Assembly (NCBI GenBank): GCA_934573735.1 | Contig: CAKTMC010000001.1 | Span: forward strand, 24,689-88,688 | DNA: 64,000 nt | Reading direction: 5' to 3' | Origin: an uncultured Oscillospiraceae bacterium | GTDB taxonomy: Bacteria > Bacillota > Clostridia > Oscillospirales > Oscillospiraceae | In this document: positions 1-64,000 of the stretch, piece by piece | How the letters are laid out: every line of letters begins with the position of its first letter | Position numbering within the stretch: position 1 is the first letter of the stretch | Translations under genes and position numbers: made by a program | Notes under the pieces: generated by a model | Told to the model about the DNA's origin: nothing | Databases searched by the model: none | What the model saw: only the letters and a program-made list of their open reading frames with translations

Positions 1-211
1 GGCAGTGCATCACGGACAAGCTCTACCAGCAGCAGCTTCAAAAGCCCCTTCGTGCCGTATATGCGGCGAAAATTCGAGAGAGCGGAGTTGCCGTAGCCCA
101 GAGCGCGCAGGTTCTTGTGAAAGACGTAATTCGAGGCGATAACGACGCTGCTCATGCTGCCCGCAGTATAGGCGATGGCGGCGATGAGTATCAGCAGAAC
201 GGTGTATATCA

Positions 212-1537
212 TTATTCCTTCTCGCCTTTCTGCCGGATAACGATGCGTATCGGCGTACCCTCAAGGCCGAAAACGGCGCGTATCTGATTTTCAAGATAGC
301 GCTGATATGAGAAGTGGAAAAGCTCGCGGGAGTTGCAGAATATGACGAAATTCGGCGGGCATATGCCGGTCTGCGTCATGTAGTAAATCTTCAGGCGGCG
401 ACCCTTGTCCGTAGGCGGCTGAACACGCGCCTGCGCGTCCGCAAGGACGTTATTGAGCATACCGGTGGTAATGCGCATATGGCTCTGGTCGTTGACAAAG
501 TTGATAAGCTCAAAGATGCGGTCCGTGCGCTGACCCGTCATGGCGGAGATGAACACTATCGGAGCATAGCTCATAAAGCTCAGGTCGCGCATGATGTCCT
601 TGCGCATCTTCTCCATGGTGCCGGTCTCCTTGTCGATGAGATCCCACTTGTTTACGACGATTATACTCGCCTTGCCCGCTTCATGCGCAAGACCCGCTAT
701 CTTGGTATCCTGCTCGGTCACGCCGTCGCGCGCGTCTATCATGATAAGGCAGACATCCGCGCGCTCGATGGCAAGCTGGGCGCGCATGACGGAGAACTTT
801 TCTATCCTCTCGTCCACCTTCGACTTGCGGCGTATGCCGGCGGTGTCGATAAACATGAACTTGCCCGCTGCGTTTTCAAAGAGCGTGTCCACGGCGTCGC
901 GGGTAGTGCCGGCAACGTTACTGACGATGAGGCGCTTTTCGCCGAGAATACGGTTTATGAGCGAGGACTTGCCGACGTTCGGCTTACCGATGACCGCGAC
1001 CTTGACATAGTCCGGCTCCTCTTCCTCCTCGACCGTCTCCGGGAAGTATTTCAGGCACTCGTCAAGTAAATCTCCGGTGCCGTGACCGTGAACGGCGGAG
1101 ACGGCGATGGGGTCTCCGAGACCGAGAGAATAAAACTCATAGAGCGCCGAATCCTCCGCGCCGGTGGAGTCCGCCTTATTTACGGCAAGCACCACGGGCT
1201 TTCTGGAGCGCAGCAGCATATTCGCAACGTCCTTATCCGCCGCGGTAACGCCGGTACGGATATCGGTGACGAGAACTATGACGTCCGCCGCGTTTATCGC
1301 GATCTGTGCCTGCTCACGCATGAACAGCAGTATCTCGCTGTCGGTCGTCGGCTCGATGCCGCCGGTATCGACTATATCAAATTTTCTGCCGCACCACTCG
1401 CACTCGGCGTAAAGCCTGTCGCGTGTGACACCGGGCGTGTCCTCGACTATAGAAAGACGCTGCCCGACAAGACGGTTAAAAAGCATGGATTTGCCGACAT
1501 TCGGTCTGCCGACTATTGCCACAAGAGGTCTTGACAT
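212..1537 (-). CDS. der: Ribosome-associated GTPase Der (EngA), two tandem GTP-binding domains
   Basis: 441 aa; two G-domains with GRPNVGKS and GKPNVGKSS P-loops, DTGG/DTAG motifs and a KH-like C-terminus. Architecture is diagnostic. Confidence 0.9.
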   Translation of the reverse strand: MSRPLVAIVGRPNVGKSMLFNRLVGQRLSIVEDTPGVTRDRLYAECEWCGRKFDIVDTGGIEPTTDSEILLFMREQAQIAINAADVIVLVTDIRTGVTAADKDVANMLLRSRKPVVLAVNKADSTGAEDSALYEFYSLGLGDPIAVSAVHGHGTGDLLDECLKYFPETVEEEEEPDYVKVAVIGKPNVGKSSLINRILGEKRLIVSNVAGTTRDAVDTLFENAAGKFMFIDTAGIRRKSKVDERIEKFSVMRAQLAIERADVCLIMIDARDGVTEQDTKIAGLAHEAGKASIIVVNKWDLIDKETGTMEKMRKDIMRDLSFMSYAPIVFISAMTGQRTDRIFELINFVNDQSHMRITTGMLNNVLADAQARVQPPTDKGRRLKIYYMTQTGICPPNFVIFCNSRELFHFSYQRYLENQIRAVFGLEGTPIRIVIRQKGEKE

Positions 1538-1615
1538 ATCTTTCCCTCCTCGTTTTATTTATATATTATACTATTATATTTAACTATATTAAATATTAAA
1601 TATTAAATCTTGTTT

Positions 1616-2977
1616 TTAATTCTGATTATACTTGTAATAATCCGTGTCCTCGCCGCGCTCCGGGAGACGCAGCTCCGGCAGCTCGCCCGCCATGGCATCC
1701 CAGAGTGCAAAGCCGTCCTGCTCAATGGGATATATGGGCACGCCAAGCTCGCGCACGGCCTCCTCCAAGGTGATATCGTCAAGAAAATCCATCTCCTGAC
1801 GGCGCAGCATATTCTGCGAAATAAACAGCCGCTCTCCAAGCTCGCGCCCCTTGAGCTGCCTTATAAGATCCTGCCCGGTTATAAGCCCGGTGACATTGAT
1901 GCTGTGTCCGAAAAAGTCGTTGACTATCGCGTAGACCCTGCCCTTTAGCTCCGGATACTTCTCATGCGCGATATCCACAAGCTTTTGAAAATACGGCGCG
2001 GCGGATACGCCGGTCGCTATCGTAAAGGGCACGCCGTCCGGTGCGTCCGAAAGCCTGAGCGCGGAGCGAAACTCCGTCTCAAGCAGGCGCAGCATACCCA
2101 CGCCGTTTTCAAGCTGGGTGTGCTCCTCAAAAAATTCGTCCGGCGGGAACTCGCGCCCTGCCAGAATATAAAACTCGTCCCCGCAGAAGAAGATGCGCGT
2201 GCCGTGCTTTTCAAGGCACCTGTCGCCGAACTCGGTTATCATGTCCAGCGTCTCCGCCGCGTGCTCCTTTGTGAACGGCGTCAGCGGGTACAGCCCCTCG
2301 CGGAACTTCGTAAGCCCGACCGGGACTATGGAAACGCTGTGTACTCCGGGGTACATGGCCTCAAGCTCGCGCATGGTGCGCATAAGCTCCTCCCCGTCAT
2401 TAAGCCCCGGACAGCAGACTATCTGGCAGTTCATCGTGATGCCGGACTCGGCAAAGCGGCGCATGACCTCGATGGTCTCCCCGGCGCGGGGATTGCGCAG
2501 CATCTCACGGCGAAGCTCGGGATTTGTCGTGTGAACGGAGACGTTTATGGGGCTGATGTGCAGGGCGATAATGCGCTCTATCTCGCGCTTTGAAAGATTG
2601 GTGAGCGTGATATAGTTGCCGAGCAGAAAGCTCAGGCGCGCGTCGTCGTCCTTGAAGTACATGGTGCGGCGCATACCCTTCGGGAGCTGGTCTATAAAGC
2701 AAAAGACACAGTTATTCGCGCAGGAGCGCGGCGTGTCCATAAGATAGCTTTCAAACTCAAGCCCCAAATCCCCGCCGACCGTCTTGCGGACGTGTACCTC
2801 TCTCTCGCTGCCGTCGGGACGGCGGAGGACAACGTGCAGCTCGCTGTCATAGGCGAAGAATTTATAGTCGAGCACGTCAAGTATTCTGTTGCCGTTTATG
2901 GATATAACCGCATCGCCCGGGTGCGCCTTGCCGTGCAGGGGGCTGCCCCGGTCAACGGATTTGATAAGATTGTCCAT
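1616..2977 (-). CDS. Radical SAM protein with N-terminal PDZ-like domain (DUF512 family)
   Basis: CxxxCxxC motif (CANNCVFC) in translation. The ORF extends to 3028, but a GGAGGA RBS sits 2 nt before the ATG of MDNLIKSV (start 2977). Conserved position upstream of der. Confidence 0.7.
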   Translation of the reverse strand: MDNLIKSVDRGSPLHGKAHPGDAVISINGNRILDVLDYKFFAYDSELHVVLRRPDGSEREVHVRKTVGGDLGLEFESYLMDTPRSCANNCVFCFIDQLPKGMRRTMYFKDDDARLSFLLGNYITLTNLSKREIERIIALHISPINVSVHTTNPELRREMLRNPRAGETIEVMRRFAESGITMNCQIVCCPGLNDGEELMRTMRELEAMYPGVHSVSIVPVGLTKFREGLYPLTPFTKEHAAETLDMITEFGDRCLEKHGTRIFFCGDEFYILAGREFPPDEFFEEHTQLENGVGMLRLLETEFRSALRLSDAPDGVPFTIATGVSAAPYFQKLVDIAHEKYPELKGRVYAIVNDFFGHSINVTGLITGQDLIRQLKGRELGERLFISQNMLRRQEMDFLDDITLEEAVRELGVPIYPIEQDGFALWDAMAGELPELRLPERGEDTDYYKYNQN

Positions 2978-3066
2978 GTTCCTCCGAAATCGCGCGGCGC
3001 AGCCAAATGCTCTGCTCCGCATACGCAAAAGGAGGAAAGGTGCTACCCTTTCCTCCTCAAGCGTTT

Positions 3067-3255
3067 TTACTTGCTTTCCTCAACATTGATGACGGTACGG
3101 CCCTTGTACTGACCGCAGTGCTTGCAAGCACGGTGAGGCATGCAGAACTCGCCGCAGTTGGGGCACTTGACGATTCCGGGAGCGGTGAGCTTCCAGGTAG
3201 AAGAACGTCTCTTGTCACGTCTCTGTCTCGATACTTTTCCTTTTGGGACTGCCAT
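3067..3255 (-). CDS. rpmF: 50S ribosomal protein L32
   Basis: 62 aa starting [10 protein letters not shown] with a CPNCG...CKHCG zinc ribbon; classical L32 signature. Confidence 0.9.
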
Positions 3256-3296
3256 GTTGACACCTCCTGATAACAGCTGTTCTGAGCAGCTCTATT

Positions 3297-3791
3297 TTAG
3301 TCTTTATCCAAAAGCTGCTCAAGCACAGCAAATCTTGGATCAATTTTTTTTCGGCACTCACAGGGGCCGAGGTTAAGGTTTTTGCCGCAGTCGGGACAAA
3401 GACCCTTGCAGTCCTCCTTACAGAGGAACTTGCTGTCCATATCCAGAATGAAGCAGGTGGACAAAATCTCGTCCAGGTCTATTTCGTCACCCTGAAGCAG
3501 AAACAGCTCCGGATCGTCCTCGGCGTTCTCCTCCACGATGGTGGCGTGCAGCTTGGTGCGCTTGGTGCGCTCAAAGTCCGTGCCGCAGCGGTCGCATACA
3601 CAGACCAGCTCCGCCCTGATCTCACCCGTCAGGTTCAAAATCCCGGCCTCGTTATATACGCGCCCGACTGCCGTGGGCTTTGACTTATACTCCTTTATCG
3701 CGGGGAAATCAAGTCTGTCCGTCTCAAGCTCTGTCGCAAAATCGACGGAGCCGCCCGGTATCTCAATTATCTCTCTCAGGTTAAGAAGCAT
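3297..3791 (-). CDS. yceD: YceD/DUF177 family protein (23S rRNA accumulation protein)
   Basis: 164 aa with C-terminal CxxC...CxxC pairs. Lies immediately upstream of rpmF, as in the conserved yceD-rpmF operon. Confidence 0.75.
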   Translation of the reverse strand: MLLNLREIIEIPGGSVDFATELETDRLDFPAIKEYKSKPTAVGRVYNEAGILNLTGEIRAELVCVCDRCGTDFERTKRTKLHATIVEENAEDDPELFLLQGDEIDLDEILSTCFILDMDSKFLCKEDCKGLCPDCGKNLNLGPCECRKKIDPRFAVLEQLLDKD

Positions 3792-3901
3792 AATACACCT
3801 CGCATAGTCGCTTAGATATTATAGATTAACTGACAAGGCTTGTCAACAGAAATTTTCTATAGTATAATAAAAAAACAGAAAAAAAGAAAGGTTTTTACCT
3901 C

Positions 3902-4882
3902 ATGGGTATGAAAGAAATCACAATAAAAGCCAATGACGCCGGTCAGAGGCTCGATCGCTTTGTCGGAAAGGCCGTTCCGCTGCTGCCGGAGTCGCTGCTG
4001 CAAAAGTATATTCGTCTCAAGCGCATCAAGCTAAACGGCAAAGGAGCCAAGCGCGACACGCGGCTCAGTCTCGGCGATACACTCCAATTATACATCAACG
4101 ACGAGTTTTTTGAAAGACCCCGCGAAGAAAATTCTTATCTCAAGGTCGGCACTCCGAGGCTGGATATCGTCTATGAGGACGAGAACATTCTCCTTGTGGA
4201 CAAAAAGCCGGGCGTGCTGTGCCACAGCGCGGGCGTATGGGATTATAACACGCTCATCGCAAACATTCAGGCGTACATGGCGCAGAAGGGCGAGTGGCGG
4301 CCGCGTGAGGAGAATTCCTTTGCCCCCGCGCTATGCAACCGCATCGACCGCAACACCGGCGGCATCGTCATCGCCGCGAAGAACGCCGAGGCGCTGCGCA
4401 TACTCAACGAGAAGATACGCGACCGCGAGATAGAAAAGTATTATCTCTGCGCCGTGCAGGGCAAGCCCAAGCCCGCCTGCGGGCGGCTTGAAAACTATCT
4501 TTTCAAGGACGCGGAGAAAAACAAGGTCTACGTCAAGTCCCGGCCGGAGCCGGGGGCGCGCACGGCGGTGACGGAGTACCGGGTGCTGTGCTCAAAGGGC
4601 GCGCTCTCCCTCGTCGAGTGCCGCCTGCTGACCGGGCGCACGCATCAGATACGCGCTCAGATGGCTCATGCGGGCTGGCCGCTTTTGGGCGACGGGAAGT
4701 ACGGGGTGGAAAAGCTCAACCGCAGCTTCGGCGAAAAGGGTCAGGCGCTCTATTCGTACAGGCTTGAGTTTGCCTTTCCGACCGACGCCGGCTGTCTCGA
4801 ATATCTGCGCGGGCGCGAGTTTCGCGTGAAGAGCGTGGACTTTGCGGAGAAATACTTCGGCGTGAGCAAGCTGGAATTCTAA
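3902..4882 (+). CDS. RluA-family 23S rRNA/tRNA pseudouridine synthase (RluC/RluD-like) with S4 domain
   Basis: N-terminal S4-like RNA-binding region, catalytic HRLD-like block (NRIDRNTGG), C-terminal TGRTHQIR motif. Confidence 0.8.
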   Translation: MGMKEITIKANDAGQRLDRFVGKAVPLLPESLLQKYIRLKRIKLNGKGAKRDTRLSLGDTLQLYINDEFFERPREENSYLKVGTPRLDIVYEDENILLVDKKPGVLCHSAGVWDYNTLIANIQAYMAQKGEWRPREENSFAPALCNRIDRNTGGIVIAAKNAEALRILNEKIRDREIEKYYLCAVQGKPKPACGRLENYLFKDAEKNKVYVKSRPEPGARTAVTEYRVLCSKGALSLVECRLLTGRTHQIRAQMAHAGWPLLGDGKYGVEKLNRSFGEKGQALYSYRLEFAFPTDAGCLEYLRGREFRVKSVDFAEKYFGVSKLEF

Positions 4883-4913
4883 TTTTTATTATAAAATATT
4901 ACGGAGAAAAAAT

Positions 4914-6521
4914 ATGCTTAGTGTAAACGATTTATCCATGCAGTTCGGCTCGTCCGTCCTGTTCTCCCGCGTTGACCTGCAATTCACCGCCGGCAACTGC
5001 TACGGCATCATCGGCGCGAACGGCGCGGGCAAATCCACCTTTATCAAAATTCTTTCCGGTGAGCTGGAGCCTACCTCGGGCAGCGTCGTGCTCGACCCGA
5101 AGCGCCGCATGTCCGTCCTCAAGCAGAACCAGAGTCTCTTTGACGACTACACCGTGCTCGACACGGTCATCATCGGCAACCAGCGTCTCTACGACTGCGG
5201 CAAGGAGAAGGACGCGATATACGAGAAGGAGGACTTCACCGACGAGGACGGTATTCGCGCCGCAGAGCTTGAGGAGGAGTTCGCGGAGCTCGGCGGCTGG
5301 GAGGCGGAGTCCGATGCGGGGCGTATTCTTCAGGGACTCGGCGTGGACGTGAGCCTGCACGAGAGCCTTATGCGCGACGTTGACCCGCGCCTCAAGGTGA
5401 AGGTCTTGCTTGCGCAGGCGCTGTTCGGGCATCCGGACGTCATACTGCTTGACGAGCCTACGAATAACCTTGACCTTGCAAGCGTCGTCTGGCTTGAGGA
5501 CTTTTTGATGGATTACGAGGGCACCGTCCTTGTCGTCAGCCATGACCGCTACTTCCTCAATAACGTCTGCACTCATATCGTGGATATCGACTACGGCAAG
5601 ATAAAGATGTATATCGGTAACTACGACTTCTGGTATGAGTCCAGCCAGCTCATCCAAAAGCTCATAAAGGACCAGAACAAAAAGGCGGAGCAGAAAATTC
5701 AGGAGCTTCAGACCTTTATCGCCCGCTTCTCCGCAAACAAGTCGAAGTCGCGTCAGGCGACCTCGCGCCGTAAGCTGCTGGATAAGATAAGCGTCGAGGA
5801 GCTGCCCGCCTCAAACCGCCGCTACCCCTGGGTGGGCTTCAAGGCCGAGCGTGAGCCGGGCAAGGATCGCCTCTTTGTCACCGAGGTCAGCAAGACCGTG
5901 GACGGCGTAAAGCTTTTGGATAACGTGAGCTTCATCGTCGGCAAGGAGGATAAAATAGCCCTTGTCGGCAAAAACGAGCTTGCGGTCACGATGCTGTATA
6001 AGATACTCATGGGCGAGGAGGAGCCGGACAGCGGCAGCGTCAAGTGGGGCGCGTCCATCAGCCCGGCATACTTCCCCAAGGACAACGGCGCGTATTTTGA
6101 CGGCTGCGAGCTTGACCTCATCGACTGGATGCGCCAGTTCTCGGAGGATAAGCGCGAGAGCTATCTGCGCACCTTCCTCGGACGTATGCTCTTCTCGGGC
6201 GACGACGTGTATAAGACCGTCAAGGTGCTCTCCGGCGGCGAAAAGGTGCGCTGTATGCTCAGCCGTATGATGCTCTCGGGCGCAAACTTCCTGCTTTTCG
6301 ACCAGCCGACGAACCATCTCGACCTTGAGAGCATCGCCGCGCTGAATAACGGCATGGAGGCCTTTAAGTATAATATTATTTTCTCTTGCCACGACCATCA
6401 GCTCACCCAGACCGTCGCAAACCGCATAATCGAGGTCACCGATACCGGCATAATCGACCGTATGTGCAGCTACGACGAGTATATGAACATAAGCGATTTG
6501 GAGTCGGGGATAAGAGAATAA
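4914..6521 (+). CDS. ABC-F family ATPase (tandem ABC domains, no TMD), housekeeping type with short interdomain linker
   Basis: 535 aa; two Walker A motifs (GANGAGKST; GKNELAVT degenerate second site), two LSGGE signature motifs, short (~45 aa) basic linker. The short linker is unlike the long ARE-type linkers of antibiotic-resistance ABC-F proteins. Confidence 0.8.
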   Translation: MLSVNDLSMQFGSSVLFSRVDLQFTAGNCYGIIGANGAGKSTFIKILSGELEPTSGSVVLDPKRRMSVLKQNQSLFDDYTVLDTVIIGNQRLYDCGKEKDAIYEKEDFTDEDGIRAAELEEEFAELGGWEAESDAGRILQGLGVDVSLHESLMRDVDPRLKVKVLLAQALFGHPDVILLDEPTNNLDLASVVWLEDFLMDYEGTVLVVSHDRYFLNNVCTHIVDIDYGKIKMYIGNYDFWYESSQLIQKLIKDQNKKAEQKIQELQTFIARFSANKSKSRQATSRRKLLDKISVEELPASNRRYPWVGFKAEREPGKDRLFVTEVSKTVDGVKLLDNVSFIVGKEDKIALVGKNELAVTMLYKILMGEEEPDSGSVKWGASISPAYFPKDNGAYFDGCELDLIDWMRQFSEDKRESYLRTFLGRMLFSGDDVYKTVKVLSGGEKVRCMLSRMMLSGANFLLFDQPTNHLDLESIAALNNGMEAFKYNIIFSCHDHQLTQTVANRIIEVTDTGIIDRMCSYDEYMNISDLESGIRE

Positions 6522-6540
6522 AATAAGAGGAGGAAATAAA

Positions 6541-6909
6541 ATGACCGAAAACGATCTCAAGCTGCTGGACTTTCACATTACGGACATCACCTGCCACGTC
6601 AACACCGGCGTGAGCGAGGAGCTGCCAATGTCCATCAAGAGCAGCGTCAGTGCGCGTATGCCCGAGGAATTTGACGGCAGCCTCTATATCTATCTCAAGA
6701 CGACCATCACCGGGCAGGACGAGTCGCTGTTTTTGCTGGACGTGCTGACAGAGACCATCGTGCAGCTTCCCGAGGGTAAGACGACGCTTGACGAGGAGGA
6801 CGCGCCGCCCTGCATAAGCTTTGCCCGCCGCCGCAGCTATAAGGCGATACTTGAGCTGAGTCAGAGCATGGGCATCGCCCCCCTCGACCTTGAAAAGACG
6901 ATAGAGTAA
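6541..6909 (+). CDS. Hypothetical small acidic protein, SecB-like/YbjN-like chaperone fold suspected
   Basis: 122 aa; the order of hydrophobic beta-like blocks and an acidic C-terminus parallels SecB. Pattern match by eye only. RBS AGGAGG at 6527-6532. Confidence 0.35.
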   Translation: MTENDLKLLDFHITDITCHVNTGVSEELPMSIKSSVSARMPEEFDGSLYIYLKTTITGQDESLFLLDVLTETIVQLPEGKTTLDEEDAPPCISFARRRSYKAILELSQSMGIAPLDLEKTIE

Positions 6910-7055
6910 AACGGGGAATAAACAATGCGGCGATTTCGGCAATGCCGCGGAGCACTGCCCCTGTCAGGGGAAGTTGCGCTATGCGCCGATCTATACGTTT
7001 TCATCATTACACATACCAAAAAGCTACCGCGGCAGGATGCACTGCCGCGGCGTTT

Positions 7056-7421
7056 TTATTCTCTTGTCGGTATTATTTCAAGCCAATAGCCGTCGGGGTC
7101 CTCGATGAAGTATATGCCCATGGCGGGGTTTTCGTAGCATATGCAGCCCATTTTCTCATGCAGCGCATGGGCGGCGGCATAATCGTCGGTGCGGAAGGCA
7201 AGATGAAATTCGCCCTCCCCAAGCTCATAGCTCTGCGGATGCTCACGCAGCCACGTCAGCTCCAGCTCGAAATCGCCGGACTCGTCTTGCATATAGACTA
7301 TCGTGAAGTCCTCCGTCTCCTTGCGGCGACCCTCACGCAGACCCAGTGCCTCGCGGTAAAAGCTCATGGAGCGCTCAAGGTCCGCGACGTTATAGTTTTC
7401 GTGTACCATCTTAAATTTCAT
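7056..7421 (-). CDS. VOC/glyoxalase-bleomycin resistance family protein
   Basis: 121 aa, HxxxE...E metal-ligand pattern typical of glyoxalase I/VOC fold (MKFKMVHENYNVADLERSMSFY..., C-terminal WLEI). Confidence 0.7.
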   Translation of the reverse strand: MKFKMVHENYNVADLERSMSFYREALGLREGRRKETEDFTIVYMQDESGDFELELTWLREHPQSYELGEGEFHLAFRTDDYAAAHALHEKMGCICYENPAMGIYFIEDPDGYWLEIIPTRE

Positions 7422-7442
7422 GACGTTCCTCCGTTCGGTATT

Positions 7443-8441
7443 TTATATTCCGCAAATCGGCGCGTCGAGCGGCTGCTCCATAAAGCTCTGAAGCTCCTCC
7501 GCAAACTCCGCGCTTATCACCGATAGCCTTCCCTTATCCAGTACAAGCGGGTCGATGCTCCTCTTTTTTGCCGGTATCACGCGGCTGTCTGCGTTACCGG
7601 CGAGTATTTCATCACGGCTTAGCATCCTGTGCAGCGCACAATAGCGCTCCCACTCGGCGCATAGCTCCGCATCCGAGCGCAGCCGCGCTATGACCGCGTC
7701 CTCCGTGCCGTAAAGCTCCTCCATGCTGACCACTCCCCTGCCGACCGCCTTTTTCAGCAGCTCCGACAGGCGCTGCATCGCGTATCTGTCCTCCGGCGCG
7801 ACGTATATCCGCGACATCTCAAGCGCATCCCACCCAAAGGCAAGCGCCGTGTCCGCCGTCTTGAACGCAAGCTCCGGCGCACCGTCCTCAGCGGTGGCTA
7901 CGCAGATATCGTCATAATATGCCTGTAGGCACGCCGCCTCCCGCCGCGCAAAGCCCGAGAGATTTCCAAGCGTGTATTCCAGCCTGTCCGCCGAGAGACG
8001 CGGGCTGTCATTGTCGGCAATGGGATATATATGATAGTCGCTGACGGCGCTTAACGGTATGCCGTATTCCCCGAGCAGCGCCGAAAGCTCCGGCGAGTCT
8101 GCTATAATGCTCTCCGTGCGCCCCTCGGTGTACTCCTGACGCAGATAGTCCCCGTGCATAAAATCGACCGTATGCGCAAAGACCGGCGTTGCGATATCGT
8201 GAAAGAGCGCGGCAAGCGCCTGCTCCATGCTGCCTGTAAAGTGCCATGTGATAAGCCCCGCTCCGGCGCTGTGCCGATAGCGCGAATACGGCGGCAGACG
8301 GCGAAAGCGCGGGAAGCTCGTATATTCGCAGCCGCAATTCATGCCCACGCGCCGTATGCGCTGCATCGGAGGCGCTGCACAGAAGCGAGTAAACCACTCA
8401 GGCATTTGAGCGTGATATATAACTGCGCTTTTCTCGCACAT
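7443..8441 (-). CDS. HD-domain metal-dependent phosphohydrolase
   Basis: LFHDIATP H-D motif with downstream His residues. True start may lie downstream of the ORF start. Confidence 0.55.
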   Translation of the reverse strand: MCEKSAVIYHAQMPEWFTRFCAAPPMQRIRRVGMNCGCEYTSFPRFRRLPPYSRYRHSAGAGLITWHFTGSMEQALAALFHDIATPVFAHTVDFMHGDYLRQEYTEGRTESIIADSPELSALLGEYGIPLSAVSDYHIYPIADNDSPRLSADRLEYTLGNLSGFARREAACLQAYYDDICVATAEDGAPELAFKTADTALAFGWDALEMSRIYVAPEDRYAMQRLSELLKKAVGRGVVSMEELYGTEDAVIARLRSDAELCAEWERYCALHRMLSRDEILAGNADSRVIPAKKRSIDPLVLDKGRLSVISAEFAEELQSFMEQPLDAPICGI

Positions 8442-8524
8442 ATTGCTCTCCTTGTAACATAATTATATTTTGCTCAAAATCACGAAAACCGCCCGGAAAA
8501 GGCGGTTTTTGTGTTTTGTAAAGA

Positions 8525-8767
8525 TTATTTTGCCAGATAATTCTTCAGAAGCTCCTGAAGCAGCTCGTCCCTGTCAATGCGGCAGATAAGCGTGCGGGCA
8601 TTGTTATAGTTGGTAATATAGGTCGGGTCCTCCGAAAGTATGTACCCCACGATCTGGTTTATCGGGTTATAGCCCTTGACCATGAGGGAATTATACACGG
8701 ACGACAAAATCTCCTTCATCTCGGCCTTGCTGTCCAGCGCTGTGAATTTCCTTGTTGCATCCTCCAT
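8525..8767 (-). CDS. ireB: IreB-family regulatory phosphoprotein (UPF0297)
   Basis: 80 aa; [21 protein letters not shown] block is the family signature. Extended -10 promoter (TGcTATAAT) just upstream on the minus strand at about 8800-8835. Confidence 0.75.
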
Positions 8768-8876
8768 GATGCCCCTCCTTTTCAGCTTTTTCTTAGCTAT
8801 ATTATAGCATATACATTTGTCAAGTAAAGTCGAAAAAACTAAACAAAAGGTTAATTTTTCTTAAGAGCGGATTAAT

Positions 8877-11570
8877 TTAACGAATACTGGCGTCAAATCT
8901 GTTCTCAAGTGCCGCAAGCACCTTCTTTACGGTCTCCTCGGCGTGCTCATCGGTCAGGGTCTGATCCTCGGCGCGCATGGTGAGAGAGAAGGCGACGGAC
9001 TTTTTGCCCTCGGCGATATGGTGGCCGGTGTACACGTCGAAGATGCGGCAGCCCTTGAGGTACTGTCCGCCCTCTGCCATGATGTGCTCGACCATGTCGC
9101 CCACGGGGATATCCGCAGCGCAGACGACCGCGATATCACGGGTGACCGCCGGGAAGCGCGGCAGCGGCTTATACACCGGGATGCAGCCGCGCAGAGCACG
9201 CAGCGCGTCAAAGCTCAGCTCCGCGCAGTAGAGCTCCGCGTCCACACCGTAGTTTTCGGCGACGGCGGGGTGTATCTGACCGAGCACGCCTATATAAGTC
9301 TCACCGCAGTAGACCTTGGCGCAGCGGCCGGGATGGTAAGAGGGATTTTCACGCTCGGCGGTAAAGTGCAGCTTTGTGATGCCGATGCCGCCGCAGAGCT
9401 CCTCGACCCAGCCCTTGATGCGGAAGAAGCTCATATCGGGGCCGTATGCGCCCATGGAGACTATCTTCGGCTCGTCCGCCAGCCCATCGGGACGCTTGAG
9501 GTAGATGCGGCCTATCTCGTAGAGTGCGGCGCACTTGTTGCGATAGTTATAGTTGCGGGTCAAAATCTCCAGCATGGAGGGGAGTATGGTCGTGCGCATT
9601 ATCGAGGTATCCTCGCCGAGAGGATTGAGTATGCGCAGGCTGTCGCGCATGGGCGAAAGCTCGGGCAGGCGTATCTTATCGTAATAGCTCGGGCTTATGA
9701 AGGAGTAGGTGATAATCTCGTCAAGCCCCATCGCACGGCAGAGCTCACCGACACGGCGCTCGCACTGCTGAACAGGCGTAAAGCCGCCGCAGGTGCTTAT
9801 GGCTCCGGTGAAGCGGGTGGGGATATTGTTGTAGCCGTAGAAGCGCGCTACCTCCTCGGCGATATCGGAATAATGCTCAACGTCGCCGCGCCAGGACGGG
9901 ACGTGTATCACATCGCCCTCCAGCGTAAAGCCGAGGTCAAGCAGTATCTTCTTCATGCTCTCGCTGTCGATATCGGTGCCGAGCAGAGCGTTTATCTTCT
10001 CGGGCTCAAGCAGCACGGTCTTTTCCTCGATGGGCTTGGGAACGACGTCGATAACGCCCTCGACGACCTCGCCGCAGCCGAGAAGCTCAATAAGCTCACA
10101 GGCGCGGTTGACGGCGCGCAGAGTGCCCTGCGGGTCAAGTCCCTTTTCAAAGCGAGAGGAGGCATCGGTGCGCATACCGAGTGCGGTCGCGGTGCGGCGG
10201 ACGGAGGTACCGTTAAAGTTTGCGCTCTCGAACAAAACCATGGCGGTATCGCCGACTATCTCGCTGTTCTCGCCGCCCATGACACCGGCAACGGCAACGG
10301 GCTTATCCGTGTCGCAGATGCAGAGCATGGAGGGGTTAAGCTTGCGCTCCGTGCCGTCGAGCGTGCGGATGCTCTCGCCCTCGTGCGCGGTGCGGACGTG
10401 TATCTCACGGTTGCCGACGCAGGCAAAGTCAAAGGCGTGCATGGGCTGACCGTACTCGAGCATGACATAGTTTGTGATGTCAACGATGTTGTTTATCGGG
10501 CGCATACCGGCGTTGCGGATACGCTCACGCATCCAGCGCGGGGAGGGCGCGATTTTTACGTTTCGCACCATGCGCGCGGTGTAGCGCGGGCAGAGCTCGG
10601 CATCCTCGATGATTATCTTTGCCATGTCGTTTATATTTCCCTCGGCCTCGGCCTTTACGACCGGCTCATGGAGTCTCAGCTCCTTGCCGAAGGTCGCGGC
10701 GGCCTCGCGTGCAAGACCGATGACGCAGAGGCAGTCGGGGCGGTTCGGGGTTATCTCAAATTCGACCACATGGTCGTCACGGCCGAGAATATCCGCCATA
10801 TCGTCACCGGGCTTGCAGTCCTCATCGAGAATGAGTATGCCGTCCGCGATGCAGTGCGGGAACTCTTCCTGCTTTGCGTGAAGCTCCGCAAGCGAGAGAA
10901 TTATATTCTTGTCCTTATCGTAGGCAACCAAGTCGCCCGCGTGGATGTTCTGGCAGTCTGAGACGAGATCCGCCGCCTCACCGCCGAGCTCAAGCGCCGT
11001 ATGCCAGAGTCCGTAGCCCTTATTCTGCACGTCCATGACCTTTGCCGCGATAACGCTGCCGAATATCCGGTCGCCGGGCTTGATGTCCGCGGGGATGGAG
11101 GGCTTTGCGGGGTCGATGGGGTGATAGTCGCCGAGGATGGCGGCGGGCTTAATCTCGGCATAGGGGAAGTCGTGCAGGTCGCAGCCAAGCTCCTTGAGCG
11201 AGCAGAGCATACCCTCAGACTCCACGCCGCGAAGCTTGCCGCGGGTAATCTTCGTGCCGCAGGGCAGCAGCGAATTATGCAGCGCTGCGGGCACAAGGTC
11301 GCCGCAGTGGACGTTCCATGCGCCGGTGCATATCTGGACGTTCTCCGCCGCGCCAACATCGAGCCGGGCGACGAGCATATGGTCGGAGTTTGGGTGCCTG
11401 GCAAGGGAGACTATGCGGCCTACCTTGACGTTTTTGATGCTGTCGGCGAGGTTTTCGGTCACCTCGACCTTGGAGCCGGAGACGGTCATCGCCTCGGCAA
11501 AGCGCTTGTCGTCATATTCATCAAGGCTCAGATCGACAAACTCATTGAGCCATTTTCTTGAAAGATCCAT
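8877..11570 (-). CDS. pheT: Phenylalanine--tRNA ligase beta subunit
   Basis: 897 aa with tRNA-binding, B3/B4, B5 and FDX-ACB-like regions; downstream of pheS. Confidence 0.9.
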   Translation of the reverse strand: MDLSRKWLNEFVDLSLDEYDDKRFAEAMTVSGSKVEVTENLADSIKNVKVGRIVSLARHPNSDHMLVARLDVGAAENVQICTGAWNVHCGDLVPAALHNSLLPCGTKITRGKLRGVESEGMLCSLKELGCDLHDFPYAEIKPAAILGDYHPIDPAKPSIPADIKPGDRIFGSVIAAKVMDVQNKGYGLWHTALELGGEAADLVSDCQNIHAGDLVAYDKDKNIILSLAELHAKQEEFPHCIADGILILDEDCKPGDDMADILGRDDHVVEFEITPNRPDCLCVIGLAREAAATFGKELRLHEPVVKAEAEGNINDMAKIIIEDAELCPRYTARMVRNVKIAPSPRWMRERIRNAGMRPINNIVDITNYVMLEYGQPMHAFDFACVGNREIHVRTAHEGESIRTLDGTERKLNPSMLCICDTDKPVAVAGVMGGENSEIVGDTAMVLFESANFNGTSVRRTATALGMRTDASSRFEKGLDPQGTLRAVNRACELIELLGCGEVVEGVIDVVPKPIEEKTVLLEPEKINALLGTDIDSESMKKILLDLGFTLEGDVIHVPSWRGDVEHYSDIAEEVARFYGYNNIPTRFTGAISTCGGFTPVQQCERRVGELCRAMGLDEIITYSFISPSYYDKIRLPELSPMRDSLRILNPLGEDTSIMRTTILPSMLEILTRNYNYRNKCAALYEIGRIYLKRPDGLADEPKIVSMGAYGPDMSFFRIKGWVEELCGGIGITKLHFTAERENPSYHPGRCAKVYCGETYIGVLGQIHPAVAENYGVDAELYCAELSFDALRALRGCIPVYKPLPRFPAVTRDIAVVCAADIPVGDMVEHIMAEGGQYLKGCRIFDVYTGHHIAEGKKSVAFSLTMRAEDQTLTDEHAEETVKKVLAALENRFDASIR

Positions 11571-11600
11571 AATGCTCTCCTATCAAATATTTCTCGCTTA

Positions 11601-12626
11601 TCAGAACTGTTCGAGGAAGCGCACGTCGTTCTCGAATATCAGGCGGAGGTCGGTTATCTTATATTCGCCCATCGCCAGGCGCTCAAGTCCCATGCCGAAG
11701 GCCCAGCCGGAATAGACGTCCGGGTCAATGCCGCAGCCGGCAAGCACCTTGGGATGCACCATGCCCGCGCCGAGAACCTCTATCCAGCCCTCGCCCTTGC
11801 AGGTCGGGCAGCCCTTGCCGCCGCACTTGTGGCACTGGATATCAAGCTCACAGCTCGGCTCGGTGAAGGGGAAGTGATGCGGGCGGAAGCGGGTAACGGT
11901 GCCCTCACCGTATATCTTCTCGACCACGAGGTTCAGCGTCGCCTTGAGGTCTGCCATGGTAACGCCCTTGTCGATGACCATGCCCTCTATCTGATGGAAC
12001 ATCGGGGAGTGCGTGGCATCGACCTCGTCCTTACGGTAAACGCGGCCGGGGGCGACAATGCGGATGGGCAGCGGGCGCGTCTCCATGGCGTGTATCTGCA
12101 TGGGAGAGGTCTGCGTGCGAAGCAGAATACTGCTGTCGTCGGTGAAATAGAAGGTGTCCGTCCACTCGCGGGAGGGATGACCCTCGTCGATGTTGAGCTT
12201 TGTAAAGTTATACTCGGCCTTTTCGACCTCCGGTCCGTCGATTATCTCAAAGCCCATGCCGATAAATATATCCTTTATCTGGTCAAGGACGTTGTACATC
12301 GGGTGCTTATGGCCGAGATTGCCGACCTCGCCCGGCAGCGTCACGTCCACGGTCTCGCGCTCAAGCTTCAGCTCCATGAGCCTTGCGCCGAGCTCTGCCT
12401 TGCGCTGCTCGATGGCGGCCTCAATGTCGCCTCGAAGCTGGTTCGCGAGCTGACCCATGACGGGGCGCTCCTCGGCGGAGAGCTTGCCCATCTGACGGAG
12501 TATGTCGGTAAGCTCGCCCTTCTTGCCGAGATACCTGACGCGCAGGCTCTCCAAAAGCTCTACGTCGTCGGCCTCAAGAATGGCCTTGATGGAACTGTCT
12601 CTAAGTCCCTGCATTAACTCTTTCAT
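11601..12626 (-). CDS. pheS: Phenylalanine--tRNA ligase alpha subunit
   Basis: Class II aaRS motifs (FRPHHFPFTEPS, GMGLERLAM). The ORF extends to 12776, but that extra part is the T-box leader. Start at MKELMQ with an upstream RBS. Confidence 0.9.
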   Translation of the reverse strand: MKELMQGLRDSSIKAILEADDVELLESLRVRYLGKKGELTDILRQMGKLSAEERPVMGQLANQLRGDIEAAIEQRKAELGARLMELKLERETVDVTLPGEVGNLGHKHPMYNVLDQIKDIFIGMGFEIIDGPEVEKAEYNFTKLNIDEGHPSREWTDTFYFTDDSSILLRTQTSPMQIHAMETRPLPIRIVAPGRVYRKDEVDATHSPMFHQIEGMVIDKGVTMADLKATLNLVVEKIYGEGTVTRFRPHHFPFTEPSCELDIQCHKCGGKGCPTCKGEGWIEVLGAGMVHPKVLAGCGIDPDVYSGWAFGMGLERLAMGEYKITDLRLIFENDVRFLEQF

Positions 12627-12654
12627 TCCGATTCTCCTTGAATAATACTTGAAA

Positions 12655-12960
12655 TAGCTTAAAACAAAGCAAAAAAATATGCCTCCGTCCCAACAGGGAC
12701 GAAAGCATGGCTTCCGCGGTACCACCCATGTTCGGCGCGCTGCGCCGCACTCAAGGAGCAGTAACGCGCTCCACACGCCGGGGATTGGCCGGTGCTCCGG
12801 GGCGAACCAAGCGCCCGCACCGCAGGAGGCTCACAGCCGCTGACCTCCACTCTCTGCACGATGCTTCCGGCACTATCTTCCCGTTCACAGCAAGTACAGA
12901 TAGAATAGCACATATTTTCCCGATTATCAAGAGCAAACGCGAAGTTTTTGCCGAAGGGCA
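12655..12960 (-). ncRNA. T-box riboswitch leader of pheST (Phe specifier expected)
   Basis: Minus-strand sequence AACATGGGTGGTACCGCGGAAGCC (canonical T-box GGGUGGUACCGCG) is followed by terminator hairpin CGTCCCTGTTGGGACG plus a U7 tract. Upstream AGAGAG (GA/K-turn) element. A TTGATA-N17-TATTCT promoter lies near 12930-12960. Confidence 0.85.
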
Positions 12961-12997
12961 ATTTATAATACTAAATATTAGTTTAATATTCTATCGC

Positions 12998-13026
12998 TTG
13001 ACAATGCACTGCGTATAGGCTATAAT
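12998..13026 (+). promoter_or_regulatory. Consensus sigma-A promoter (TTGACA-N17-TATAAT) of the MarR operon, preceded by an AT palindrome ACTAAATATTAGT
   Basis: Exact -35 and -10 hexamers with 17-bp spacing; the near-palindrome at 12969-12990 is a plausible MarR operator. Confidence 0.7.
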
Positions 13027-13067
13027 CCAGAACTGTTCTAAAACGAACGATGCAAGGAGCGGCGGAT

Positions 13068-13502
13068 ATGTTTTTCTGGGATCAGCACAAGACAATTACG
13101 AGCTGTTATGAAATGCTCACAAAATCCGTATGTGACGGATATCAGCTAACGCAAATGGAATATGACATACTCATGTTCCTGCACAATAACCCGCAGCACA
13201 ACACCGCGGCAGACATAGTCAGAATTCGCAAATCGACAAAGTCCCATGTCTCGACCTCGCTGAAATCGCTGGAGAACCGGGGGCTGATTGAAAGGCTGCA
13301 AAGTGCGGATAATAAAAAGCATATTGAAATAAGGCTGCTTGATGCGGCGGAGCCTATCATAGAGGCCGGGATAAAGACCCAAAAGGAGTTTGCAAAGCAT
13401 ATTCTGACCGGACTCAGCGACGAGGAAAAGCGCATTTGCAAGGATGTATTCACCAAAATCTGCATTAACGCGGATGAGTATTTAAAAAGAAATACGGAGT
13501 GA
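13068..13502 (+). CDS. MarR-family transcriptional regulator
   Basis: Winged-helix block (TAADIVRIRKSTKSHVSTSLKSLENRGLIER). AAGGAG RBS 8 nt before the ATG at 13068; the ORF-track start at 13050 lies upstream of the RBS. Confidence 0.8.
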   Translation: MFFWDQHKTITSCYEMLTKSVCDGYQLTQMEYDILMFLHNNPQHNTAADIVRIRKSTKSHVSTSLKSLENRGLIERLQSADNKKHIEIRLLDAAEPIIEAGIKTQKEFAKHILTGLSDEEKRICKDVFTKICINADEYLKRNTE

Positions 13503-13506
13503 AACA

Positions 13507-13950
13507 ATGAAGAACATTTTTTATGTAAAGAAACGAACTCTGCTGCTTATCGCCGGCATAGTATGGCTGCTCGCGGGCTTTAACGTTGCAAGACTCGGCG
13601 TGCTGTCGTATCTCTCCATCGACCGGAAGTGGTATCTGTACCTAATGACCATCGTTGTCGTTTGTATGTTCGGCTCGATGTTTTACAAGATGAGCAAGAA
13701 GCACACCAAGAGAATAATGGGCTATGAAAGTCACCGTCCCTTCTGGCACTTCTTCGATTTGAAGGCGTATTTAATCATGGCCTTTATGATGAGCACGGGT
13801 ATAGGCTTCAGAGCGCTCGGCATATTCCCCGACAAGTTCGTTGCATTTTTCTATTCAGGAGTCGGCTGCGCGCTGGCCTTGGCCGGTGTGCTGTTCACTA
13901 AAAATTATATTTGTTACCGGCAGTTAGTTGAAAAGAAGCAAGCAGCATGA
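13507..13950 (+). CDS. Hypothetical 4-TM membrane protein
   Basis: 147 aa, four hydrophobic spans; begins 4 bp after marR-like stop. Confidence 0.5.
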   Translation: MKNIFYVKKRTLLLIAGIVWLLAGFNVARLGVLSYLSIDRKWYLYLMTIVVVCMFGSMFYKMSKKHTKRIMGYESHRPFWHFFDLKAYLIMAFMMSTGIGFRALGIFPDKFVAFFYSGVGCALALAGVLFTKNYICYRQLVEKKQAA

Positions 13951-14144
13951 AACAGGAAGGCTTTAACACCTACGACTACCACATGACCAGAATGGTCGCC
14001 GCCATCATCATTTCCTTCGGCTGCTACCTTCCCGTCACCCTGCTCAGCAAGAAAATGCCGAAGGTCGGTCTGCTGATGATACCCAAGACCTGCGCATATA
14101 TCTGGGTCATTGTCATGGGTCTTCAGCTTCTCTTCCGCGCCTGA
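13947..14144 (+). CDS. Small 2-TM membrane protein
   Basis: 65 aa; ATGA overlap with the preceding gene and an in-operon position support it being real. Confidence 0.4.
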   Translation: MKQEGFNTYDYHMTRMVAAIIISFGCYLPVTLLSKKMPKVGLLMIPKTCAYIWVIVMGLQLLFRA

Positions 14145-14160
14145 TTTGTGAGGTATCGTT

Positions 14161-14664
14161 ATGAGCGCTGAGAGATATTCTATAGTATTCAGCAGCGTCA
14201 CCGGCAACACAAGGCAGCTTGCCGAGGCGATACGCGAGAGCTTGCCGGAGACGGGCTGTGATTATTTCGGACTGTGCTCTGCGGAGGCTCTCAAGTCCGA
14301 AATGCTCTATGTCGGCTTTTGGACGGACAAGGGCAACGCCGATGAAGCAAGCCAAGCACTGCTGAAAACGCTGAAAAGCAAGAAAATCTTTCTCTTCGGC
14401 ACGGCGGGCTTCGGCATCAGTGAGGCCTATTTCAGAAGGGTTCTCGACAATGTCAGGCTCTCCATTGACGAGAGCAACAGTATAGTCGGCGAGTATATGT
14501 GTCAGGGCAGAATGCCGCAGTCGGTGCGGGAGCGCTATGTGGCATTGAAGGCTCAGCCGCAGCACCCGGTAAACATTGACGCGCTGATAGAAAACTTTGA
14601 CCTCGCCCTGCCGCATCCCGACGCGGCGGATCTGGACAAGCTGAAAAAGCTCGTTCAGGAATAA
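14161..14664 (+). CDS. Flavodoxin-family protein
   Basis: N-terminal FMN-phosphate loop SSVTGNT, 167 aa. Confidence 0.75.
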   Translation: MSAERYSIVFSSVTGNTRQLAEAIRESLPETGCDYFGLCSAEALKSEMLYVGFWTDKGNADEASQALLKTLKSKKIFLFGTAGFGISEAYFRRVLDNVRLSIDESNSIVGEYMCQGRMPQSVRERYVALKAQPQHPVNIDALIENFDLALPHPDAADLDKLKKLVQE

Positions 14665-14755
14665 AGCCTACTTATTTAATATATAATAAAACAAGCCTTG
14701 GGGCAGTTCTCCTAAAGGAAAGCTGCTCCAAGGCTTTTGTAATCCGCGTCGGCGC

Positions 14756-15148
14756 TTATCTGCTCTCGGCACGGGAATCGTTTTCGTATATGATTTCCAG
14801 ATCGCCGTCTACAAAGCCCATGGCAACCGCTCTCTTCGCCTTCAGTGTATCCGCAAATTTGCCCTCATCAAGATAGTGTCGCACAAGCTCGGCGCAGCTT
14901 TCGAGGCAGACTTCCCAGTCCTCAGCCCTCAGGAAGAAAATATCCTCTCCGGAGCTAAACACCTCATCGCAGGCCCAGTCCTCGTCCTCCTCGTCAAAGC
15001 TTGCCGTTCCCACGACCTGAACGTGAAAAAGCTGCTCCTCGTCTGCTTCATAGAGGTTGAAGTTGATTGCGGTAAGCTCACTCAGCGGAGCGGTCTCCAG
15101 ATTAGCATCTAACCACTGCCCAAATTCCTTCTGCACGTTTTCCATAGT
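14756..15148 (-). CDS. Hypothetical acidic cytoplasmic protein (immunity-protein-like)
   Basis: ~130 aa from MENVQKEF, very acidic (DEEDEDW), no TM. Lies in a low-GC islet. Confidence 0.4.
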   Translation of the reverse strand, partial: TMENVQKEFGQWLDANLETAPLSELTAINFNLYEADEEQLFHVQVVGTASFDEEDEDWACDEVFSSGEDIFFLRAEDWEVCLESCAELVRHYLDEGKFADTLKAKRAVAMGFVDGDLEIIYENDSRAESR

Positions 15149-15158
15149 ATTCTCCTTT

Positions 15159-15614
15159 TCATGCCCAACGCCTTGCCAGCAGCCACAATAGAACAACGGA
15201 GGCGGCAAAGAGTATATAAAGCGAGATTATTCGCCAGTCTCTCAAGAAGGACATCAGCGCACCGTCAAGACAGCTCAAAGCTGCGAGAAAGGTGATGAAA
15301 AGGCTCACTATCAGCAAAAGCCCGAACAGTCCGCATACCCCGCCAAAAATCAAGCCTCTGCGCGATTCTGTATCTCCGCTGATGAACAAAACCACGAACA
15401 CGAGCAGCCCAATTATCGCCGTAAAAAGAAGCCTTATGCAGGAGGCGAGCGCATCTGAGCTTTTAAGAATATCAATAAGCTGTGAAAAAGACTCGCCCCT
15501 TTGCATATTCACCATGGTGCCATAGGCGTCACTGATAATGCCCCATATCATAGCCATACTCGGGAGGCAAAAAACTGCACATATAAGCCCATATATGCGA
15601 TACTTTTTCTTCAT
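15159..15614 (-). CDS. Hypothetical 4-TM membrane protein
   Basis: Start taken at MKKKYRIYG; four hydrophobic helices; 11-bp gap to the downstream gene. Confidence 0.45.
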   Translation of the reverse strand: MKKKYRIYGLICAVFCLPSMAMIWGIISDAYGTMVNMQRGESFSQLIDILKSSDALASCIRLLFTAIIGLLVFVVLFISGDTESRRGLIFGGVCGLFGLLLIVSLFITFLAALSCLDGALMSFLRDWRIISLYILFAASVVLLWLLARRWA

Positions 15615-15760
15615 ACTCTGCTCCTTTTCACAGTCCGTGTCCGGCAAAAGAGCAGGCTCTTATTTCCGGGTACTCGATTATCCGGTATTCTGTTTTTCCC
15701 CGCGACCTTTTCTTGGAGATGCGAAGCATCATGGTAATATACCTCCTATAGGTGCGGCCT

Positions 15761-16579
15761 TTAGAGCCATGCTTTGAAATTATCTATCATATACTCCTCG
15801 AACTGCTTCCATCTCACGAGCCATGGCTCTAAGTTTTCTTTATCTACTCGCCTTACATCGCCAATATTCCCCAGATAGCTCAACTTCTTTTCAGGTATAT
15901 CTCTTTTGGATGTGATAAGCAGAGCTAATAAATACAGCTTTTTCATGGATGGAGCTCGCTTATAGGCTATAGGGCTAAAGAATTGCGGAATATAGTCAGC
16001 GCCGCTCAGTGAGCCGATGTCCGATATAGCACTATCAAGCTTTTTATAAACATAAACTACCGGTACAAGGTGTCCCTGATGGCTTCTGTATTCTTCTGCT
16101 TTTACGAAATAAACATATTTTTGATAAAAATCCATTTCCTTGGCATATTCGCCATTGAATTGGTATGCAAAAACGTCTCCGGTTTTCCATTCACACTTAT
16201 AAATGCGGCGCTGTGTGATTTTCTTTTCAGGCGGCTGCGGTGAATTTAGCTTTTGCCGTAATAGATTTAATACTTTTTCTCTTTCAGCCGCAAGCTCGGG
16301 ATTTTCCTCTTGCCAAAGCGCTAAGTCTCCGCCCTTGTCAAGCCACGCAAGAGCCTGCTCCTTTACCTCCGGCAATAAGCGCCCTAACTCCCACTGAGTA
16401 TCCGCCAAGGCAAACCAGAAAGCCGGGGCGCAGTCGATGTCGTCAAGCTCGGAGGAATACTCGTCAATTAACTCATTTGTGATTTCACGGACGGTTTTCC
16501 CTTTTTGCAGCTCATCGAGTCGGTTCTTAATATCAAGCGCTATATCGTCTTCATATAGCCTTACTCCCCAAGCACCCAT
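15761..16579 (-). CDS. DUF4259-like N-terminal domain protein with uncharacterised C-terminal extension
   Basis: Start MGAWGVRLYEDDIALD (the MGAWG opening is typical of DUF4259) with AAGGAG RBS 8 nt upstream; ~150 aa Tyr/Lys-rich C-terminal extension. Confidence 0.45.
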   Translation of the reverse strand: MGAWGVRLYEDDIALDIKNRLDELQKGKTVREITNELIDEYSSELDDIDCAPAFWFALADTQWELGRLLPEVKEQALAWLDKGGDLALWQEENPELAAEREKVLNLLRQKLNSPQPPEKKITQRRIYKCEWKTGDVFAYQFNGEYAKEMDFYQKYVYFVKAEEYRSHQGHLVPVVYVYKKLDSAISDIGSLSGADYIPQFFSPIAYKRAPSMKKLYLLALLITSKRDIPEKKLSYLGNIGDVRRVDKENLEPWLVRWKQFEEYMIDNFKAWL

Positions 16580-16744
16580 GTTCTCATCTCCTTGATTTGC
16601 ATTCCGTTGCTTTTCGTGCAAAGTAAATCAGTCTTTTTATATTATACTATTATACTGATTTCAAACACAGAAGGCAATAGTTCCCGCGTGAAATGACATA
16701 AATCATGCAGAAATGGAGCGTCTCAGGCGCTTTGGCAGAAACGG

Positions 16745-16786
16745 ATATGAAGTCTGCGACAGCTCCGCAGACTTCATATTTTTTAA
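16745..16786 (+). terminator. Strong rho-independent terminator (14-bp perfect stem, T6 tail), plus-strand orientation
   Basis: ATATGAAGTCTGCG-ACAGCTC-CGCAGACTTCATAT-TTTTTT. No plus-strand gene lies upstream of it. Confidence 0.7.
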
Positions 16787-16798
16787 GAATTTAGCCGC

Positions 16799-16827
16799 TT
16801 GACAATTAAATATCGGCTTGGTACACT
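16799..16827 (+). promoter_or_regulatory. Promoter TTGACA-N17-TACACT of the ytrA-like operon, with downstream dyad CTGTAT...TACAG as candidate GntR operator
   Basis: Consensus -35 with a good -10. Inverted repeat CTGTATCAACACTTATAGTACAG overlaps the TSS region. Confidence 0.55.
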
Positions 16828-16873
16828 AACTGTATCAACACTTATAGTACAGCTAACACAAGGAGGGGCGTTC

Positions 16874-17230
16874 ATGATAAGCATAAACTACCGAGACTCA
16901 AGGCCGATATATGAGCAGGTGAAGGACAGCTTCCGCCAGCTTATCATCAGCGGCGCACTCCCGGCGGACAGCAAAATGCCCTCGGTGCGTGAGCTTGCCG
17001 CCGGACTTACGATAAACCCCAACACGATACAGCGCGCCTACCGTGAGTTGGAGGCGGAGGGCTATATATGCTCCGTGCCCGGGCGCGGCAGCTTTGTCTG
17101 TCAGCGTGACGCGGCGCTGGATGCGCGCAGGGCAGAGCTTTTGTCGCGCTTTGACGAGCTTGTTTCGGAGCTTGAGCTTGTCGGCGTGGAGCGCGGCACG
17201 CTGGCGGAAAGACTGGAGGAGCGCAAATGA
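16874..17230 (+). CDS. GntR-family (YtrA-like) transcriptional repressor
   Basis: 118 aa from MISINYRD after an AGGAGG RBS. HTH block SVRELAAGLTINPNTIQRAYRELE; short C-terminus typical of the YtrA subfamily. Confidence 0.8.
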   Translation: MISINYRDSRPIYEQVKDSFRQLIISGALPADSKMPSVRELAAGLTINPNTIQRAYRELEAEGYICSVPGRGSFVCQRDAALDARRAELLSRFDELVSELELVGVERGTLAERLEERK

Positions 17231-18120
17231 TAGAGATACGAGGTCTTGTCAAGAGCTATGGGAGCTTTCGCGCGCTGGACGGGCTTGACGCAACGGTGCC
17301 GAAGGGCGCAGTCTACGGGCTTGTCGGGCCGAACGGCGCAGGCAAATCGACGCTGATACGCCATCTTGCGGGCATTTACCGGCAGGACGCGGGCGAGCTG
17401 CTTATAGACAGTGAGCCGGTGTATGAAAATCCCGCCGTAAAAGGCCGCATTGCCTACATACCCGACGATGTGTTTTACTTCGGTCAGGCCGGTGTCGGTG
17501 ATATGATGCGCTTTTACCGCGATATGTACCGCAGCTTTGATAAGCAGCGCTTTGACACGCTCGGCGAGCTTTTCCATATCGACCCCAAGCTCCCGATACG
17601 CCGACTTTCCAAGGGTATGCAAAAGCAGGCGGCCTTCTGGCTTGCGCTGTCTATACGACCGGAAATACTTATTCTTGACGAGCCGGTGGACGGGCTTGAC
17701 CCGGTCATGCGCCGTCAGGTCTGGCGTGAGCTGCTGCACGATGTAAGCGAAAACGGCACTACCGTGCTTGTCTCCTCGCACAATCTACGTGAGCTTGAGG
17801 ACGTGTGTGACCGCGTCGGCATTATGAATAAGGGGCGTATGCTGCTTGAAAAGAGCCTGTCTGAGCTGCAGGACGAGCTTGTCAAGGTGCAGCTTGCCTT
17901 TGCCGACGGCGGAGAGCTTCCCGAGGGGCTTGAGATACTGCACAGCTCCTCGATGGGCAGGCTTCGTCAGCTTATTCTGCGCGGGGACGCAGAGGAGATA
18001 CGCTCTCGCCTTGAGGCGGCAAAGCCGCTCTTTGTCGATACCGTACCGCTGACGCTTGAGGAAATATTTATCTATGAGCTGGGAGGGGCTGAGGATGAGA
18101 TCAAGGATATCGTGCTTTGA
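17227..18120 (+). CDS. ABC transporter ATP-binding protein
   Basis: Walker A GPNGAGKST, LSKGMQ signature, Walker B ILILDEP; ATGA overlap with the gntR-like gene. Confidence 0.85.
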   Translation: MIEIRGLVKSYGSFRALDGLDATVPKGAVYGLVGPNGAGKSTLIRHLAGIYRQDAGELLIDSEPVYENPAVKGRIAYIPDDVFYFGQAGVGDMMRFYRDMYRSFDKQRFDTLGELFHIDPKLPIRRLSKGMQKQAAFWLALSIRPEILILDEPVDGLDPVMRRQVWRELLHDVSENGTTVLVSSHNLRELEDVCDRVGIMNKGRMLLEKSLSELQDELVKVQLAFADGGELPEGLEILHSSSMGRLRQLILRGDAEEIRSRLEAAKPLFVDTVPLTLEEIFIYELGGAEDEIKDIVL

Positions 18121-19927
18121 CATGGGCATTGCCCGCAACCTCGCCCGGCGATACTGGCCGCTTTGGGCGGCATATCTCGCGGCGATGACGGTATTTTTCC
18201 CTCTGGAGCTTACGGCATGGGGCGTGTCGAACTATGCGGAGGCAAATGCGCGGGTGCTAACCTGCGCGCTCAACTGCGCCCGGGTCGCCATTCCCGCCGG
18301 CGCTGCCATGGCCATGGCCATGTTCAGCTTCATGTATTCAAGCCGCAGCGTGAGCATGATGTGCTCTCTGCCCATACGCAGAGAGACGATGTACCTGACG
18401 GCGCTGCTTTGCGGGCTGCTGCCGATGCTGCTGGCCGATGTCATCGCGGTAATAATGGGCGCCGTCGTCGTGTCCGGCTGGGCATATGTAGAGCCCTCGG
18501 TTCTGGCGCAGGCGCTGGGCATAATCGTGATGGAGACCGTCGCATTTTACGGCTTTGCCGTATTCTGCGCTCAGCTCACGGGCAATCTGCTCGTTTTGCC
18601 GCTTGTGTATCTTCTGCTCAACGTGTCCGTGTACGCGATGGAGCTCGGCATAAGATATCTCCTGAGTAACTTTGTCTACGGCATGACCGGCAGCATCTGC
18701 ACGCTTACGGCGCTCTCTCCGATAATCTATATGCTGAACATCATAAGCGTCTCATGGAACAACAGCGGCACCGCGGACGTCACGGTCGAGGGCAGCAGCG
18801 TCAATATGCCGCAGCAGCGCGGCTGGACGATTCACGGGCTAACGCCGCTCTATGTCTACTGCGCGGCAGGCATACTGCTTGCGCTGCTCGCTCTGCTGCT
18901 CTACAGGCGGCGGCGCATGGAAACTGCGACGGATGCCGTTGCGATACCGCTGCTGCGCCCGCTGTTCAAGTATTGCATGAGCCTCGGCGGGGCCGTTGTT
19001 TTCACCTATCTCATATACGCAAATTTCGGGCTGCGCCATGCCTTTGTCGGGCTTTCCGAGGCCTTCGTGCTCTTTACGCTCATGGCCGTCGGCGCCGCCA
19101 TCGGCTACTATCTTGCAAAGATGCTGATTGAAAAGACTCTGCGCGTATTTTCCGGCAAGCCGCTCGGGCTTTTTGTATCCATAGGCATTATCGCCTGCTT
19201 TATCTTCTCCTGGGAGCTTGACCTCTACGGCTATGAGCGCCGCGTCCCGGAGCTTGACGAGGTCGAGGCCGTCACCCTCACCTCGCCGTACTATTACATT
19301 AAAAACGGCAGACTCTGCGAGGAGGAGAACATAGCGCAGGTGCTCAAGCTGCATCAGCGCATGATAAACGAGAAAAAGAGCTATGAGCGCCGCAACTACG
19401 AGCGCTATGACGGCATTTGGTTCACCCTCAAATATGAGCTCAAGGACGGAGGAAGGCTTGAGCGCAATTATTATCTGCTTGAGACGGCGGCGGAGCTGGA
19501 GGACAAAAACTCCGAGATATGGCTTGTGCAGGATATTCTGCGAAGCAGCGAGTTTATCCGAAACTCCTACGCGATTTCAAGCCCCGTCACGCCGCAGACG
19601 ATAGAGAGTGCCTACATATATTATTATAATGTCGGCAGCAGTTATCGCAGCACGCATATAGAGCTCAGCGCCGAGGATGCATACGAGCTTTATACCGAGT
19701 GTATGCTGCCGGACATGGAGGACGGCAATCTGGGCTTTTTGTGTATCGTGCCGCAGGCGGAATATGAAATGAGCATATCCATATGCGTGCGCCGCACCGA
19801 CGCCGCCTTTGATTGGATCGAGGTCGGCGTATCGGAGGAGAGCACGCGGACCTTGGAGTGGATGCGCAGGAGCTGCCCGGAGCTGGCTCCCTTCTTTGAA
19901 AACGAAGTAAACGGCGCAGCTTCCTGA
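18095..19927 (+). CDS. ABC-2-type transporter permease with long extracytoplasmic C-terminal domain
   Basis: Multiple TM helices in the N-terminal ~350 aa, then a soluble ~250-aa domain. Start ambiguous (18095 or 18122). Confidence 0.65.
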   Translation: MRSRISCFDMGIARNLARRYWPLWAAYLAAMTVFFPLELTAWGVSNYAEANARVLTCALNCARVAIPAGAAMAMAMFSFMYSSRSVSMMCSLPIRRETMYLTALLCGLLPMLLADVIAVIMGAVVVSGWAYVEPSVLAQALGIIVMETVAFYGFAVFCAQLTGNLLVLPLVYLLLNVSVYAMELGIRYLLSNFVYGMTGSICTLTALSPIIYMLNIISVSWNNSGTADVTVEGSSVNMPQQRGWTIHGLTPLYVYCAAGILLALLALLLYRRRRMETATDAVAIPLLRPLFKYCMSLGGAVVFTYLIYANFGLRHAFVGLSEAFVLFTLMAVGAAIGYYLAKMLIEKTLRVFSGKPLGLFVSIGIIACFIFSWELDLYGYERRVPELDEVEAVTLTSPYYYIKNGRLCEEENIAQVLKLHQRMINEKKSYERRNYERYDGIWFTLKYELKDGGRLERNYYLLETAAELEDKNSEIWLVQDILRSSEFIRNSYAISSPVTPQTIESAYIYYYNVGSSYRSTHIELSAEDAYELYTECMLPDMEDGNLGFLCIVPQAEYEMSISICVRRTDAAFDWIEVGVSEESTRTLEWMRRSCPELAPFFENEVNGAAS

Positions 19928-20020
19928 CAAGCCGGAAAATGCCCCGCCGCGGACAGGTGGTCATAAGACAGTTTCATAAAGCCACATGATAGGATTAAAC
20001 AAAGCAATAGGTCGGAATGA

Positions 20021-20445
20021 TAAAGGGCGCACTTCTATACACCCTTCGGTGTACCGCGCGAGCATCCCTTGCCTCTCCCTTTGGGAGAGGTGGCCGAGCG
20101 CAGCGAGGACGGAGAGGGCAAACAATGACCATACCAAAAGACAACACCCAATTAGAAAATGCCCGACGGCTTTGCAGGGAGATGACACCCCACGAACGTA
20201 AGCTCTGGTATCTTTTTCTCCGCAAATATCCAGTAAAAATTTACAAGCAGCGGATTATAGGCAGATTCATTGTGGACTTTTACTGCGCTTCGGCCAGAAA
20301 GGCTGCAAGACCCTCTCAGTCACCTGCGGTGACAGCTCTCCCAAGGGGAGAGCCAAGGGGTTGTACTCTTTACATAGTATGTTGCATAAGAAATGGAGCG
20401 TGTCTTTATCGATACGCTCCATTGACTGTTTTATGAGCACCCTTG
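20021..20445. repeat. Dispersed hairpin-rich repeat, copy A (about 425 bp including a 175-bp DUF559-fragment insertion)
   Basis: The 5-prime module 20021-20126 and 3-prime module 20302-20445 are about 90% identical to 43868-43980 and 44003-44150. Internal palindromes TACACCCTTCGGTGTA, CCTCTCCCTTTGGGAGAGG, GTCACCTGCGGTGAC and AATGGAGCGT-N12-ACGCTCCATT. Confidence 0.8.
20125..20301 (+). pseudogene. Truncated DUF559 (Vsr-like endonuclease domain) gene fragment embedded in repeat copy A
   Basis: MTIPKDNTQLENARRLCREMTPHERKLWYLFLRKYPVKIYKQRIIGRFIVDFYCASARK matches the N-terminal half of DUF559 proteins (LRKNMT..E..LW..LR......FRRQ..IG.YIVDFYC). The reading frame then runs into repeat sequence. Confidence 0.6.
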
Positions 20446-20610
20446 CAGCTGCGGCGGGGCATTTTCCCTCTCATTCACAAAATCATTTCCGATTGTTCAA
20501 AAATATTTGCGCATTTGTTCATTTGGAGTACATAAATGCATTGTATCTTATAATCACAAACAAAAGCAAGGCACAAAGCCAAGCCCCATAAGCCAAAAGA
20601 GGTCTTTAAT

Positions 20611-22044
20611 ATGTACGAGCCTGAAGAAAGCAAGCCTATCGAACAGCAGGCAAATGATAACAGCGAAAATCCCATGCAGGACAACACAGACCGCGTAAAC
20701 GGCGAGTACCATTACAAAAACGGATTTACCCAAAAGATTTATTCCGATGCGCACTATGTTCCCGCAGACGAGAGCACAACTCCCCCCAGATACTATACTC
20801 CCCCCGAGAAGCAGGAGAAGGCTCCGAAGGAGCCCAAGACTCCACCGGCTGACAGCGGCAGGAAGCACGGCTTCCTCAAGCTTGCCTGTCTCGCGCTTGT
20901 ATGCGCACTGCTCGGCGGACTTTGCGGCGGCGCGATCGCCGAAAGCCGAATAAACGACAGACTGACAGCCATTGAGGACAGCATGAGCACCGACACCCCG
21001 GCGCAGACCCCCGTGGTCAGCACCTCCGGCTCCACCATCTCCGCCGCCTCCTCCGGCAGTCTGAGCTGGTCTGAGATAAATGCTCTGGCAAGTCAGCAGG
21101 TAGTCGGCGTGACCACCAATATTACTTATACGAATTTCTTCGGTCAGACGAGCTCCTCCGCAGTTTCCGGCTCCGGCTTCATCATCAGCTCGGACGGCTA
21201 CATTCTCACCAATTACCACGTTATCGAAACGGCATATCAGCAAAACTGCTCCCTCTATGTCATGACCCATGACGGCACGCGCTACGATGCTACAATAGTC
21301 GGCGTTGAGGCTGACAATGACATCGCCGTTTTGAAGATAGACGCTACCGGGCTCACTCCCGCGACTCTCGGCAACAGCGACAGCATTACGGTCGGTGACG
21401 AGATTTGTGCGGTAGGCAATCCGCTCGGTGAGCTTGAGTTCACCTCCACCTTCGGTCGCGTGAGTGCGCTTGACCGCCTCATCACCACCGAGGAGAGCGG
21501 CAGCGCCATCAATATGTTCCAGATAGACGCGGCGGTCAACTCCGGTAACTCCGGCGGCCCCGTGTACAATACCAAGGGCGAGGTCATCGGCATCGTGACC
21601 GCAAAGTACAGCTCCACCGGTGTGGAGGGTCTGGGCTTTGCGATACCGATAAATGATGCGGCAAGCATCGCAAACGACCTGATAACCAAGGGCTACGTCA
21701 GCGGCAAGGCTCATATGGGCGTGCGTATCGACCAGAGATACACCTCCGCGTACAGCCAGTATTACAATATGCCCGAGGGCGCGTATGTCTACTCCGTTGA
21801 GAGCGGAAGCTGCGCCGAGACCGCAGGGCTTCGCGCAGGCGATATCATCACCAAGCTCGGCGAGAGCGAGGTCAAGAGCTATACCGATCTCAGCCATGCT
21901 ATCAAGCAGTTCTCCGCAGGCGACACGACAGAGCTTGTCGTGTACCGTGCCGGTGAGACCATCACCCTGAGCCTCACCTTTGACGAGGAGGTGCCGGAGA
22001 ATACCGCCGGCTCCGCCCCGGCCGTCCCGGGACAGACTCCCTGA
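20611..22044 (+). CDS. HtrA/DegP-family serine protease (trypsin-like S1C + PDZ), membrane-anchored
   Basis: Catalytic-triad blocks TNYHV, DIAVLKID, GNSGGP; C-terminal PDZ; N-terminal low-complexity cytoplasmic tail and one TM. Confidence 0.85.
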   Translation: MYEPEESKPIEQQANDNSENPMQDNTDRVNGEYHYKNGFTQKIYSDAHYVPADESTTPPRYYTPPEKQEKAPKEPKTPPADSGRKHGFLKLACLALVCALLGGLCGGAIAESRINDRLTAIEDSMSTDTPAQTPVVSTSGSTISAASSGSLSWSEINALASQQVVGVTTNITYTNFFGQTSSSAVSGSGFIISSDGYILTNYHVIETAYQQNCSLYVMTHDGTRYDATIVGVEADNDIAVLKIDATGLTPATLGNSDSITVGDEICAVGNPLGELEFTSTFGRVSALDRLITTEESGSAINMFQIDAAVNSGNSGGPVYNTKGEVIGIVTAKYSSTGVEGLGFAIPINDAASIANDLITKGYVSGKAHMGVRIDQRYTSAYSQYYNMPEGAYVYSVESGSCAETAGLRAGDIITKLGESEVKSYTDLSHAIKQFSAGDTTELVVYRAGETITLSLTFDEEVPENTAGSAPAVPGQTP

Positions 22045-22105
22045 ACGGAATCTTAATTTGCTACTTTTCTACTCCTATAAATCCTCTCTTTTCTCCCAAA
22101 ACGAA

Positions 22106-22139
22106 GGGCCGCACGGAAACGTGCGGTTCTTTGTTTTTG
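22106..22139 (+). terminator. Rho-independent terminator after htrA-like gene
   Basis: GGCCGCACG-GAAA-CGTGCGG followed by TTCTTTGTTTTT. Confidence 0.7.
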
Positions 22140-22200
22140 TCCGTTTTTCGGCGCTGCAAGGCAATTTTTGCTTTATTTCCCGGCTTTGGGGAAATAGGGC

Positions 22201-22228
22201 TTGATTTTTACGGAATTTCCTGTAGAAT
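22201..22228 (+). promoter_or_regulatory. Promoter TTGATT-N16-TAGAAT
   Basis: Good -35/-10 about 40 bp upstream of the phosphoribosyltransferase gene. Confidence 0.5.
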
Positions 22229-22269
22229 AGAAAGGTATTATAGTTTACTTCTTTCAGGAGGAATAAAAA

Positions 22270-22824
22270 ATGACTTACGAGATGGACATTGCCGGCTTGA
22301 AACGCGAGCTGCCCCTGTGCAAGGTCAGTGACGACCTGTACATCGGCGCTTTTGTCATGTTCGGCGATGTCGAGCTGACTGTCCACTGTGCTGCGGAGCT
22401 GCTCAAGCGCGCTCCCGAATACGACTACATTATCGCCCCCGAGGCCAAGGCCATCCCCCTGCTCTACGAAATGGCGCGTCAGAGCGGCGCGGAGAAGTAT
22501 TTCCTCGCGCGCAAGGGCGCAAAGGCCTATATGACCGGCGTGTTTGAGGTCGAGGTCAAATCCATCACCACCATGAGCATCCAGAAGCTTGTTATCGACA
22601 CTGCCGACGCCGAGCTCATCCGCGGCAAGCGTATGCTCATCGTTGACGACGTTATCTCCACCGGCGAGTCTCTGCACGCCATGGAGGAGCTTGTCACCCG
22701 TGCCGGCGGCATAATTGCCGGTAAGATGGCGGTGCTCGCCGAGGGCGATGCGCAGGAAAGACACGATATCATATGCCTTGCTCCCCTGCCCCTCTTCAAT
22801 CCCGACGGAAGCATAAAGGAATAA
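22270..22824 (+). CDS. Purine phosphoribosyltransferase-family protein (adenine/xanthine PRTase-like)
   Basis: PRPP-binding motif MLIVDDVISTGESL. Confidence 0.7.
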   Translation: MTYEMDIAGLKRELPLCKVSDDLYIGAFVMFGDVELTVHCAAELLKRAPEYDYIIAPEAKAIPLLYEMARQSGAEKYFLARKGAKAYMTGVFEVEVKSITTMSIQKLVIDTADAELIRGKRMLIVDDVISTGESLHAMEELVTRAGGIIAGKMAVLAEGDAQERHDIICLAPLPLFNPDGSIKE

Positions 22825-22887
22825 AATACTGTAAAAATCCCGTAGCCCTTGAGCTACGGGATTTTCAATATAATAATATAAAAACAC

Positions 22888-24144
22888 TCACATAAGCTCA
22901 AGACCGCTGAGATAACGGCGCATCATGTCATAGATATGATTGCCCGCCATGCGGCGGATAAAGCTGCGGGTACGCTTGGTGCCGAGGTGCAGCTCCTTTA
23001 CCCAGGTCTGCTCCGCCGTCGCCATCGAGACGAACACGGTCCCAACCTCGTGTACGCCGTCCCCGTCTGGACCTGCAAGCCCCGTCACGCCGACGCCGAT
23101 ATCCGTGCCGATGATGCGGCGCACGTTCTCCGCCATCTCCTTGGCAACCTCATAGCTCACCGCGCCCTTATCCTCTATCATGTCGCGGTCGATGCCGAGA
23201 AGCTTTGCCTTCGCGCCGTTCGTATAGGTCACGACTCCGCCGAGGAAGAAGGAGCTTGCCCCGGGCATATCGGTAAAGCGCTTGGCAACGTCGCCGCCGG
23301 TGCAGCTCTCCGCGGCGGAAAAGCTCATGTTCTTCTCGCGCAGCAGCTTGAGGACGCTCTGCTCGATGCAGTCCACGTCCACGCCGTACACGAGGTCGCC
23401 GAGCTTATCCTCGATTTGAGCCATGAGGGGACGCAGCATATTCTCCGCCTCCTCCTCGCTGTGCGCCTTGGCGGTCACCTTCAAAAGGCAGTCGCATTCC
23501 TTTGCATAGGGCGCCATGCTGGGATTGCTCATGGCGTTCATCTCGTCGGCAAAGAGCGAGTCAACCGTGCTCTCCCCCATGCCGAAGATGCAGACCGTGT
23601 GGGAGACGATTTTTTCATCGGACAGCCTCTTGAGATAGGGTATCGCGCTCGCTTCGAGCATGATACGGCACTCCTTCGGCGGTCCCGGCAGCATCACGAC
23701 GACCTTGCCGTCCTTCTCGAAGGCACAGCCCGGCGCGGTACCGGCAGTATTATGAAACACCGTGCAGCCCTCGGGCAGCAGCGCCTGACGGAAATTATTA
23801 TCGGTAAGCTTGTGTCCGATATTTATATAGTCATACAGCGAATTCATCTCGCTCGTATTCTCAACAAGCTCAAGACCGAACTCTGCGGCAAGTATCTGCT
23901 TTGTCAAATCATCGCAGGTAGGGCCGAGACCGCCGGTAGTGATGATGATATCGGCGCGGCCGCGCGCAATTTTTACGCAGTCGGCAAGCCTTGCGGGATT
24001 ATCGCCGACGACGGTGTGATAAAGCACGTTCAAGCCGATTTTCGACAGCATTTCCGACACGTCGCGCGCATCGGTATTCGTGACGTGACCGAGCAGAAGC
24101 TCGGTTCCGACGGAGATTATCTCGGTATTATAGCACTTACTCAT
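22888..24144 (-). CDS. cinA: CinA-family competence/damage-inducible protein (MoCF-biosynthesis domain + NMN deamidase domain)
   Basis: N-terminal ISVGTELLLG...TTGGLGPT motif and C-terminal CinA domain; start at MSKCYNTEII. Confidence 0.8.
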   Translation of the reverse strand: MSKCYNTEIISVGTELLLGHVTNTDARDVSEMLSKIGLNVLYHTVVGDNPARLADCVKIARGRADIIITTGGLGPTCDDLTKQILAAEFGLELVENTSEMNSLYDYINIGHKLTDNNFRQALLPEGCTVFHNTAGTAPGCAFEKDGKVVVMLPGPPKECRIMLEASAIPYLKRLSDEKIVSHTVCIFGMGESTVDSLFADEMNAMSNPSMAPYAKECDCLLKVTAKAHSEEEAENMLRPLMAQIEDKLGDLVYGVDVDCIEQSVLKLLREKNMSFSAAESCTGGDVAKRFTDMPGASSFFLGGVVTYTNGAKAKLLGIDRDMIEDKGAVSYEVAKEMAENVRRIIGTDIGVGVTGLAGPDGDGVHEVGTVFVSMATAEQTWVKELHLGTKRTRSFIRRMAGNHIYDMMRRYLSGLELM

Positions 24145-25312
24145 GTCTAAGCTCCACTTCCTCAAGTCCCTTTATCGCCTCATCCACAAGCGCCTCGATG
24201 TCCAGCACGGACTCCGCCTGCTCCACCTCGGACAGCTTCGGGCGGGTACGCGGGTGCTTGGGCGTAAATACCGTGCAGCAGTCCTCATAGGGGAGAATGG
24301 AGGTTTCAAAGGTGCCGATTTTCCTTGCGATCGTGATTATTTCTTCCTTGTCCATGCCGATAAGCGGCTGGAGCACCGGCAGGTCGATGACCGCCTGAGT
24401 GGAGGCCATTGCCTCCATGGTCTGGCTTGCGACCTGACCTAAGTTTTCGCCCGTGACTATAGCCTTCGCGCCGTTTTCGCGGGCGACACGCTGAGCAATG
24501 CGCATCATAAAGCGGCGCATGATGAGCGTGAAGTATTCTTCGGGGCACTTGTCGCGTATCTCCTCCTGAATATGCGTGAAGGGCGCTATCTCAAGCGTCA
24601 TGCGTCCGCAGTACTCGGTCAGCATATTGCCAAGCTCGATGACCTTTTCCTTTGCCTGCTCCGAGGTGTAGGGGAAGGAGAAAAAGTGCAGCGGGATAAG
24701 GCGCACGCCGCGCTTTGCTATCATATAGGTCGAAACCGGGCTGTCGATGCCGCCGGAGAGCAGCGTCACCGCCACGCCGTTTGAGCCCACCGGCATACCG
24801 CCCGCGCCGGGCACGGGAGTTGCATGGACATAGGCTGCAAGGTCGCGCACCTCAATATGCACGACAAGCTCCGGCTCGTGTACATCGACCTCGACCCCGG
24901 GGTAGGCCTCGTTCAGCTCGCCGCCGACGTACTGGCTGAGCTCCACGCTCGTCATCGGGAAGCTCTTGTCGCTGCGCTTGGACTCGACCTTAAAGCTCTT
25001 GGCGCGCAGCATATCCTCGCGCAGATAGTCGATGGCGAGCTTTGCTATCGCGTCCTTATCCTTTTCGCAGGCGGCGGCGCGGCTGAGCTTGACGATGCCG
25101 AACACCTTTTGCAGCGCCTCGAACGCCGCATCCATATCCGCGCCGTCCTCCGCGGCCTCAACATAGACCGTGGACTGGAGGCAATACACGCGGAATTTTC
25201 CGATGGCTGCAAGACGGCGGCGGACATTCGCCATGAGCTTTTGCTCAAAGCTCTTGCGGTTGAGTCCCTTGAGCACTATCTCGCCCAGCTTTAGAAGAAT
25301 TATATCGTTCAT
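24137..25312 (-). CDS. thiI: tRNA 4-thiouridine(8) synthase ThiI
   Basis: THUMP domain followed by PP-loop SGGIDSPV; start at MNDIILLKLGE. Confidence 0.85.
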   Translation of the reverse strand: MNDIILLKLGEIVLKGLNRKSFEQKLMANVRRRLAAIGKFRVYCLQSTVYVEAAEDGADMDAAFEALQKVFGIVKLSRAAACEKDKDAIAKLAIDYLREDMLRAKSFKVESKRSDKSFPMTSVELSQYVGGELNEAYPGVEVDVHEPELVVHIEVRDLAAYVHATPVPGAGGMPVGSNGVAVTLLSGGIDSPVSTYMIAKRGVRLIPLHFFSFPYTSEQAKEKVIELGNMLTEYCGRMTLEIAPFTHIQEEIRDKCPEEYFTLIMRRFMMRIAQRVARENGAKAIVTGENLGQVASQTMEAMASTQAVIDLPVLQPLIGMDKEEIITIARKIGTFETSILPYEDCCTVFTPKHPRTRPKLSEVEQAESVLDIEALVDEAIKGLEEVELRHE

Positions 25313-25381
25313 ATGAAAAATATCCTTTCTTTTCACGGTTTCTTTCTTATCAGGTAAGAACCACGACCGCAAAAAGTCTAC

Positions 25382-26056
25382 TCAAAATTTATCGATCGGC
25401 AGAAGCGGCCAAATCGTGTACAAATTGCAATTGATGAGTTCTTCATCGCAAGAGCTACTGAACAAGTCGTCATCTGAAATAAAATGGGTATATTTTACCT
25501 CTGGATTATAGCCGTTGCCAAGCACAGCAACATAAACTCCGTCACTCGTCGCTATGCACCTGCCATTCATAGCAGATCCATTGGCACACCCCGTATTGTA
25601 TTTATCAAGTTTTTGCCACTCTGTATACAGCGCACTGCTTTGGCTCAGATCGTCCAGCAGCGCTCCTATGGTATCATGTGGCATAAACTTGTCCACTATC
25701 AGGCACTTTAAAATTTCATAGCTATTGCAGTCAAAAAACACAAATGCTCTCGATCCGTTATCAAAAAGCAGCACCGCATATGGCAAATATGATTGCTCAT
25801 ACTCCTGAGGAGCACGCACACACTCGACCTCAAAGCACTCTGAAAGTTCGTAGAGCGTGTCGAACTTGCACGCCAACTCGGAATCTATCAAGTCATCTGC
25901 TAAACCGCTGTCATATACGTAGCTGGCTATTTCATCCGCCCGAGCAGTGTTATTGTAATCAACAGCAAACTCGCTTTTTGATGATGCTGTACAGCCCAAC
26001 AGCAAGCATAAGAGGAGCATTAAAAGAACGACAACACACCGTTTCTTCATTCTCAT
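25382..26056 (-). CDS. Cys-rich hypothetical lipoprotein
   Basis: Signal peptide plus lipobox LLLGC-TASS; 224 aa with about 10 Cys. Gene body is markedly AT-rich versus its neighbours. Start overlaps the comM-like stop (ATGA). Confidence 0.55.
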   Translation of the reverse strand: MRMKKRCVVVLLMLLLCLLLGCTASSKSEFAVDYNNTARADEIASYVYDSGLADDLIDSELACKFDTLYELSECFEVECVRAPQEYEQSYLPYAVLLFDNGSRAFVFFDCNSYEILKCLIVDKFMPHDTIGALLDDLSQSSALYTEWQKLDKYNTGCANGSAMNGRCIATSDGVYVAVLGNGYNPEVKYTHFISDDDLFSSSCDEELINCNLYTIWPLLPIDKF

Positions 26057-27570
26057 ACCTCTCTGAAATCGTATGTCCTGTACTGTATCGCCTCGGCGAT
26101 ATGCTCTGCGCTTATATTTTTCTGCCCGTCAAGGTCGGCTATCGTCCTTGCCACGCGCAGAATACGGTCATAGCTGCGGGCGGAAAGTCCCATCGAGTCA
26201 AACGCCGCGTGCATCAGCGCCTGTCCCTCGGCATCGAGCGCACATACCACGTTGAGCTCTCTGCTGCCGATATGCGCGTTGCACATCGTGCCCTCGCCGC
26301 CGAAGCGCTGCCGCTGGAGCTCACGCGCCGCATTGACGCGCTTTTTTATATCCGCAGAGCTCTCCGCGCTGCTGCGGCGGCTAAGCTCCTCATATTCAAG
26401 CGCCGGCACCTCGACTATCAGGTCAATTCTGTCAAGCAGCGGGCCGGATATGCGGCTGTGATAGCGGCGAACATCGCGCTCTGTGCAGCGGCAGCGCCCG
26501 GAGGGGTGCCCGTGCCAGCCGCACTTGCAGGGATTCATCGCGCAGACAAGCATGAAGCGGCTCGGATACGTCACCGTCCCCGCGACGCGGGATACCGTTA
26601 CCTCGCCATCCTCAAGCGGCTGACGCAGTACCTCAAGCACATCGCTGCGAAACTCGGGCAGCTCGTCGAGAAACAGCACTCCGTTATGCGCAAGGCTTAT
26701 CTCGCCCGGACGCGGAAGTGTACCGCCGCCGGAAAGCCCCGCCGCGGAGACCGTATGATGCGGTGAGCGGAAGGGACGGAGCGAAACTATGGGTCTGTCG
26801 CGGTTTGTCATGCCGGCAACGGAATATATCTCGGTCGATTGTATCATCTCGTCCCGGCTCATATCGGGAAGAATTCCCGGCAGGCGCTTTGCCATCATGG
26901 ACTTGCCCGCACCGGGAGGGCCAACGATGAGAATATTATGCCCGCCCGCTGCCGCTATCTCCAGCGCGCGCTTGACGTTTTCCTGTCCCTTCACGTCGGA
27001 AAAGTCCGGCAAATGCTGCGAAATCGTCTCTATCTCCGGCGCGGCGGCAGGCTCTATCTCAAGCTCGCCGCGCAGAAAGCGCATAAGCTCGTCGACATTT
27101 TTCACGGGGTAGACGCTTATCCCCTCGGCAAAGGCCGCCTCGCTTGCGTTATCCGCCGGGACGAAGAATTTTTTCACGCCGCAGCGTCTCGCCGCTATTG
27201 CCATGGGCAGCGCGCCGTAGACCGGACGCAGCTCACCGCTCAGCGAGAGCTCACCGATAAAGGCGCAATCCTCCCCCGGCTCGTCGATATCTCCGTCGGC
27301 AGCCAATATCCCGATAAGCATCGGCAAATCGTAGAGCGTGCCCGCCTTTTTCTTGTCCGCCGGGGCAAGATTTACCGTCATGCGGCTGACCGGAAAGCGG
27401 CAGCCGTTATTTTTTATCGCGGCACGGACGCGCTCACGCGCCTCCTTGACCGCGGCATCCGGCAGACCCACCACGTCAAAGGCGGGCAGACCGTTGGAGA
27501 TATACACCTCCAGCAGCACCTCATAGCCGCCTACGCCCTGTAGTCCCATCGAGCGAACCTTCGCTATCAT
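26053..27570 (-). CDS. YifB/ComM-family Mg-chelatase-like AAA+ ATPase
   Basis: Lon-protease-like N-domain, Walker A GPPGAGKSM, C-terminal ChlI-like region; 505 aa. Confidence 0.85.
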   Translation of the reverse strand: MIAKVRSMGLQGVGGYEVLLEVYISNGLPAFDVVGLPDAAVKEARERVRAAIKNNGCRFPVSRMTVNLAPADKKKAGTLYDLPMLIGILAADGDIDEPGEDCAFIGELSLSGELRPVYGALPMAIAARRCGVKKFFVPADNASEAAFAEGISVYPVKNVDELMRFLRGELEIEPAAAPEIETISQHLPDFSDVKGQENVKRALEIAAAGGHNILIVGPPGAGKSMMAKRLPGILPDMSRDEMIQSTEIYSVAGMTNRDRPIVSLRPFRSPHHTVSAAGLSGGGTLPRPGEISLAHNGVLFLDELPEFRSDVLEVLRQPLEDGEVTVSRVAGTVTYPSRFMLVCAMNPCKCGWHGHPSGRCRCTERDVRRYHSRISGPLLDRIDLIVEVPALEYEELSRRSSAESSADIKKRVNAARELQRQRFGGEGTMCNAHIGSRELNVVCALDAEGQALMHAAFDSMGLSARSYDRILRVARTIADLDGQKNISAEHIAEAIQYRTYDFREV

Positions 27571-27636
27571 CCGCTTTCACCGCCTTCCGAAAACAGGACG
27601 GCGCTTTTTAGTTCGCCGTCCTTAATAAAAACAAAA

Positions 27637-29418
27637 TTATTCCTCGGTCTCGCCGACGAGGGCAATGTGCAGCTCGTCAAGCTGCTTCTGCTCGACGGTG
27701 GACGGAGCGCCCATCATAACGTCCTGCGCGTTCTTGTTCATCGGGAACGCGATGACCTCGCGGATGCTCTCCTCGCCCGAAAGCAGCATGACCATACGGT
27801 CAACGCCCGGGGCGATGCCGGCATGAGGGGGTGCGCCGTAGCAGAAGGCATTGTACATGGCGGGGAACTTCTTCTTCACGTCCTCCTCGCCGAGTCTGAC
27901 AAGCTCAAAGGCCTTTATCATAATTTCGGGGTCGTGGTTACGCACTGCGCCGGAGCTGAGCTCAACGCCGTTGCAGACAAGGTCATACTGGTCGGCGGTG
28001 ATGGTCAGCGGGTCAAGCTCGCCGCGCTCCGCCTTGAGCAGCACCTCAAGACCGCCGGAGGGCATGGAGAAGGGGTTGTGGCAGAACTCAAGCTCGCCGG
28101 ACTCCTCGCCTATCTCGTACATCGGGAAATCGACTATCCAGCAGAACTCGTAGCGCTCCTTGTCCATATGACCGGGAACCGCCGCGCCGAGCATCTTGCG
28201 CATAACGCCGGCGGTCTTCTGCGCCTCGCCCTTGGTGCCGGCGGCAACGCCGACAAGACAGCCGGGCTTGAGATTGAGCTTTTCGATGACGGCATCCTTG
28301 CGGTCTGCAAGGAACTTTGCAACGCCGCCCGCCAGCTCGCCGTTCTCGTCAAGCTTAAACCAGTAGGGCTTGCGTCCGGACTGCACCTCAACGTCGGCGC
28401 AGAGCTTGTCGATATGCTTACGGGTCAGGTCGCAGTCGGAGACGACGACGGCCTTGACGGTGTTGCCCTCGGCAAAGGGCGCGAACTCTACGCCGCGGAC
28501 AAGCTCGGTGATGTCCTCGACGATGAGGTCGATGCGAAGGTCGGGCTTATCGGAGCCGTACTTCTCCATGGCCTCAAGATAGGGGATGCGCTTGAAGGGC
28601 GCGGAGGATGCGATGTTATACTTGCCGTACTTGGCAAAAATCGGGGGCAGCACGTCCTCAAGAACGGCAAACACGTCGTCCTGAGTGGCAAAGGCCATCT
28701 CCATATCGAGCTGATAGAACTCGCCGGGGCTGCGGTCGCCGCGCGCGTCCTCATCGCGGAAGCAGGGCGCTATCTGGAAATAGCGGTCAAAGCCTGCGGT
28801 CATGAGAAGCTGCTTAAACTGCTGCGGCGCCTGCGGCAGAGCATAGAACTTGCCGGGGTGCTTTCTTGCCGGAACCAGATAGTCACGCGCACCCTCGGGA
28901 GAGGAGGCGGTGAGTATCGGGGTAGTTATCTCAAGGAAGCCGTGCTCGGTCATCGCCTGACGCAGTGCGGCGACGACGTTGCAGCGGAGAATGATATTCT
29001 GCTTGACGGCGGGATTTCTCAGGTCAAGATAGCGGTACTTCAGACGCGCGGACTCGTCGGCCTCGCGGCTGCGGTTTATCTCAAAGGGCAGCTCGTTATA
29101 GCGGCACTTGCCGAGTATCTCTATCTTTTCGGGGACGACCTCGATATCGCCTGTCGCCTGCTTGGGGTTTTTGCTGGCGCGCTCGCGGACGACGCCCTCG
29201 ACGGAGATGGTGCTCTCCTTGTTGACGGAGTGGACTATGTTCATCATTTCCTCGGTCTCAACGACGACCTGAGTGGTGCCGTAGAAATCGCGGACGACGA
29301 CAAAGGCAAAATTACTGCCGACCTCGCGGACGTTCTCCATCCAGCCGACGATTTTTACCTTTTCGCCGGCGTTTTCAAGCCGCAGCTCGTTGCAGGTGTG
29401 TGTACGGGACTGAAACAT
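27637..29418 (-). CDS. aspS: Aspartate--tRNA ligase
   Basis: 593 aa; OB-fold N-terminus, class II motifs, GAD insertion domain; immediately downstream of hisS. Confidence 0.9.
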   Translation of the reverse strand: MFQSRTHTCNELRLENAGEKVKIVGWMENVREVGSNFAFVVVRDFYGTTQVVVETEEMMNIVHSVNKESTISVEGVVRERASKNPKQATGDIEVVPEKIEILGKCRYNELPFEINRSREADESARLKYRYLDLRNPAVKQNIILRCNVVAALRQAMTEHGFLEITTPILTASSPEGARDYLVPARKHPGKFYALPQAPQQFKQLLMTAGFDRYFQIAPCFRDEDARGDRSPGEFYQLDMEMAFATQDDVFAVLEDVLPPIFAKYGKYNIASSAPFKRIPYLEAMEKYGSDKPDLRIDLIVEDITELVRGVEFAPFAEGNTVKAVVVSDCDLTRKHIDKLCADVEVQSGRKPYWFKLDENGELAGGVAKFLADRKDAVIEKLNLKPGCLVGVAAGTKGEAQKTAGVMRKMLGAAVPGHMDKERYEFCWIVDFPMYEIGEESGELEFCHNPFSMPSGGLEVLLKAERGELDPLTITADQYDLVCNGVELSSGAVRNHDPEIMIKAFELVRLGEEDVKKKFPAMYNAFCYGAPPHAGIAPGVDRMVMLLSGEESIREVIAFPMNKNAQDVMMGAPSTVEQKQLDELHIALVGETEE

Positions 29419-29448
29419 GTTTATCCTCTTTTCTCTATACCAAATTGA

Positions 29449-30807
29449 TTAATTCTCTTTTATAACGGCGGTGCGGTTCCGCTCGTCGACGGCGGCCTTT
29501 ATCATCGCCGCGGCGTCCGCGGGGGTGAGCTTGACCTGCTCGCCGGAAGTCATATTCTTGACGGAGACGACGCCCTCGTTTATCTCGTCCTCGCCCAGCA
29601 GCACCGCAAAGGGCACGCCGATTTTATCGGCATAGCTCATCTTCGCCTTGAACTTTTTCTTCTCGCAGTAGAGCTGAGTGCGCACACCGGCGGCGCGGAG
29701 CGCGGTCGCGGCGGCAATGGCGGCGGCGGGCTCCTCGGTCATCGGTATGACCAGCGCGTCACAGGGGGCGGTCACCGTCTCCTCGGACAAAAGCCCCTGC
29801 TCCTGAAGGACATAGAAAAGCCTCGTAAGACCGATGGATATGCCCACGCCCGGAAGCTGCTTATCCGTATAATAGCCCGCAAGGTCGTCATAGCGGCCGC
29901 CGGAGCAGACGGAGCCGATCTCCGGATGCTCGGTCATTTCCGTCTCGTAGACAGTGCCGGTATAGTAGTCAAGCCCGCGCGCAATGGTCAGATCCACGGC
30001 AAAGTTCTCCTCCGGCACGCCGAAGTCCTTGAGGTAGCGCGTGACCGTGATAAGCTCGTCAAGCCCCGTATCAAAGGTCTCGTCCATGCCGCGATAGCGC
30101 TCAAGAGCGGCTATGACCTCGGCATTTGTGCCGCTTATCGCCATAAAGTCGAGCACGTTTTCCGCCTTGCAGGGCAGCATCTTGACCTCGTCGATAAGAA
30201 GCTGGCGCACCTTCTCGGCGCCTATCTTGTCCAGCTTGTCCACGGTGCGCATAATGTCGCCCGCGCGCTCGCTCATGCCGTTCATGGAGTAAAAGCCGTT
30301 GAGTAGCTTTCGGTTATTGACCTTGATTTTGAACCTTGTGATGCCGAGGGTGGAGAAAGTGCGGTAGATTATCGCGGGTATCTCCGCCTCGTTTATAATG
30401 TCAAGCTTGCCGTCGCCGATGATGTCGATATCTGCCTGATAAAACTCGCGGAAGCGGCCGCGCTGGGCGCGCTCACCGCGGTAGACCTTGCCTATCTGGT
30501 AGCGGCGGAAGGGAAATGCCAGCTCGGAATAGTGCGCCGCAACGTATTTTGCCAGCGGCACGGTCAGGTCAAAGCGCAGCGCCAAATCGCTGTCGCCCTT
30601 GGTAAAGCGGTAAATCTGCTTCTCCGTCTCGCCGCCGCCCTTGGCAAGCAGCACCTCCGCCGACTCGATAACGGGAGTATCGAGCGGAGTGAAGCCGTAA
30701 ACCGAATATGTCTCGCGCAGAATATTCATCATGCGCTCAAGCTGCATCTGCGGGGCAGGCAGCAGCTCCATAAAGCCGGACAGAGTCCGGGGCTGTACTT
30801 TTGCCAT
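29449..30807 (-). CDS. hisS: Histidine--tRNA ligase
   Basis: Class IIa motifs including QADIDIIG and GGRYDDLAG, C-terminal anticodon-binding domain. Confidence 0.85.
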   Translation of the reverse strand: MAKVQPRTLSGFMELLPAPQMQLERMMNILRETYSVYGFTPLDTPVIESAEVLLAKGGGETEKQIYRFTKGDSDLALRFDLTVPLAKYVAAHYSELAFPFRRYQIGKVYRGERAQRGRFREFYQADIDIIGDGKLDIINEAEIPAIIYRTFSTLGITRFKIKVNNRKLLNGFYSMNGMSERAGDIMRTVDKLDKIGAEKVRQLLIDEVKMLPCKAENVLDFMAISGTNAEVIAALERYRGMDETFDTGLDELITVTRYLKDFGVPEENFAVDLTIARGLDYYTGTVYETEMTEHPEIGSVCSGGRYDDLAGYYTDKQLPGVGISIGLTRLFYVLQEQGLLSEETVTAPCDALVIPMTEEPAAAIAAATALRAAGVRTQLYCEKKKFKAKMSYADKIGVPFAVLLGEDEINEGVVSVKNMTSGEQVKLTPADAAAMIKAAVDERNRTAVIKEN

Positions 30808-30902
30808 CAGGAGATTTCCTTTCTTCTATTGCATATTTATAGCAAAATGCCTGTGGCGCGGCAAAAACGCCGCGCCTGAATGTCTTGGGCTTGTATGCTC
30901 GG

Positions 30903-31307
30903 TCAGCGCTTCTGCGGATTAACGATATTACGCCAGTCGAGGTCGCCGCGGCGCAGCCCCTGTACAAGCACCTCCGCCGTGGCGGCGTTGGTGGCAAAGG
31001 GTATCTGATACTGGTCGCACAGACGCTCGATTTTATTGATATCGTCGAAGCCCTTGGGATTTGCCGGGTCGCAGAAGAAGAGCACAAGGTCGATCTCGTT
31101 GAAGGATATGCGGGCGCCTATCTGCTGTGCGCCGCCCTGATCCGCATGAAGATACAGCGTTATGGGAAGCCCCGTCGCCTCGGAGACAAGCTTGCCGGTG
31201 ACATGAGTCGCACAAAGGGAATGCTCCGCCAGTATGCCGCAATACGCAATGCAGAACTGAACCATCAGCTCTTTCTTTCTGTCGTGTGCCATCAATGCAA
31301 TATTCAT
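30903..31307 (-). CDS. mgsA: Methylglyoxal synthase
   Basis: 134 aa, MNIALMAHDRKK opening and catalytic His/Asp context typical of MgsA. Confidence 0.85.
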   Translation of the reverse strand: MNIALMAHDRKKELMVQFCIAYCGILAEHSLCATHVTGKLVSEATGLPITLYLHADQGGAQQIGARISFNEIDLVLFFCDPANPKGFDDINKIERLCDQYQIPFATNAATAEVLVQGLRRGDLDWRNIVNPQKR

Positions 31308-31404
31308 CGTTTTCTCCGTTTCTCCTGTCTCTTGGGTTTTGTCCTATCGAATTATAAACAATTTTTTTGAAAACATCAATATTTTTTATGCTTTTCTGCA
31401 AATT

Positions 31405-33531
31405 TTATTTCAAAAGCGCCATTTCCTGCTCGGAGGTATTGCTGAAGCTCCTGATATTGAGGTAAACGTCCACAATCTGGCGGGCAATAAAGCCCACGGA
31501 GGCGCCGGCGTGACCGCGCTCAACGACGACCGCGACCGCGATTTCCGGGTCCTCAAAGGGGGCGTAGCAGATAAACAGAGCGTCGTTCTTGATGCCCTCG
31601 CCCTTCTGCGCCGTACCGGTCTTACCGGCGACGGTGACTGCACAGTCGTAGAAGTTGAGGTAGTTTGTCTCGTTCATCGGCTCGTTCAGAACCTGCTTCA
31701 TGCCCTCGTGCACGGCGTCCCAGTTATACTGCGGGCTTTCCACCGTGCTCAGCACCTCTGCCTTGCGCTCGTATATCTTATCGCTGTAATCGTAGCTTCT
31801 TACGCTCTTGAGTATGGACGCGGAATGGCGCGTACCGCCGTTTGCGACGGTGGCGCAGTACTCGGCAAGCTGGAGCGGCGTAAAGACGCTGTCCGACTGA
31901 CCGATGGCGGCCTGCAGCGTATCACCTATACGCCACTCGCTGCCGGCGTAATCCTGGTGGTTTGCGGCGTTTGACATATTGCCCTTCGTCTCGACAAGCT
32001 CTATGCCGGTGCTGACGCCGAGACCGAAGGCGCGGGCATATTCGCCCAGCGTGTCGATACCGAGGTCATGACCTACGGTATAGAAGAAGTAGTTGCAGGA
32101 GTCACGCAGCGCGGTAGTTACGTTTTCCTTCGGGTGAGTGAAGCCCTGCGACCATATCCAGCACTCAGGCGCGTAGCCGTCGGCGGCGTACTTGGTGAAT
32201 ACGCCCTCGCACTTTATCTCGGTCGAGGTATCAAGGTCAACCTTATCGCTCGTCAGCGCAGCAATAGCCGTGCAGGGCTTAAAGGTGGAGCCGGGGGCAT
32301 ATGCGCCCATGAGCGCACGGTTAAAGAGCGGGGTATTGTCCGCCTTCATAAGCTCGGAGTAGTTTTCGATTATCGTCGTAACGTCGTAGGTAGGCCAGCT
32401 CGCTATCGCAAGCGGCTCACCGGTCTTGACGTTTACAACAACGGCGGCAGCGCCGGTTATCTCGTACTTGCCGTCCTCAAATTCCCACATTCCCTTGGCC
32501 ATCTGCTCCATTTTCTCGTTCTCGCGGGTTCTTATCAAGGCGTTTACGCCCGCGTTCAAAACGCGCTCGACCGCTTCCTGGAGGTTAATGTCCAGCGTGA
32601 GATAGATATTGTTGCCCGGGACTGGCTCCTTTGTGTAGAAGGTGCTGAGTATGGTTCCGGAGGAGTTTTTCATCTCCTCCACCTCGCCGTCCTCGCCGTG
32701 GAGATACTTTTCAAAGGCGTTCTCCGCGCCGTCCTTACCGACCATCGCGTCGTTTGCGTAGTTGAGCAGGGAGTATTTCTCATACTCCTCCGTGGTCATA
32801 AGGCCGACGTAGCCGAGGATATGCGCCGCGTTCTCGGTATGGTACTGGCGCGTAAAGGAGCGCTTGACCTCGATGCCGTTGAGCTTATTTTCCATAATGG
32901 AGCTTATAAGCTTCATGCTCGCATCCTGAACAAACACATATTCGCCGGTGTTGACGGCGTAGCGGACGTTTATAGAATAGCGAAGTCCCGCTATCTTGCG
33001 CATCTGCTCTGCGGAATACTCGTTTGATATGCCGTAGCGCGTGCGCATATAGCTCATAAGCTCAACCGCCGTGGGGCTTGCGGAGATTTTTGCCTCCTTG
33101 AAGTCCGAGGCCTTGTCCTTGAAATACGCCTCGAGCATGGTGCGCTGAATGTCGCTCATTTCGGTGTATTCAAAGGGCGGCTCGGTCGTTATGGGCAGGT
33201 CATCCGTATAGGTATCGCCAAAGCCCTCGACCATCTCGATAAGCTCAAGAATGACCTCGTTCGGGTCCTCGTTTGCAAAAAGCTTTGTGCTGTCGATAAC
33301 GAGGTTATAGCATTCCTTATTGCTTATAAGCAGACGGCCGTAGCGGTCAAGGATATTGCCTCTTGCGGCGGTGACAACGCGAGTTTCTTTTGTTATGGCG
33401 CTGCTGCGGTTATAATACTCCGTACCCTCGACTATCTGCACCTGATAAAGAAAGTATGTGTAAATCGCAAGCAGCAGCACCAGCAGTATCGCCATAGCGG
33501 CGAGTCTGCCGGGTTTGATGAGTTTTTTCAT
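31405..33531 (-). CDS. mrdA: Penicillin-binding protein 2 (peptidoglycan D,D-transpeptidase, elongasome)
   Basis: N-terminal TM, dimerisation domain, transpeptidase motifs STFK, SxN region, KTG(T); located after mreCD. Confidence 0.85.
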   Translation of the reverse strand: MKKLIKPGRLAAMAILLVLLLAIYTYFLYQVQIVEGTEYYNRSSAITKETRVVTAARGNILDRYGRLLISNKECYNLVIDSTKLFANEDPNEVILELIEMVEGFGDTYTDDLPITTEPPFEYTEMSDIQRTMLEAYFKDKASDFKEAKISASPTAVELMSYMRTRYGISNEYSAEQMRKIAGLRYSINVRYAVNTGEYVFVQDASMKLISSIMENKLNGIEVKRSFTRQYHTENAAHILGYVGLMTTEEYEKYSLLNYANDAMVGKDGAENAFEKYLHGEDGEVEEMKNSSGTILSTFYTKEPVPGNNIYLTLDINLQEAVERVLNAGVNALIRTRENEKMEQMAKGMWEFEDGKYEITGAAAVVVNVKTGEPLAIASWPTYDVTTIIENYSELMKADNTPLFNRALMGAYAPGSTFKPCTAIAALTSDKVDLDTSTEIKCEGVFTKYAADGYAPECWIWSQGFTHPKENVTTALRDSCNYFFYTVGHDLGIDTLGEYARAFGLGVSTGIELVETKGNMSNAANHQDYAGSEWRIGDTLQAAIGQSDSVFTPLQLAEYCATVANGGTRHSASILKSVRSYDYSDKIYERKAEVLSTVESPQYNWDAVHEGMKQVLNEPMNETNYLNFYDCAVTVAGKTGTAQKGEGIKNDALFICYAPFEDPEIAVAVVVERGHAGASVGFIARQIVDVYLNIRSFSNTSEQEMALLK

Positions 33532-33541
33532 AGCTTTTCCC

Positions 33542-34036
33542 TCATTCTATCCACTTGGCCGGCGGGAAATACACCAGCACAGCCGGCGGCAGTGACCACA
33601 GCGTTTGCAGCAGCACGGTGCCGAGCATGGAAAACGCCCAGCCGTCCGAGGCGGCAGTGCCGAGCATCTGCACGACGGCGCATACAAGGCTTGCGGCGAG
33701 CGCCGCGCCCATATACGCGAAAAAGCGGCGGTTTATGAAAAACTGCGACACAAAGCCCGCAAAAAAAGCCACGGCGGGCAAAAGCAGCGTAAACATGACG
33801 GTGGCTTCGACATAGTCCATGTCCGCCAGAATTCCGAGCACAAGCCCGAACAGCGCGCCCCAGCTTGCCCCCTCAAACATACCTACCGCGACCGCCGCCG
33901 CAGGAAGCACCATGGGACACACGCCGAAGGGACGTATCCGCGTAAACACCGTGTTTTGCAGCATAAGCGTCAGCAGCAGGAACACCGCGTACCACAGCAG
34001 GCGGCGCGGGTTTATCTTCCGTAAAAATTCCTTCAA
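33542..34036 (-). CDS. mreD: Rod shape-determining protein MreD
   Basis: 164 aa polytopic membrane protein directly downstream of mreC. Confidence 0.75.
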   Translation of the reverse strand: MKEFLRKINPRRLLWYAVFLLLTLMLQNTVFTRIRPFGVCPMVLPAAAVAVGMFEGASWGALFGLVLGILADMDYVEATVMFTLLLPAVAFFAGFVSQFFINRRFFAYMGAALAASLVCAVVQMLGTAASDGWAFSMLGTVLLQTLWSLPPAVLVYFPPAKWIE

Positions 34037-34039
34037 GGC

Positions 34040-34927
34040 TCACTCCACCACTTCAAAGCTCTTAATAACGAACACCTGCACCAGTGACTCAAAGGCACAC
34101 TGCGGCTGCACGATGCCGTATTCTATCTGTCCGCCGGCCTCGGTCTGCACGGCGCTTATCTTTCCTATGACAAGTCCCTGCGGGAAGGCGCCGCCCTGAC
34201 CGGAGGTCAGCACCTCGTCGCCGACGAATATCTGTGCGCCGTCGGCAAGGAAGGTAAGCTTTGCCTGCTTGTTCTGCATCAGCGAGAACTCGCCCATGAC
34301 CATGCCGGAGGTACCGGTATTGCCGACAAATGCGCCCACCGACATATCAACGTCGATAAGCGTGCTGACGGTGGCCCATGTCTCGCCCAGCTCCGTCACC
34401 TGTCCGACCAGAGCGCCGTACTCGGTGATTACCGGGTCGCCGTACTCGATGCCGCTGGACGCGCCCTTACTTATCGTAAACGAGGACGACCAGTTGGACG
34501 ACGACCAAAGGACGACCTTGCTCGACTCCAGCTCATAGTCCGTGTGCTTTGCGCGCAAATTCAGCGCCTCGCGCAGTCGGACGTTTTCCTCGCTGGCGCT
34601 GATGCCGTCGCGCGCGGCCTGCTGCGCTTCGGCAAGCTGGGCGCGGAGCGATTCGTTATCCGCCAACAGCGAATCGTACTCAAACAGATATCCGTAAATC
34701 GTATTGAACCAGTTGACGGTCGAGCTCATGGCCTTTTGTATAGGCGCCTTGATTATACCAAAGGCGTTCTGGCTGAGGCTTATCTTGCCGTTTCTCGCCG
34801 CCGAGCCGAAGCCGATTATCAGCGCCGCCGCCGCGACGATTATGCCTATGCGAATTCCGTTTTTCTTCAGATATTCTTTCAAAGCAGAATCACTCCCTGT
34901 TCCTTCAGCATTGCGCCGAGACGGCAC
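34040..34927 (-). CDS. mreC: Rod shape-determining protein MreC
   Basis: N-terminal TM, coiled-coil (LRAQLAEAQQAARD), beta-rich C-terminus. The annotated ATG overlaps maf by 48 bp; a TTG at about 34876 overlapping the maf stop is an alternative start. Confidence 0.8.
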   Translation of the reverse strand: MPSRRNAEGTGSDSALKEYLKKNGIRIGIIVAAAALIIGFGSAARNGKISLSQNAFGIIKAPIQKAMSSTVNWFNTIYGYLFEYDSLLADNESLRAQLAEAQQAARDGISASEENVRLREALNLRAKHTDYELESSKVVLWSSSNWSSSFTISKGASSGIEYGDPVITEYGALVGQVTELGETWATVSTLIDVDMSVGAFVGNTGTSGMVMGEFSLMQNKQAKLTFLADGAQIFVGDEVLTSGQGGAFPQGLVIGKISAVQTEAGGQIEYGIVQPQCAFESLVQVFVIKSFEVVE

Positions 34928-35451
34928 AGCGGCAGACCCATGACGTTGAAAAAGTCGCCGTCGATGCCGCGCACAAACAGCGCCGCCTTACCCTGCGCGC
35001 CGTATGCTCCGGCCTTGTCCATCGGCTCGCCGCTTGCGATATAGCGCTCTATCTCGTCCTCCGCAAGCTCGCGGAAGCAGACGACGCTGCGCTCCGCCCC
35101 GCTTATTTTGCGCCCGTTTTTTATCACGACAACGCCGGTATAGACCTCGTGCGCCTTGCCGGAGAGACTTCTCAGCATCTCCGCCGCGTGCTCTTTCGAA
35201 TGGGGCTTACCGAAAACCTGCCCCTCGTGCCATACGATGGTATCCGCCGCGATTATAACATCCTCCGCCGCGCACTGCGCCGCGACCTCGCGTCCCTTTG
35301 CCGCCGCAAGCGCGACGACCAGCTCCGCAGGACCTGCGCCCTCGGGCGCTATCTCCTCGCCCTTGGCGGGGATTATCTTCATATCTTCAATGCCGAGCAT
35401 CTCCAGCAGCTCTTTTCTGCGCGGAGAGCCCGACGCCAAAACGATGGACAT
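34879..35451 (-). CDS. maf: Maf-family nucleoside triphosphate pyrophosphatase
   Basis: MSIVLASGSPRRKELL opening (the SGSPRR signature), 190 aa. Confidence 0.9.
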   Translation of the reverse strand: MSIVLASGSPRRKELLEMLGIEDMKIIPAKGEEIAPEGAGPAELVVALAAAKGREVAAQCAAEDVIIAADTIVWHEGQVFGKPHSKEHAAEMLRSLSGKAHEVYTGVVVIKNGRKISGAERSVVCFRELAEDEIERYIASGEPMDKAGAYGAQGKAALFVRGIDGDFFNVMGLPLCRLGAMLKEQGVILL

Positions 35452-35505
35452 AACAAAAAACCTTCTTTTACTACTATTATAAAATATATCCCGTAAGCGA
35501 ATATA

Positions 35506-37596
35506 TCAGTCTACGCCGCGGTAATAAAGCCCACGGGTCAAAACGTTCGGCTTATAGTCGGTGATGCCGAGATAGCCCTTTGCGACCTCCACGCACTCAC
35601 GCGGACTTTCGGTGGTAAAGAGCATACGCAGCCCCCATAGCCCGAGCGCATACAGATCGTCGCGCTTGTCGGCAAGATAGAGCTTATGCGCGTTATATAT
35701 CACATTGCGGCAGCCGAATTCCTTGACGACCGGGAACACCGAGCCCATGCGGTCGGCAAGCTGCCCCGGAGTCTGACAGGCGCAGCGCCCCGCACTGTGG
35801 CGGATGATGCACTGGTCGGAGACCATGAGCGGCAGCCGTCCGTATATGATAAGCTCCGTATCCAGCGGCTTTGCCATGGCCTTTATCTGCGTCAGACGAA
35901 GCTCAAAGGATGCCGTCGCCGAGAGAAAGCCCGCGTCCTTGAGCACTCCGAGCGTATATGAGTTAAAGGCGTTGAGCCCAAAGTCTCCCCTGACCTTCAT
36001 GCCCGCCTGCCGCGCCATGAACACATGACCGAGATTGCCGGCAAGCGCCTCATTCACGCCAAAGTCAAAGAGCTTTTCAAGCGCGGTATATACCTCGCGG
36101 CTCTGATCGTCCGTAATAATGCGCGGCAGCACCGCGACCGGGCGCACACCGTTTTCTATAAAGGGGCGCAGCGGGTCAAAGTTCTCCGCAAGCTCCAGCG
36201 CGGGGAAATATATATAGTCCGGCTTCAGCGCCGCAAGCTCCGGCGTTAGCTGCTCGGCAGTCCTCACCTGATATATGCGCGCAGGGTCGGATATCGCCGG
36301 GACGTTTGCGGGCGGGGCTGGCAGCTTCATCGTCCTGCGCGGCGCACTTTTTTCCCGCTCCGCAGAGAGCTGAGCGATAAGCTTACGGCGCAGCTCGTTT
36401 ATCTCGGAGGCGGGGAGATAAAGCCCCGGCTCCGCCTTCGCCTTATTCTCGACGCAGTTATACGGCGTACCGCCGGTTTTGAACATCTGCTCGGTCAGGT
36501 ATTGCTCGGTAAGCCCCTGACGCTTTGCCCGCTCCGGCACGGGGCCGGTGGCAATGGCCTTATGCCCCTCATCATCGAAGGCAATGGCCTTTATATGCTC
36601 GCCCTTTTCCAGCACCGTGTAAAAATGCACGGGCACGCGGCGCAGCTCGCCCTCGGCGTACTGCTTGCGGGCATTTGAGAATATCTTCTCCGCATCCTTA
36701 TCCGGCTCCTCGCGGACGCCGAACATATCCAGCTTATCGCCGATGAAATAGCCCTGAGTGAAGCCCTGACGGGAGAAGGTCTTTTCCAGAAGCTCCATCT
36801 CCTCCTTTTCGGGGTTGCGCTGCTCACGGAGAGCCTTTGCGTACACGCCGGTGACTATGCCGGTGTATTCGGGACGCTTCATGCGCCCTTCTATTTTAAG
36901 GCTTGCAACGCCCGCCTCCTCAAGCCTGCGTATCTGCTCGACAAGGCAGTTATCCTTGAGTGAGAGCGGATGGTCGTCCATGCGCCCGCCGAGACTGTAT
37001 TGCAGGCGGCAGGGCTGCGCGCAAAGTCCGCGGTTTCCGCTGCGGCGGCCGATGAGGGAGGACATATAGCACTGCCCGGAGTGGCAGAAGCAGAGCGCGC
37101 CGTGAACAAAAACCTCCGTCTCGATGGAGGCGTTCTGCGTAATGAACCTTATCTGCTCAAACGACAGCTCACGCGCAAGCACTGCGCGGGTCATGCCCAT
37201 TTCGGCAGCAGCCTCAACACCGGCCAGATTATGCAGGCTCATCTGCGTGCTCGCGTGCAGCGGAATATCCGGCAGCGCACAGCGTATCGCATAGGACATA
37301 CCCAGATCCTGCACTATAAGCCCGTCGGCGCCCGCGTCGGAGGCTATCTTTGCCGCCGCGACAGCGTCGTGCATCTCTCGATCGTTCACGAGGGTGTTGA
37401 GCGTGACATATACCTTGCAGCCGCGCACATGGCAGTATCGCACCGCCTTCACGAATTCCTCATCTGTGAAATTTTTTGCGCCGCGACGTGCATTGAAATC
37501 GCCCATGCCCATATAAACGGCATCGGCGCCGTTCTGCACGGCGGCAATTACGCCCTCCGGAGAACCGGCCGGGGACAACAGCTCAATCATGCTCAT
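35506..37596 (-). CDS. U32-family peptidase-like protein (collagenase-like; tandem U32 + DUF3656-like C-terminus)
   Basis: 696 aa; conserved U32 Cys cluster (CFCHSGQCYMSS, E..C..C). Confidence 0.75.
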   Translation of the reverse strand: MSMIELLSPAGSPEGVIAAVQNGADAVYMGMGDFNARRGAKNFTDEEFVKAVRYCHVRGCKVYVTLNTLVNDREMHDAVAAAKIASDAGADGLIVQDLGMSYAIRCALPDIPLHASTQMSLHNLAGVEAAAEMGMTRAVLARELSFEQIRFITQNASIETEVFVHGALCFCHSGQCYMSSLIGRRSGNRGLCAQPCRLQYSLGGRMDDHPLSLKDNCLVEQIRRLEEAGVASLKIEGRMKRPEYTGIVTGVYAKALREQRNPEKEEMELLEKTFSRQGFTQGYFIGDKLDMFGVREEPDKDAEKIFSNARKQYAEGELRRVPVHFYTVLEKGEHIKAIAFDDEGHKAIATGPVPERAKRQGLTEQYLTEQMFKTGGTPYNCVENKAKAEPGLYLPASEINELRRKLIAQLSAEREKSAPRRTMKLPAPPANVPAISDPARIYQVRTAEQLTPELAALKPDYIYFPALELAENFDPLRPFIENGVRPVAVLPRIITDDQSREVYTALEKLFDFGVNEALAGNLGHVFMARQAGMKVRGDFGLNAFNSYTLGVLKDAGFLSATASFELRLTQIKAMAKPLDTELIIYGRLPLMVSDQCIIRHSAGRCACQTPGQLADRMGSVFPVVKEFGCRNVIYNAHKLYLADKRDDLYALGLWGLRMLFTTESPRECVEVAKGYLGITDYKPNVLTRGLYYRGVD

Positions 37597-37643
37597 ACCT
37601 CTTGCATTATAATACAGAGTAGATTATAGCACATATATACCTA

Positions 37644-37672
37644 TTGCGACAAGTTAATTTTGATGGTATAAT
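37644..37672 (+). promoter_or_regulatory. Promoter TTGCGA-N17-TATAAT upstream of the dnaD-like gene
   Basis: Consensus -10 with a 17-bp spacer, in the divergent intergenic region shared with the U32 gene. Confidence 0.6.
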
Positions 37673-37719
37673 ATGTACCCAATCAAAATTTTTCGTAAAC
37701 AAATCGGAGATATAGCCCA

Positions 37720-38649
37720 ATGTCAAGTCAGGAACGCCAAAATTCAATGTCCTCCGCCATTGCGGACAAGCTCATCGCCGCCCACGACGGCGACGTAGCG
37801 CTGCTGTATATTTATATGGTGCGGCACGGCGGCAGCCTTGACGAGGCGGCGCGGGAGCTGTGCCGCACGATGGGCGAGATAAGCGCTGCGGCGGAAAAGC
37901 TGGAGCGCATGGGGCTTATGCCGGGGCTTGAGACTCCGCCGGAGCCAAAGGCGGTGCAAAGGACGGAAAAGCTCCCGCCTGCCGAGGAGATACCCGAATA
38001 CAGGGCGGAGGATCTTGTCCGCCGCAGCAAGGAGGACGGGGAGTTTTCCGGCATCGTCGCCGAGGCGCAGCATGTGCTCGGGCATACGCTCAACAGCGTG
38101 GATCTAAAGGTTCTCTTCGGCATATACGACTATCTTGCCCTGCCGCCCGAGGTCATAATGATGCTCCTGAACTACTGCGCCGCGCGCTGTGCCGAGCAGT
38201 CCACCCCGGAGCGCACGCGCAGACTCTCCATGCGCAGCATCGAAAAAGAGGCCTACAACTGGGTCCACATGGAGATAATGACGCTTGAGCAGGCCGATGA
38301 GTACATACGCCGCCGCCGTGAGCAGCGCGAGGCGCTCGGCAAGGCCAAGGAGTCCGTCGGCATACGCGGGCGCGAGCTCAGCCCGACCGAGGCAAAGTAT
38401 CTTTCCGCATGGCTCGATATGGGCTTTCGTGAGGATGCCCTCGCCATCGGCTACGACCGCACGGTCACGAATACCGGCTCGCTCAAGTGGAGCTATATGA
38501 ATAAGATAATGCAGTCGTGGCACGAAAAGGGTCTGCATACGGCGGCAGAGATAGAGGCGGGCGATCCGCGCAGGAGGCCGCAGCAGCAGACCGCGCAGAG
38601 CAAGACCATAGACATGAAGGAGCTTCAGTCCGTGCTGGACAAGATATAA
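37720..38649 (+). CDS. DnaD-domain replication initiation/membrane attachment protein (DnaB/DnaD-like)
   Basis: Winged-helix N-terminus, C-terminal DDBH2-like block (LKVLFGIYDYLALPPEVIMMLLNYCA...YNWVHMEI), basic tail; upstream of a DnaI-like loader. Confidence 0.7.
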   Translation: MSSQERQNSMSSAIADKLIAAHDGDVALLYIYMVRHGGSLDEAARELCRTMGEISAAAEKLERMGLMPGLETPPEPKAVQRTEKLPPAEEIPEYRAEDLVRRSKEDGEFSGIVAEAQHVLGHTLNSVDLKVLFGIYDYLALPPEVIMMLLNYCAARCAEQSTPERTRRLSMRSIEKEAYNWVHMEIMTLEQADEYIRRRREQREALGKAKESVGIRGRELSPTEAKYLSAWLDMGFREDALAIGYDRTVTNTGSLKWSYMNKIMQSWHEKGLHTAAEIEAGDPRRRPQQQTAQSKTIDMKELQSVLDKI

Positions 38650-38701
38650 TATAATTAAAATATAATAATAAACGCAATTTTCTTATAAGGAGGTGCAGTA
38701 T

Positions 38702-39697
38702 ATGGCATATGACGGCAAACTGCTTGCCAGAGCGCGGCTTCGGCTACAGGAGATAAGGAGCGAAAATCAGTCTGAGCAGCAGCGCAGGCTCACGGCGGTC
38801 TATTCCCGCGTGCCGGAAATTCAGCGGCTTGACGGTGAAATGCGTGAGCAGATGGCGGAGCTTGTCCGGATCACCATCGCGCGCAAGCCTGACATGGCGG
38901 AGCGTATAGCCATGCTTGAGCGCAGCAATCTTGACTGTCAGGTGCGCCGTGCGGAGCTTTTGGTGGAAAACGGCTACGGCATGGATTATCTGGACGATAT
39001 CTATTCCTGCCGCGACTGCCGCGACACCGGAATATATAAGGGCGGCGTGTGCCACTGTCTGGAAAAGCTGTATAACCGTGAGCTTACAAAGGAGCTCGGC
39101 GTGCTTATGCAGAGCGGGGACGAGTGCTTTGAGCGCTTTGACCTGAATTTGTACAGTGACAGGCTCGACCCGCGCAGCGGAGTTGTCCCGCGGGAGGCGA
39201 TGCGCATTGTGCGCGACGCGGGCAGGAAGTTTGCGGATAATTTTCCGAACGTCTCATCAAATCTGCTGTTTCAGGGCGGTCCCGGACTGGGCAAGACCTT
39301 TCTTTCGGCCTGCATTGCCCGCGTCGTTGCGGAAAAGGGCTATTCTGTATGCTACGACTCGGCGGTATCGGCGCTTGAGGCCTTTGAGAAGCAGAAGTTC
39401 TCGCGCGACCCTGCCGAGGCTGACGAGGCGGCGGTGCGTGTGCGGCGTATGCTCGACTGCGACCTTATGATACTTGACGACCTCGGCACCGAGATGGTCA
39501 CGCCCATGTCGATAAGCGCCCTATATACGCTGTTGAACACCCGTCTTGTAAACCGCCGGAAAATCATAATCAGCACCAACTGCTCCGAGGAGGAGCTCAC
39601 AAAACGATACAGTCCGCAGATAGGCTCCCGCCTTGAGGGTGAATTTCTCTGGCTGCACTTTGCCGGGAGCGATATCAGGACGAGAAAGGGAGTCTGA
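38702..39697 (+). CDS. DnaI/DnaC-like helicase loader AAA+ ATPase
   Basis: N-terminal Zn-binding CRDCRDTGIYKGGVCHC, Walker A GGPGLGKTF, Walker B MILDDLG; AAGGAGG RBS 8 nt upstream. Confidence 0.8.
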   Translation: MAYDGKLLARARLRLQEIRSENQSEQQRRLTAVYSRVPEIQRLDGEMREQMAELVRITIARKPDMAERIAMLERSNLDCQVRRAELLVENGYGMDYLDDIYSCRDCRDTGIYKGGVCHCLEKLYNRELTKELGVLMQSGDECFERFDLNLYSDRLDPRSGVVPREAMRIVRDAGRKFADNFPNVSSNLLFQGGPGLGKTFLSACIARVVAEKGYSVCYDSAVSALEAFEKQKFSRDPAEADEAAVRVRRMLDCDLMILDDLGTEMVTPMSISALYTLLNTRLVNRRKIIISTNCSEEELTKRYSPQIGSRLEGEFLWLHFAGSDIRTRKGV

Positions 39698-39699
39698 GA

Positions 39700-40725
39700 A
39701 TGCAGCACGAGATAACAATAAAAATCCCCCTGCTCGACAGCGAGGGCAATCTCACGGAGCCCGGCTATGCAAAGAGGCTGCTGCCGGTATATCGCCGCGC
39801 CGACATCAAGGCGGGCAAAATGCGCATCAAGGAATGGGACTATTATCTTGTCAGCAACGGCCGCTTCGCGCTTGCGCTTACCGTTGACGACAACGGCTAC
39901 ATGGGGCTTGACTCCATTTCCCTGCTCGACCTTGAAAACCGCTGGGAGATAACCACAAGCCCGATGCACTTTATGCCTCTCGGCAAGCTCCGTATGCCGG
40001 AGAGCTCCGCCGTCGGCGACGTGCATCACGCGGGGCGCGGGCACAGCATCACCATCAAAAACGACGGCAGCGGCCGCCGCACGCTCATCGCGCAGATGAA
40101 GAAATTCGGCCCCGCCGGCTCGATTTATGCCCGTGTTGAGCTTTTGAACGAGCCGGAGGAAAGCATGGTAATCTGCACTCCCTTCGATAAGCCCGGTCAT
40201 TTCTACTTTAACCAGAAAATCAACTGTATGCGCGCCAAGGGCGAGGTCGTGTACGACGGCAAGACCTATGTTTTTGACCCTGAGGACAGCTTCGCGGTGC
40301 TCGACTGGGGGCGCGGCGTATGGACATATCACAACACATGGTACTGGGGCAGCGCCTCGTATCAGGTTGACGGCGTGCCCTTCGGCTGGAACATCGGCTA
40401 CGGCTTCGGCAACACCTCGGCGGCAAGCGAGAATATGCTGTTTTATGACGGCAAGGCGCACAAAATCGGTCAGGTCAGCTTCAATATCCCCGGCGGCGAA
40501 AAGGACTTCATGTCGCCATGGACCTTCAGCTCCGACGACGGCAGGTTTGAGATGGACTTCGTGCCCGTGCTCGACCGCGCGGCCTGCTCGGATATAAAGC
40601 TCATAAAATCCGATCAGCATCAGGTATTCGGCCGCTTCACCGGCAAGGCTGTGCTGGATGACGGCAGAGTCATCGAGGTCAGGGACTTCCCCGGCTTCGC
40701 CGAAAAGGTCGAGAACAAATGGTAA
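39700..40725 (+). CDS. DUF2804-family protein
   Basis: 341 aa with a Trp-rich beta-type sequence (WDYYLV, WTYHNTWYWGSASY, GWNIGYGFG). ATG lies 3 bp after the dnaI-like stop. Confidence 0.5.
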   Translation: MQHEITIKIPLLDSEGNLTEPGYAKRLLPVYRRADIKAGKMRIKEWDYYLVSNGRFALALTVDDNGYMGLDSISLLDLENRWEITTSPMHFMPLGKLRMPESSAVGDVHHAGRGHSITIKNDGSGRRTLIAQMKKFGPAGSIYARVELLNEPEESMVICTPFDKPGHFYFNQKINCMRAKGEVVYDGKTYVFDPEDSFAVLDWGRGVWTYHNTWYWGSASYQVDGVPFGWNIGYGFGNTSAASENMLFYDGKAHKIGQVSFNIPGGEKDFMSPWTFSSDDGRFEMDFVPVLDRAACSDIKLIKSDQHQVFGRFTGKAVLDDGRVIEVRDFPGFAEKVENKW

Positions 40726-40749
40726 ATCCGTATAATAAAGGAGGCCGCT

Positions 40750-41226
40750 ATGGTCGGAGCACAGGAAAAAATCGAATTGTTGGAGAAGATCGCGGGGCGC
40801 TTCAACGCCGCGCATATCAAATGGGCCTTGGGCGCATCTATGCTTCTCTACTTCAAGGGTATAGTCTCGGAATTTCACGACATTGATTTGATGGTTTCAA
40901 ATGAGGATGCAGCCTCTGTTCGGGCAATTTTGTCGGAAATGGGTCAGCTCCACCCGGCAAGCCCCACCCCGAACCCCATGTACAGGACAAAGACCTTTTT
41001 GCAGTTCAGCATTGACTCGATTGACGTTGACGTTATGGCCGGCTTTTCCATCGTACACGAGGGCAAGCTTTTTGACTGCTCCCTGCATGATGAGCAAATA
41101 GTTGAGCGGATGCCGCTCGGCGCGGAGCTTGTCCCTTTGCAGTCGCCGCTGCTGTGGTGTAAATACTATCGTCTGATGGGGCGAAGCGAAAAAGCGGATA
41201 TGGTTGAAAAAGCCTTATCAAGCTAA
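40750..41226 (+). CDS. Minimal nucleotidyltransferase (Pol-beta superfamily; Lnu(A)/small ANT-like)
   Basis: 158 aa; GASMLLYFKGIVSEFHDIDLMV is the GS...DxD NTase signature, with a second acidic block DSIDVDVM. Size and layout resemble lincosamide/aminoglycoside nucleotidyltransferases, but this cannot be confirmed here. Confidence 0.5.
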   Translation: MVGAQEKIELLEKIAGRFNAAHIKWALGASMLLYFKGIVSEFHDIDLMVSNEDAASVRAILSEMGQLHPASPTPNPMYRTKTFLQFSIDSIDVDVMAGFSIVHEGKLFDCSLHDEQIVERMPLGAELVPLQSPLLWCKYYRLMGRSEKADMVEKALSS

Positions 41227-41331
41227 GCCCGCTCTTCATCAATAATCTGAATAATGCTGAAAAAACTCCGCATGGCAAGCCATACGGAGTTTTTAATGCT
41301 ATATATGCTATATGTATTTCCCAGCAGGAAA

Positions 41332-43479
41332 TCAGATGATCATATCAACGAACTTCTCAATGCCCTGATTGTTGCCGTTGATGGCCATGCAGACATCCCA
41401 AGCGCGCCAGATAACGGTACGCAGGTTGCCGATTGCAACGCAGTCGCCGACACGGAAGATGGTCTCCTTGCCCTTGACCTTCTTGGAGGCAGTCTTGCCG
41501 CCGACCGGGGTGGGAACGAAGCCGATGCCGTTGACAACGCTGTCGCACTCGACGAAGAAGGTCTCGCCGGTCTGAACGTTCTTGACGGTGCAGCCCTTGT
41601 CGGTGATCTCGGTAACGGTGGAGTGCAGGTAAACGGGAACCTTGTGGTACTCCATGGCGTCACGCAGGAAGGAGGTATTGGCAAGACAGGTCGCCTGAGC
41701 CGCGATAAGGTCGCCGGCGTACTCGACGATGATCGGGTGCTTGCCGAAGTTCAGCAGCATGTCGTAAGCCGCCTCGCAGGAGGACTGGCCGCCGCCGATG
41801 AACAGAACCTTGTCGCCGACTTCCTTCTTGTCCTTGAGAACGTCGGTAAAGGTGAGGGTCTTCTCGAAGCCCTTGATCTGGGGCATCATTCTGGGGGTAG
41901 AACCGGTAGCGACGATGATATCGTCGAAGCCGCGGAGCGTGTTCAGGTCGTTGACCTCGGTGTTCATGTGAACCTCGATGCCGGCCTTCTCGATCTCGCG
42001 CTTGTACCAAGTGATGAGCTCCTTGTCGTTCTCTTTGAAGGTCATTGCGGAGGCAGTCAGGAACAGACCGCCCAGCTCATTGGTCTTCTCGAAGAGGACA
42101 GGGATGTTGCCCTGCTGCTTGAGGACGAGCGCACATTCCATACCGCCGATACCGCCGCCGATGATGGCGACTCTCTTGGCCTTCTTGGTGGGTGCGATGT
42201 AGTATCTCTTATGCTGCATGGTGGTGGGGTTCAGAGCGCAGCGGCCAAGATGCAGGGAGTCCATGGTGTTCTGGAGGTTCGAGGTGCCCTTGTACTTTGC
42301 GAAGTTGAAGCAGCCGTTGTGGCAGCGGATGCAGGGCTTGATCTCGTCCTGACGTCCTTCTTTTATCTTATGTACCCACTCGTGGTCGACGAGGTTCTGA
42401 CGGGCGATGGCAACTGCATCGAGACGGCCGGCGGCGATCTCCTCAGCGGCCTTGACAGGATCCATACGGCCTGCGCAGACGACGGGAGCGTTGGTGAAGT
42501 TCTTGATGTGCTCAACGTACTTCAGGTTGCAGTTGTCGGGCATATACTGAGGCGGATGTGCCCAGTACCATGCGTCGTAGGTGCCGTTGTCGCAGTTGAA
42601 CATTGCGTAGCCGGCCTCCTCGAGGTACTTGACAGCCTTCTCGGACTCTTCCATGTCGCGGCCGAACTCCTCGAAGTCCTCCTCGTAAGGCATAGCGCCC
42701 TTGCCCCAGCCCTTGGTCTTGGAGACAACGGAGTAACGCAGGGAGACGGGGAAGTCGTCACCGGCATACTCGTGGATGCACTTGACGATCTCGACGGGGA
42801 AGCGGAAGCGGTTCTCGAAGGATCCGCCGTACTCGTCGGTACGGAAGTTCCAGTTCTTCATGGTGAACTGGTCGAGCAGGTAACCTTCATGGACAGCGTG
42901 AATTTCGACGCCGTCAACGCCTGCATCGCGCAGCTTCTTCGCGGTCTTACCGAAGGCCTCGACCATTTCCTTGATCTCGGCACGGGTCATGGGACGGGAC
43001 TTGAGATCCTCGTTCCAGCGGTTGGGGGTAGCGGAGGCGGAGGCGCAGGAGTACTGAACGTCAACGATGGGGGAAGCGAGCTTGTTGAGGAAGTCGTGCT
43101 TGGCAAGGTAGCTCATCCAGCCGTTGATAGCCATGGAGCGGCCAAAGCCTGCTGCGAGCTGAATGAACAGCTTGGAGCCGGTCTTGTGGAACTCCTCCAT
43201 GTAGGGCTTGAGTTCTTTGAACATGCGGTCGTTCTGCCAGAGCCACTTGCGGCCGGGGATACCCATGGTATCACGAACGCACTGCATACCGGGGAGGATC
43301 AGGCCGACGCCGTCCTGCGCGCGGTTGAGGAGGAAGTATGCGGCCTCCTTATCGAAGTGGTTGGGCTCCAGCCAGCCGAAGAGAGAGGTACCGCCCATGG
43401 AACACTGAACTATGCGGTTGGGAATCTCCACATTGCCAATCTTCCACGGAGTAAATAGGGCATTATACTTTTCGTCCAT
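41332..43479 (-). CDS. Old-yellow-enzyme-family FMN oxidoreductase fused to FAD/NAD(P)-binding oxidoreductase (2-enoate/2,4-dienoyl-CoA reductase-like, 4Fe-4S)
   Basis: 715 aa; TIM-barrel OYE N-domain, Cys cluster CIRCHNGC, then GGGIGG dinucleotide-binding motif and a second Rossmann motif. Confidence 0.85.
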   Translation of the reverse strand: MDEKYNALFTPWKIGNVEIPNRIVQCSMGGTSLFGWLEPNHFDKEAAYFLLNRAQDGVGLILPGMQCVRDTMGIPGRKWLWQNDRMFKELKPYMEEFHKTGSKLFIQLAAGFGRSMAINGWMSYLAKHDFLNKLASPIVDVQYSCASASATPNRWNEDLKSRPMTRAEIKEMVEAFGKTAKKLRDAGVDGVEIHAVHEGYLLDQFTMKNWNFRTDEYGGSFENRFRFPVEIVKCIHEYAGDDFPVSLRYSVVSKTKGWGKGAMPYEEDFEEFGRDMEESEKAVKYLEEAGYAMFNCDNGTYDAWYWAHPPQYMPDNCNLKYVEHIKNFTNAPVVCAGRMDPVKAAEEIAAGRLDAVAIARQNLVDHEWVHKIKEGRQDEIKPCIRCHNGCFNFAKYKGTSNLQNTMDSLHLGRCALNPTTMQHKRYYIAPTKKAKRVAIIGGGIGGMECALVLKQQGNIPVLFEKTNELGGLFLTASAMTFKENDKELITWYKREIEKAGIEVHMNTEVNDLNTLRGFDDIIVATGSTPRMMPQIKGFEKTLTFTDVLKDKKEVGDKVLFIGGGQSSCEAAYDMLLNFGKHPIIVEYAGDLIAAQATCLANTSFLRDAMEYHKVPVYLHSTVTEITDKGCTVKNVQTGETFFVECDSVVNGIGFVPTPVGGKTASKKVKGKETIFRVGDCVAIGNLRTVIWRAWDVCMAINGNNQGIEKFVDMII

Positions 43480-43867
43480 TTGGTTCTTCCTTTCTATTCC
43501 TTCTTATTATGCGGCGATGCTTTCAGATTTTTCATCTGCCGTTTTTACTGATCCGGGTTCGTGCTTAATCAGCGATATATAAATAGTATAGCACAGGAAA
43601 TTAAAATTTGCAATTATACAAGTGTGTTGTATTGTATAACATTTTGTTGTTTTTGCCTATCAAATGCAGCGCGCTAATATGAAAATACCACACTATATAT
43701 GAATTTTCAAGCACGAGATGCATGCATTTTTTGAAGTATTCTCCCCTACTCCGTTCATATGCTCAAGTAAGCCGGGCTGCACCCGCCAAAGCGCGTCATG
43801 CGCCGCACAAGCGACAGGCAGCGTCTGCCGGAGCTTATCTCCATTGAGCAGTAAACTCCAATTTGCC

Positions 43868-44150
43868 GAGCTGATAAAGAGCGCGTTTCTATACACCTTT
43901 CGGTGTACTGCGCGAGCATCCCTTGCCTCTCCCTTTGGGAGAGGTGTCCGAGCGCGGCGAGGACGGAGAGGGTAAACAATAATATCGACAGGGATTTCCG
44001 TAAAAGGCTACAAGACCCTCTCAGTCACCTGCGGTGACAGCTCTCCCAAGGAGAGAGCCAAGAGGCTGCACCCTTTACATAGTATGTTGGCATGAGAAAT
44101 GGAGCGTATCTGTATCGATACGCTCCATTGACTGTTTTATGAACACCCAT
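43868..44150. repeat. Dispersed hairpin-rich repeat, copy B (about 283 bp, no cargo)
   Basis: Matches both modules of copy A with only a 22-bp spacer between them; same internal palindromes. Confidence 0.8.
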
Positions 44151-44180
44151 CTAAGCAAGCAGAGCTTTTGTTTGTATTTT

Positions 44181-47100
44181 TTACAGTTCAAAGAGGTTTA
44201 TCTGGCTGCTTTCAGGCATATCGCCGAGCGCGCCGATGGCTTTCAGCTGCTCAAGATGCGTCTGGCTGACCTTCGGGCAATCCTGACCCAGCTCCTCCAT
44301 GGAGATATATCTCTTGCCGCTGTTCTTTATGCGTCCGAGGTCGAGCGCCGCGGACTCACCGAGACCGGAAATTGCCACAAAGGGCGGGCGCAGTCTCTTT
44401 TCGTCGGCAATGAGGAACTTTGTGGAGTCCGACTCGTAGATATCTATCGGGGCAAACTCAAAGCCGCGCATATTGAACTCGTATACGGCCTCCAGCGTGA
44501 CCAGCAGTTCCTCCTGGTTTGCAGTGAGGTCGCTGCGGCGGCGCATATCGTTTATGCGGCGGCGAACATCGTCCGTGCCGCCCGTCATCATGGCAGCGTC
44601 AAAGCCGCCCTTCTGACTGCGCCGGTAGAAATACGCCGAATAAAAGGCCAGCGGCTTATGCACCTTAAACCACGCTATCCTGAACGCCATCATAACATAT
44701 GCGACCGCGTGCGCCTTCGGAAAAAGATAGGCTATCTTGCGGCATGACTCGATATACCAGTCCGGCACTCCCCTGTCGCGCATCTGCTGCTCCGCGTCTC
44801 CCGGGAATTCGCCGCTCTTTTTGACCTTGCCCTTACGCACGGCCTCCATGGTCTTAAAGGCCAGCGCCGGGGCAATGCCTACGGAGATGAGATAAATCAT
44901 GATATCGTCGCGGCAGCCGACCGTCTCGTTAACGGTCGCAATGCCGTTTACTATAAGGTCGCGGATGTTGCCCGCCCAAACGTCGGTGCCGTGGGAGAAG
45001 CCGGAGAGCCTTATCAGCGTGTCAAACTGCTTGGGCTGGGTATCGACAAGCATCTGCCTTGTAAAGGGCGTGCCGAACTCGGGGATGCCGATGGTGCCGG
45101 TCTTGCCGATTATCGGGTCGTCGTCGGGCAGTCCGAGAATGGCGGGGCTTGTGAATATCGACATGGTTTCGGGGTCTGAAAGCAGTATCTTCTGCGCATC
45201 TACCCGTTCGCCCATCTGCTCGGAGAGATCCTCCATCATGCGTATCATGGTCGGGTCATCGTGACCGAGCTCGTCAAGCTTGAGGAGGTTTGCCTCCATG
45301 CAGTGATATTCAAAATGGGTGGTGATTATATCGCTGTTCGGGTCGTCCGCCGGGTGCTGCACGGGGCAGAAATCCGTCACGTCCATATCCTGCGGCACAA
45401 CGACGAGCCCGCCGGGGTGCTGACCCGTGGTGCGCTTGATGCCGACGAGTCCGAGCGCAAGGCGGTTTTCCTCGGCCTTCGTCGTCTTTATCCCGCGCTC
45501 CTCAAGGTATTTCTTGACATAGCCGTAGGCGGTCTTTTCGGCAAGGGTACCGATGGTGCCGGCACGGAAAACATGGTCGGAGCCGAAAAGCGTCTCCGTA
45601 TATTTATGCGCCTTAGCCTGATACTCGCCGGAGAAGTTGAGGTCGATATCCGGGGTCTTTTCGTTGCCGGGGAAGCCCAGAAACGTCTCAAACGGGATAT
45701 CAAAGCCGTCCCTGTTCATGCGCGTTCCGCATTCGGGGCAGTCCTTCTCGGGCATATCCGCGCCGCAGCCGTAGCTGCCGTCGGTCACAAACTCGGAATG
45801 CTTGCACTTGGGGCAGACATAGTGCGGCGGCAGGGAGTTGACCTCCGTGATGCCGGACATGAAGGCGACCATGGACGAGCCGACCGAGCCTCGTGAGCCG
45901 ACCAGATAGCCGTTTTCAAGCGAATTTTGAACCAGCTTCTGCGCACTCATATAGATAACGTCGTAATGGTGGTCGAGTATGGTGTTGAGCTCAACATCGA
46001 CTCGGTCCTTGACTATTGCGGGCGGCTCCTCGCCATAGATGCGGTGCATCTTCGAGTAAACCAGCTCCTTGAGCTGCTCGGCGGAGCGCTCTATCTTCGG
46101 CGGGAAGAGATCCTTCGGCAAGAGCTCTATCTCCTCGACCTGGTCTGCAATGGCGCGGGTATTCGTAATGACGACCTCACGCGCCACGTCCTCGCCCAGA
46201 TACTCAAACTCCGCAAGCATCTCGTCGGTCGTGCGCAGATATATCGGGCAGCCGCGGTCGGCGTCGGAGAATTTCTTTGCCGCCTGCAAGATCTTGCGGT
46301 ACTGCTCGTCCTCGGGGTCGAGAAAATGCACGTCGCTTGCCGCGATAACGGGCTTATTGAGCTTGCGTCCGAGCTCAAGTATAGTTCGGTTATAGTCCTG
46401 CAAAACGGACACGTCCTTGACTACGCCGTTATCGACGAGAAAGCCGTTGTTGCATATGGGCTGTATCTCAAGATAGTCATAGAACGACGCGATCTTTTTC
46501 AGTTCCTTCTCGCTCGCGCCCTTCATCACCGCGCCGTACAGCTCGCCCATGCCGCAGGCGGAGCCGACGATGATGCCCTCGCGGTGCTGTATCAGCAGGC
46601 TCTTGGGTATGGTCGGGGAGCGGTGGAAGTATTTAAGATAGGACTGGGAAATCATCTCGTAGAGATTTTTAAGTCCCTTTTTGTTCTTTACCAGCAGCAC
46701 CATATGATAGGTCTTGGCGACGTCGGTGCGGCGCAGAGAGTGGTACACCGTCTCGATATCGTCAACCGTCCGCGCTCCCTGCTGGCGCAGCATGGGGATA
46801 AACTTATCCATCATGCGTGCAACGACCATCGCGTCGTCCGAGGCGCGGTGGTGATTGAACTGCGGGAGCTTGAGGTGGTTCGAGACGATATCCAGCTTAA
46901 AGCGCTTGAGCTCGGGCAGCAGAGCCTGAGACAGCGCCAGAGTGTCCAGAAACACCGGGGAGAATTTCAGCCCGCAGCGATTTGACGCGGCGGTCATGAA
47001 GCCGACGTCGAAATGCGCGTTATGCGCGATGAGCGGTCTGTCCCCGGCAAAGTCCAGAAACATCTCCATGGCCTCTTTTTCAAGCGGCGCATCGGCAACG

Positions 47101-48206
47101 TCGCTGTCGCGTATGCCGGTAAGCTGGGTTATATCGGGCGGGATATGCCGCTCGGGATTGACGAAGGTATTAAACTCCGCCTTTATCTCGCCGCCGGAGA
47201 ATATGACCGCGCCTATCTCGGTCATGCGGTCGTTTATCGCGTTAAGTCCGGTAGTCTCAATATCGAAGGCGACAAACTCCGTGTCCAGCGGCAGCTTGCT
47301 CTTGCCGATCACGGCGCTGTTGCCGTCCATATCGTTGACGAAGTAGGCTTCCATGCCGTAGATTATCTTGACTCCGTGCTTTTTGCCCGCCTTCCACATA
47401 TCCGGGAAAGCCTGCGCTACGCCGTGGTCTGTGACGGCGATGGCGGGCATACCCCAGTATGCCGCACGCTCCACGACCTTCGCGGGATCGGTCAGCGCGT
47501 CGAGCGCGGAGAAGCGGGTATGCATATGCAGCTCCACACGCTTTTCCTCGGCGTTGTCGGGGCGTATGTAGCGCTTGCCCTTGACGATGTTTCTCGGGTC
47601 TATGACCATATCATCGTCATATTTACTGTACATTACCTCGCCCTGAACGATGATGTGGTCGCCTATATTTATTTTATCGACAACGGATTTATCGTCATCG
47701 GAGCGGATAAAGCGCGATACCTTTATGGAGCTTGTCTTATCGGTTATGTCAAAGCCGAGCACCGCGCCGCCGCTCTTTTGCAGCAGGCGGCTCGATACGT
47801 CTACAACGTCGCCCTCGACCGTGACCTTGCCCGATTCGATGCTGAGCGTATTCATCGGCACGGGGCTTTGCTTTATCGCACGGCCGAAAAGCACCTCGCC
47901 CTTCGGCGGTCCGCCCGGTGCCGGCGCCTTACCGCTGGTCGCGGAGCTGGACGCAAGCTTCATTCGCGGGAAGTCCGGCACGATACCGACGCCGCTCAGC
48001 TCGTAGTCTGCCTTCAGGCGCTCACTGAGCACCTGAAGCTCCGCCGGGGAGGGCATGGACGCAAACCATGCGTTTACGGTCATCGTCCTCTCGGCGGCGT
48101 CTATCTGAACCTCGGTCACATACGCCTTATCAAGACCGCCGCAGTAGGACGCAAGCTCGCTGCATCCGCTGAATATCTCTAAAAACGGGGTATGTTCGCT
48201 CATCAC
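44181..48206 (-). CDS. polC: DNA polymerase III PolC-type (Gram-positive replicative polymerase with PHP and 3-5 exonuclease domains)
   Basis: 1341 aa. PHP motif HMHTRFSALD; DEDDh exonuclease blocks FVAFDIETTGL and H..FDVGF; polymerase core. ATGA overlap with the ispG stop. Confidence 0.95.
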   Translation of the reverse strand: MMSEHTPFLEIFSGCSELASYCGGLDKAYVTEVQIDAAERTMTVNAWFASMPSPAELQVLSERLKADYELSGVGIVPDFPRMKLASSSATSGKAPAPGGPPKGEVLFGRAIKQSPVPMNTLSIESGKVTVEGDVVDVSSRLLQKSGGAVLGFDITDKTSSIKVSRFIRSDDDKSVVDKINIGDHIIVQGEVMYSKYDDDMVIDPRNIVKGKRYIRPDNAEEKRVELHMHTRFSALDALTDPAKVVERAAYWGMPAIAVTDHGVAQAFPDMWKAGKKHGVKIIYGMEAYFVNDMDGNSAVIGKSKLPLDTEFVAFDIETTGLNAINDRMTEIGAVIFSGGEIKAEFNTFVNPERHIPPDITQLTGIRDSDVADAPLEKEAMEMFLDFAGDRPLIAHNAHFDVGFMTAASNRCGLKFSPVFLDTLALSQALLPELKRFKLDIVSNHLKLPQFNHHRASDDAMVVARMMDKFIPMLRQQGARTVDDIETVYHSLRRTDVAKTYHMVLLVKNKKGLKNLYEMISQSYLKYFHRSPTIPKSLLIQHREGIIVGSACGMGELYGAVMKGASEKELKKIASFYDYLEIQPICNNGFLVDNGVVKDVSVLQDYNRTILELGRKLNKPVIAASDVHFLDPEDEQYRKILQAAKKFSDADRGCPIYLRTTDEMLAEFEYLGEDVAREVVITNTRAIADQVEEIELLPKDLFPPKIERSAEQLKELVYSKMHRIYGEEPPAIVKDRVDVELNTILDHHYDVIYMSAQKLVQNSLENGYLVGSRGSVGSSMVAFMSGITEVNSLPPHYVCPKCKHSEFVTDGSYGCGADMPEKDCPECGTRMNRDGFDIPFETFLGFPGNEKTPDIDLNFSGEYQAKAHKYTETLFGSDHVFRAGTIGTLAEKTAYGYVKKYLEERGIKTTKAEENRLALGLVGIKRTTGQHPGGLVVVPQDMDVTDFCPVQHPADDPNSDIITTHFEYHCMEANLLKLDELGHDDPTMIRMMEDLSEQMGERVDAQKILLSDPETMSIFTSPAILGLPDDDPIIGKTGTIGIPEFGTPFTRQMLVDTQPKQFDTLIRLSGFSHGTDVWAGNIRDLIVNGIATVNETVGCRDDIMIYLISVGIAPALAFKTMEAVRKGKVKKSGEFPGDAEQQMRDRGVPDWYIESCRKIAYLFPKAHAVAYVMMAFRIAWFKVHKPLAFYSAYFYRRSQKGGFDAAMMTGGTDDVRRRINDMRRRSDLTANQEELLVTLEAVYEFNMRGFEFAPIDIYESDSTKFLIADEKRLRPPFVAISGLGESAALDLGRIKNSGKRYISMEELGQDCPKVSQTHLEQLKAIGALGDMPESSQINLFEL

Positions 48207-49261
48207 TGCTCCTTATCGTTTTCAATAAGCTCTATAAGCGCGTCGCAGAGGCGCTCATAGGGATATGTACCGAGCACCTGCCCCTTTTTGAACAGTATGC
48301 CCTTGCCCTTGCCGCCTGCAATGCCGTAGTCGGCCTCGCGCGCCTCGCCGGGACCGTTTACGACGCAGCCCATGACCGCGACCGTGATATCCCGGTCAAG
48401 CCCTCTGACCCGCTCCTCCACCTGCTTTGCAAGGGATATCAGGTCAATTTCCGTCCTGCCGCAGGTCGGGCAGGAGACGAACTTCACGCCGCCGGAGCGA
48501 AGCCCCGCCGCCTTAAGTATCGCCATTCCGGCTGCGACCTCGCGCACGGGGTCCGCCGTGAGGGAGACGCGAATGGTATCGCCTATGCCCTCGCATAGAA
48601 GCGTCCCGATGCCGACGGCGGACTGTATCGTCCCGTTCCACTCCGTACCCGTCTCGGTCACGCCGAGATGCAGTGGATATGGGAAAATCTCCGCCGCCAT
48701 ACGATAGCTTGCTATTGTCAGCGGCACGGAGGAGGTCTTGAGCGACAGGCAAATATCGTCAAAGCCGAATTTATTGAGAAGCTCTATATGTCCTCTCGCG
48801 CTCTCGACCATTGCCTCCGGGCAGGGGTGCCCGTACTTTTCCAAAAGCCGAGCCTCAAGGCTGCCCGCGTTGACGCCGATGCGTATCGGGATATTACGCG
48901 CAGCGCAGGCCTCCGCCACGGCTCTGACGTTTTCCTCCCCGCCGATATTGCCGGGATTTATGCGTATCTTATCAATGCCGCGCGCCGCCGCCTCAAGCGC
49001 AAGGCGGTAATCAAAGTGAATATCGGCGACAAGCGGCATATCGACGCGCTCCTTTATAGCCGATATTGCGCGGGCAGACTCCATATCCGGCACCGCGACG
49101 CGGACTATATCGCAGCCTGCGGCGGCAAAGGCGCGTATCTGCGCCACCGTCGCCTCGACGTCCCATGTTCTGGTGTTGCACATCGACTGGACGGAGACCT
49201 GTGCCCCGCCGCCGACGGCAAGACCGCCTACGTTTATCTGTTTTGTATTTTCTCTTTTCAT
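48203..49261 (-). CDS. ispG: 4-hydroxy-3-methylbut-2-en-1-yl diphosphate synthase (flavodoxin)
   Basis: 352 aa; TIM-barrel N-terminus, C-terminal 4Fe-4S Cys ligands (CPTCGR...C). Confidence 0.9.
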   Translation of the reverse strand: MKRENTKQINVGGLAVGGGAQVSVQSMCNTRTWDVEATVAQIRAFAAAGCDIVRVAVPDMESARAISAIKERVDMPLVADIHFDYRLALEAAARGIDKIRINPGNIGGEENVRAVAEACAARNIPIRIGVNAGSLEARLLEKYGHPCPEAMVESARGHIELLNKFGFDDICLSLKTSSVPLTIASYRMAAEIFPYPLHLGVTETGTEWNGTIQSAVGIGTLLCEGIGDTIRVSLTADPVREVAAGMAILKAAGLRSGGVKFVSCPTCGRTEIDLISLAKQVEERVRGLDRDITVAVMGCVVNGPGEAREADYGIAGGKGKGILFKKGQVLGTYPYERLCDALIELIENDKEQ

Positions 49262-50319
49262 CAGCCTGTCACTATCCTGATAATATCATTGAACATAACA
49301 AAGACCATCAGCGCCAGCAGCAGCACCATGCCCGCGGCGTGAATATAGCCCTCGTACTTCGGGTTGAGCTTTTTGCGTGTTATCGCTTCTATAATACAGG
49401 TTATGAGCAGCAGGAAAACTCTGCCGCCGTCAAGCGCCGGTATGGGCAGCATATTCATAATGGCAAGGTTTACGGCGATAAATGCGCCCAGATAGAAAAT
49501 ACTGAACATCGCATCGCCGACCGACGCCGCCTTCTCGCCCGTCTCCGCCATCATATCGACAATGCCGACGGGTCCTGCCATGTCCTTGACTCCGACGTTG
49601 CCGCTGAACAGCTCCGAAAGACCGAGCCAGACCCAGCGTGAAAACTCCATACAGGTGTTCCATGTATTTTCAAGCTTTGCGCCGAGCGTCGCCCTCTCGA
49701 CTCCGAACTGGAAGCCGTACATCTTGCTCTCGTAGCCCTCATACTCAAGCGGCACAAGCTCAAAATCCTCAAGCTTCACCTTCTTGCCGTCGCGGATGAC
49801 TACGATATCATAGCTTCCGTCGCCCTTGGAGATGAAGTCTGACACATCGTAATACTGGTATATCCTGTGCCCGTCGATGCTGTAAATGCGGTCGCCCTGC
49901 TGAAAGCCCTCGGCGCTCTCATAGGGGCAGCCCTCGATAAAGCCGGCAAGCACCGGCACACGGAAGGCCTGAGCATTTGCGTAGAGGCAGGCGACGATAA
50001 CAAAGCCCAGCACGAAGTTCATAAACGAGCCTGCTGCAAGGATTATCACGCGCTTCCACGCAGCCTGATTTGTAAAGGCGCGCGGATCCTTCGACTCCTC
50101 GTCCTCGCCCGTCATGGCGCAGAAGCCTCCGAAGGGGATACAGCGCAGGGAATAGGTCGTCTCGCCCTTCTGCTTTTTGAATATGGCGGGGCCCATGCCT
50201 ACCGCAAACTCCTCCACGCGCACGCCGCAGGCCTTTGCAGCCGCGAAATGACCAAGCTCGTGGATGATGATAAGCACGCCGAAGATTAAAACCGCTATGA
50301 GGATATAGAGAATTGTCAT
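49261..50319 (-). CDS. rseP: RseP-family site-2 zinc metalloprotease
   Basis: HELGH zinc motif in the first TM, PDZ domain, LDGG motif. Confidence 0.9.
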   Translation of the reverse strand: MTILYILIAVLIFGVLIIIHELGHFAAAKACGVRVEEFAVGMGPAIFKKQKGETTYSLRCIPFGGFCAMTGEDEESKDPRAFTNQAAWKRVIILAAGSFMNFVLGFVIVACLYANAQAFRVPVLAGFIEGCPYESAEGFQQGDRIYSIDGHRIYQYYDVSDFISKGDGSYDIVVIRDGKKVKLEDFELVPLEYEGYESKMYGFQFGVERATLGAKLENTWNTCMEFSRWVWLGLSELFSGNVGVKDMAGPVGIVDMMAETGEKAASVGDAMFSIFYLGAFIAVNLAIMNMLPIPALDGGRVFLLLITCIIEAITRKKLNPKYEGYIHAAGMVLLLALMVFVMFNDIIRIVTG

Positions 50320-51464
50320 TTTGAATAATGCTCCCTGACAAAGGCTCTGGCGGCGGCATCCGCTGCCAGAATGGTCTCAAGATCTGCCTCCTGCGCACTG
50401 CCGAGCGCATCAACAGCGGCGGCGGCGCAGTCATAAATTCTGTTATAGCCCAGCTTATGCTGCAAAAACAGCCCGACCGCGACCTCGTTTGCCGCGCTCA
50501 TCACGCAGGGCACGGTGCCTCCCGCTCTTGCAGCGTCCATAGCAAGACGCAGGCAGGGGGTCTTTTCGTAGTCCGGCGCCTCAAAGCTGAGATCCTTCAG
50601 CCTCCGGAAGTCGAGCCTGTCAAACATCGACTCGCGGCGCTCCGGATATGTCAGCGCAAGCTGAATGGGAAGCCCCATGTCCGGCACGCCGAGCTGGGCG
50701 ATGACCGTACCGTCAACAAGCTCTACCATAGAGTGTATGACGCTCTGCGGGTGTATTACCACCTCAATATCATCCGGAGTCACGCCGAAAAGATGCATGG
50801 CCTCGATAAATTCAAGCCCCTTGTTCATCATCGTTGCGCTGTCAACGGATATCTTTGCGCCCATGCTCCAGTTGGGATGCTTTACCGCCTGCTCGGGAGT
50901 GACCTCCTCAAGCTCGGCGCGCGCCCTGCCTCTGAACGGACCGCCGGAGCCGGTGAGCAATATTTTTCTCAGCTCATCCCTGCCGCGCCCCATAAGGCAC
51001 TGGAATATCGCGGAATGTTCGGAATCGACCGGGACTATCTCCGCGCCCTTTTCCTTGGCGCGGCGCATGACGATGCTGCCGGCGCAGACAAGCGTTTCCT
51101 TGTTTGCAAGCGCGATACGCTTTTTCTCGTCGATGGCGGCAAGCGTAGGCTTGAGTCCGACAGCGCCGGACACCGCCGTAACCACGCAGTCGCTCGAAGG
51201 GAGCGTTGCGGCCTCGATAAGCCCCGCCATGCCGGAGCCTACGCGGATATCGGTATCCGCAACGGCAATTTTGAACTGCCTTGCCGCGTCCTCGTCATAG
51301 ACCGCGACAAATTCCGGCTTTAATCTCCTCGCCTGCTCCTCGAGCATATCTATTTTTCTGTTCGCGGTCAGCGCCGAGACGCGCATACCGATATGCTCGG
51401 CAACCGCGATGGTCTGCCGTCCGATGGAGCCGGTGCAGCCCAGTATTGAAATGGAATTTACCAT
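50316..51464 (-). CDS. dxr: 1-deoxy-D-xylulose 5-phosphate reductoisomerase
   Basis: N-terminal NADPH motif LGCTGSIG, 382 aa. Confidence 0.9.
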   Translation of the reverse strand: MVNSISILGCTGSIGRQTIAVAEHIGMRVSALTANRKIDMLEEQARRLKPEFVAVYDEDAARQFKIAVADTDIRVGSGMAGLIEAATLPSSDCVVTAVSGAVGLKPTLAAIDEKKRIALANKETLVCAGSIVMRRAKEKGAEIVPVDSEHSAIFQCLMGRGRDELRKILLTGSGGPFRGRARAELEEVTPEQAVKHPNWSMGAKISVDSATMMNKGLEFIEAMHLFGVTPDDIEVVIHPQSVIHSMVELVDGTVIAQLGVPDMGLPIQLALTYPERRESMFDRLDFRRLKDLSFEAPDYEKTPCLRLAMDAARAGGTVPCVMSAANEVAVGLFLQHKLGYNRIYDCAAAAVDALGSAQEADLETILAADAAARAFVREHYSK

Positions 51465-51488
51465 GGCAATCCCTCTTTTTATCTTTCT

Positions 51489-52184
51489 TTATACGCGGAG
51501 AGTGCGCAGATATACCTTGTGCTCCGCGCTCACGCGATAGCTCTCCACAGCCTTTTGTATGCTCTTGTTATGCGTCCACGGCTCAAGGCGGCGCTGCTCG
51601 ATATAGGGCAGAAATTCCGCGTAGTTCAGGGCAAGCCCCGTGGCGAAGTACCACGCCTGCATCATGCGCAGATAATAGCCCTCGTCCCCGGTGAACTTAT
51701 CATTCCCCGCCGAGGCTGCCATATCCGCGTATTCCGTCCGGAAATCCGCTCCGAGATAGTGGCGCATGAGAAGATTTATCGCGTAGCGCCGCGTGTACAT
51801 ATGCTCGGACGAAATCCAGCGGCGAATGTTCCCCATAAGCTCCGTCTTATGCTTTGCAAAGACCTTGGGGCTGAGCTGGTCGCAGTTTGCCCAGTTATCG
51901 ATATAGGGCAAGTATCTCTCAAGCTCGCGCAGGCAGGCGGCATAATCCCCTATGCGCTCTATCAGAAAGCCGTGCAGAGCGTTTTCCTCAAGGTATTCGT
52001 GCGGCAGGGAGCGCATAAATTTCTCTGCCGCCTCCGTGCCGGAAAGCTCCCTTGCCATGGCGCGCAGCAGCGGAGTGCGCACACCGATGACCCGCTCGGG
52101 CGCTACGCCGGGCAGGAGCCTTGAGTTAAATCGCTGAAACTCCTCGTCCCGCAGGGCAAAGAGCCGATTTTGAAGCTCCGTCAC
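51489..52184 (-). CDS. DNA alkylation repair enzyme family protein (AlkD/AlkC-like HEAT-repeat glycosylase)
   Basis: 231 aa all-helical protein matching the PF08713 pattern (RTPLLRAMAREL, W..C.D.L, R.WI.S...Y.RR.A). ATGA overlap with the uppS stop. Confidence 0.65.
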   Translation of the reverse strand: MTELQNRLFALRDEEFQRFNSRLLPGVAPERVIGVRTPLLRAMARELSGTEAAEKFMRSLPHEYLEENALHGFLIERIGDYAACLRELERYLPYIDNWANCDQLSPKVFAKHKTELMGNIRRWISSEHMYTRRYAINLLMRHYLGADFRTEYADMAASAGNDKFTGDEGYYLRMMQAWYFATGLALNYAEFLPYIEQRRLEPWTHNKSIQKAVESYRVSAEHKVYLRTLRV

Positions 52185-52939
52185 GGATTTTTTACCCCGC
52201 CGTAGCGTCTGTCACGGTGCTTGAAGGCGGCAATGGCCTTATCAAGCTCATGCGGCGTGAAGTCCGGCCAGAGCACATCCGTGAAGTAAAACTCCGAATA
52301 CGCGCACTGCCAGAGCAGAAAGTTTGATATTCTCTGCTCTCCGCCCGGACGGATAAGCAGGTCGGGGTCGGGTATTCCGGCGGAATAGAGATAGCCGGAA
52401 AACTGCTCCTCGCTGAGCTCGCCCTCGGTCTTGCCCTCGGCAAAGTCGCGGGCATAGCTCTTTGCGGCATGGATTATCTCGTCGCGTCCGCCGTAATTGA
52501 GGCAAATATTTGCCTGAAAGCCCTGATAGCGCTCGGATATCTCGTTGGTCTTTGCAACAAGCTGCTGAAGCTCCGGGCTGAGCGCCGTTACGTCGCCGAA
52601 TACTCTCATGCGTATCTTGTCGCGCTCCATGGTGTCTATCGCTTCATGCAGATACTTTTCAAGCAGCTTCATGATGGACTTGACCTCGTCCTCGGGGCGC
52701 TTCCAGTTTTCGGTCGAGAAGGCGTAGACGGTGAGATAATCAACGCCGATGTCCTTGCAGTAGGTCGCAATTTTTCTGAAATTCTCTGAACCGGCGGCGT
52801 GTCCCGCGGTTCTCGGCAGACCGCGCTTTTTTGCCCAGCGGCCGTTGCCGTCAAGTATAATGGCAATATGGCGGGGAAGGCCGGATGTCTCCCGCTCCCC
52901 CGCCGTATTTCTCTTTTTGAACAAAGACATTTTCGTCAA
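52181..52939 (-). CDS. uppS: Isoprenyl transferase (undecaprenyl diphosphate synthase)
   Basis: HIAIILDGNGRWA catalytic motif and C-terminal RRYG. Confidence 0.9.
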   Translation of the reverse strand: MTKMSLFKKRNTAGERETSGLPRHIAIILDGNGRWAKKRGLPRTAGHAAGSENFRKIATYCKDIGVDYLTVYAFSTENWKRPEDEVKSIMKLLEKYLHEAIDTMERDKIRMRVFGDVTALSPELQQLVAKTNEISERYQGFQANICLNYGGRDEIIHAAKSYARDFAEGKTEGELSEEQFSGYLYSAGIPDPDLLIRPGGEQRISNFLLWQCAYSEFYFTDVLWPDFTPHELDKAIAAFKHRDRRYGGVKNP

Positions 52940-53487
52940 ATCTCGGTAAGCTCTTTTTCCTTGGCGGCGATTATCTTGTCTATCTCCTTGGAATAATCGT
53001 CGGTGAGCTTCTGGATATCCTTTTCGGCGTTCTTGTAATCATCCTCGGTTATCTCGGACGCCTTCTGCTGCTTCTTGAACTTTTCAATGGCCTCACGGCG
53101 GACGTTTCTTATGGCTACCTTGTATTCCTCGCCGTACTTCTTGGTCTGCTTGACAAGCTCCTTACGGCGCTCCTCGGTAAGCGGCGGGAACACGAGACGG
53201 ATCATGCGGCCGTCGTTCTGAGGATTGATGCCGAGATCGGAGGCAAGAATGGCTTTCTCGATGCCCTTGAGGATGCTTGCGTCCCAGGGCTGTATCAGCA
53301 GAGAGCGGGGGTCGGGAGTGGCGATGGACGCGACCTGCTGTATGGGCGTGGGAGAGCCGTAATAATCGACCTCTATCTGGTCGAGCACTGCGGCATTGGC
53401 ACGGCCGGCGCGGATAGTTGCGAGCTGAGTGCCGAGCGCTTCACAGGTCTTTTTCATCTTGGTTTCAAATTCTTTGTAGTCAGACAT
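52936..53487 (-). CDS. frr: Ribosome recycling factor
   Basis: 183 aa, typical RRF sequence; conserved frr-pyrH pairing. Confidence 0.9.
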   Translation of the reverse strand: MSDYKEFETKMKKTCEALGTQLATIRAGRANAAVLDQIEVDYYGSPTPIQQVASIATPDPRSLLIQPWDASILKGIEKAILASDLGINPQNDGRMIRLVFPPLTEERRKELVKQTKKYGEEYKVAIRNVRREAIEKFKKQQKASEITEDDYKNAEKDIQKLTDDYSKEIDKIIAAKEKELTEI

Positions 53488-53528
53488 GGTTTTACCTCCG
53501 TTTATGTTGATTATGTTGATTTAATTGC

Positions 53529-54245
53529 TTATTTAACCAGTGTGCCGAGCTTTTCTCCGCCGAGGACGCGGACAATATTCTCAGGCTCTGCCAGCGCAAA
53601 CACGATAACGGGGATGTCGTTATCCATGGCAAGGCTTGTCGCCGTGGTGTCCATGACCGCAAGATGGCGGGCAAGCACCTCGTCATAGCTTATCTCGTCG
53701 AACTTTACCGCGCTCGCGTCGGTTCTCGGGTCGGCGGAATATACGCCGTCTATGTTCTTTGCAAGCAGTATCGCATCGGCGTGTATCTCCGCCGCGCGCA
53801 GCACCGCCGCGGTATCGGTGGAAAAGAAGGGCGCGCCGCTGCCACCGGCAAAGAGGACTATCTCACCCTGCTGCATATACTCTATGCTCTTTCTCGTATC
53901 GTAGCGCTCGCCGACACCCATGATGTCAACCGAGGTCATGACCCGCGCCTTTGCGCCGAGCTGACGGAACACGTCGCAGACGGCAAGGCAGTTCATACAG
54001 GTTGCGAGCATACCCATTCTGTCCGCACTCACGCGCTCGACCTTGCCCGCGCCGTCCTTCACGCCGCGCCAGAAGTTGCCGCCGCCGATGACGATGCCGA
54101 CCTCGACGCCCATCTCGGCGCAGCGCTTGACCGTTTCACAGACTCTCGACACAAAATCGAAGTCAAAGCCGGTATGCTTATCCCCGGCAAGGGCCTCACC
54201 GCTGATTTTAAGTACCACACGCGTATAAACAGGCTTTTCCATCAT
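53529..54245 (-). CDS. pyrH: UMP kinase
   Basis: RVVLKISGEAL motif and GGGN loop; start trimmed to MMEKPVY to avoid an 11-bp overlap with the upstream gene. Confidence 0.9.
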   Translation of the reverse strand: MMEKPVYTRVVLKISGEALAGDKHTGFDFDFVSRVCETVKRCAEMGVEVGIVIGGGNFWRGVKDGAGKVERVSADRMGMLATCMNCLAVCDVFRQLGAKARVMTSVDIMGVGERYDTRKSIEYMQQGEIVLFAGGSGAPFFSTDTAAVLRAAEIHADAILLAKNIDGVYSADPRTDASAVKFDEISYDEVLARHLAVMDTTATSLAMDNDIPVIVFALAEPENIVRVLGGEKLGTLVK

Positions 54246-54258
54246 ATCTCTCCTTAAC

Positions 54259-55170
54259 TTATATATCAAGAATACCCATTATCACGATACCGACTACGAC
54301 CGTGAAGATGCAAAGATAATGCTTCTTGGAAAGCTTCTCCTTGAGGAATATACGACTCCAGACGACGGAGGCCACGCAGTAGGACGAAATTATCGGTGCG
54401 GCAAAGGCGACGTGCTCGGTGTCGGCAAGGGCGTAGATATAGAAGAACTGACCGATGGTCTCGAATATCGCGCCGGTGTACTTCGGCGCTTCCTGCTTTG
54501 CGACAAGGCGCTGCTTTTTCATGACCGTAACATAGAAGAGCGACACAAGACCTACAATGAAGAAGGTAAGCTCATAGGCGACGTTTGCGGAGTCCTCATT
54601 GATTATCTCCAAAACGCGGCTGTCGGCAAAGGTGCCGAGCGCGTCAAGCAGGCAATAGACTATCGGAATGAATATGGCGATCCAGCTCTTGGCATAGTGC
54701 CGGTTGCTCTCGTCCTGCCTTGCGCGGCGAAGCTCCTCGTCCTCGTTCGCCTCGGTAAAGCCGAGCCCGATAACGCCGATGCACACGAGCGCCACAGCGA
54801 CAAGCGCCACGGGCGGCACCTCATCGCCGATGCCGACGGTGATAATGGTCAGCACCGCGACCAATGCGCCGGAGCTGTTGCATATCGGGGAGGATATCGA
54901 AAGCTCGATATATCTAAGCCCCAGATATCCCACCGCCATCGACACTATATAGAGCGCCGAAACGGGCAGATATGTGAGAATAATGCTCAAATTTATCTCC
55001 ACGCCGCCGAAGAATATCTCATACGCCGCGTGAAGTCCCATCACGATACCGACTGCCGTGACCATTTTGAGATGAGAATACTTGTCCTTTTCATCCTGAC
55101 AGCCGATTTTTGAAAACAGGTCAGAGCCGCTCCAGCAGAGAAGCGCAATGACCGCAAACCAGAACCACAT
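54259..55170 (-). CDS. EamA/DMT-superfamily transporter
   Basis: 303 aa, 10 predicted TM helices in two repeats. Confidence 0.7.
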   Translation of the reverse strand: MWFWFAVIALLCWSGSDLFSKIGCQDEKDKYSHLKMVTAVGIVMGLHAAYEIFFGGVEINLSIILTYLPVSALYIVSMAVGYLGLRYIELSISSPICNSSGALVAVLTIITVGIGDEVPPVALVAVALVCIGVIGLGFTEANEDEELRRARQDESNRHYAKSWIAIFIPIVYCLLDALGTFADSRVLEIINEDSANVAYELTFFIVGLVSLFYVTVMKKQRLVAKQEAPKYTGAIFETIGQFFYIYALADTEHVAFAAPIISSYCVASVVWSRIFLKEKLSKKHYLCIFTVVVGIVIMGILDI

Positions 55171-55283
55171 GTTAAAAATTTTCCTTTCCTATATACAGAC
55201 TCCATTATATTTTACCACAGCTTCGTTCTTTTGACAATTCCTAATTGACAAATTATGCGCCCTGCGAAGCATATAATTAACGC

Positions 55284-56093
55284 ATGGAAGTTATCTACAT
55301 AGACAGTCTTTTCTTTCTCAATCTCGGCGTTGACTATCTCCTCTGCCTTGCCGCGGCGCGTATATGCGGGCTGTATCTCAAGCGCCTGCGCTATTTTCTC
55401 GCTTCTCTCCTCGGCGCGGGCTACTCGGTCGCGGTGCTTCTGCCGGGGCTCGGCTTCCTTGCGGCGTGGCCAGGGAAGCTCGGCGCGGCGCTTTTGATGT
55501 CGCTTATCGCCTACGGGAGCGAGAAGTCTCCCCTGCGCTGCTGCGCGGTATTTCTCGCCGTTGCCGCCGCCTTCGGAGGCGCGCTCTGGGCAATGTCGAT
55601 ATCCGCCGGCGCGGGTGGGGCAGTCTCGCTGTCTCTCGGCGTACTCATCCCGGCCTTCTCGCTGTGCTACATCGGACTGAGTCTCATCTTCCGCCGCCGC
55701 GCAAAGCTTGCGGATATGCCGCGTGCCGCCGTGGAGCTGAAGCTGCTCGGGCGTGAGGTGAGGTTTATGGCGCTGCTCGACTCCGGAAATTCTCTATGTG
55801 AGCCGGTGAGCGGTATGGAGGTCATGGTGGTATCGGCCCGCGCGCTTGCCCCGCTTTTCTCCGCCTACCCCGCCATGCTTGACGCCTCGGCGATAGAGCT
55901 AATGGAGCTGAGCGCCGCGATACCGGAGCTTGCGGGCAAATTCCGGCTCGTCCCCTACTCCGCTCTCGGCGGCTCGGGGCTGCTTGCCGCATTTCACCCG
56001 GATGCTCTCCATATCGACGGCAAGCCCTGCCCGCAGCTTCTTGCCGCTATATCCCGCGAGCTATCCGGCGAGGGCTTTGAGGCGATAATATGA
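55284..56093 (+). CDS. spoIIGA: Sigma-E processing peptidase SpoIIGA
   Basis: Polytopic N-terminal half, C-terminal aspartyl-protease-like block ALLDSGNSL (the DSGN motif); directly upstream of sigE. Confidence 0.8.
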   Translation: MEVIYIDSLFFLNLGVDYLLCLAAARICGLYLKRLRYFLASLLGAGYSVAVLLPGLGFLAAWPGKLGAALLMSLIAYGSEKSPLRCCAVFLAVAAAFGGALWAMSISAGAGGAVSLSLGVLIPAFSLCYIGLSLIFRRRAKLADMPRAAVELKLLGREVRFMALLDSGNSLCEPVSGMEVMVVSARALAPLFSAYPAMLDASAIELMELSAAIPELAGKFRLVPYSALGGSGLLAAFHPDALHIDGKPCPQLLAAISRELSGEGFEAII

Positions 56094-56105
56094 CTGTCAG
56101 GCTGA

Positions 56106-56846
56106 ATGTCAAAAGGAGTTATTATGTTATGTAAACCGCAAATCTTATTTCTCCGCGAGCGTATTCTGTCAATTCTCGGCTTTGAGCCGCCATCGGTTTT
56201 TTACATCGGCGGCAGCGACACACTGCCGCCGCCTCTGGAAAAGGACGAGGAGGACGCATACATCGCGGCTCTGGAAAGGGGCGAGGACAGCGCCCGACAT
56301 GAGCTTATCGAGCACAATCTCCGCCTTGTCGTATATATCTCAAAGCGATTTGAAAACACCGGCATAAACATTGAGGATCTTATATCCATCGGCACCATCG
56401 GGCTTATAAAGGCCGTGAACACCTTCAATTCAGGCAAGAAAATCAAGCTTGCGACCTACGCCTCTCGCTGCATTGAAAACGAGATACTAATGTATCTGCG
56501 CAAGATAAGCGCCCAGCGCACCGAGGTAAGCTTTGACGAGCCGCTGAACACCGACTGGGACGGCAACGAGCTGCTGCTGTCGGACATTTTGGGCACCGAC
56601 GAGGACGAGGTATCGCGTCCGCTTGAGGATGACGCAGACAGGCAGATGCTCATGGCGGCGATAGAATGTCTGAACGAGCGCGAAAAGGCGATAATACTCA
56701 TGCGCTTCGGGCTTTCCGGCTCCGGCGAGTACACCCAAAAGGAGGTCGCCGACATCATGGGCATCTCGCAAAGCTATATAAGCCGGCTCGAAAAAAGGAT
56801 AATCGACCGGCTGCGGCGCGAGATGCTGCGGCAAATGCAGTGCTAA
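56106..56846 (+). CDS. sigE: RNA polymerase sporulation sigma factor SigE (pro-sigma-E)
   Basis: Pro-sequence then [12 protein letters not shown], regions 2 and 4 ([27 protein letters not shown]; [21 protein letters not shown]). Confidence 0.9.
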
Positions 56847-56895
56847 AGCTATTGAAAACGAGGCTCCTATCTATTATAATATCCATATCTCTCCC

Positions 56896-57558
56896 ATGGA
56901 GGCAGATATGGATATTTTTGACCTCATCGGGCCGATAATGGTCGGTCCTTCAAGCTCACATACGGCGGGCGCCGTGCGTATAGGTCTTGTTACCCGGCGG
57001 CTGCTGGGGACTGAGCCTCTGCGCGCAGAGCTCCTGCTGCACGGCTCCTTTGCCGACACCGGGCGCGGTCACGGCACCGACCGGGCGCTTGTCGCGGGGC
57101 TATTAGGGATGGAGCCGGATGACGAGCGCATACCCGACAGCTTTGAGTACGCCCGGGAGCGCGGGCTGAAGTTTCATTTCGGCAGCTGCAATCTGCGCGA
57201 GGCGCACCCGAACAGCGTGCTGCTGCGCGTCGAGGGCGCGGACGGGCACGGCGTCGAGGTCGTGGGCGCGTCAATAGGCGGAGGGCGCATACAGATACGG
57301 CAGCTAAACGGTATGCCGCTATGCTTCTCCGCCGAGCAGCCGACGCTCATCGTCCGCAACGAGGATCAGCCGGGCAGTGTCGCGGATGTGTCGCGCCTGC
57401 TCGCCGAGCACGGGATAAACATCGCCACCTTTCAGGTAAACCGAAGCTCGCGCGGCGGCACGGCGGTAATGGTCATCGAGTGCGACGCGACGCTCAGCGA
57501 CGATATCGCAGAGGATATACGCCGCATCCCCGGAATTCTCAACGCGGTCTGCGTCTGA
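56896..57558 (+). CDS. sdaAB: L-serine dehydratase (Fe-S dependent), beta subunit with ACT domain
   Basis: GPSSSHTAG motif and C-terminal ACT-like domain. Confidence 0.85.
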   Translation: MEADMDIFDLIGPIMVGPSSSHTAGAVRIGLVTRRLLGTEPLRAELLLHGSFADTGRGHGTDRALVAGLLGMEPDDERIPDSFEYARERGLKFHFGSCNLREAHPNSVLLRVEGADGHGVEVVGASIGGGRIQIRQLNGMPLCFSAEQPTLIVRNEDQPGSVADVSRLLAEHGINIATFQVNRSSRGGTAVMVIECDATLSDDIAEDIRRIPGILNAVCV

Positions 57559-57586
57559 GCCATACTCGTAGAGCAAGGAGTTTGTC

Positions 57587-58468
57587 ATGTCTATTTTTTC
57601 ATCAGTTGAGGAGCTTTTGAGCGCGTGCGAGGCACAGGGCAAGCCGCTGTGGGAGCTTGTGATGGAGTATTCCGCGCGCGAAAGCGGGCTTTCCGTGGAG
57701 AAGTCGTGGAGTGAAATGTCGCGCAGGCTTGAGGCTATGCGTATGGCTGCCGCCTCGTATGAGCCGGAGCAGAGATCGCGCAGCGGTCTCAGCGGCGGCG
57801 ACGGCGCGAAAATGGAGCGCAGCTACCGCTCGGGCAGGTCGATAAGCGGGGATTTTATCGGTGAGATAATCGCCTCCGCCCTGCGAATGGGCGAGTGCAA
57901 CGCCTGTATGCACTGTATAGTTGCAGCGCCCACGGCGGGAGCCTGCGGAGTCATGCCCGCAGTGCTGCTGCCCTATGCTGAAAAATATAGCTGCCCGGAT
58001 GAGCGGCTTGTTCAGGCGCTTTTCGTTGCGGCGGGCTTCGGCGCGATTATTGCAAGCCGTGCGTCGATTTCCGGCGCGGAGGCGGGCTGTCAGGCTGAGA
58101 TCGGCTCCGCCTCGGCGATATCCGCAGCGGCGCTCGTATTTCTGCACGGCGGCAGCGCGGGGCAGATGGTGCAGGCGGCGGCGATGGCGCTCAAAAATAT
58201 GATGGGGCTCGTCTGCGACCCCGTGGCGGGACTGGTCGAGGTTCCCTGCGTCAAGCGAAACGTCGCGGGCGCAATGAACGCGCTCTCGGCGGCGGAGCTT
58301 GCGCTGGCGGGCATAGAGTCCCGCATCCCGGCGGACGAGGTCATTGACGCAATGCGCGCCGTGGGTGAGGCTTTGCCCTCAGCGCTGCGTGAGACGGGTC
58401 GCGGCGGTGTCGCGGCAAGCCCGACGGCGGTCGAGTTCAAAGAAAAATTTTTCGGCGCACAGTCTTGA
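57587..58468 (+). CDS. sdaAA: L-serine dehydratase (Fe-S dependent), alpha subunit
   Basis: Cys ligands (CMHC...C) and a Gly-rich C-terminal half typical of SdaAA. Confidence 0.85.
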   Translation: MSIFSSVEELLSACEAQGKPLWELVMEYSARESGLSVEKSWSEMSRRLEAMRMAAASYEPEQRSRSGLSGGDGAKMERSYRSGRSISGDFIGEIIASALRMGECNACMHCIVAAPTAGACGVMPAVLLPYAEKYSCPDERLVQALFVAAGFGAIIASRASISGAEAGCQAEIGSASAISAAALVFLHGGSAGQMVQAAAMALKNMMGLVCDPVAGLVEVPCVKRNVAGAMNALSAAELALAGIESRIPADEVIDAMRAVGEALPSALRETGRGGVAASPTAVEFKEKFFGAQS

Positions 58469-58492
58469 CTTTTTCGGAAAAAATATTACAAT
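58465..58492 (+). promoter_or_regulatory. Promoter TTGACT-N16-TACAAT overlapping sdaAA stop
   Basis: Good sigma-A-like hexamers about 60 bp upstream of an intrinsic terminator. Confidence 0.45.
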
Positions 58493-58532
58493 AGCAAGGA
58501 ACTGAATAGCGAAAAAACATCGTGCAGCGACA

Positions 58533-58569
58533 GCGTAAGTCCAGATATTCTCGGGCTTACGCTTTTTTG
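58533..58569 (+). terminator. Intrinsic terminator/attenuator hairpin with T6 tract between sdaAA and the MFS gene
   Basis: GCGTAAGTCC-loop-GGGCTTACGC followed by TTTTTTG. Confidence 0.6.
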
Positions 58570-58611
58570 TCGCTTTCACGGTGTTTTTTTATTTGAAAAG
58601 GAGTAGATTTT

Positions 58612-59811
58612 ATGCAATCACAAAAAGCAAGGCTCTGGACAAAAGATTTCATTTTGATAATCATTATCAATTTTCTCGTGTTCATGAACCACATCATGCT
58701 GCTGTCAACCTTTCCCTTTTATATAGAGAGTCTGGGCGGCAGTGAGGCTCTCGCCGGGCTTGCGGCAACGCTGTTTTCATTTGTCGCCGTGCTATGCCGT
58801 CCCTTTGTCGGCTGGATGCTCGATAGCGGAAAGCGCCGTGCGATATTATTTGCCGGGCTTATCGGTATGCTTTTGATGCCGCTCGGCTATATGCTCGCCT
58901 CGGTGATATTCCTCGCCTTTGTATTCAGAATGGTTCACGGCGCGTCGCTTGCCCTGAGCAACACCGCCACCGCCACGATAGCCTCCGATATCATTCCCGC
59001 GTCCCGCTTTGCCGAGGGCATGGGTATGTTCGGCATGGCGACCGCGCTTGCCACCTCCTGCGCCCCGGCGCTCGGGCTCTATCTTATGGACAGCTTCAGC
59101 TTCACGGTTTTGTTTGCCTGTGCTATGGGCTCGGTGCTCATTGCGCTTATCCTGTTCTTGATACTCAAAACTCCTCCGATAAAGGCTGAGAAGAAGGCAC
59201 TGAATATCTCGGCGCTTTTTTCGCGCAGTGCCGTCCCCGCCTCGGTCATTGCGCTGGTATTCATGCTCACCTTCGGAGCGCTTGAAAATTTCCTCGCCAA
59301 ATACGCCGTTGAAGCGGCGCTTCCCTCCGGCGGTCTTTTCTTTGCTATCATGGCGGTAATGCTGCTGCTCGTTCGCGCCGTGCTCGGCAAATACGCCGAC
59401 AAAAAGGGTGAGGCAATGTTTGTCTACACCTGCAACGCCTCGATGCTTGCGGCCTTTCTCCTCCTCGCCCTCGCGCCGAACAGCCTGAGCTTTATTATCG
59501 CCGCCGTGCTTGCAGGCTATGCCTTCGGCGGACTTGAGCCGGCGCTGCAATCCATGGCCGTCCACAGCTCCGCTGCGGCAGAGCGCGGCTCGGCAAACTC
59601 CACCTTTCTCTGCGCCTATGATATTGGCATAGGGCTTGGCGGCGGCATTGCGGGAGCGCTCATAAGCGGGCTCGGCTACGAGCAGATGTTCGTCATTCTC
59701 TCCGCTGCAAATATAATTTCGGTGCTTCTCTATGTGTTCTGGGGCAGACACGATGCCTCGTCGATATCGCGCACGCTGCGCATGGCAACGGAGGGAAACG
59801 AAAATGCCTGA
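58612..59811 (+). CDS. MFS-family transporter
   Basis: 12 TM helices; MFS motif region GWMLDSGKRR; AAAAGGAG RBS. Confidence 0.8.
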   Translation: MQSQKARLWTKDFILIIIINFLVFMNHIMLLSTFPFYIESLGGSEALAGLAATLFSFVAVLCRPFVGWMLDSGKRRAILFAGLIGMLLMPLGYMLASVIFLAFVFRMVHGASLALSNTATATIASDIIPASRFAEGMGMFGMATALATSCAPALGLYLMDSFSFTVLFACAMGSVLIALILFLILKTPPIKAEKKALNISALFSRSAVPASVIALVFMLTFGALENFLAKYAVEAALPSGGLFFAIMAVMLLLVRAVLGKYADKKGEAMFVYTCNASMLAAFLLLALAPNSLSFIIAAVLAGYAFGGLEPALQSMAVHSSAAAERGSANSTFLCAYDIGIGLGGGIAGALISGLGYEQMFVILSAANIISVLLYVFWGRHDASSISRTLRMATEGNENA

Positions 59812-60310
59812 GACTCGCGTTGAAAAGCTCATTTTCGGCATATTTATGTCCGTCAGCATGGCCATTGGCATGGAAATCTACAACGTTGCAATAAGCATGG
59901 GCTACGCCGCCCAGGTCGGCGGACTCAGCAGCATGAGAAACGCCGTATTCCCTGCCGCGCTTGTTGAGGCGTCTTATATGTGGATATTTGTGTTTATCTT
60001 TTCAAATCTCTGGGGCAACCGCGGCGGGCGCGCTCTGGCGGCAAAAATCATCCGCCCCGGGCAGGATAACCCGTTTTTCGTAACGCTCGTCATCTCCGGC
60101 TGCACAGTGCTTGTGATGTGCCCCACGATGAGCATGGTAGCGGCACTCCTGTTCAGCGTGGCCCCGGGCTATGCAGCCATAACAGAGCTGCCTGCGGTCT
60201 GGGTAGGCACGCTTATCAAAAACTTCCCCATGGCGCTGCTCTGGAATTTCTTTGCGGCGGGACCCCTGAGCCGCTTACTGTTTCGCAGTATTTTCCGCCG
60301 CAATAAATAA
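59804..60310 (+). CDS. DUF2798-domain membrane protein
   Basis: Start MPETRVEKLIFGIFMSVSMAIGMEIYN (the DUF2798 opening); overlaps the MFS stop (ATGCCTGA). Confidence 0.6.
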   Translation: MPETRVEKLIFGIFMSVSMAIGMEIYNVAISMGYAAQVGGLSSMRNAVFPAALVEASYMWIFVFIFSNLWGNRGGRALAAKIIRPGQDNPFFVTLVISGCTVLVMCPTMSMVAALLFSVAPGYAAITELPAVWVGTLIKNFPMALLWNFFAAGPLSRLLFRSIFRRNK

Positions 60311-60428
60311 GCGCTTCCCGAAAACGAGAAAAGTGTGGAAAGGCTCTTGCTGAGCTGTTATAATCATTCAGAATAATTATAACAGCTCAGGCAGAAAGGC
60401 TTCTGCTTACCGGGGAGATAGGACAAGT

Positions 60429-60917
60429 ATGTGTGAGTTAAAGATAAGCTTCAATCAGGTTGAAAAAGCAATCTCTGTGATGCGTGAGGTTTCGACTTGG
60501 GGACGGAAACAGGGATATCGTGTCTGGCCCGATGAATGGCTGACTGAGGGTGAATTGATCACTCCCGATGCCCAGCCGGAAAATTTCTGTATAGGGACGA
60601 TTGACGGTGAAATTGCCTGCGCTTTTATTCAGCAATGGGCAGACGGCAGCTACTGGCCTAATGCCACCAAATATGAAGCCGCCTATCTTCACAAGTTTTG
60701 CGTGCGGCGTGATTTTGCCGGGATGGGTATGTCAAAGCTGGTCACAGAGGCAATCCGGGTAGAATGCCGCAAGTGTGGTGTTCGGTATATCCGGCTGGAC
60801 ACCGGACTGGAGGAGAAGGTCGTCAGAAAGATATACCCGTCCGCCGGCTATAAGATCGTAGATATTCTTGATTATCCCAATGGCCGCTCATTGGCTTTAT
60901 ATGAATTAGAGGTGTAG
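60429..60917 (+). CDS. GNAT-family N-acetyltransferase
   Basis: Acetyl-CoA motif region (FCVRRDFAGMGMSKLV), 162 aa. Confidence 0.7.
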   Translation: MCELKISFNQVEKAISVMREVSTWGRKQGYRVWPDEWLTEGELITPDAQPENFCIGTIDGEIACAFIQQWADGSYWPNATKYEAAYLHKFCVRRDFAGMGMSKLVTEAIRVECRKCGVRYIRLDTGLEEKVVRKIYPSAGYKIVDILDYPNGRSLALYELEV

Positions 60918-61078
60918 TGGTCGGAAGTGGGCTTTGTCCCCCTGGTGTAAACTATATAGTGGGAGTATGAGGCATGCGGTCATGAAAGCTATGACTTCGA
61001 TGCGGCAGCAAAAGCGTGAAACGAGTCGGAAACCATAAACAATTATAGTCAAAAACGGAAGAAGAAGTAGATAAACGG

Positions 61079-61118
61079 CAAAAAAACGGATGTAACTGAA
61101 ATCAGTTACATCCACTCG
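61079..61118 (-). terminator. Rho-independent terminator downstream of tRNA-Met
   Basis: Minus-strand GGATGTAACTGA-TT-TCAGTTACATCC followed by GTTTTTT. Confidence 0.75.
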
Positions 61119-61121
61119 ATA

Positions 61122-61197
<76 letters not shown>

Positions 61198-61204
61198 ATA
61201 TTTA

Positions 61205-61255
61205 CTTAGCTTATATATAATAGCACAGCCCGACACTGTTGTCAAGACTTTTTTC
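61205..61255 (-). promoter_or_regulatory. Promoter TTGACA-N17-TATTAT for the tRNA-Met gene
   Basis: Minus-strand GTCTTGACAACAGTGTCGGGCTGTGCTATTATATATAAG ends about 15 nt before the mature tRNA 5-prime end. Confidence 0.65.
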
Positions 61256-61302
61256 TGCCGCTACATTAAAAACCTGAATTGATGCCGGCACAGCGATTAA
61301 AA

Positions 61303-61336
61303 CCGTTCCCGTGAGGAATTATTCCTCACGGGAATC
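61303..61336 (-). terminator. Terminator hairpin after the CNNM/CorC tandem
   Basis: TTCCCGTGAGG-AATTATT-CCTCACGGGAA; minus-strand tail GGTTTTAATC. Confidence 0.55.
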
Positions 61337-61378
61337 AGTTTATAAATCAATTCAAAAATTGCTTTGCGGTAATTTATC

Positions 61379-62653
61379 TCAGAGCTTTGCCTTTTCGCCC
61401 TCGGGCGCGACCTTGACGAGCACACGCTCGACACGCCGGCCGTCCATGGCAAGCACCGTGACCGTCATGTTCCTGAAGCTGAAGCTGTCGCCCTCCTTGG
61501 GGAAGCCGCCGAACATCTCAAGCGTCCAGCCGCCGACGGTGTTGCTCTCAGCGTCAAAATCGTCCTCATTCAGACCGACAAGCTCAAGAAAATCGGAGAG
61601 TATCATCGCGCCGTCAAGCTCATATTCGCTTTCCTCGCGCTGCACGACCTCATGCTCGACCACGTCGCTCTCGTCCCAGATATCACCGACAATCTGCTCA
61701 AGCACGTCCTCCATGGAAACTACGCCCAGCGTGCCGCCATACTCGTCGGACACAATGGCGAGGTGCTGCTTTGCCTTGCGCAGAGTATTGAGCACGGCGG
61801 GCAGCTTCATGGTTTTATAGACATAGCAGGGGGGCATCAAAAGCTTACGGACATCGGCGCGGCCGTCATCCGCCAGAGCCTTGAGAAAATGATTCAGATA
61901 AAGGATACCGATGACATTATCAATGCTGCCCTCATAGACAGGCAGACGTGTGAAGGGCGCATCCTCGACTATGGCAAGAATTTCCTCCCAATCGTCCTCA
62001 ATATCTATCGCCTGAACGTCCACGCGCGCGGTCATGACCTCAAACGCCGAGGTTTCGGAGAAGTCTATCGCGGCCTGCACAAGCTCGGACTGATCCTCAT
62101 CGAGAACGTCCTCGTCCTCGGCAGTCTCGATTATCGACTGAAGCTCCTCAACGGCCTCATCGGAGGCGTCGTCACTGTCCGCAGGCTTGATGCCGCGGGT
62201 CATGAGGTTGATAAGCGAAACGACCAGCCACACAAGAGGATAGAATATTATCATCATCGTGCGGACGACGTAGGCATTTTTGAGCGAGGTGCGGTTTGCG
62301 TTCTTCTTGGCGCTAATCTTCGGCATCGTCTCGCCGAAAATAATGACAAGCAGAGTCAGAATAATCGTTGCAAGCCATGTATATTCTGTCTCGCCGGTCA
62401 CAAGAAAGACCGCAACGGAGGCAAGCGACGAGGCGCCGATATTTGCAAGGTTATTGCCGATAAGTATTGCGCTGAGTGCATCGTCAAAGTGCTCTGCGAT
62501 GTACACCGCAGCCTTTGCGCGCTTTGAGCCGCCGTCCCGCGCACCTTCAAGGCGCATGACATTGCACGACGAGAACGCCATCTCGGACGCGGAGCAGAAG
62601 TTCGACAGGCACAGGCACAGGAAGATGCCTATAAATACAAGAGCCGTATTCAC
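61379..62653 (-). CDS. CNNM/HlyC/CorC-family transporter (DUF21 TM domain + CBS pair + CorC_HlyC)
   Basis: 424 aa with an N-terminal 4-TM DUF21 region, two CBS motifs and a C-terminal transporter-associated domain. Confidence 0.8.
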   Translation of the reverse strand: MNTALVFIGIFLCLCLSNFCSASEMAFSSCNVMRLEGARDGGSKRAKAAVYIAEHFDDALSAILIGNNLANIGASSLASVAVFLVTGETEYTWLATIILTLLVIIFGETMPKISAKKNANRTSLKNAYVVRTMMIIFYPLVWLVVSLINLMTRGIKPADSDDASDEAVEELQSIIETAEDEDVLDEDQSELVQAAIDFSETSAFEVMTARVDVQAIDIEDDWEEILAIVEDAPFTRLPVYEGSIDNVIGILYLNHFLKALADDGRADVRKLLMPPCYVYKTMKLPAVLNTLRKAKQHLAIVSDEYGGTLGVVSMEDVLEQIVGDIWDESDVVEHEVVQREESEYELDGAMILSDFLELVGLNEDDFDAESNTVGGWTLEMFGGFPKEGDSFSFRNMTVTVLAMDGRRVERVLVKVAPEGEKAKL

Positions 62654-63966
62654 TGAGCCTCGCCTCCCTTCTCCTCGGGCACGAGCGCGACCTTGAGCTT
62701 GAGTATGCGGTTATGCTCCATCTCTGTGACCGTGACCCTGAGCCCGTGATACTCAAAGCTCTCGCCGGCCTTGGGAATGGCGGAGAACTGCTCATATGCC
62801 CATTCGCCCATGAGCGTATTGACAAGCTCCTCGTTCTCCTCGGGATCCTCAAAGTCGAAAAGCTCAAACACGTCGCTGACGGACTGATCCGCATCGACCA
62901 CATAGCTTCCGTCCGGAAGCGCAACGACCGGCTCCTCGACAATGTCCTCCTCATCCCATATTTCGCCGACAAGCTCCTCAAGAATATCCTCGACCGTGAC
63001 AATGCCGAGTGTGCCGCCGTAGTTATCCGTGACAACGGCCATGTTCAGCTTGCGCTTGGACATGACGGGCAGAAGCTCGTCGATATTCATGCTGTGATGG
63101 ACGAAAAACGCCTCGTCGAGCAGGGGGCGGATGTTCAGATCGTTGCCTTGACGGAGATATGCCTTGATAAAGCGGCGTATCTGAAGGATGCCGATAATAT
63201 TGTCAATGCTGCCCTCATAGACCGGCAGACGGCTGTGGGGCTGATTTTTTATATAAGCGAGAATTTCCTCATGGCTGCTGGCGATATCCACGGCGGCGAG
63301 GTCAACTCTCGGCGTGAGCACGCTTTCAACCGTGACCTCGCCGAACTGAAGCGCAGAAGAAATCAGGTCGCCCTGCTCCTCGTCGAGGCTGCCCTCCTCG
63401 GTCATGTCCTCTATCATGTCGTAAATCTCGTCCTCGGTCATCGAGGTCTCCCCGTCGCCGGGGGTGAGCCTTGCCGCAGCCTGACCTATCTTTGTCAGAA
63501 GCCTTGAAAGCGGACCGAACAGCTTCATGAAGAACAAAAGCACGCCCGAGCAGGCCTTTGCAAAGCGCTCACTGTACTTTTTCGCAATGCTTTTCGGGAG
63601 CATTTCGCCCGCAAAAAACACGACGATGGTTGTGACAATGGTGCTGACAGACACGGCGCTCAAGCCCCACAGCCGCGTGACCGCGACAGTCACCAGCGAG
63701 GCCGTGGCAATATGTACGATATTCGTACATATCAGCAGAGTGCTGATAGCCATGTCAAAGTTATCAAGAATGTACATTGCTCTTTTCGCGCCGGGCTCAC
63801 CGCGCTCGGCGGCGACCTTCATCTTTGTGCGCGAGGCGGAGGCAAACGCGGTCTCGGCCACGGCAAAGAACATTGCGCAGAAAAGCAGCGCAACTGCGAT
63901 TATCCAGGGGGTAAGCTCGGGCGGGGCCTGAGCTGCCATTTCCGGCAATCGACTGCCATCATCCAT
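62650..63966 (-). CDS. CNNM/HlyC/CorC-family transporter, tandem paralog
   Basis: 438 aa with the same architecture. Its stop overlaps the downstream paralog start (ATGA). Confidence 0.8.
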   Translation of the reverse strand: MDDGSRLPEMAAQAPPELTPWIIAVALLFCAMFFAVAETAFASASRTKMKVAAERGEPGAKRAMYILDNFDMAISTLLICTNIVHIATASLVTVAVTRLWGLSAVSVSTIVTTIVVFFAGEMLPKSIAKKYSERFAKACSGVLLFFMKLFGPLSRLLTKIGQAAARLTPGDGETSMTEDEIYDMIEDMTEEGSLDEEQGDLISSALQFGEVTVESVLTPRVDLAAVDIASSHEEILAYIKNQPHSRLPVYEGSIDNIIGILQIRRFIKAYLRQGNDLNIRPLLDEAFFVHHSMNIDELLPVMSKRKLNMAVVTDNYGGTLGIVTVEDILEELVGEIWDEEDIVEEPVVALPDGSYVVDADQSVSDVFELFDFEDPEENEELVNTLMGEWAYEQFSAIPKAGESFEYHGLRVTVTEMEHNRILKLKVALVPEEKGGEAQ

Positions 63967-64000
63967 TTAGGATATACAACTCCTTTTGTTTATAGAATAA

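Follow-up and report, generated by a model that had tools for sequence, protein, structure and literature searches.

What are the two hairpin-rich stretches that lie beside htrA and polC in the 64-kb window analysed here, the whole stretch of DNA taken from an uncultured Oscillospiraceae bacterium, and why does their middle part differ? A sequence-only reading had described a short, dispersed, MITE-like element with definable ends in two intergenic copies with flanks about 90% identical, whose modules are joined by a 22-bp spacer in one copy and separated by a 175-bp DUF559-coding segment in the other. These observations could be confirmed. The window holds just two copies, copy A (19956-20441) and copy B (43843-44154), and the modules common to both are 89-93% identical: the left module at 20005-20126 in copy A matches 43859-43980 in copy B with 89% identity, and the right module matches in two parts with 93% identity each (20298-20384 with 44003-44089, and 20384-20442 with 44090-44148). 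The spacer of copy B is found at 43981-44002. Copy A lies between an ABC-2-type permease ORF (stop codon 19925-19927) and an HtrA-like protease gene (20611), copy B has on one side an enoate-reductase-like gene and on the other polC, which faces it with its 3' end (stop codon 44181-44183, minus strand), and the orientation relative to the neighbouring genes is opposite for copies A and B.

Two stretches of about 270 nt with about 90% identity cannot be alike by chance, and a segmental duplication of flanking genes, which had been considered as a possible origin, is excluded because the flanks of the two copies are unrelated. In same-species contigs both sites are occupied, identically. Sister species, with HtrA 81-91% identical, lack the element at the htrA site and have a different upstream gene, and polC relatives at 96%, 89% and 87% lack it and have non-homologous terminators. 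Among these same-species contigs, sister species and polC relatives, only absences and no exact empty site were recovered.

Copy A, together with the host sequences that enclose it, is built as follows.

19934-19950, + strand: left half of a split host hairpin, GGAAAATGCCCCGCCGC, perfect complement of 20451-20467
19956-19972, + strand: left terminal inverted repeat, GGTGGTCATAAGACAGT, 88% complementary to 20425-20441
19977-20037, + strand: left internal region, of which 19977-20023 matches a segment in the loci L106 and L044
20038-20053, + strand: hairpin H1, TACACC-CTTC-GGTGTA, kept in most window-type copies
20066-20118, + strand: module P' (BoxC/PIT-like; compared with the TM-ECO table of PMC4666352), opening with CCCTTG
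20072-20079, + strand: pyrimidine block of P', CCTCTCCC, then TTT
20083-20090, + strand: purine block of P', GGGAGAGG
20092-20110, + strand: variable hairpin hp1' of P', a GCGCAGC mini-hairpin whose flanking positions would oppose G to A
20111-20118, + strand: mirror purine block of P', GGAGAGGG, doubling as Shine-Dalgarno sequence 6 nt before the ATG
20125-20298, + strand: truncated DUF559 ORF, residues 1-58 of 126, with a deletion junction at about 20298 and a frameshift
20311-20358, + strand: module P, inverted partner of P', ending with CAAGG
20311-20317, + strand: box CCCTCTC of P
20319-20333, + strand: hairpin hp1 of P, GTCACC-TGC-GGTGAC, containing the original TGA stop (20330-20332)
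20335-20353, + strand: hairpin hp2 of P, GCTCTCCC-AAG-GGGAGAGC
20392-20423, + strand: terminator-like hairpin H2, AATGGAGCGTGTC-N6-GATACGCTCCATT, a 13-bp stem, then GACTGTTTTA
20425-20441, + strand: right terminal inverted repeat, ACTGTTTTATGAGCACC, pairing with 19956-19972
20451-20467, + strand: right half of the split host hairpin, GCGGCGGGGCATTTTCC, complement of 19934-19950

Hairpins H1 and H2 had been recognized before; the inverted repeat between left and right modules, the extension of copy A leftwards to 19956-19972 and the enclosing 17-bp stem had been missed. The left and right modules can pair with each other as an imperfect inverted repeat of about 50 nt, and, as an inverted repeat in DNA should, the element gives predicted folds of equal strength for the two strands (z -6.9 and -7.2). 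The left half of the host hairpin begins 7 nt past the stop codon of the upstream ABC-2 permease ORF and is target DNA outside the element; homology with the sister species restarts at about 20467-20475, just right of the right half. The segment matched in L106 and L044 is located there upstream of a GNAT gene that follows the left terminus and precedes the DUF559 cassette. The left boundary of this cassette (...CAATAGGTCGGAATGATAAAGGGCGC) starts at about 20005 in copy A. Part of the promoter-like TTGCAT-17-TAGGAT of L106 has been lost from copy A, and a promoter scan found no sigma-70-like promoter in this copy. Copy A also makes a spurious extended ORF of 139 aa (20017-20436).

Copy B is shorter.

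43843-43891, + strand: left edge, with the last codons (IEQ*) of the GNAT gene of L106/L044 and the cassette left boundary (AAACTCCAATTTGCCGAGCTGATAAAG...)
43892-43907, + strand: hairpin H1, TACACC-TTTC-GGTGTA
43920-43972, + strand: module P', with Y block 43926-43933, R1 43937-43944, hp1' 43946-43964 and R2 43965-43972
43973-44015, + strand: DUF559 gene remnant, start codon gone (AATAAT), NIDRDFR joined to KRLQDPLSHLR*
44016-44063, + strand: module P, with box 44016-44022, hp1 44024-44038 and hp2 44040-44058 (one mismatch)
44098-44129, + strand: hairpin H2, with a perfect 13-bp stem
44131-44154, + strand: right terminus, ACTGTTTTATGAACACCCATCTAA, identical in L091 and 98% identical in L047, L078 and L106
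44155-44170, + strand: GCAAGCAGAGC then TTTTG, interpreted as one remaining half of the hairpin that terminates polC

Past the right terminus, the flanks of L091, L047, L078 and L106 diverge from copy B. As the left terminus is absent, copy B is 5'-truncated, and the joining of NIDRDFR to KRLQDPLSHLR* indicates two internal deletions.

The variable middle is explained by intact units, which occur in 12 other Clostridial genomes and consist of the left module, a gene for a 126-aa DUF559 protein (a Vsr-like nuclease) and the right module. The intact ORF reads MTIPKDN...RFSNRDIDRDF...PLSHLR*, its Shine-Dalgarno sequence lies inside the left module, and its last codons and stop lie inside the right module. 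The notion that one copy carries cargo must therefore be reversed: as the intact ORF spans from left to right module, the DUF559 piece in copy A is no insertion but a leftover of the element's own gene, and the 22-nt "spacer" of copy B is likewise an ORF remnant (NNIDRDFRK) from the C-terminus of the same gene. Left and right cores are 416-420 nt apart in intact units; this distance has shrunk to 247 nt in copy A and to 97 nt in copy B, with 58 and about 8 DUF559 codons left, respectively. The middle between the modules thus varies because independent deletions have removed parts of a protein-coding gene.

The intact protein matches the DUF559 profile PF04480 with E=6.6e-29 over profile positions 3-106 of 109 and PDB 3HRL with E=1e-12. 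The 175-nt insert of copy A, starting with the ATG at 20125, encodes the N-terminal 58 residues and still matches PF04480 with E=4e-9 (positions 3-54 of 109). In intact proteins of six lineages, D51, E62, D64 and H68 of the active-site region (xDF...ExDG..H) are conserved; the remnant in copy A retains D51 and lacks the other three, and copy B retains none of the four. With these residues mostly or wholly missing, both copies are pseudogenes, whereas the intact genes are under purifying selection (dN/dS 0.079). Copies A and B are non-functional, internally deleted relics of one small DUF559 cassette type and, judging by their sequences, encode no active nuclease; today they would be at most extra hairpins or terminators beside htrA and polC. 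No stand-alone defence family was matched in the defence and phage libraries, which gave only weak domain-level matches to DpdF, a methyl-directed REase and phage homing or HNH proteins.

The element is not confined to the two window copies, a case that had also been considered at the outset. A 24-mer is found at no fewer than 118 loci of other genomes, in Faecalibacterium, Oscillospiraceae, Christensenellaceae, Monoglobus and others, often at contig ends, and the family comprises 7,754 protein clusters, some with thousands of members; gut Oscillospiraceae and their Clostridial relatives contain it in great abundance. The element shares 88-96% identity with copies from genomes in which the other genes reach at most 75% in the comparison with the window. 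For each intact copy there are about 4.5 deleted ones (54 versus 12), and 31 of 126 right-core instances fit neither arrangement, all of these class counts being biased by the choice of the Clostridial loci by a DNA pattern from the right module. Loci picked by protein similarity instead have the same anatomy. An identical 76-nt deletion form is present at six places in the MAG SUG1403 and a 74-nt form at three loci of another MAG, and units also occur in tandem arrays. The excess of deleted copies, the recurrence of identical deletion forms at different loci of one genome and the arrays together indicate that the derivatives multiply as non-autonomous, MITE-like elements. Only four matches were found among 2.9 million viral contigs, and phages are consequently not the main carrier. 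The plasmid collection contained no close relative; all its matches were below 60% identity, and they served as a sample of distant homologs.

How the Clostridial unit is delimited and where it settles can be seen from its ends. Like a MITE, copy A has 17-nt terminal inverted repeats (19956-19972 and 20425-20441, 88%), and its left terminus is also found in five other units (L026, L051, L106, L113, L036); copy B has the right terminus only. The termini follow the consensus GGGTGnTCrTAArACAGT; apparent lone termini in L083 and L169 turned out to be spurious matches inside coding sequence. In general, the unit consists of terminal inverted repeats of about 17-24 nt around the cassette, which is either on its own or preceded by a GNAT or MazG-like gene. 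Around copy A there is a perfect, locus-specific 17-bp stem (19934-19950 and 20451-20467), a run that none of 500 shuffles reached. The same split-hairpin layout, each time with a different hairpin sequence, was observed in four of the five other two-terminus units; five of the six units have perfect complementary runs of 10-17 nt outside the termini, equalled by 0-1 of 500 shuffles. The unit therefore lodges in GC-rich terminator hairpins just downstream of genes. Copy A has split the terminator that follows the ABC-2 permease gene. With copy A and four other loci of this layout as models, 44155-44170 is likely the remaining half of the polC terminator, in whose remains copy B would sit; the partner arm of this half and the left end of copy B are both missing. 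Because the targets are palindromes and the flanks are hairpin halves, a target-site duplication is ambiguous, with possible values from 0-3 bp (L026, L051) to 10 bp (L113).

The same termini and split-hairpin placement are found on units that carry XRE-HTH plus DUF6442 and lack DUF559 (L036, L054), so that placement in terminators need not depend on DUF559. A transposase bounded by these termini was not found in 1.3 Mb of related DNA. The Clostridial units resemble MITEs and MICs in being short (about 0.4-1.2 kb), in having terminal inverted repeats, variable or no passenger genes, internal-deletion derivatives and many copies, and in lacking a transposase. Unlike these, they have no known parent IS that shares their ends in those 1.3 Mb, and they enter stems or loops of terminator hairpins instead of a short sequence motif. 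Several IS elements are known to enter palindromic repeats or hairpin loops, such as IS1397 and ISKpn1 in REP loops, ISPpu9 and ISPpu10, and IS621. For ISPpu9, a location in REPs is stated in PMC8450116. As with these, the Clostridial unit lies inside a pre-existing GC-rich hairpin whose halves flank it, but the IS elements are autonomous with known transposases, whereas the Clostridial units lack one and use ordinary terminators that vary from locus to locus. Integron attC-type cassettes were also considered and dropped, as the repeats bracket the gene rather than trail behind it and no integrase context was seen.

Within the cassette, P' in the left and P in the right module are imperfect inverted copies of one BoxC/PIT-like module. 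Each comprises a pyrimidine/purine hairpin (CCTCTCCC/GGGAGAGG), a second hairpin that is kept in structure and varied in sequence, and a GAGAGGG/CCCTCTC box that mirrors the purine arm of the module. The left box is the ribosome-binding site of the DUF559 gene, and the right box overlaps its last codons. For hp1, 57 sequence variants were collected, roughly half with perfect stems of 5-10 bp and mostly with G-N-A loops. Inspection by eye of the intact copies revealed no clear co-variation of hp1' type with DUF559 protein clade.

BoxC/PIT (potential intrastrand triplex)/TM-ECO repeats occur in many bacteria, among them E. coli (Bachellier et al.; Hoyne & Maher; Holder et al. 2015, PMC4666352). 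They share with the window module the succession of a pyrimidine block, a short loop, a complementary purine block and a second, mirroring purine block, and in both window copies this second block (GGAGAGGG) mirrors the first exactly. In E. coli the motif reads CCCTCTCCC-TGT-GGGAGAGGG-CCG-GGGTGAGGG, in the window CCTCTCCC-TTT-GGGAGAGG...GGAGAGGG. Both kinds are intergenic, multi-copy and widely distributed, often form inverted pairs and have no neighbouring transposase; the two window copies are intergenic, and several copies per genome are found elsewhere. Unlike BoxC/PIT, the Clostridial module has a variable hairpin of 15-23 nt between the purine blocks (19 nt in the window copies), and its modules stand as an inverted pair around a gene or gene remnant, whereas the published descriptions of BoxC/PIT consulted here mention no associated gene. 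E. coli has 23 BoxC loci, and the repeat that adjoins ycjD, its DUF559 gene, is copy no. 9 of the BoxC/PIT/TM-ECO repeats of Holder et al. (PMC4666352). A link between the DUF559 family and BoxC-like repeats was not found in the searched literature.

Beyond Clostridia, DUF559 genes with such neighbouring repeats are found in Deinococcus, in alpha-, beta- and gamma-proteobacteria and in cyanobacteria. Hairpin repeats stand on both sides of the DUF559 gene in five of eight distant loci (two of Deinococcus and one each of Sphingomonas, Picosynechococcus and Neisseria); they are one-sided in E. coli and Sinorhizobium (downstream only) and in Azospirillum (upstream only). For seven further distant loci, the flanking inverted repeat exceeded all of about 170 control positions in four. 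Over all 15 loci, repeats are one-sided in three, and in three others there are only short hairpins nearby, a long flanking inverted repeat being absent. Within 250 nt of DUF559, the frequency of pyrimidine/purine hairpins is raised 9-fold (P=3e-8).

We consider this explanation probable as a whole: copies A and B are relics, and DUF559 may be the element's own hairpin-acting enzyme. The second part taken by itself, that DUF559 acts on the P'/P hairpins as RAYT does on REPs, is inferred and has somewhat less than an even chance. In this mechanism, DUF559 would recognize the modules with pyrimidine/purine hairpins at either end of the cassette, most likely in extruded or single-stranded form, and nick there, and nicking would lead to copying of the cassette, and of gene-less derivatives in trans, into hairpin-forming intergenic sites. 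The ribosome-binding site GGAGAGG may pair with CCTCTCC in P' or CCCTCTC in P, which would keep the nuclease silent on read-through transcripts. The logic would be that of REP/REPIN and RAYT with another enzyme fold. RAYTs are HUH Y1 transposases, typically single-copy and vertically inherited, and REPs carry a GTAG or CGTC tag. In both systems, one small nuclease gene is flanked by inverted short hairpin repeats, which are also dispersed as singlets and inverted doublets, mostly downstream of genes, with compensatory stem variation and BIME-like arrays of alternating orientation. Unlike RAYT, the DUF559 enzyme is of the PD-(D/E)XK Vsr-like type and its unit is multi-copy, decays by internal deletion and has signs of horizontal spread, and neither P nor P' has a visible GTAG or CGTC tag. 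With another enzyme and no tag, the cassette may work like REP/REPIN-RAYT but does not belong to it.

Vsr and Vsr-like homing endonucleases, which have the same PD-(D/E)XK fold and belong to the same family as DUF559, offer precedents for nicking at specific sites and for selfish homing; their clade also contains a homing endonuclease of a group I intron (PMC3424549). These differ from the present case, where the function of DUF559 is putative, there is no intron or intein context, and the insertion sites are diverse rather than one conserved gene. DUF559 genes are also 14-fold enriched among predicted inversion targets (PMC9881135). Tentatively, we extend the proposal to the view that DUF559 (the YcjD family) would be the dedicated nuclease of the BoxC/PIT/triplex-motif repeats from Clostridia and Deinococcus to proteobacteria and cyanobacteria and, by recognizing the pyrimidine/purine hairpin or its triplex or single-stranded form, would drive their spread and rearrangement, copies A and B being dead members of the Clostridial branch. 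Next to RAYT and REP, this would be a second partnership of the kind, with an unrelated mechanism.

As alternative to an enzyme of the element's own, the unit with its terminal inverted repeats could be a MITE or MIC that is moved in trans by a hairpin-loop-targeting transposase. DUF559 with P'/P would then be one passenger cassette among several (GNAT, MazG, XRE plus DUF6442), P' and P would only control the expression of a potentially toxic nuclease by ribosome-binding-site sequestration and mRNA stabilisation, and dispersed P and P' would be decay products. Units with the same termini and split-hairpin placement and cargo other than DUF559 agree with this, as does the position of the box GGAGAGGG 6-7 nt before the ATG, where it can pair with CCTCTCC or CCCTCTC. 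Copy A without a promoter-like site would fit read-through expression, and passengers not selected for mobility would readily acquire internal deletions. However, the transposase was not among the 1.3 Mb of related DNA, and units bounded by P'/P and devoid of these termini multiply as well (the SUG1403 form, the tandem arrays and doublets in Faecalibacterium). The recurrence of DUF559 with hairpin repeats in phyla that lack these termini is not predicted by a lineage-specific passenger, and the strong purifying selection on the intact gene also argues against one. We regard this alternative as rather unlikely.

It is improbable that the modules are instead structural DNA or RNA selected in the host as terminators, mRNA stabilisers or triplex/quadruplex recombination hot spots, which spread by ordinary recombination and at whose unstable spots DUF559 is merely frequent. 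H2 is predicted to be a good intrinsic terminator and copies lie directly after stop codons. BoxC/PIT/triplex-motif repeats are moreover linked with genome rearrangement, which Holder et al. found elevated at these loci, with no transposase, integrase or mobility function nearby (PMC4666352). Yet such a host function leaves unexplained the fixed register around the DUF559 ORF, in which P' supplies the ribosome-binding site and P the stop codon, over a range that extends from Clostridia to Sphingomonas and E. coli. It also does not account for the 88-96% identity between otherwise much more divergent genomes or for the deletion series, and PIT elements lacked promoter or terminator activity in earlier work, as this is cited in PMC4666352.

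The earlier suggestion of a palindrome-associated element (PATE), with modules derived from IS200/IS605 ends and moved as single-stranded DNA by a Y1 TnpA, is effectively refuted. The element is indeed hairpin-rich and intergenic and hp1 conserves a strand-specific G-N-A loop, but there is no TnpA or TnpB in or beside 12 intact and 6 composite units, the units enclose DUF559, alone or together with GNAT or MazG, they end in terminal inverted repeats instead of asymmetric subterminal hairpins, and no HEARO/omega-RNA or other Rfam match was found. At gathering score, Rfam (15) gave a single match in the whole window, a tRNA at 61125-61197 that is irrelevant to the element, and at E up to 10 nothing relevant for both copies (best match whalefall-1, with 18 bits against a gathering score of 37). 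That the element is a structured ncRNA whose insertion point varies, or a leader that regulates htrA or polC in cis, is hardly credible despite the strong predicted fold (z about -7) and compensatory changes in hp1, as the opposite strand folds equally well, no Rfam family is matched, close relatives have the element neither upstream of htrA nor downstream of polC, the middle was once a protein gene and has decayed, and A and B are opposite in orientation to their neighbours.

BoxC/PIT/triplex-motif repeats have been on record since the 1990s, with hundreds of genomes containing them, and DUF559 is among the commonest uncharacterised bacterial nuclease families. The elements themselves fragment gut-metagenome assemblies, as many copies lie at contig ends, and they create spurious extended ORFs such as the one in copy A. 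They insert into terminators beside essential genes, where they may alter termination or mRNA stability. If DUF559 and the repeats belong together, each would explain the other: DUF559 would gain a candidate substrate, and the repeats would have both a candidate enzyme and an explanation of their origin, as cassettes that have decayed or are not autonomous.

The two look-alike intergenic stretches of the window, copy A (19956-20441) and copy B (43843-44154), share a left module (20005-20126 and 43859-43980, 89% identity) and a right module (20298-20442 and 44003-44148, 93% identity), and they are the sole copies of the repeat within the 64 kb. Since their outer flanks are unrelated, they do not represent a segmental duplication. 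Copy A is found between the genes of an ABC-2-type permease and an HtrA-like protease, and copy B between an enoate-reductase-like gene and polC. Between its modules, copy A carries 175 nt with an ATG at 20125, which code for residues 1-58 of a DUF559 protein (PF04480, E=4e-9, profile positions 3-54 of 109). The corresponding 22 nt of copy B read NNIDRDFRK, in a frame that runs to a stop within the right module. The sequence-only reading had described the repeat, the content of both copies, two hairpins and the placement beside htrA and polC, and all of these are found as claimed. The feature is therefore real and was correctly spotted, but it was partly misread: the DUF559 piece is not cargo but what is left of a gene that belongs to the element itself, and the supposedly empty copy is the further decayed one. 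Two other observations concern the window at large. An 81-nt direct repeat at 61878-61958 and 63161-63241, its two units 1.28 kb apart and 77% identical, probably stems from paralogous coding sequence and has no connection with the cassette. A 734-aa ORF at 41254-43458 (+) lies antisense to the 715-aa enoate-reductase-like gene at 41332-43479 (-), the one that Pfam supports, and is almost certainly no more than a shadow ORF in high-GC coding DNA.

The modules can be described by their partners P' and P, in which hp1' and hp1 denote the variable hairpins.

P', left-module partner: CCCTTG, CCTCTCCC-TTT-GGGAGAGG, T, hp1', G, GAGAGGG
P, right-module partner: CCCTCTC, A, GTCACC-TGC-GGTGAC, A, GCTCTCCC-AAG-GGGAGAGC, CAAGG

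P is an imperfect reverse complement of P', and in the minimum-energy fold of copy B the left module pairs with the right one over ~50 nt (z=-6.9), so that the two are not independent. The opposite strand folds equally well (z=-7.2), as is expected of an inverted repeat at the DNA level, which leaves the suggestion of a structured ncRNA unsupported. The 5' arm of the first hairpin of a module is always all-pyrimidine and the 3' arm all-purine, and the terminal box GGAGAGGG mirrors this purine arm exactly. Only three perfect pyrimidine/purine hairpins exist in the 64-kb window, all inside copies A and B. Among 226 instances, hp1 has 57 different sequences, about half of which form perfect stems of 5-10 bp, mostly with G-N-A type loops (for example GTCACC-gca-GGTGAC, CATCGC-gca-GCGATG, CAAAAATC-ttc-GATTTTTG and GGCGC-ggga-GCGCC). 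The modules are thus under structural selection. The hp1' of the window has a GCGCAGC mini-hairpin inside and scores as a 2-bp stem, less than shuffled controls; the flanking positions can be read as tandem G.A mismatches.

The origin of the copies follows from the intact form. One genome per bacterial species was scanned with a 24-nt stretch of P that is the same in A and B, which gave matches in taxa that include Faecalibacterium, Oscillospiraceae, Ruminococcus, Christensenellaceae, Monoglobus, Dysosmobacter and Acutalibacteraceae, commonly several per genome and many at contig ends. The distances between P' core and P core comprise a class of 416-420 nt and a continuum of 55-492 nt. Eleven of the 12 intact cassettes belong to that class, with one (locus L020) at 391 nt, and all 12 contain an intact ORF beginning MTIPKDN, which has 126 codons in ten of them and mostly ends ...RFSNRDIDRDFRGVCEQID...RLQxPLSHLR*. 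In these cassettes the P' box lies 6-7 nt upstream of the ATG, and the final six codons and the TGA are inside P. The product is a canonical stand-alone DUF559 protein (E=6.6e-29) akin to E. coli YcjD, with 3HRL as the nearest solved structure. Its residues D51, E62, D64 and H68 are kept from Clostridia to Deinococcus, Neisseria and cyanobacteria; of these, the remnant in the window retains D51 alone. A median dN/dS of 0.079 at dS 1.23 (41 pairs) indicates strong purifying selection, and hence a working gene and not drifting baggage. In copy A, the core distance is 247 nt, with everything past codon 58 gone and a frameshift; in copy B it is 97 nt, with the start codon gone and ~8 C-terminal codons left. 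We are highly confident that both are relics of a DUF559 cassette from a dispersed family. The 139-aa ORF at 20017-20436 (+) crosses P', the DUF559 remnant and then the frameshifted P and H2 (the terminator-like hairpin of the right module), and is an artefact that the repeat creates. A similar N-terminal extension is seen in many 'proteins' of 150-220 aa that databases list for the cassette family.

Copies in other genomes are 88-96% identical, although the remaining DNA there is at most 75% identical to the window. A protein search returned 7,754 clusters at 90% identity, and throughout the best 120 the identity to the query is 83% or higher. Some of the clusters comprise thousands of sequences, chiefly on contigs <2 kb, a bias to be expected of an assembly-breaking repeat. 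The 126 P-core instances form a deletion series with 12 intact cassettes, 54 internally deleted ones and 16 'inward' doublets (P-spacer-P'); a further 13 are interrupted by contig ends, and 31 conform to neither arrangement. The same deletion form can occur at different loci of one genome, such as one of 76 nt that is present at six places in MAG SUG1403 and one of 74 nt at three loci of a second MAG, which shows that gene-less derivatives multiply. A tandem array at L229:950-2330, [P'-remnant-P][P'-DUF559-P][P'-remnant-P], with one intact DUF559 gene, explains the inward doublets as junctions between neighbouring units, whose alternation resembles that in BIMEs. The ~105-nt deletion form of the remnants in this array recurs in L023, L050 and L116 and seems to represent an evolved, non-autonomous form. 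On the minus strand of L089 (~2630-3900), single modules are amplified in tandem, with ~9 repeats of the P' hairpin region, one every 58-62 nt, and three of the whole right module, one every ~154 nt. In same-species contigs both sites are occupied and unchanged. Sister species lack the element near htrA, with homology picking up again at ~20467-20475, and in polC relatives (96%, 89% and 87% identical) polC is followed by nothing but plain terminators. Of the sequence-only expectations, the further copies were recovered (at least 118 matching stretches across related genomes), but the empty sites were not, as these sister-species htrA and polC-relative sites gave absences and no exact empty site, the intergenic surroundings not being conserved. 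Several lines thus speak for a mobile or selfish family.

The expectation that ends could be defined held for copy A, which extends on the left beyond the coordinates first proposed.

19934-19950: left outer arm of copy A, GGAAAATGCCCCGCCGC, 7 nt past the permease stop codon
19956-19972: left terminus of copy A, GGTGGTCATAAGACAGT, inverted partner of the right terminus
20425-20441: right terminus of copy A, ACTGTTTTATGAGCACC, pairs with 19956-19972
20451-20467: right outer arm of copy A, GCGGCGGGGCATTTTCC, perfect complement of the left arm
44131-44154: right terminus of copy B, followed by GCAAGCAGAGC+TTTTG

The outer arms form a perfect 17-bp stem with an A-run ahead and a T-run behind, and copy A hence splits a terminator hairpin. 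The same ~17-24-nt termini enclose units of 0.5-1.2 kb at loci L026, L051, L106, L113 and L036. A split hairpin, with different sequence, is present in four of the five other units having both termini, with perfect arm runs of 14 nt in L113, 12 in L026 and L106 and 10 in L036 (reached by 0-1 of 500 shuffles); the arms of L051 pair imperfectly, with a 6-nt perfect run that 70 of 500 shuffles reach. As L026 and L051 have near-identical interiors and different arms, the arms are target DNA. Since the targets are palindromes, the flanks would fit a target-site duplication of anything from 0-3 bp (L026, L051) to 10 bp (L113). The GCAAGCAGAGC+TTTTG behind copy B can be read as half of the polC terminator. 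Copy B has no left terminus and its homology starts at 43843 in the last codons of a GNAT gene, so that it is left-truncated besides being internally deleted; in L106, L044 and L227, a GNAT gene lies between left terminus and DUF559 cassette. In L106, an imperfect ~22-nt direct repeat (GCAATAAGTCGGAATAATAAGG / CCAATTTGCCGAACTGATAAAAG; 3975-4040 and 3480-3520, minus) is found on either side of this gene, and in copy A its first version is joined directly to the cassette, which may mean that cassettes are gained or lost here by recombination. The window thus contains two dead repeat-cassette copies, lodged in terminators beside htrA and polC.

Units in L036 (5757-6770) and L054 (~5040-5705) have the same termini and split-hairpin placement, and contain genes for an XRE-type HTH and a DUF6442 membrane protein without DUF559. 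The termini are therefore separable from DUF559, and the terminator-lodging shell serves as a carrier whose contents can be exchanged; L026 and L051 have a MazG-like gene ahead of DUF559. There are two layers, an outer terminator-lodging unit of variable content and an inner P'-DUF559-P cassette, and the latter multiplies without the former, as in the SUG1403 form, the arrays and the Faecalibacterium doublets. A search of 1.3 Mb of related DNA revealed no transposase enclosed by these termini.

The pairing of DUF559 with hairpins reaches beyond the Clostridia. Annotated plasmid and chromid records supplied distant stand-alone DUF559 genes of 34-50% identity. Those of Deinococcus proteolyticus and D. 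psychrotolerans have arms of 56 nt (complementarity 95% and 98%) directly adjoining the start and stop codons, and these arms include CCTCCCCC-GCAA-GGGGGGAGG. In Sphingomonas, two complete P-spacer-P' doublets flank the gene, the 3' end of which runs into box and hairpin like in Clostridia. The Neisseria gonorrhoeae gene is flanked by CCTCTCCC-TGT-GGGAAAGAG-TTA-GAGAGAGGGCAACAAGC (window counterpart GGAGAGGGCAAACAATG), and Picosynechococcus has repeats on both sides, Azospirillum only upstream and Sinorhizobium sp. K101 only downstream. Seven more loci with 12-kb context were compared with ~170 control positions; the flanking inverted repeat exceeded all controls in four (Deinococcus sp., Sphingobium, S. 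meliloti with 114-nt arms, and Qipengyuania), and six have a perfect pyrimidine/purine hairpin near DUF559. Within 250 nt of DUF559, 12 such hairpins were counted against 1.4 expected, a 9-fold enrichment (P=3e-8). Two Clostridial loci picked by protein similarity and not by DNA motif have P' at -49 or -53 and P at +3. In L216, L209, L214 and L217, a lone DUF559 gene, antisense in three of the four and each bracketed by inverted repeats, sits inside a catabolic operon, which is hpa in two species of Deinococcus, paa in a further one and liu in Sphingobium. Such a placement has the look of an inserted selfish gene. In Photobacterium sp. GJ3 (L215:6700-7960), 13 perfect hairpins of the CTCCCCCTTGAAAAGGGGGAG type are arrayed from ~350 nt downstream of DUF559 onwards, with further copies at +53 and +201. 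The DUF559 domain fused within a 1,621-aa protein of a Pseudanabaena BREX-6 locus (L220:4882-9747) is a different, defence-associated use of this nuclease domain.

As a mechanism, the DUF559 nuclease would recognise the pyrimidine/purine hairpin modules and nick there, and would so help to copy the cassette itself and, acting in trans, its gene-less derivatives. This follows the same logic as REP/REPIN-RAYT systems, with a DUF559 enzyme in place of RAYT, and we propose it tentatively. The GGAGAGG ribosome-binding site may in addition pair with CCTCTCC or CCCTCTC, so that the nuclease would be silent on read-through transcripts. According to the main rival explanation, a putative hairpin-targeting transposase would move a terminal-inverted-repeat unit in which DUF559 and its modules are passengers. 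The units with XRE cargo and the same termini fit such a view, but the DUF559-hairpin pairing recurs in phyla without those termini, and we consider this rival somewhat less likely than the nuclease mechanism. The derivation from IS200/IS605 ends or PATEs that had been put forward found no support.

In E. coli, the ycjD ORF ends within a CCCTCTCCC box, and a ~44-nt near-duplicate of its 3' end (ETVLENIRQGLNR...; L207:782-825) just downstream shows that a decayed second DUF559 cassette accompanies the intact gene. This second C-terminus remnant is followed by CCCCTCGCCCCTCTGGGGAGAGGGTTAGGGTGAGGGG. Of 5,426 complete E. coli genomes, 5,411 contain matches to a 216-nt segment with that motif, at a median of 10 places each. 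The motif is the BoxC/PIT/TM-ECO 'intrastrand triplex motif', and the one downstream of ycjD is copy #9 of 23 in MG1655. It occurs in >260 genomes, always intergenic and at loci more rearranged than controls; remnants of transposases or integrases were never found, and ycjD and DUF559 are not mentioned (Holder et al. 2015, PMC4666352). A passage in Di Nocera et al. describes some REP super-families as missing a dedicated transposase (PMC3733652). In a survey of PD-(D/E)XK enzymes, DUF559 shares a clade with Vsr and with a group I intron homing endonuclease (PMC3424549). 'DUF559 domain-containing protein' is 14-fold enriched among predicted targets of programmed inversion (PMC9881135), exactly what inverted repeats overlapping ORF ends would yield. 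No link between the DUF559/YcjD protein and repeats was found in the literature searched by full text. The DUF559/YcjD family and the BoxC/PIT-type repeats apparently form an undescribed partnership, which is open to simple experiments.
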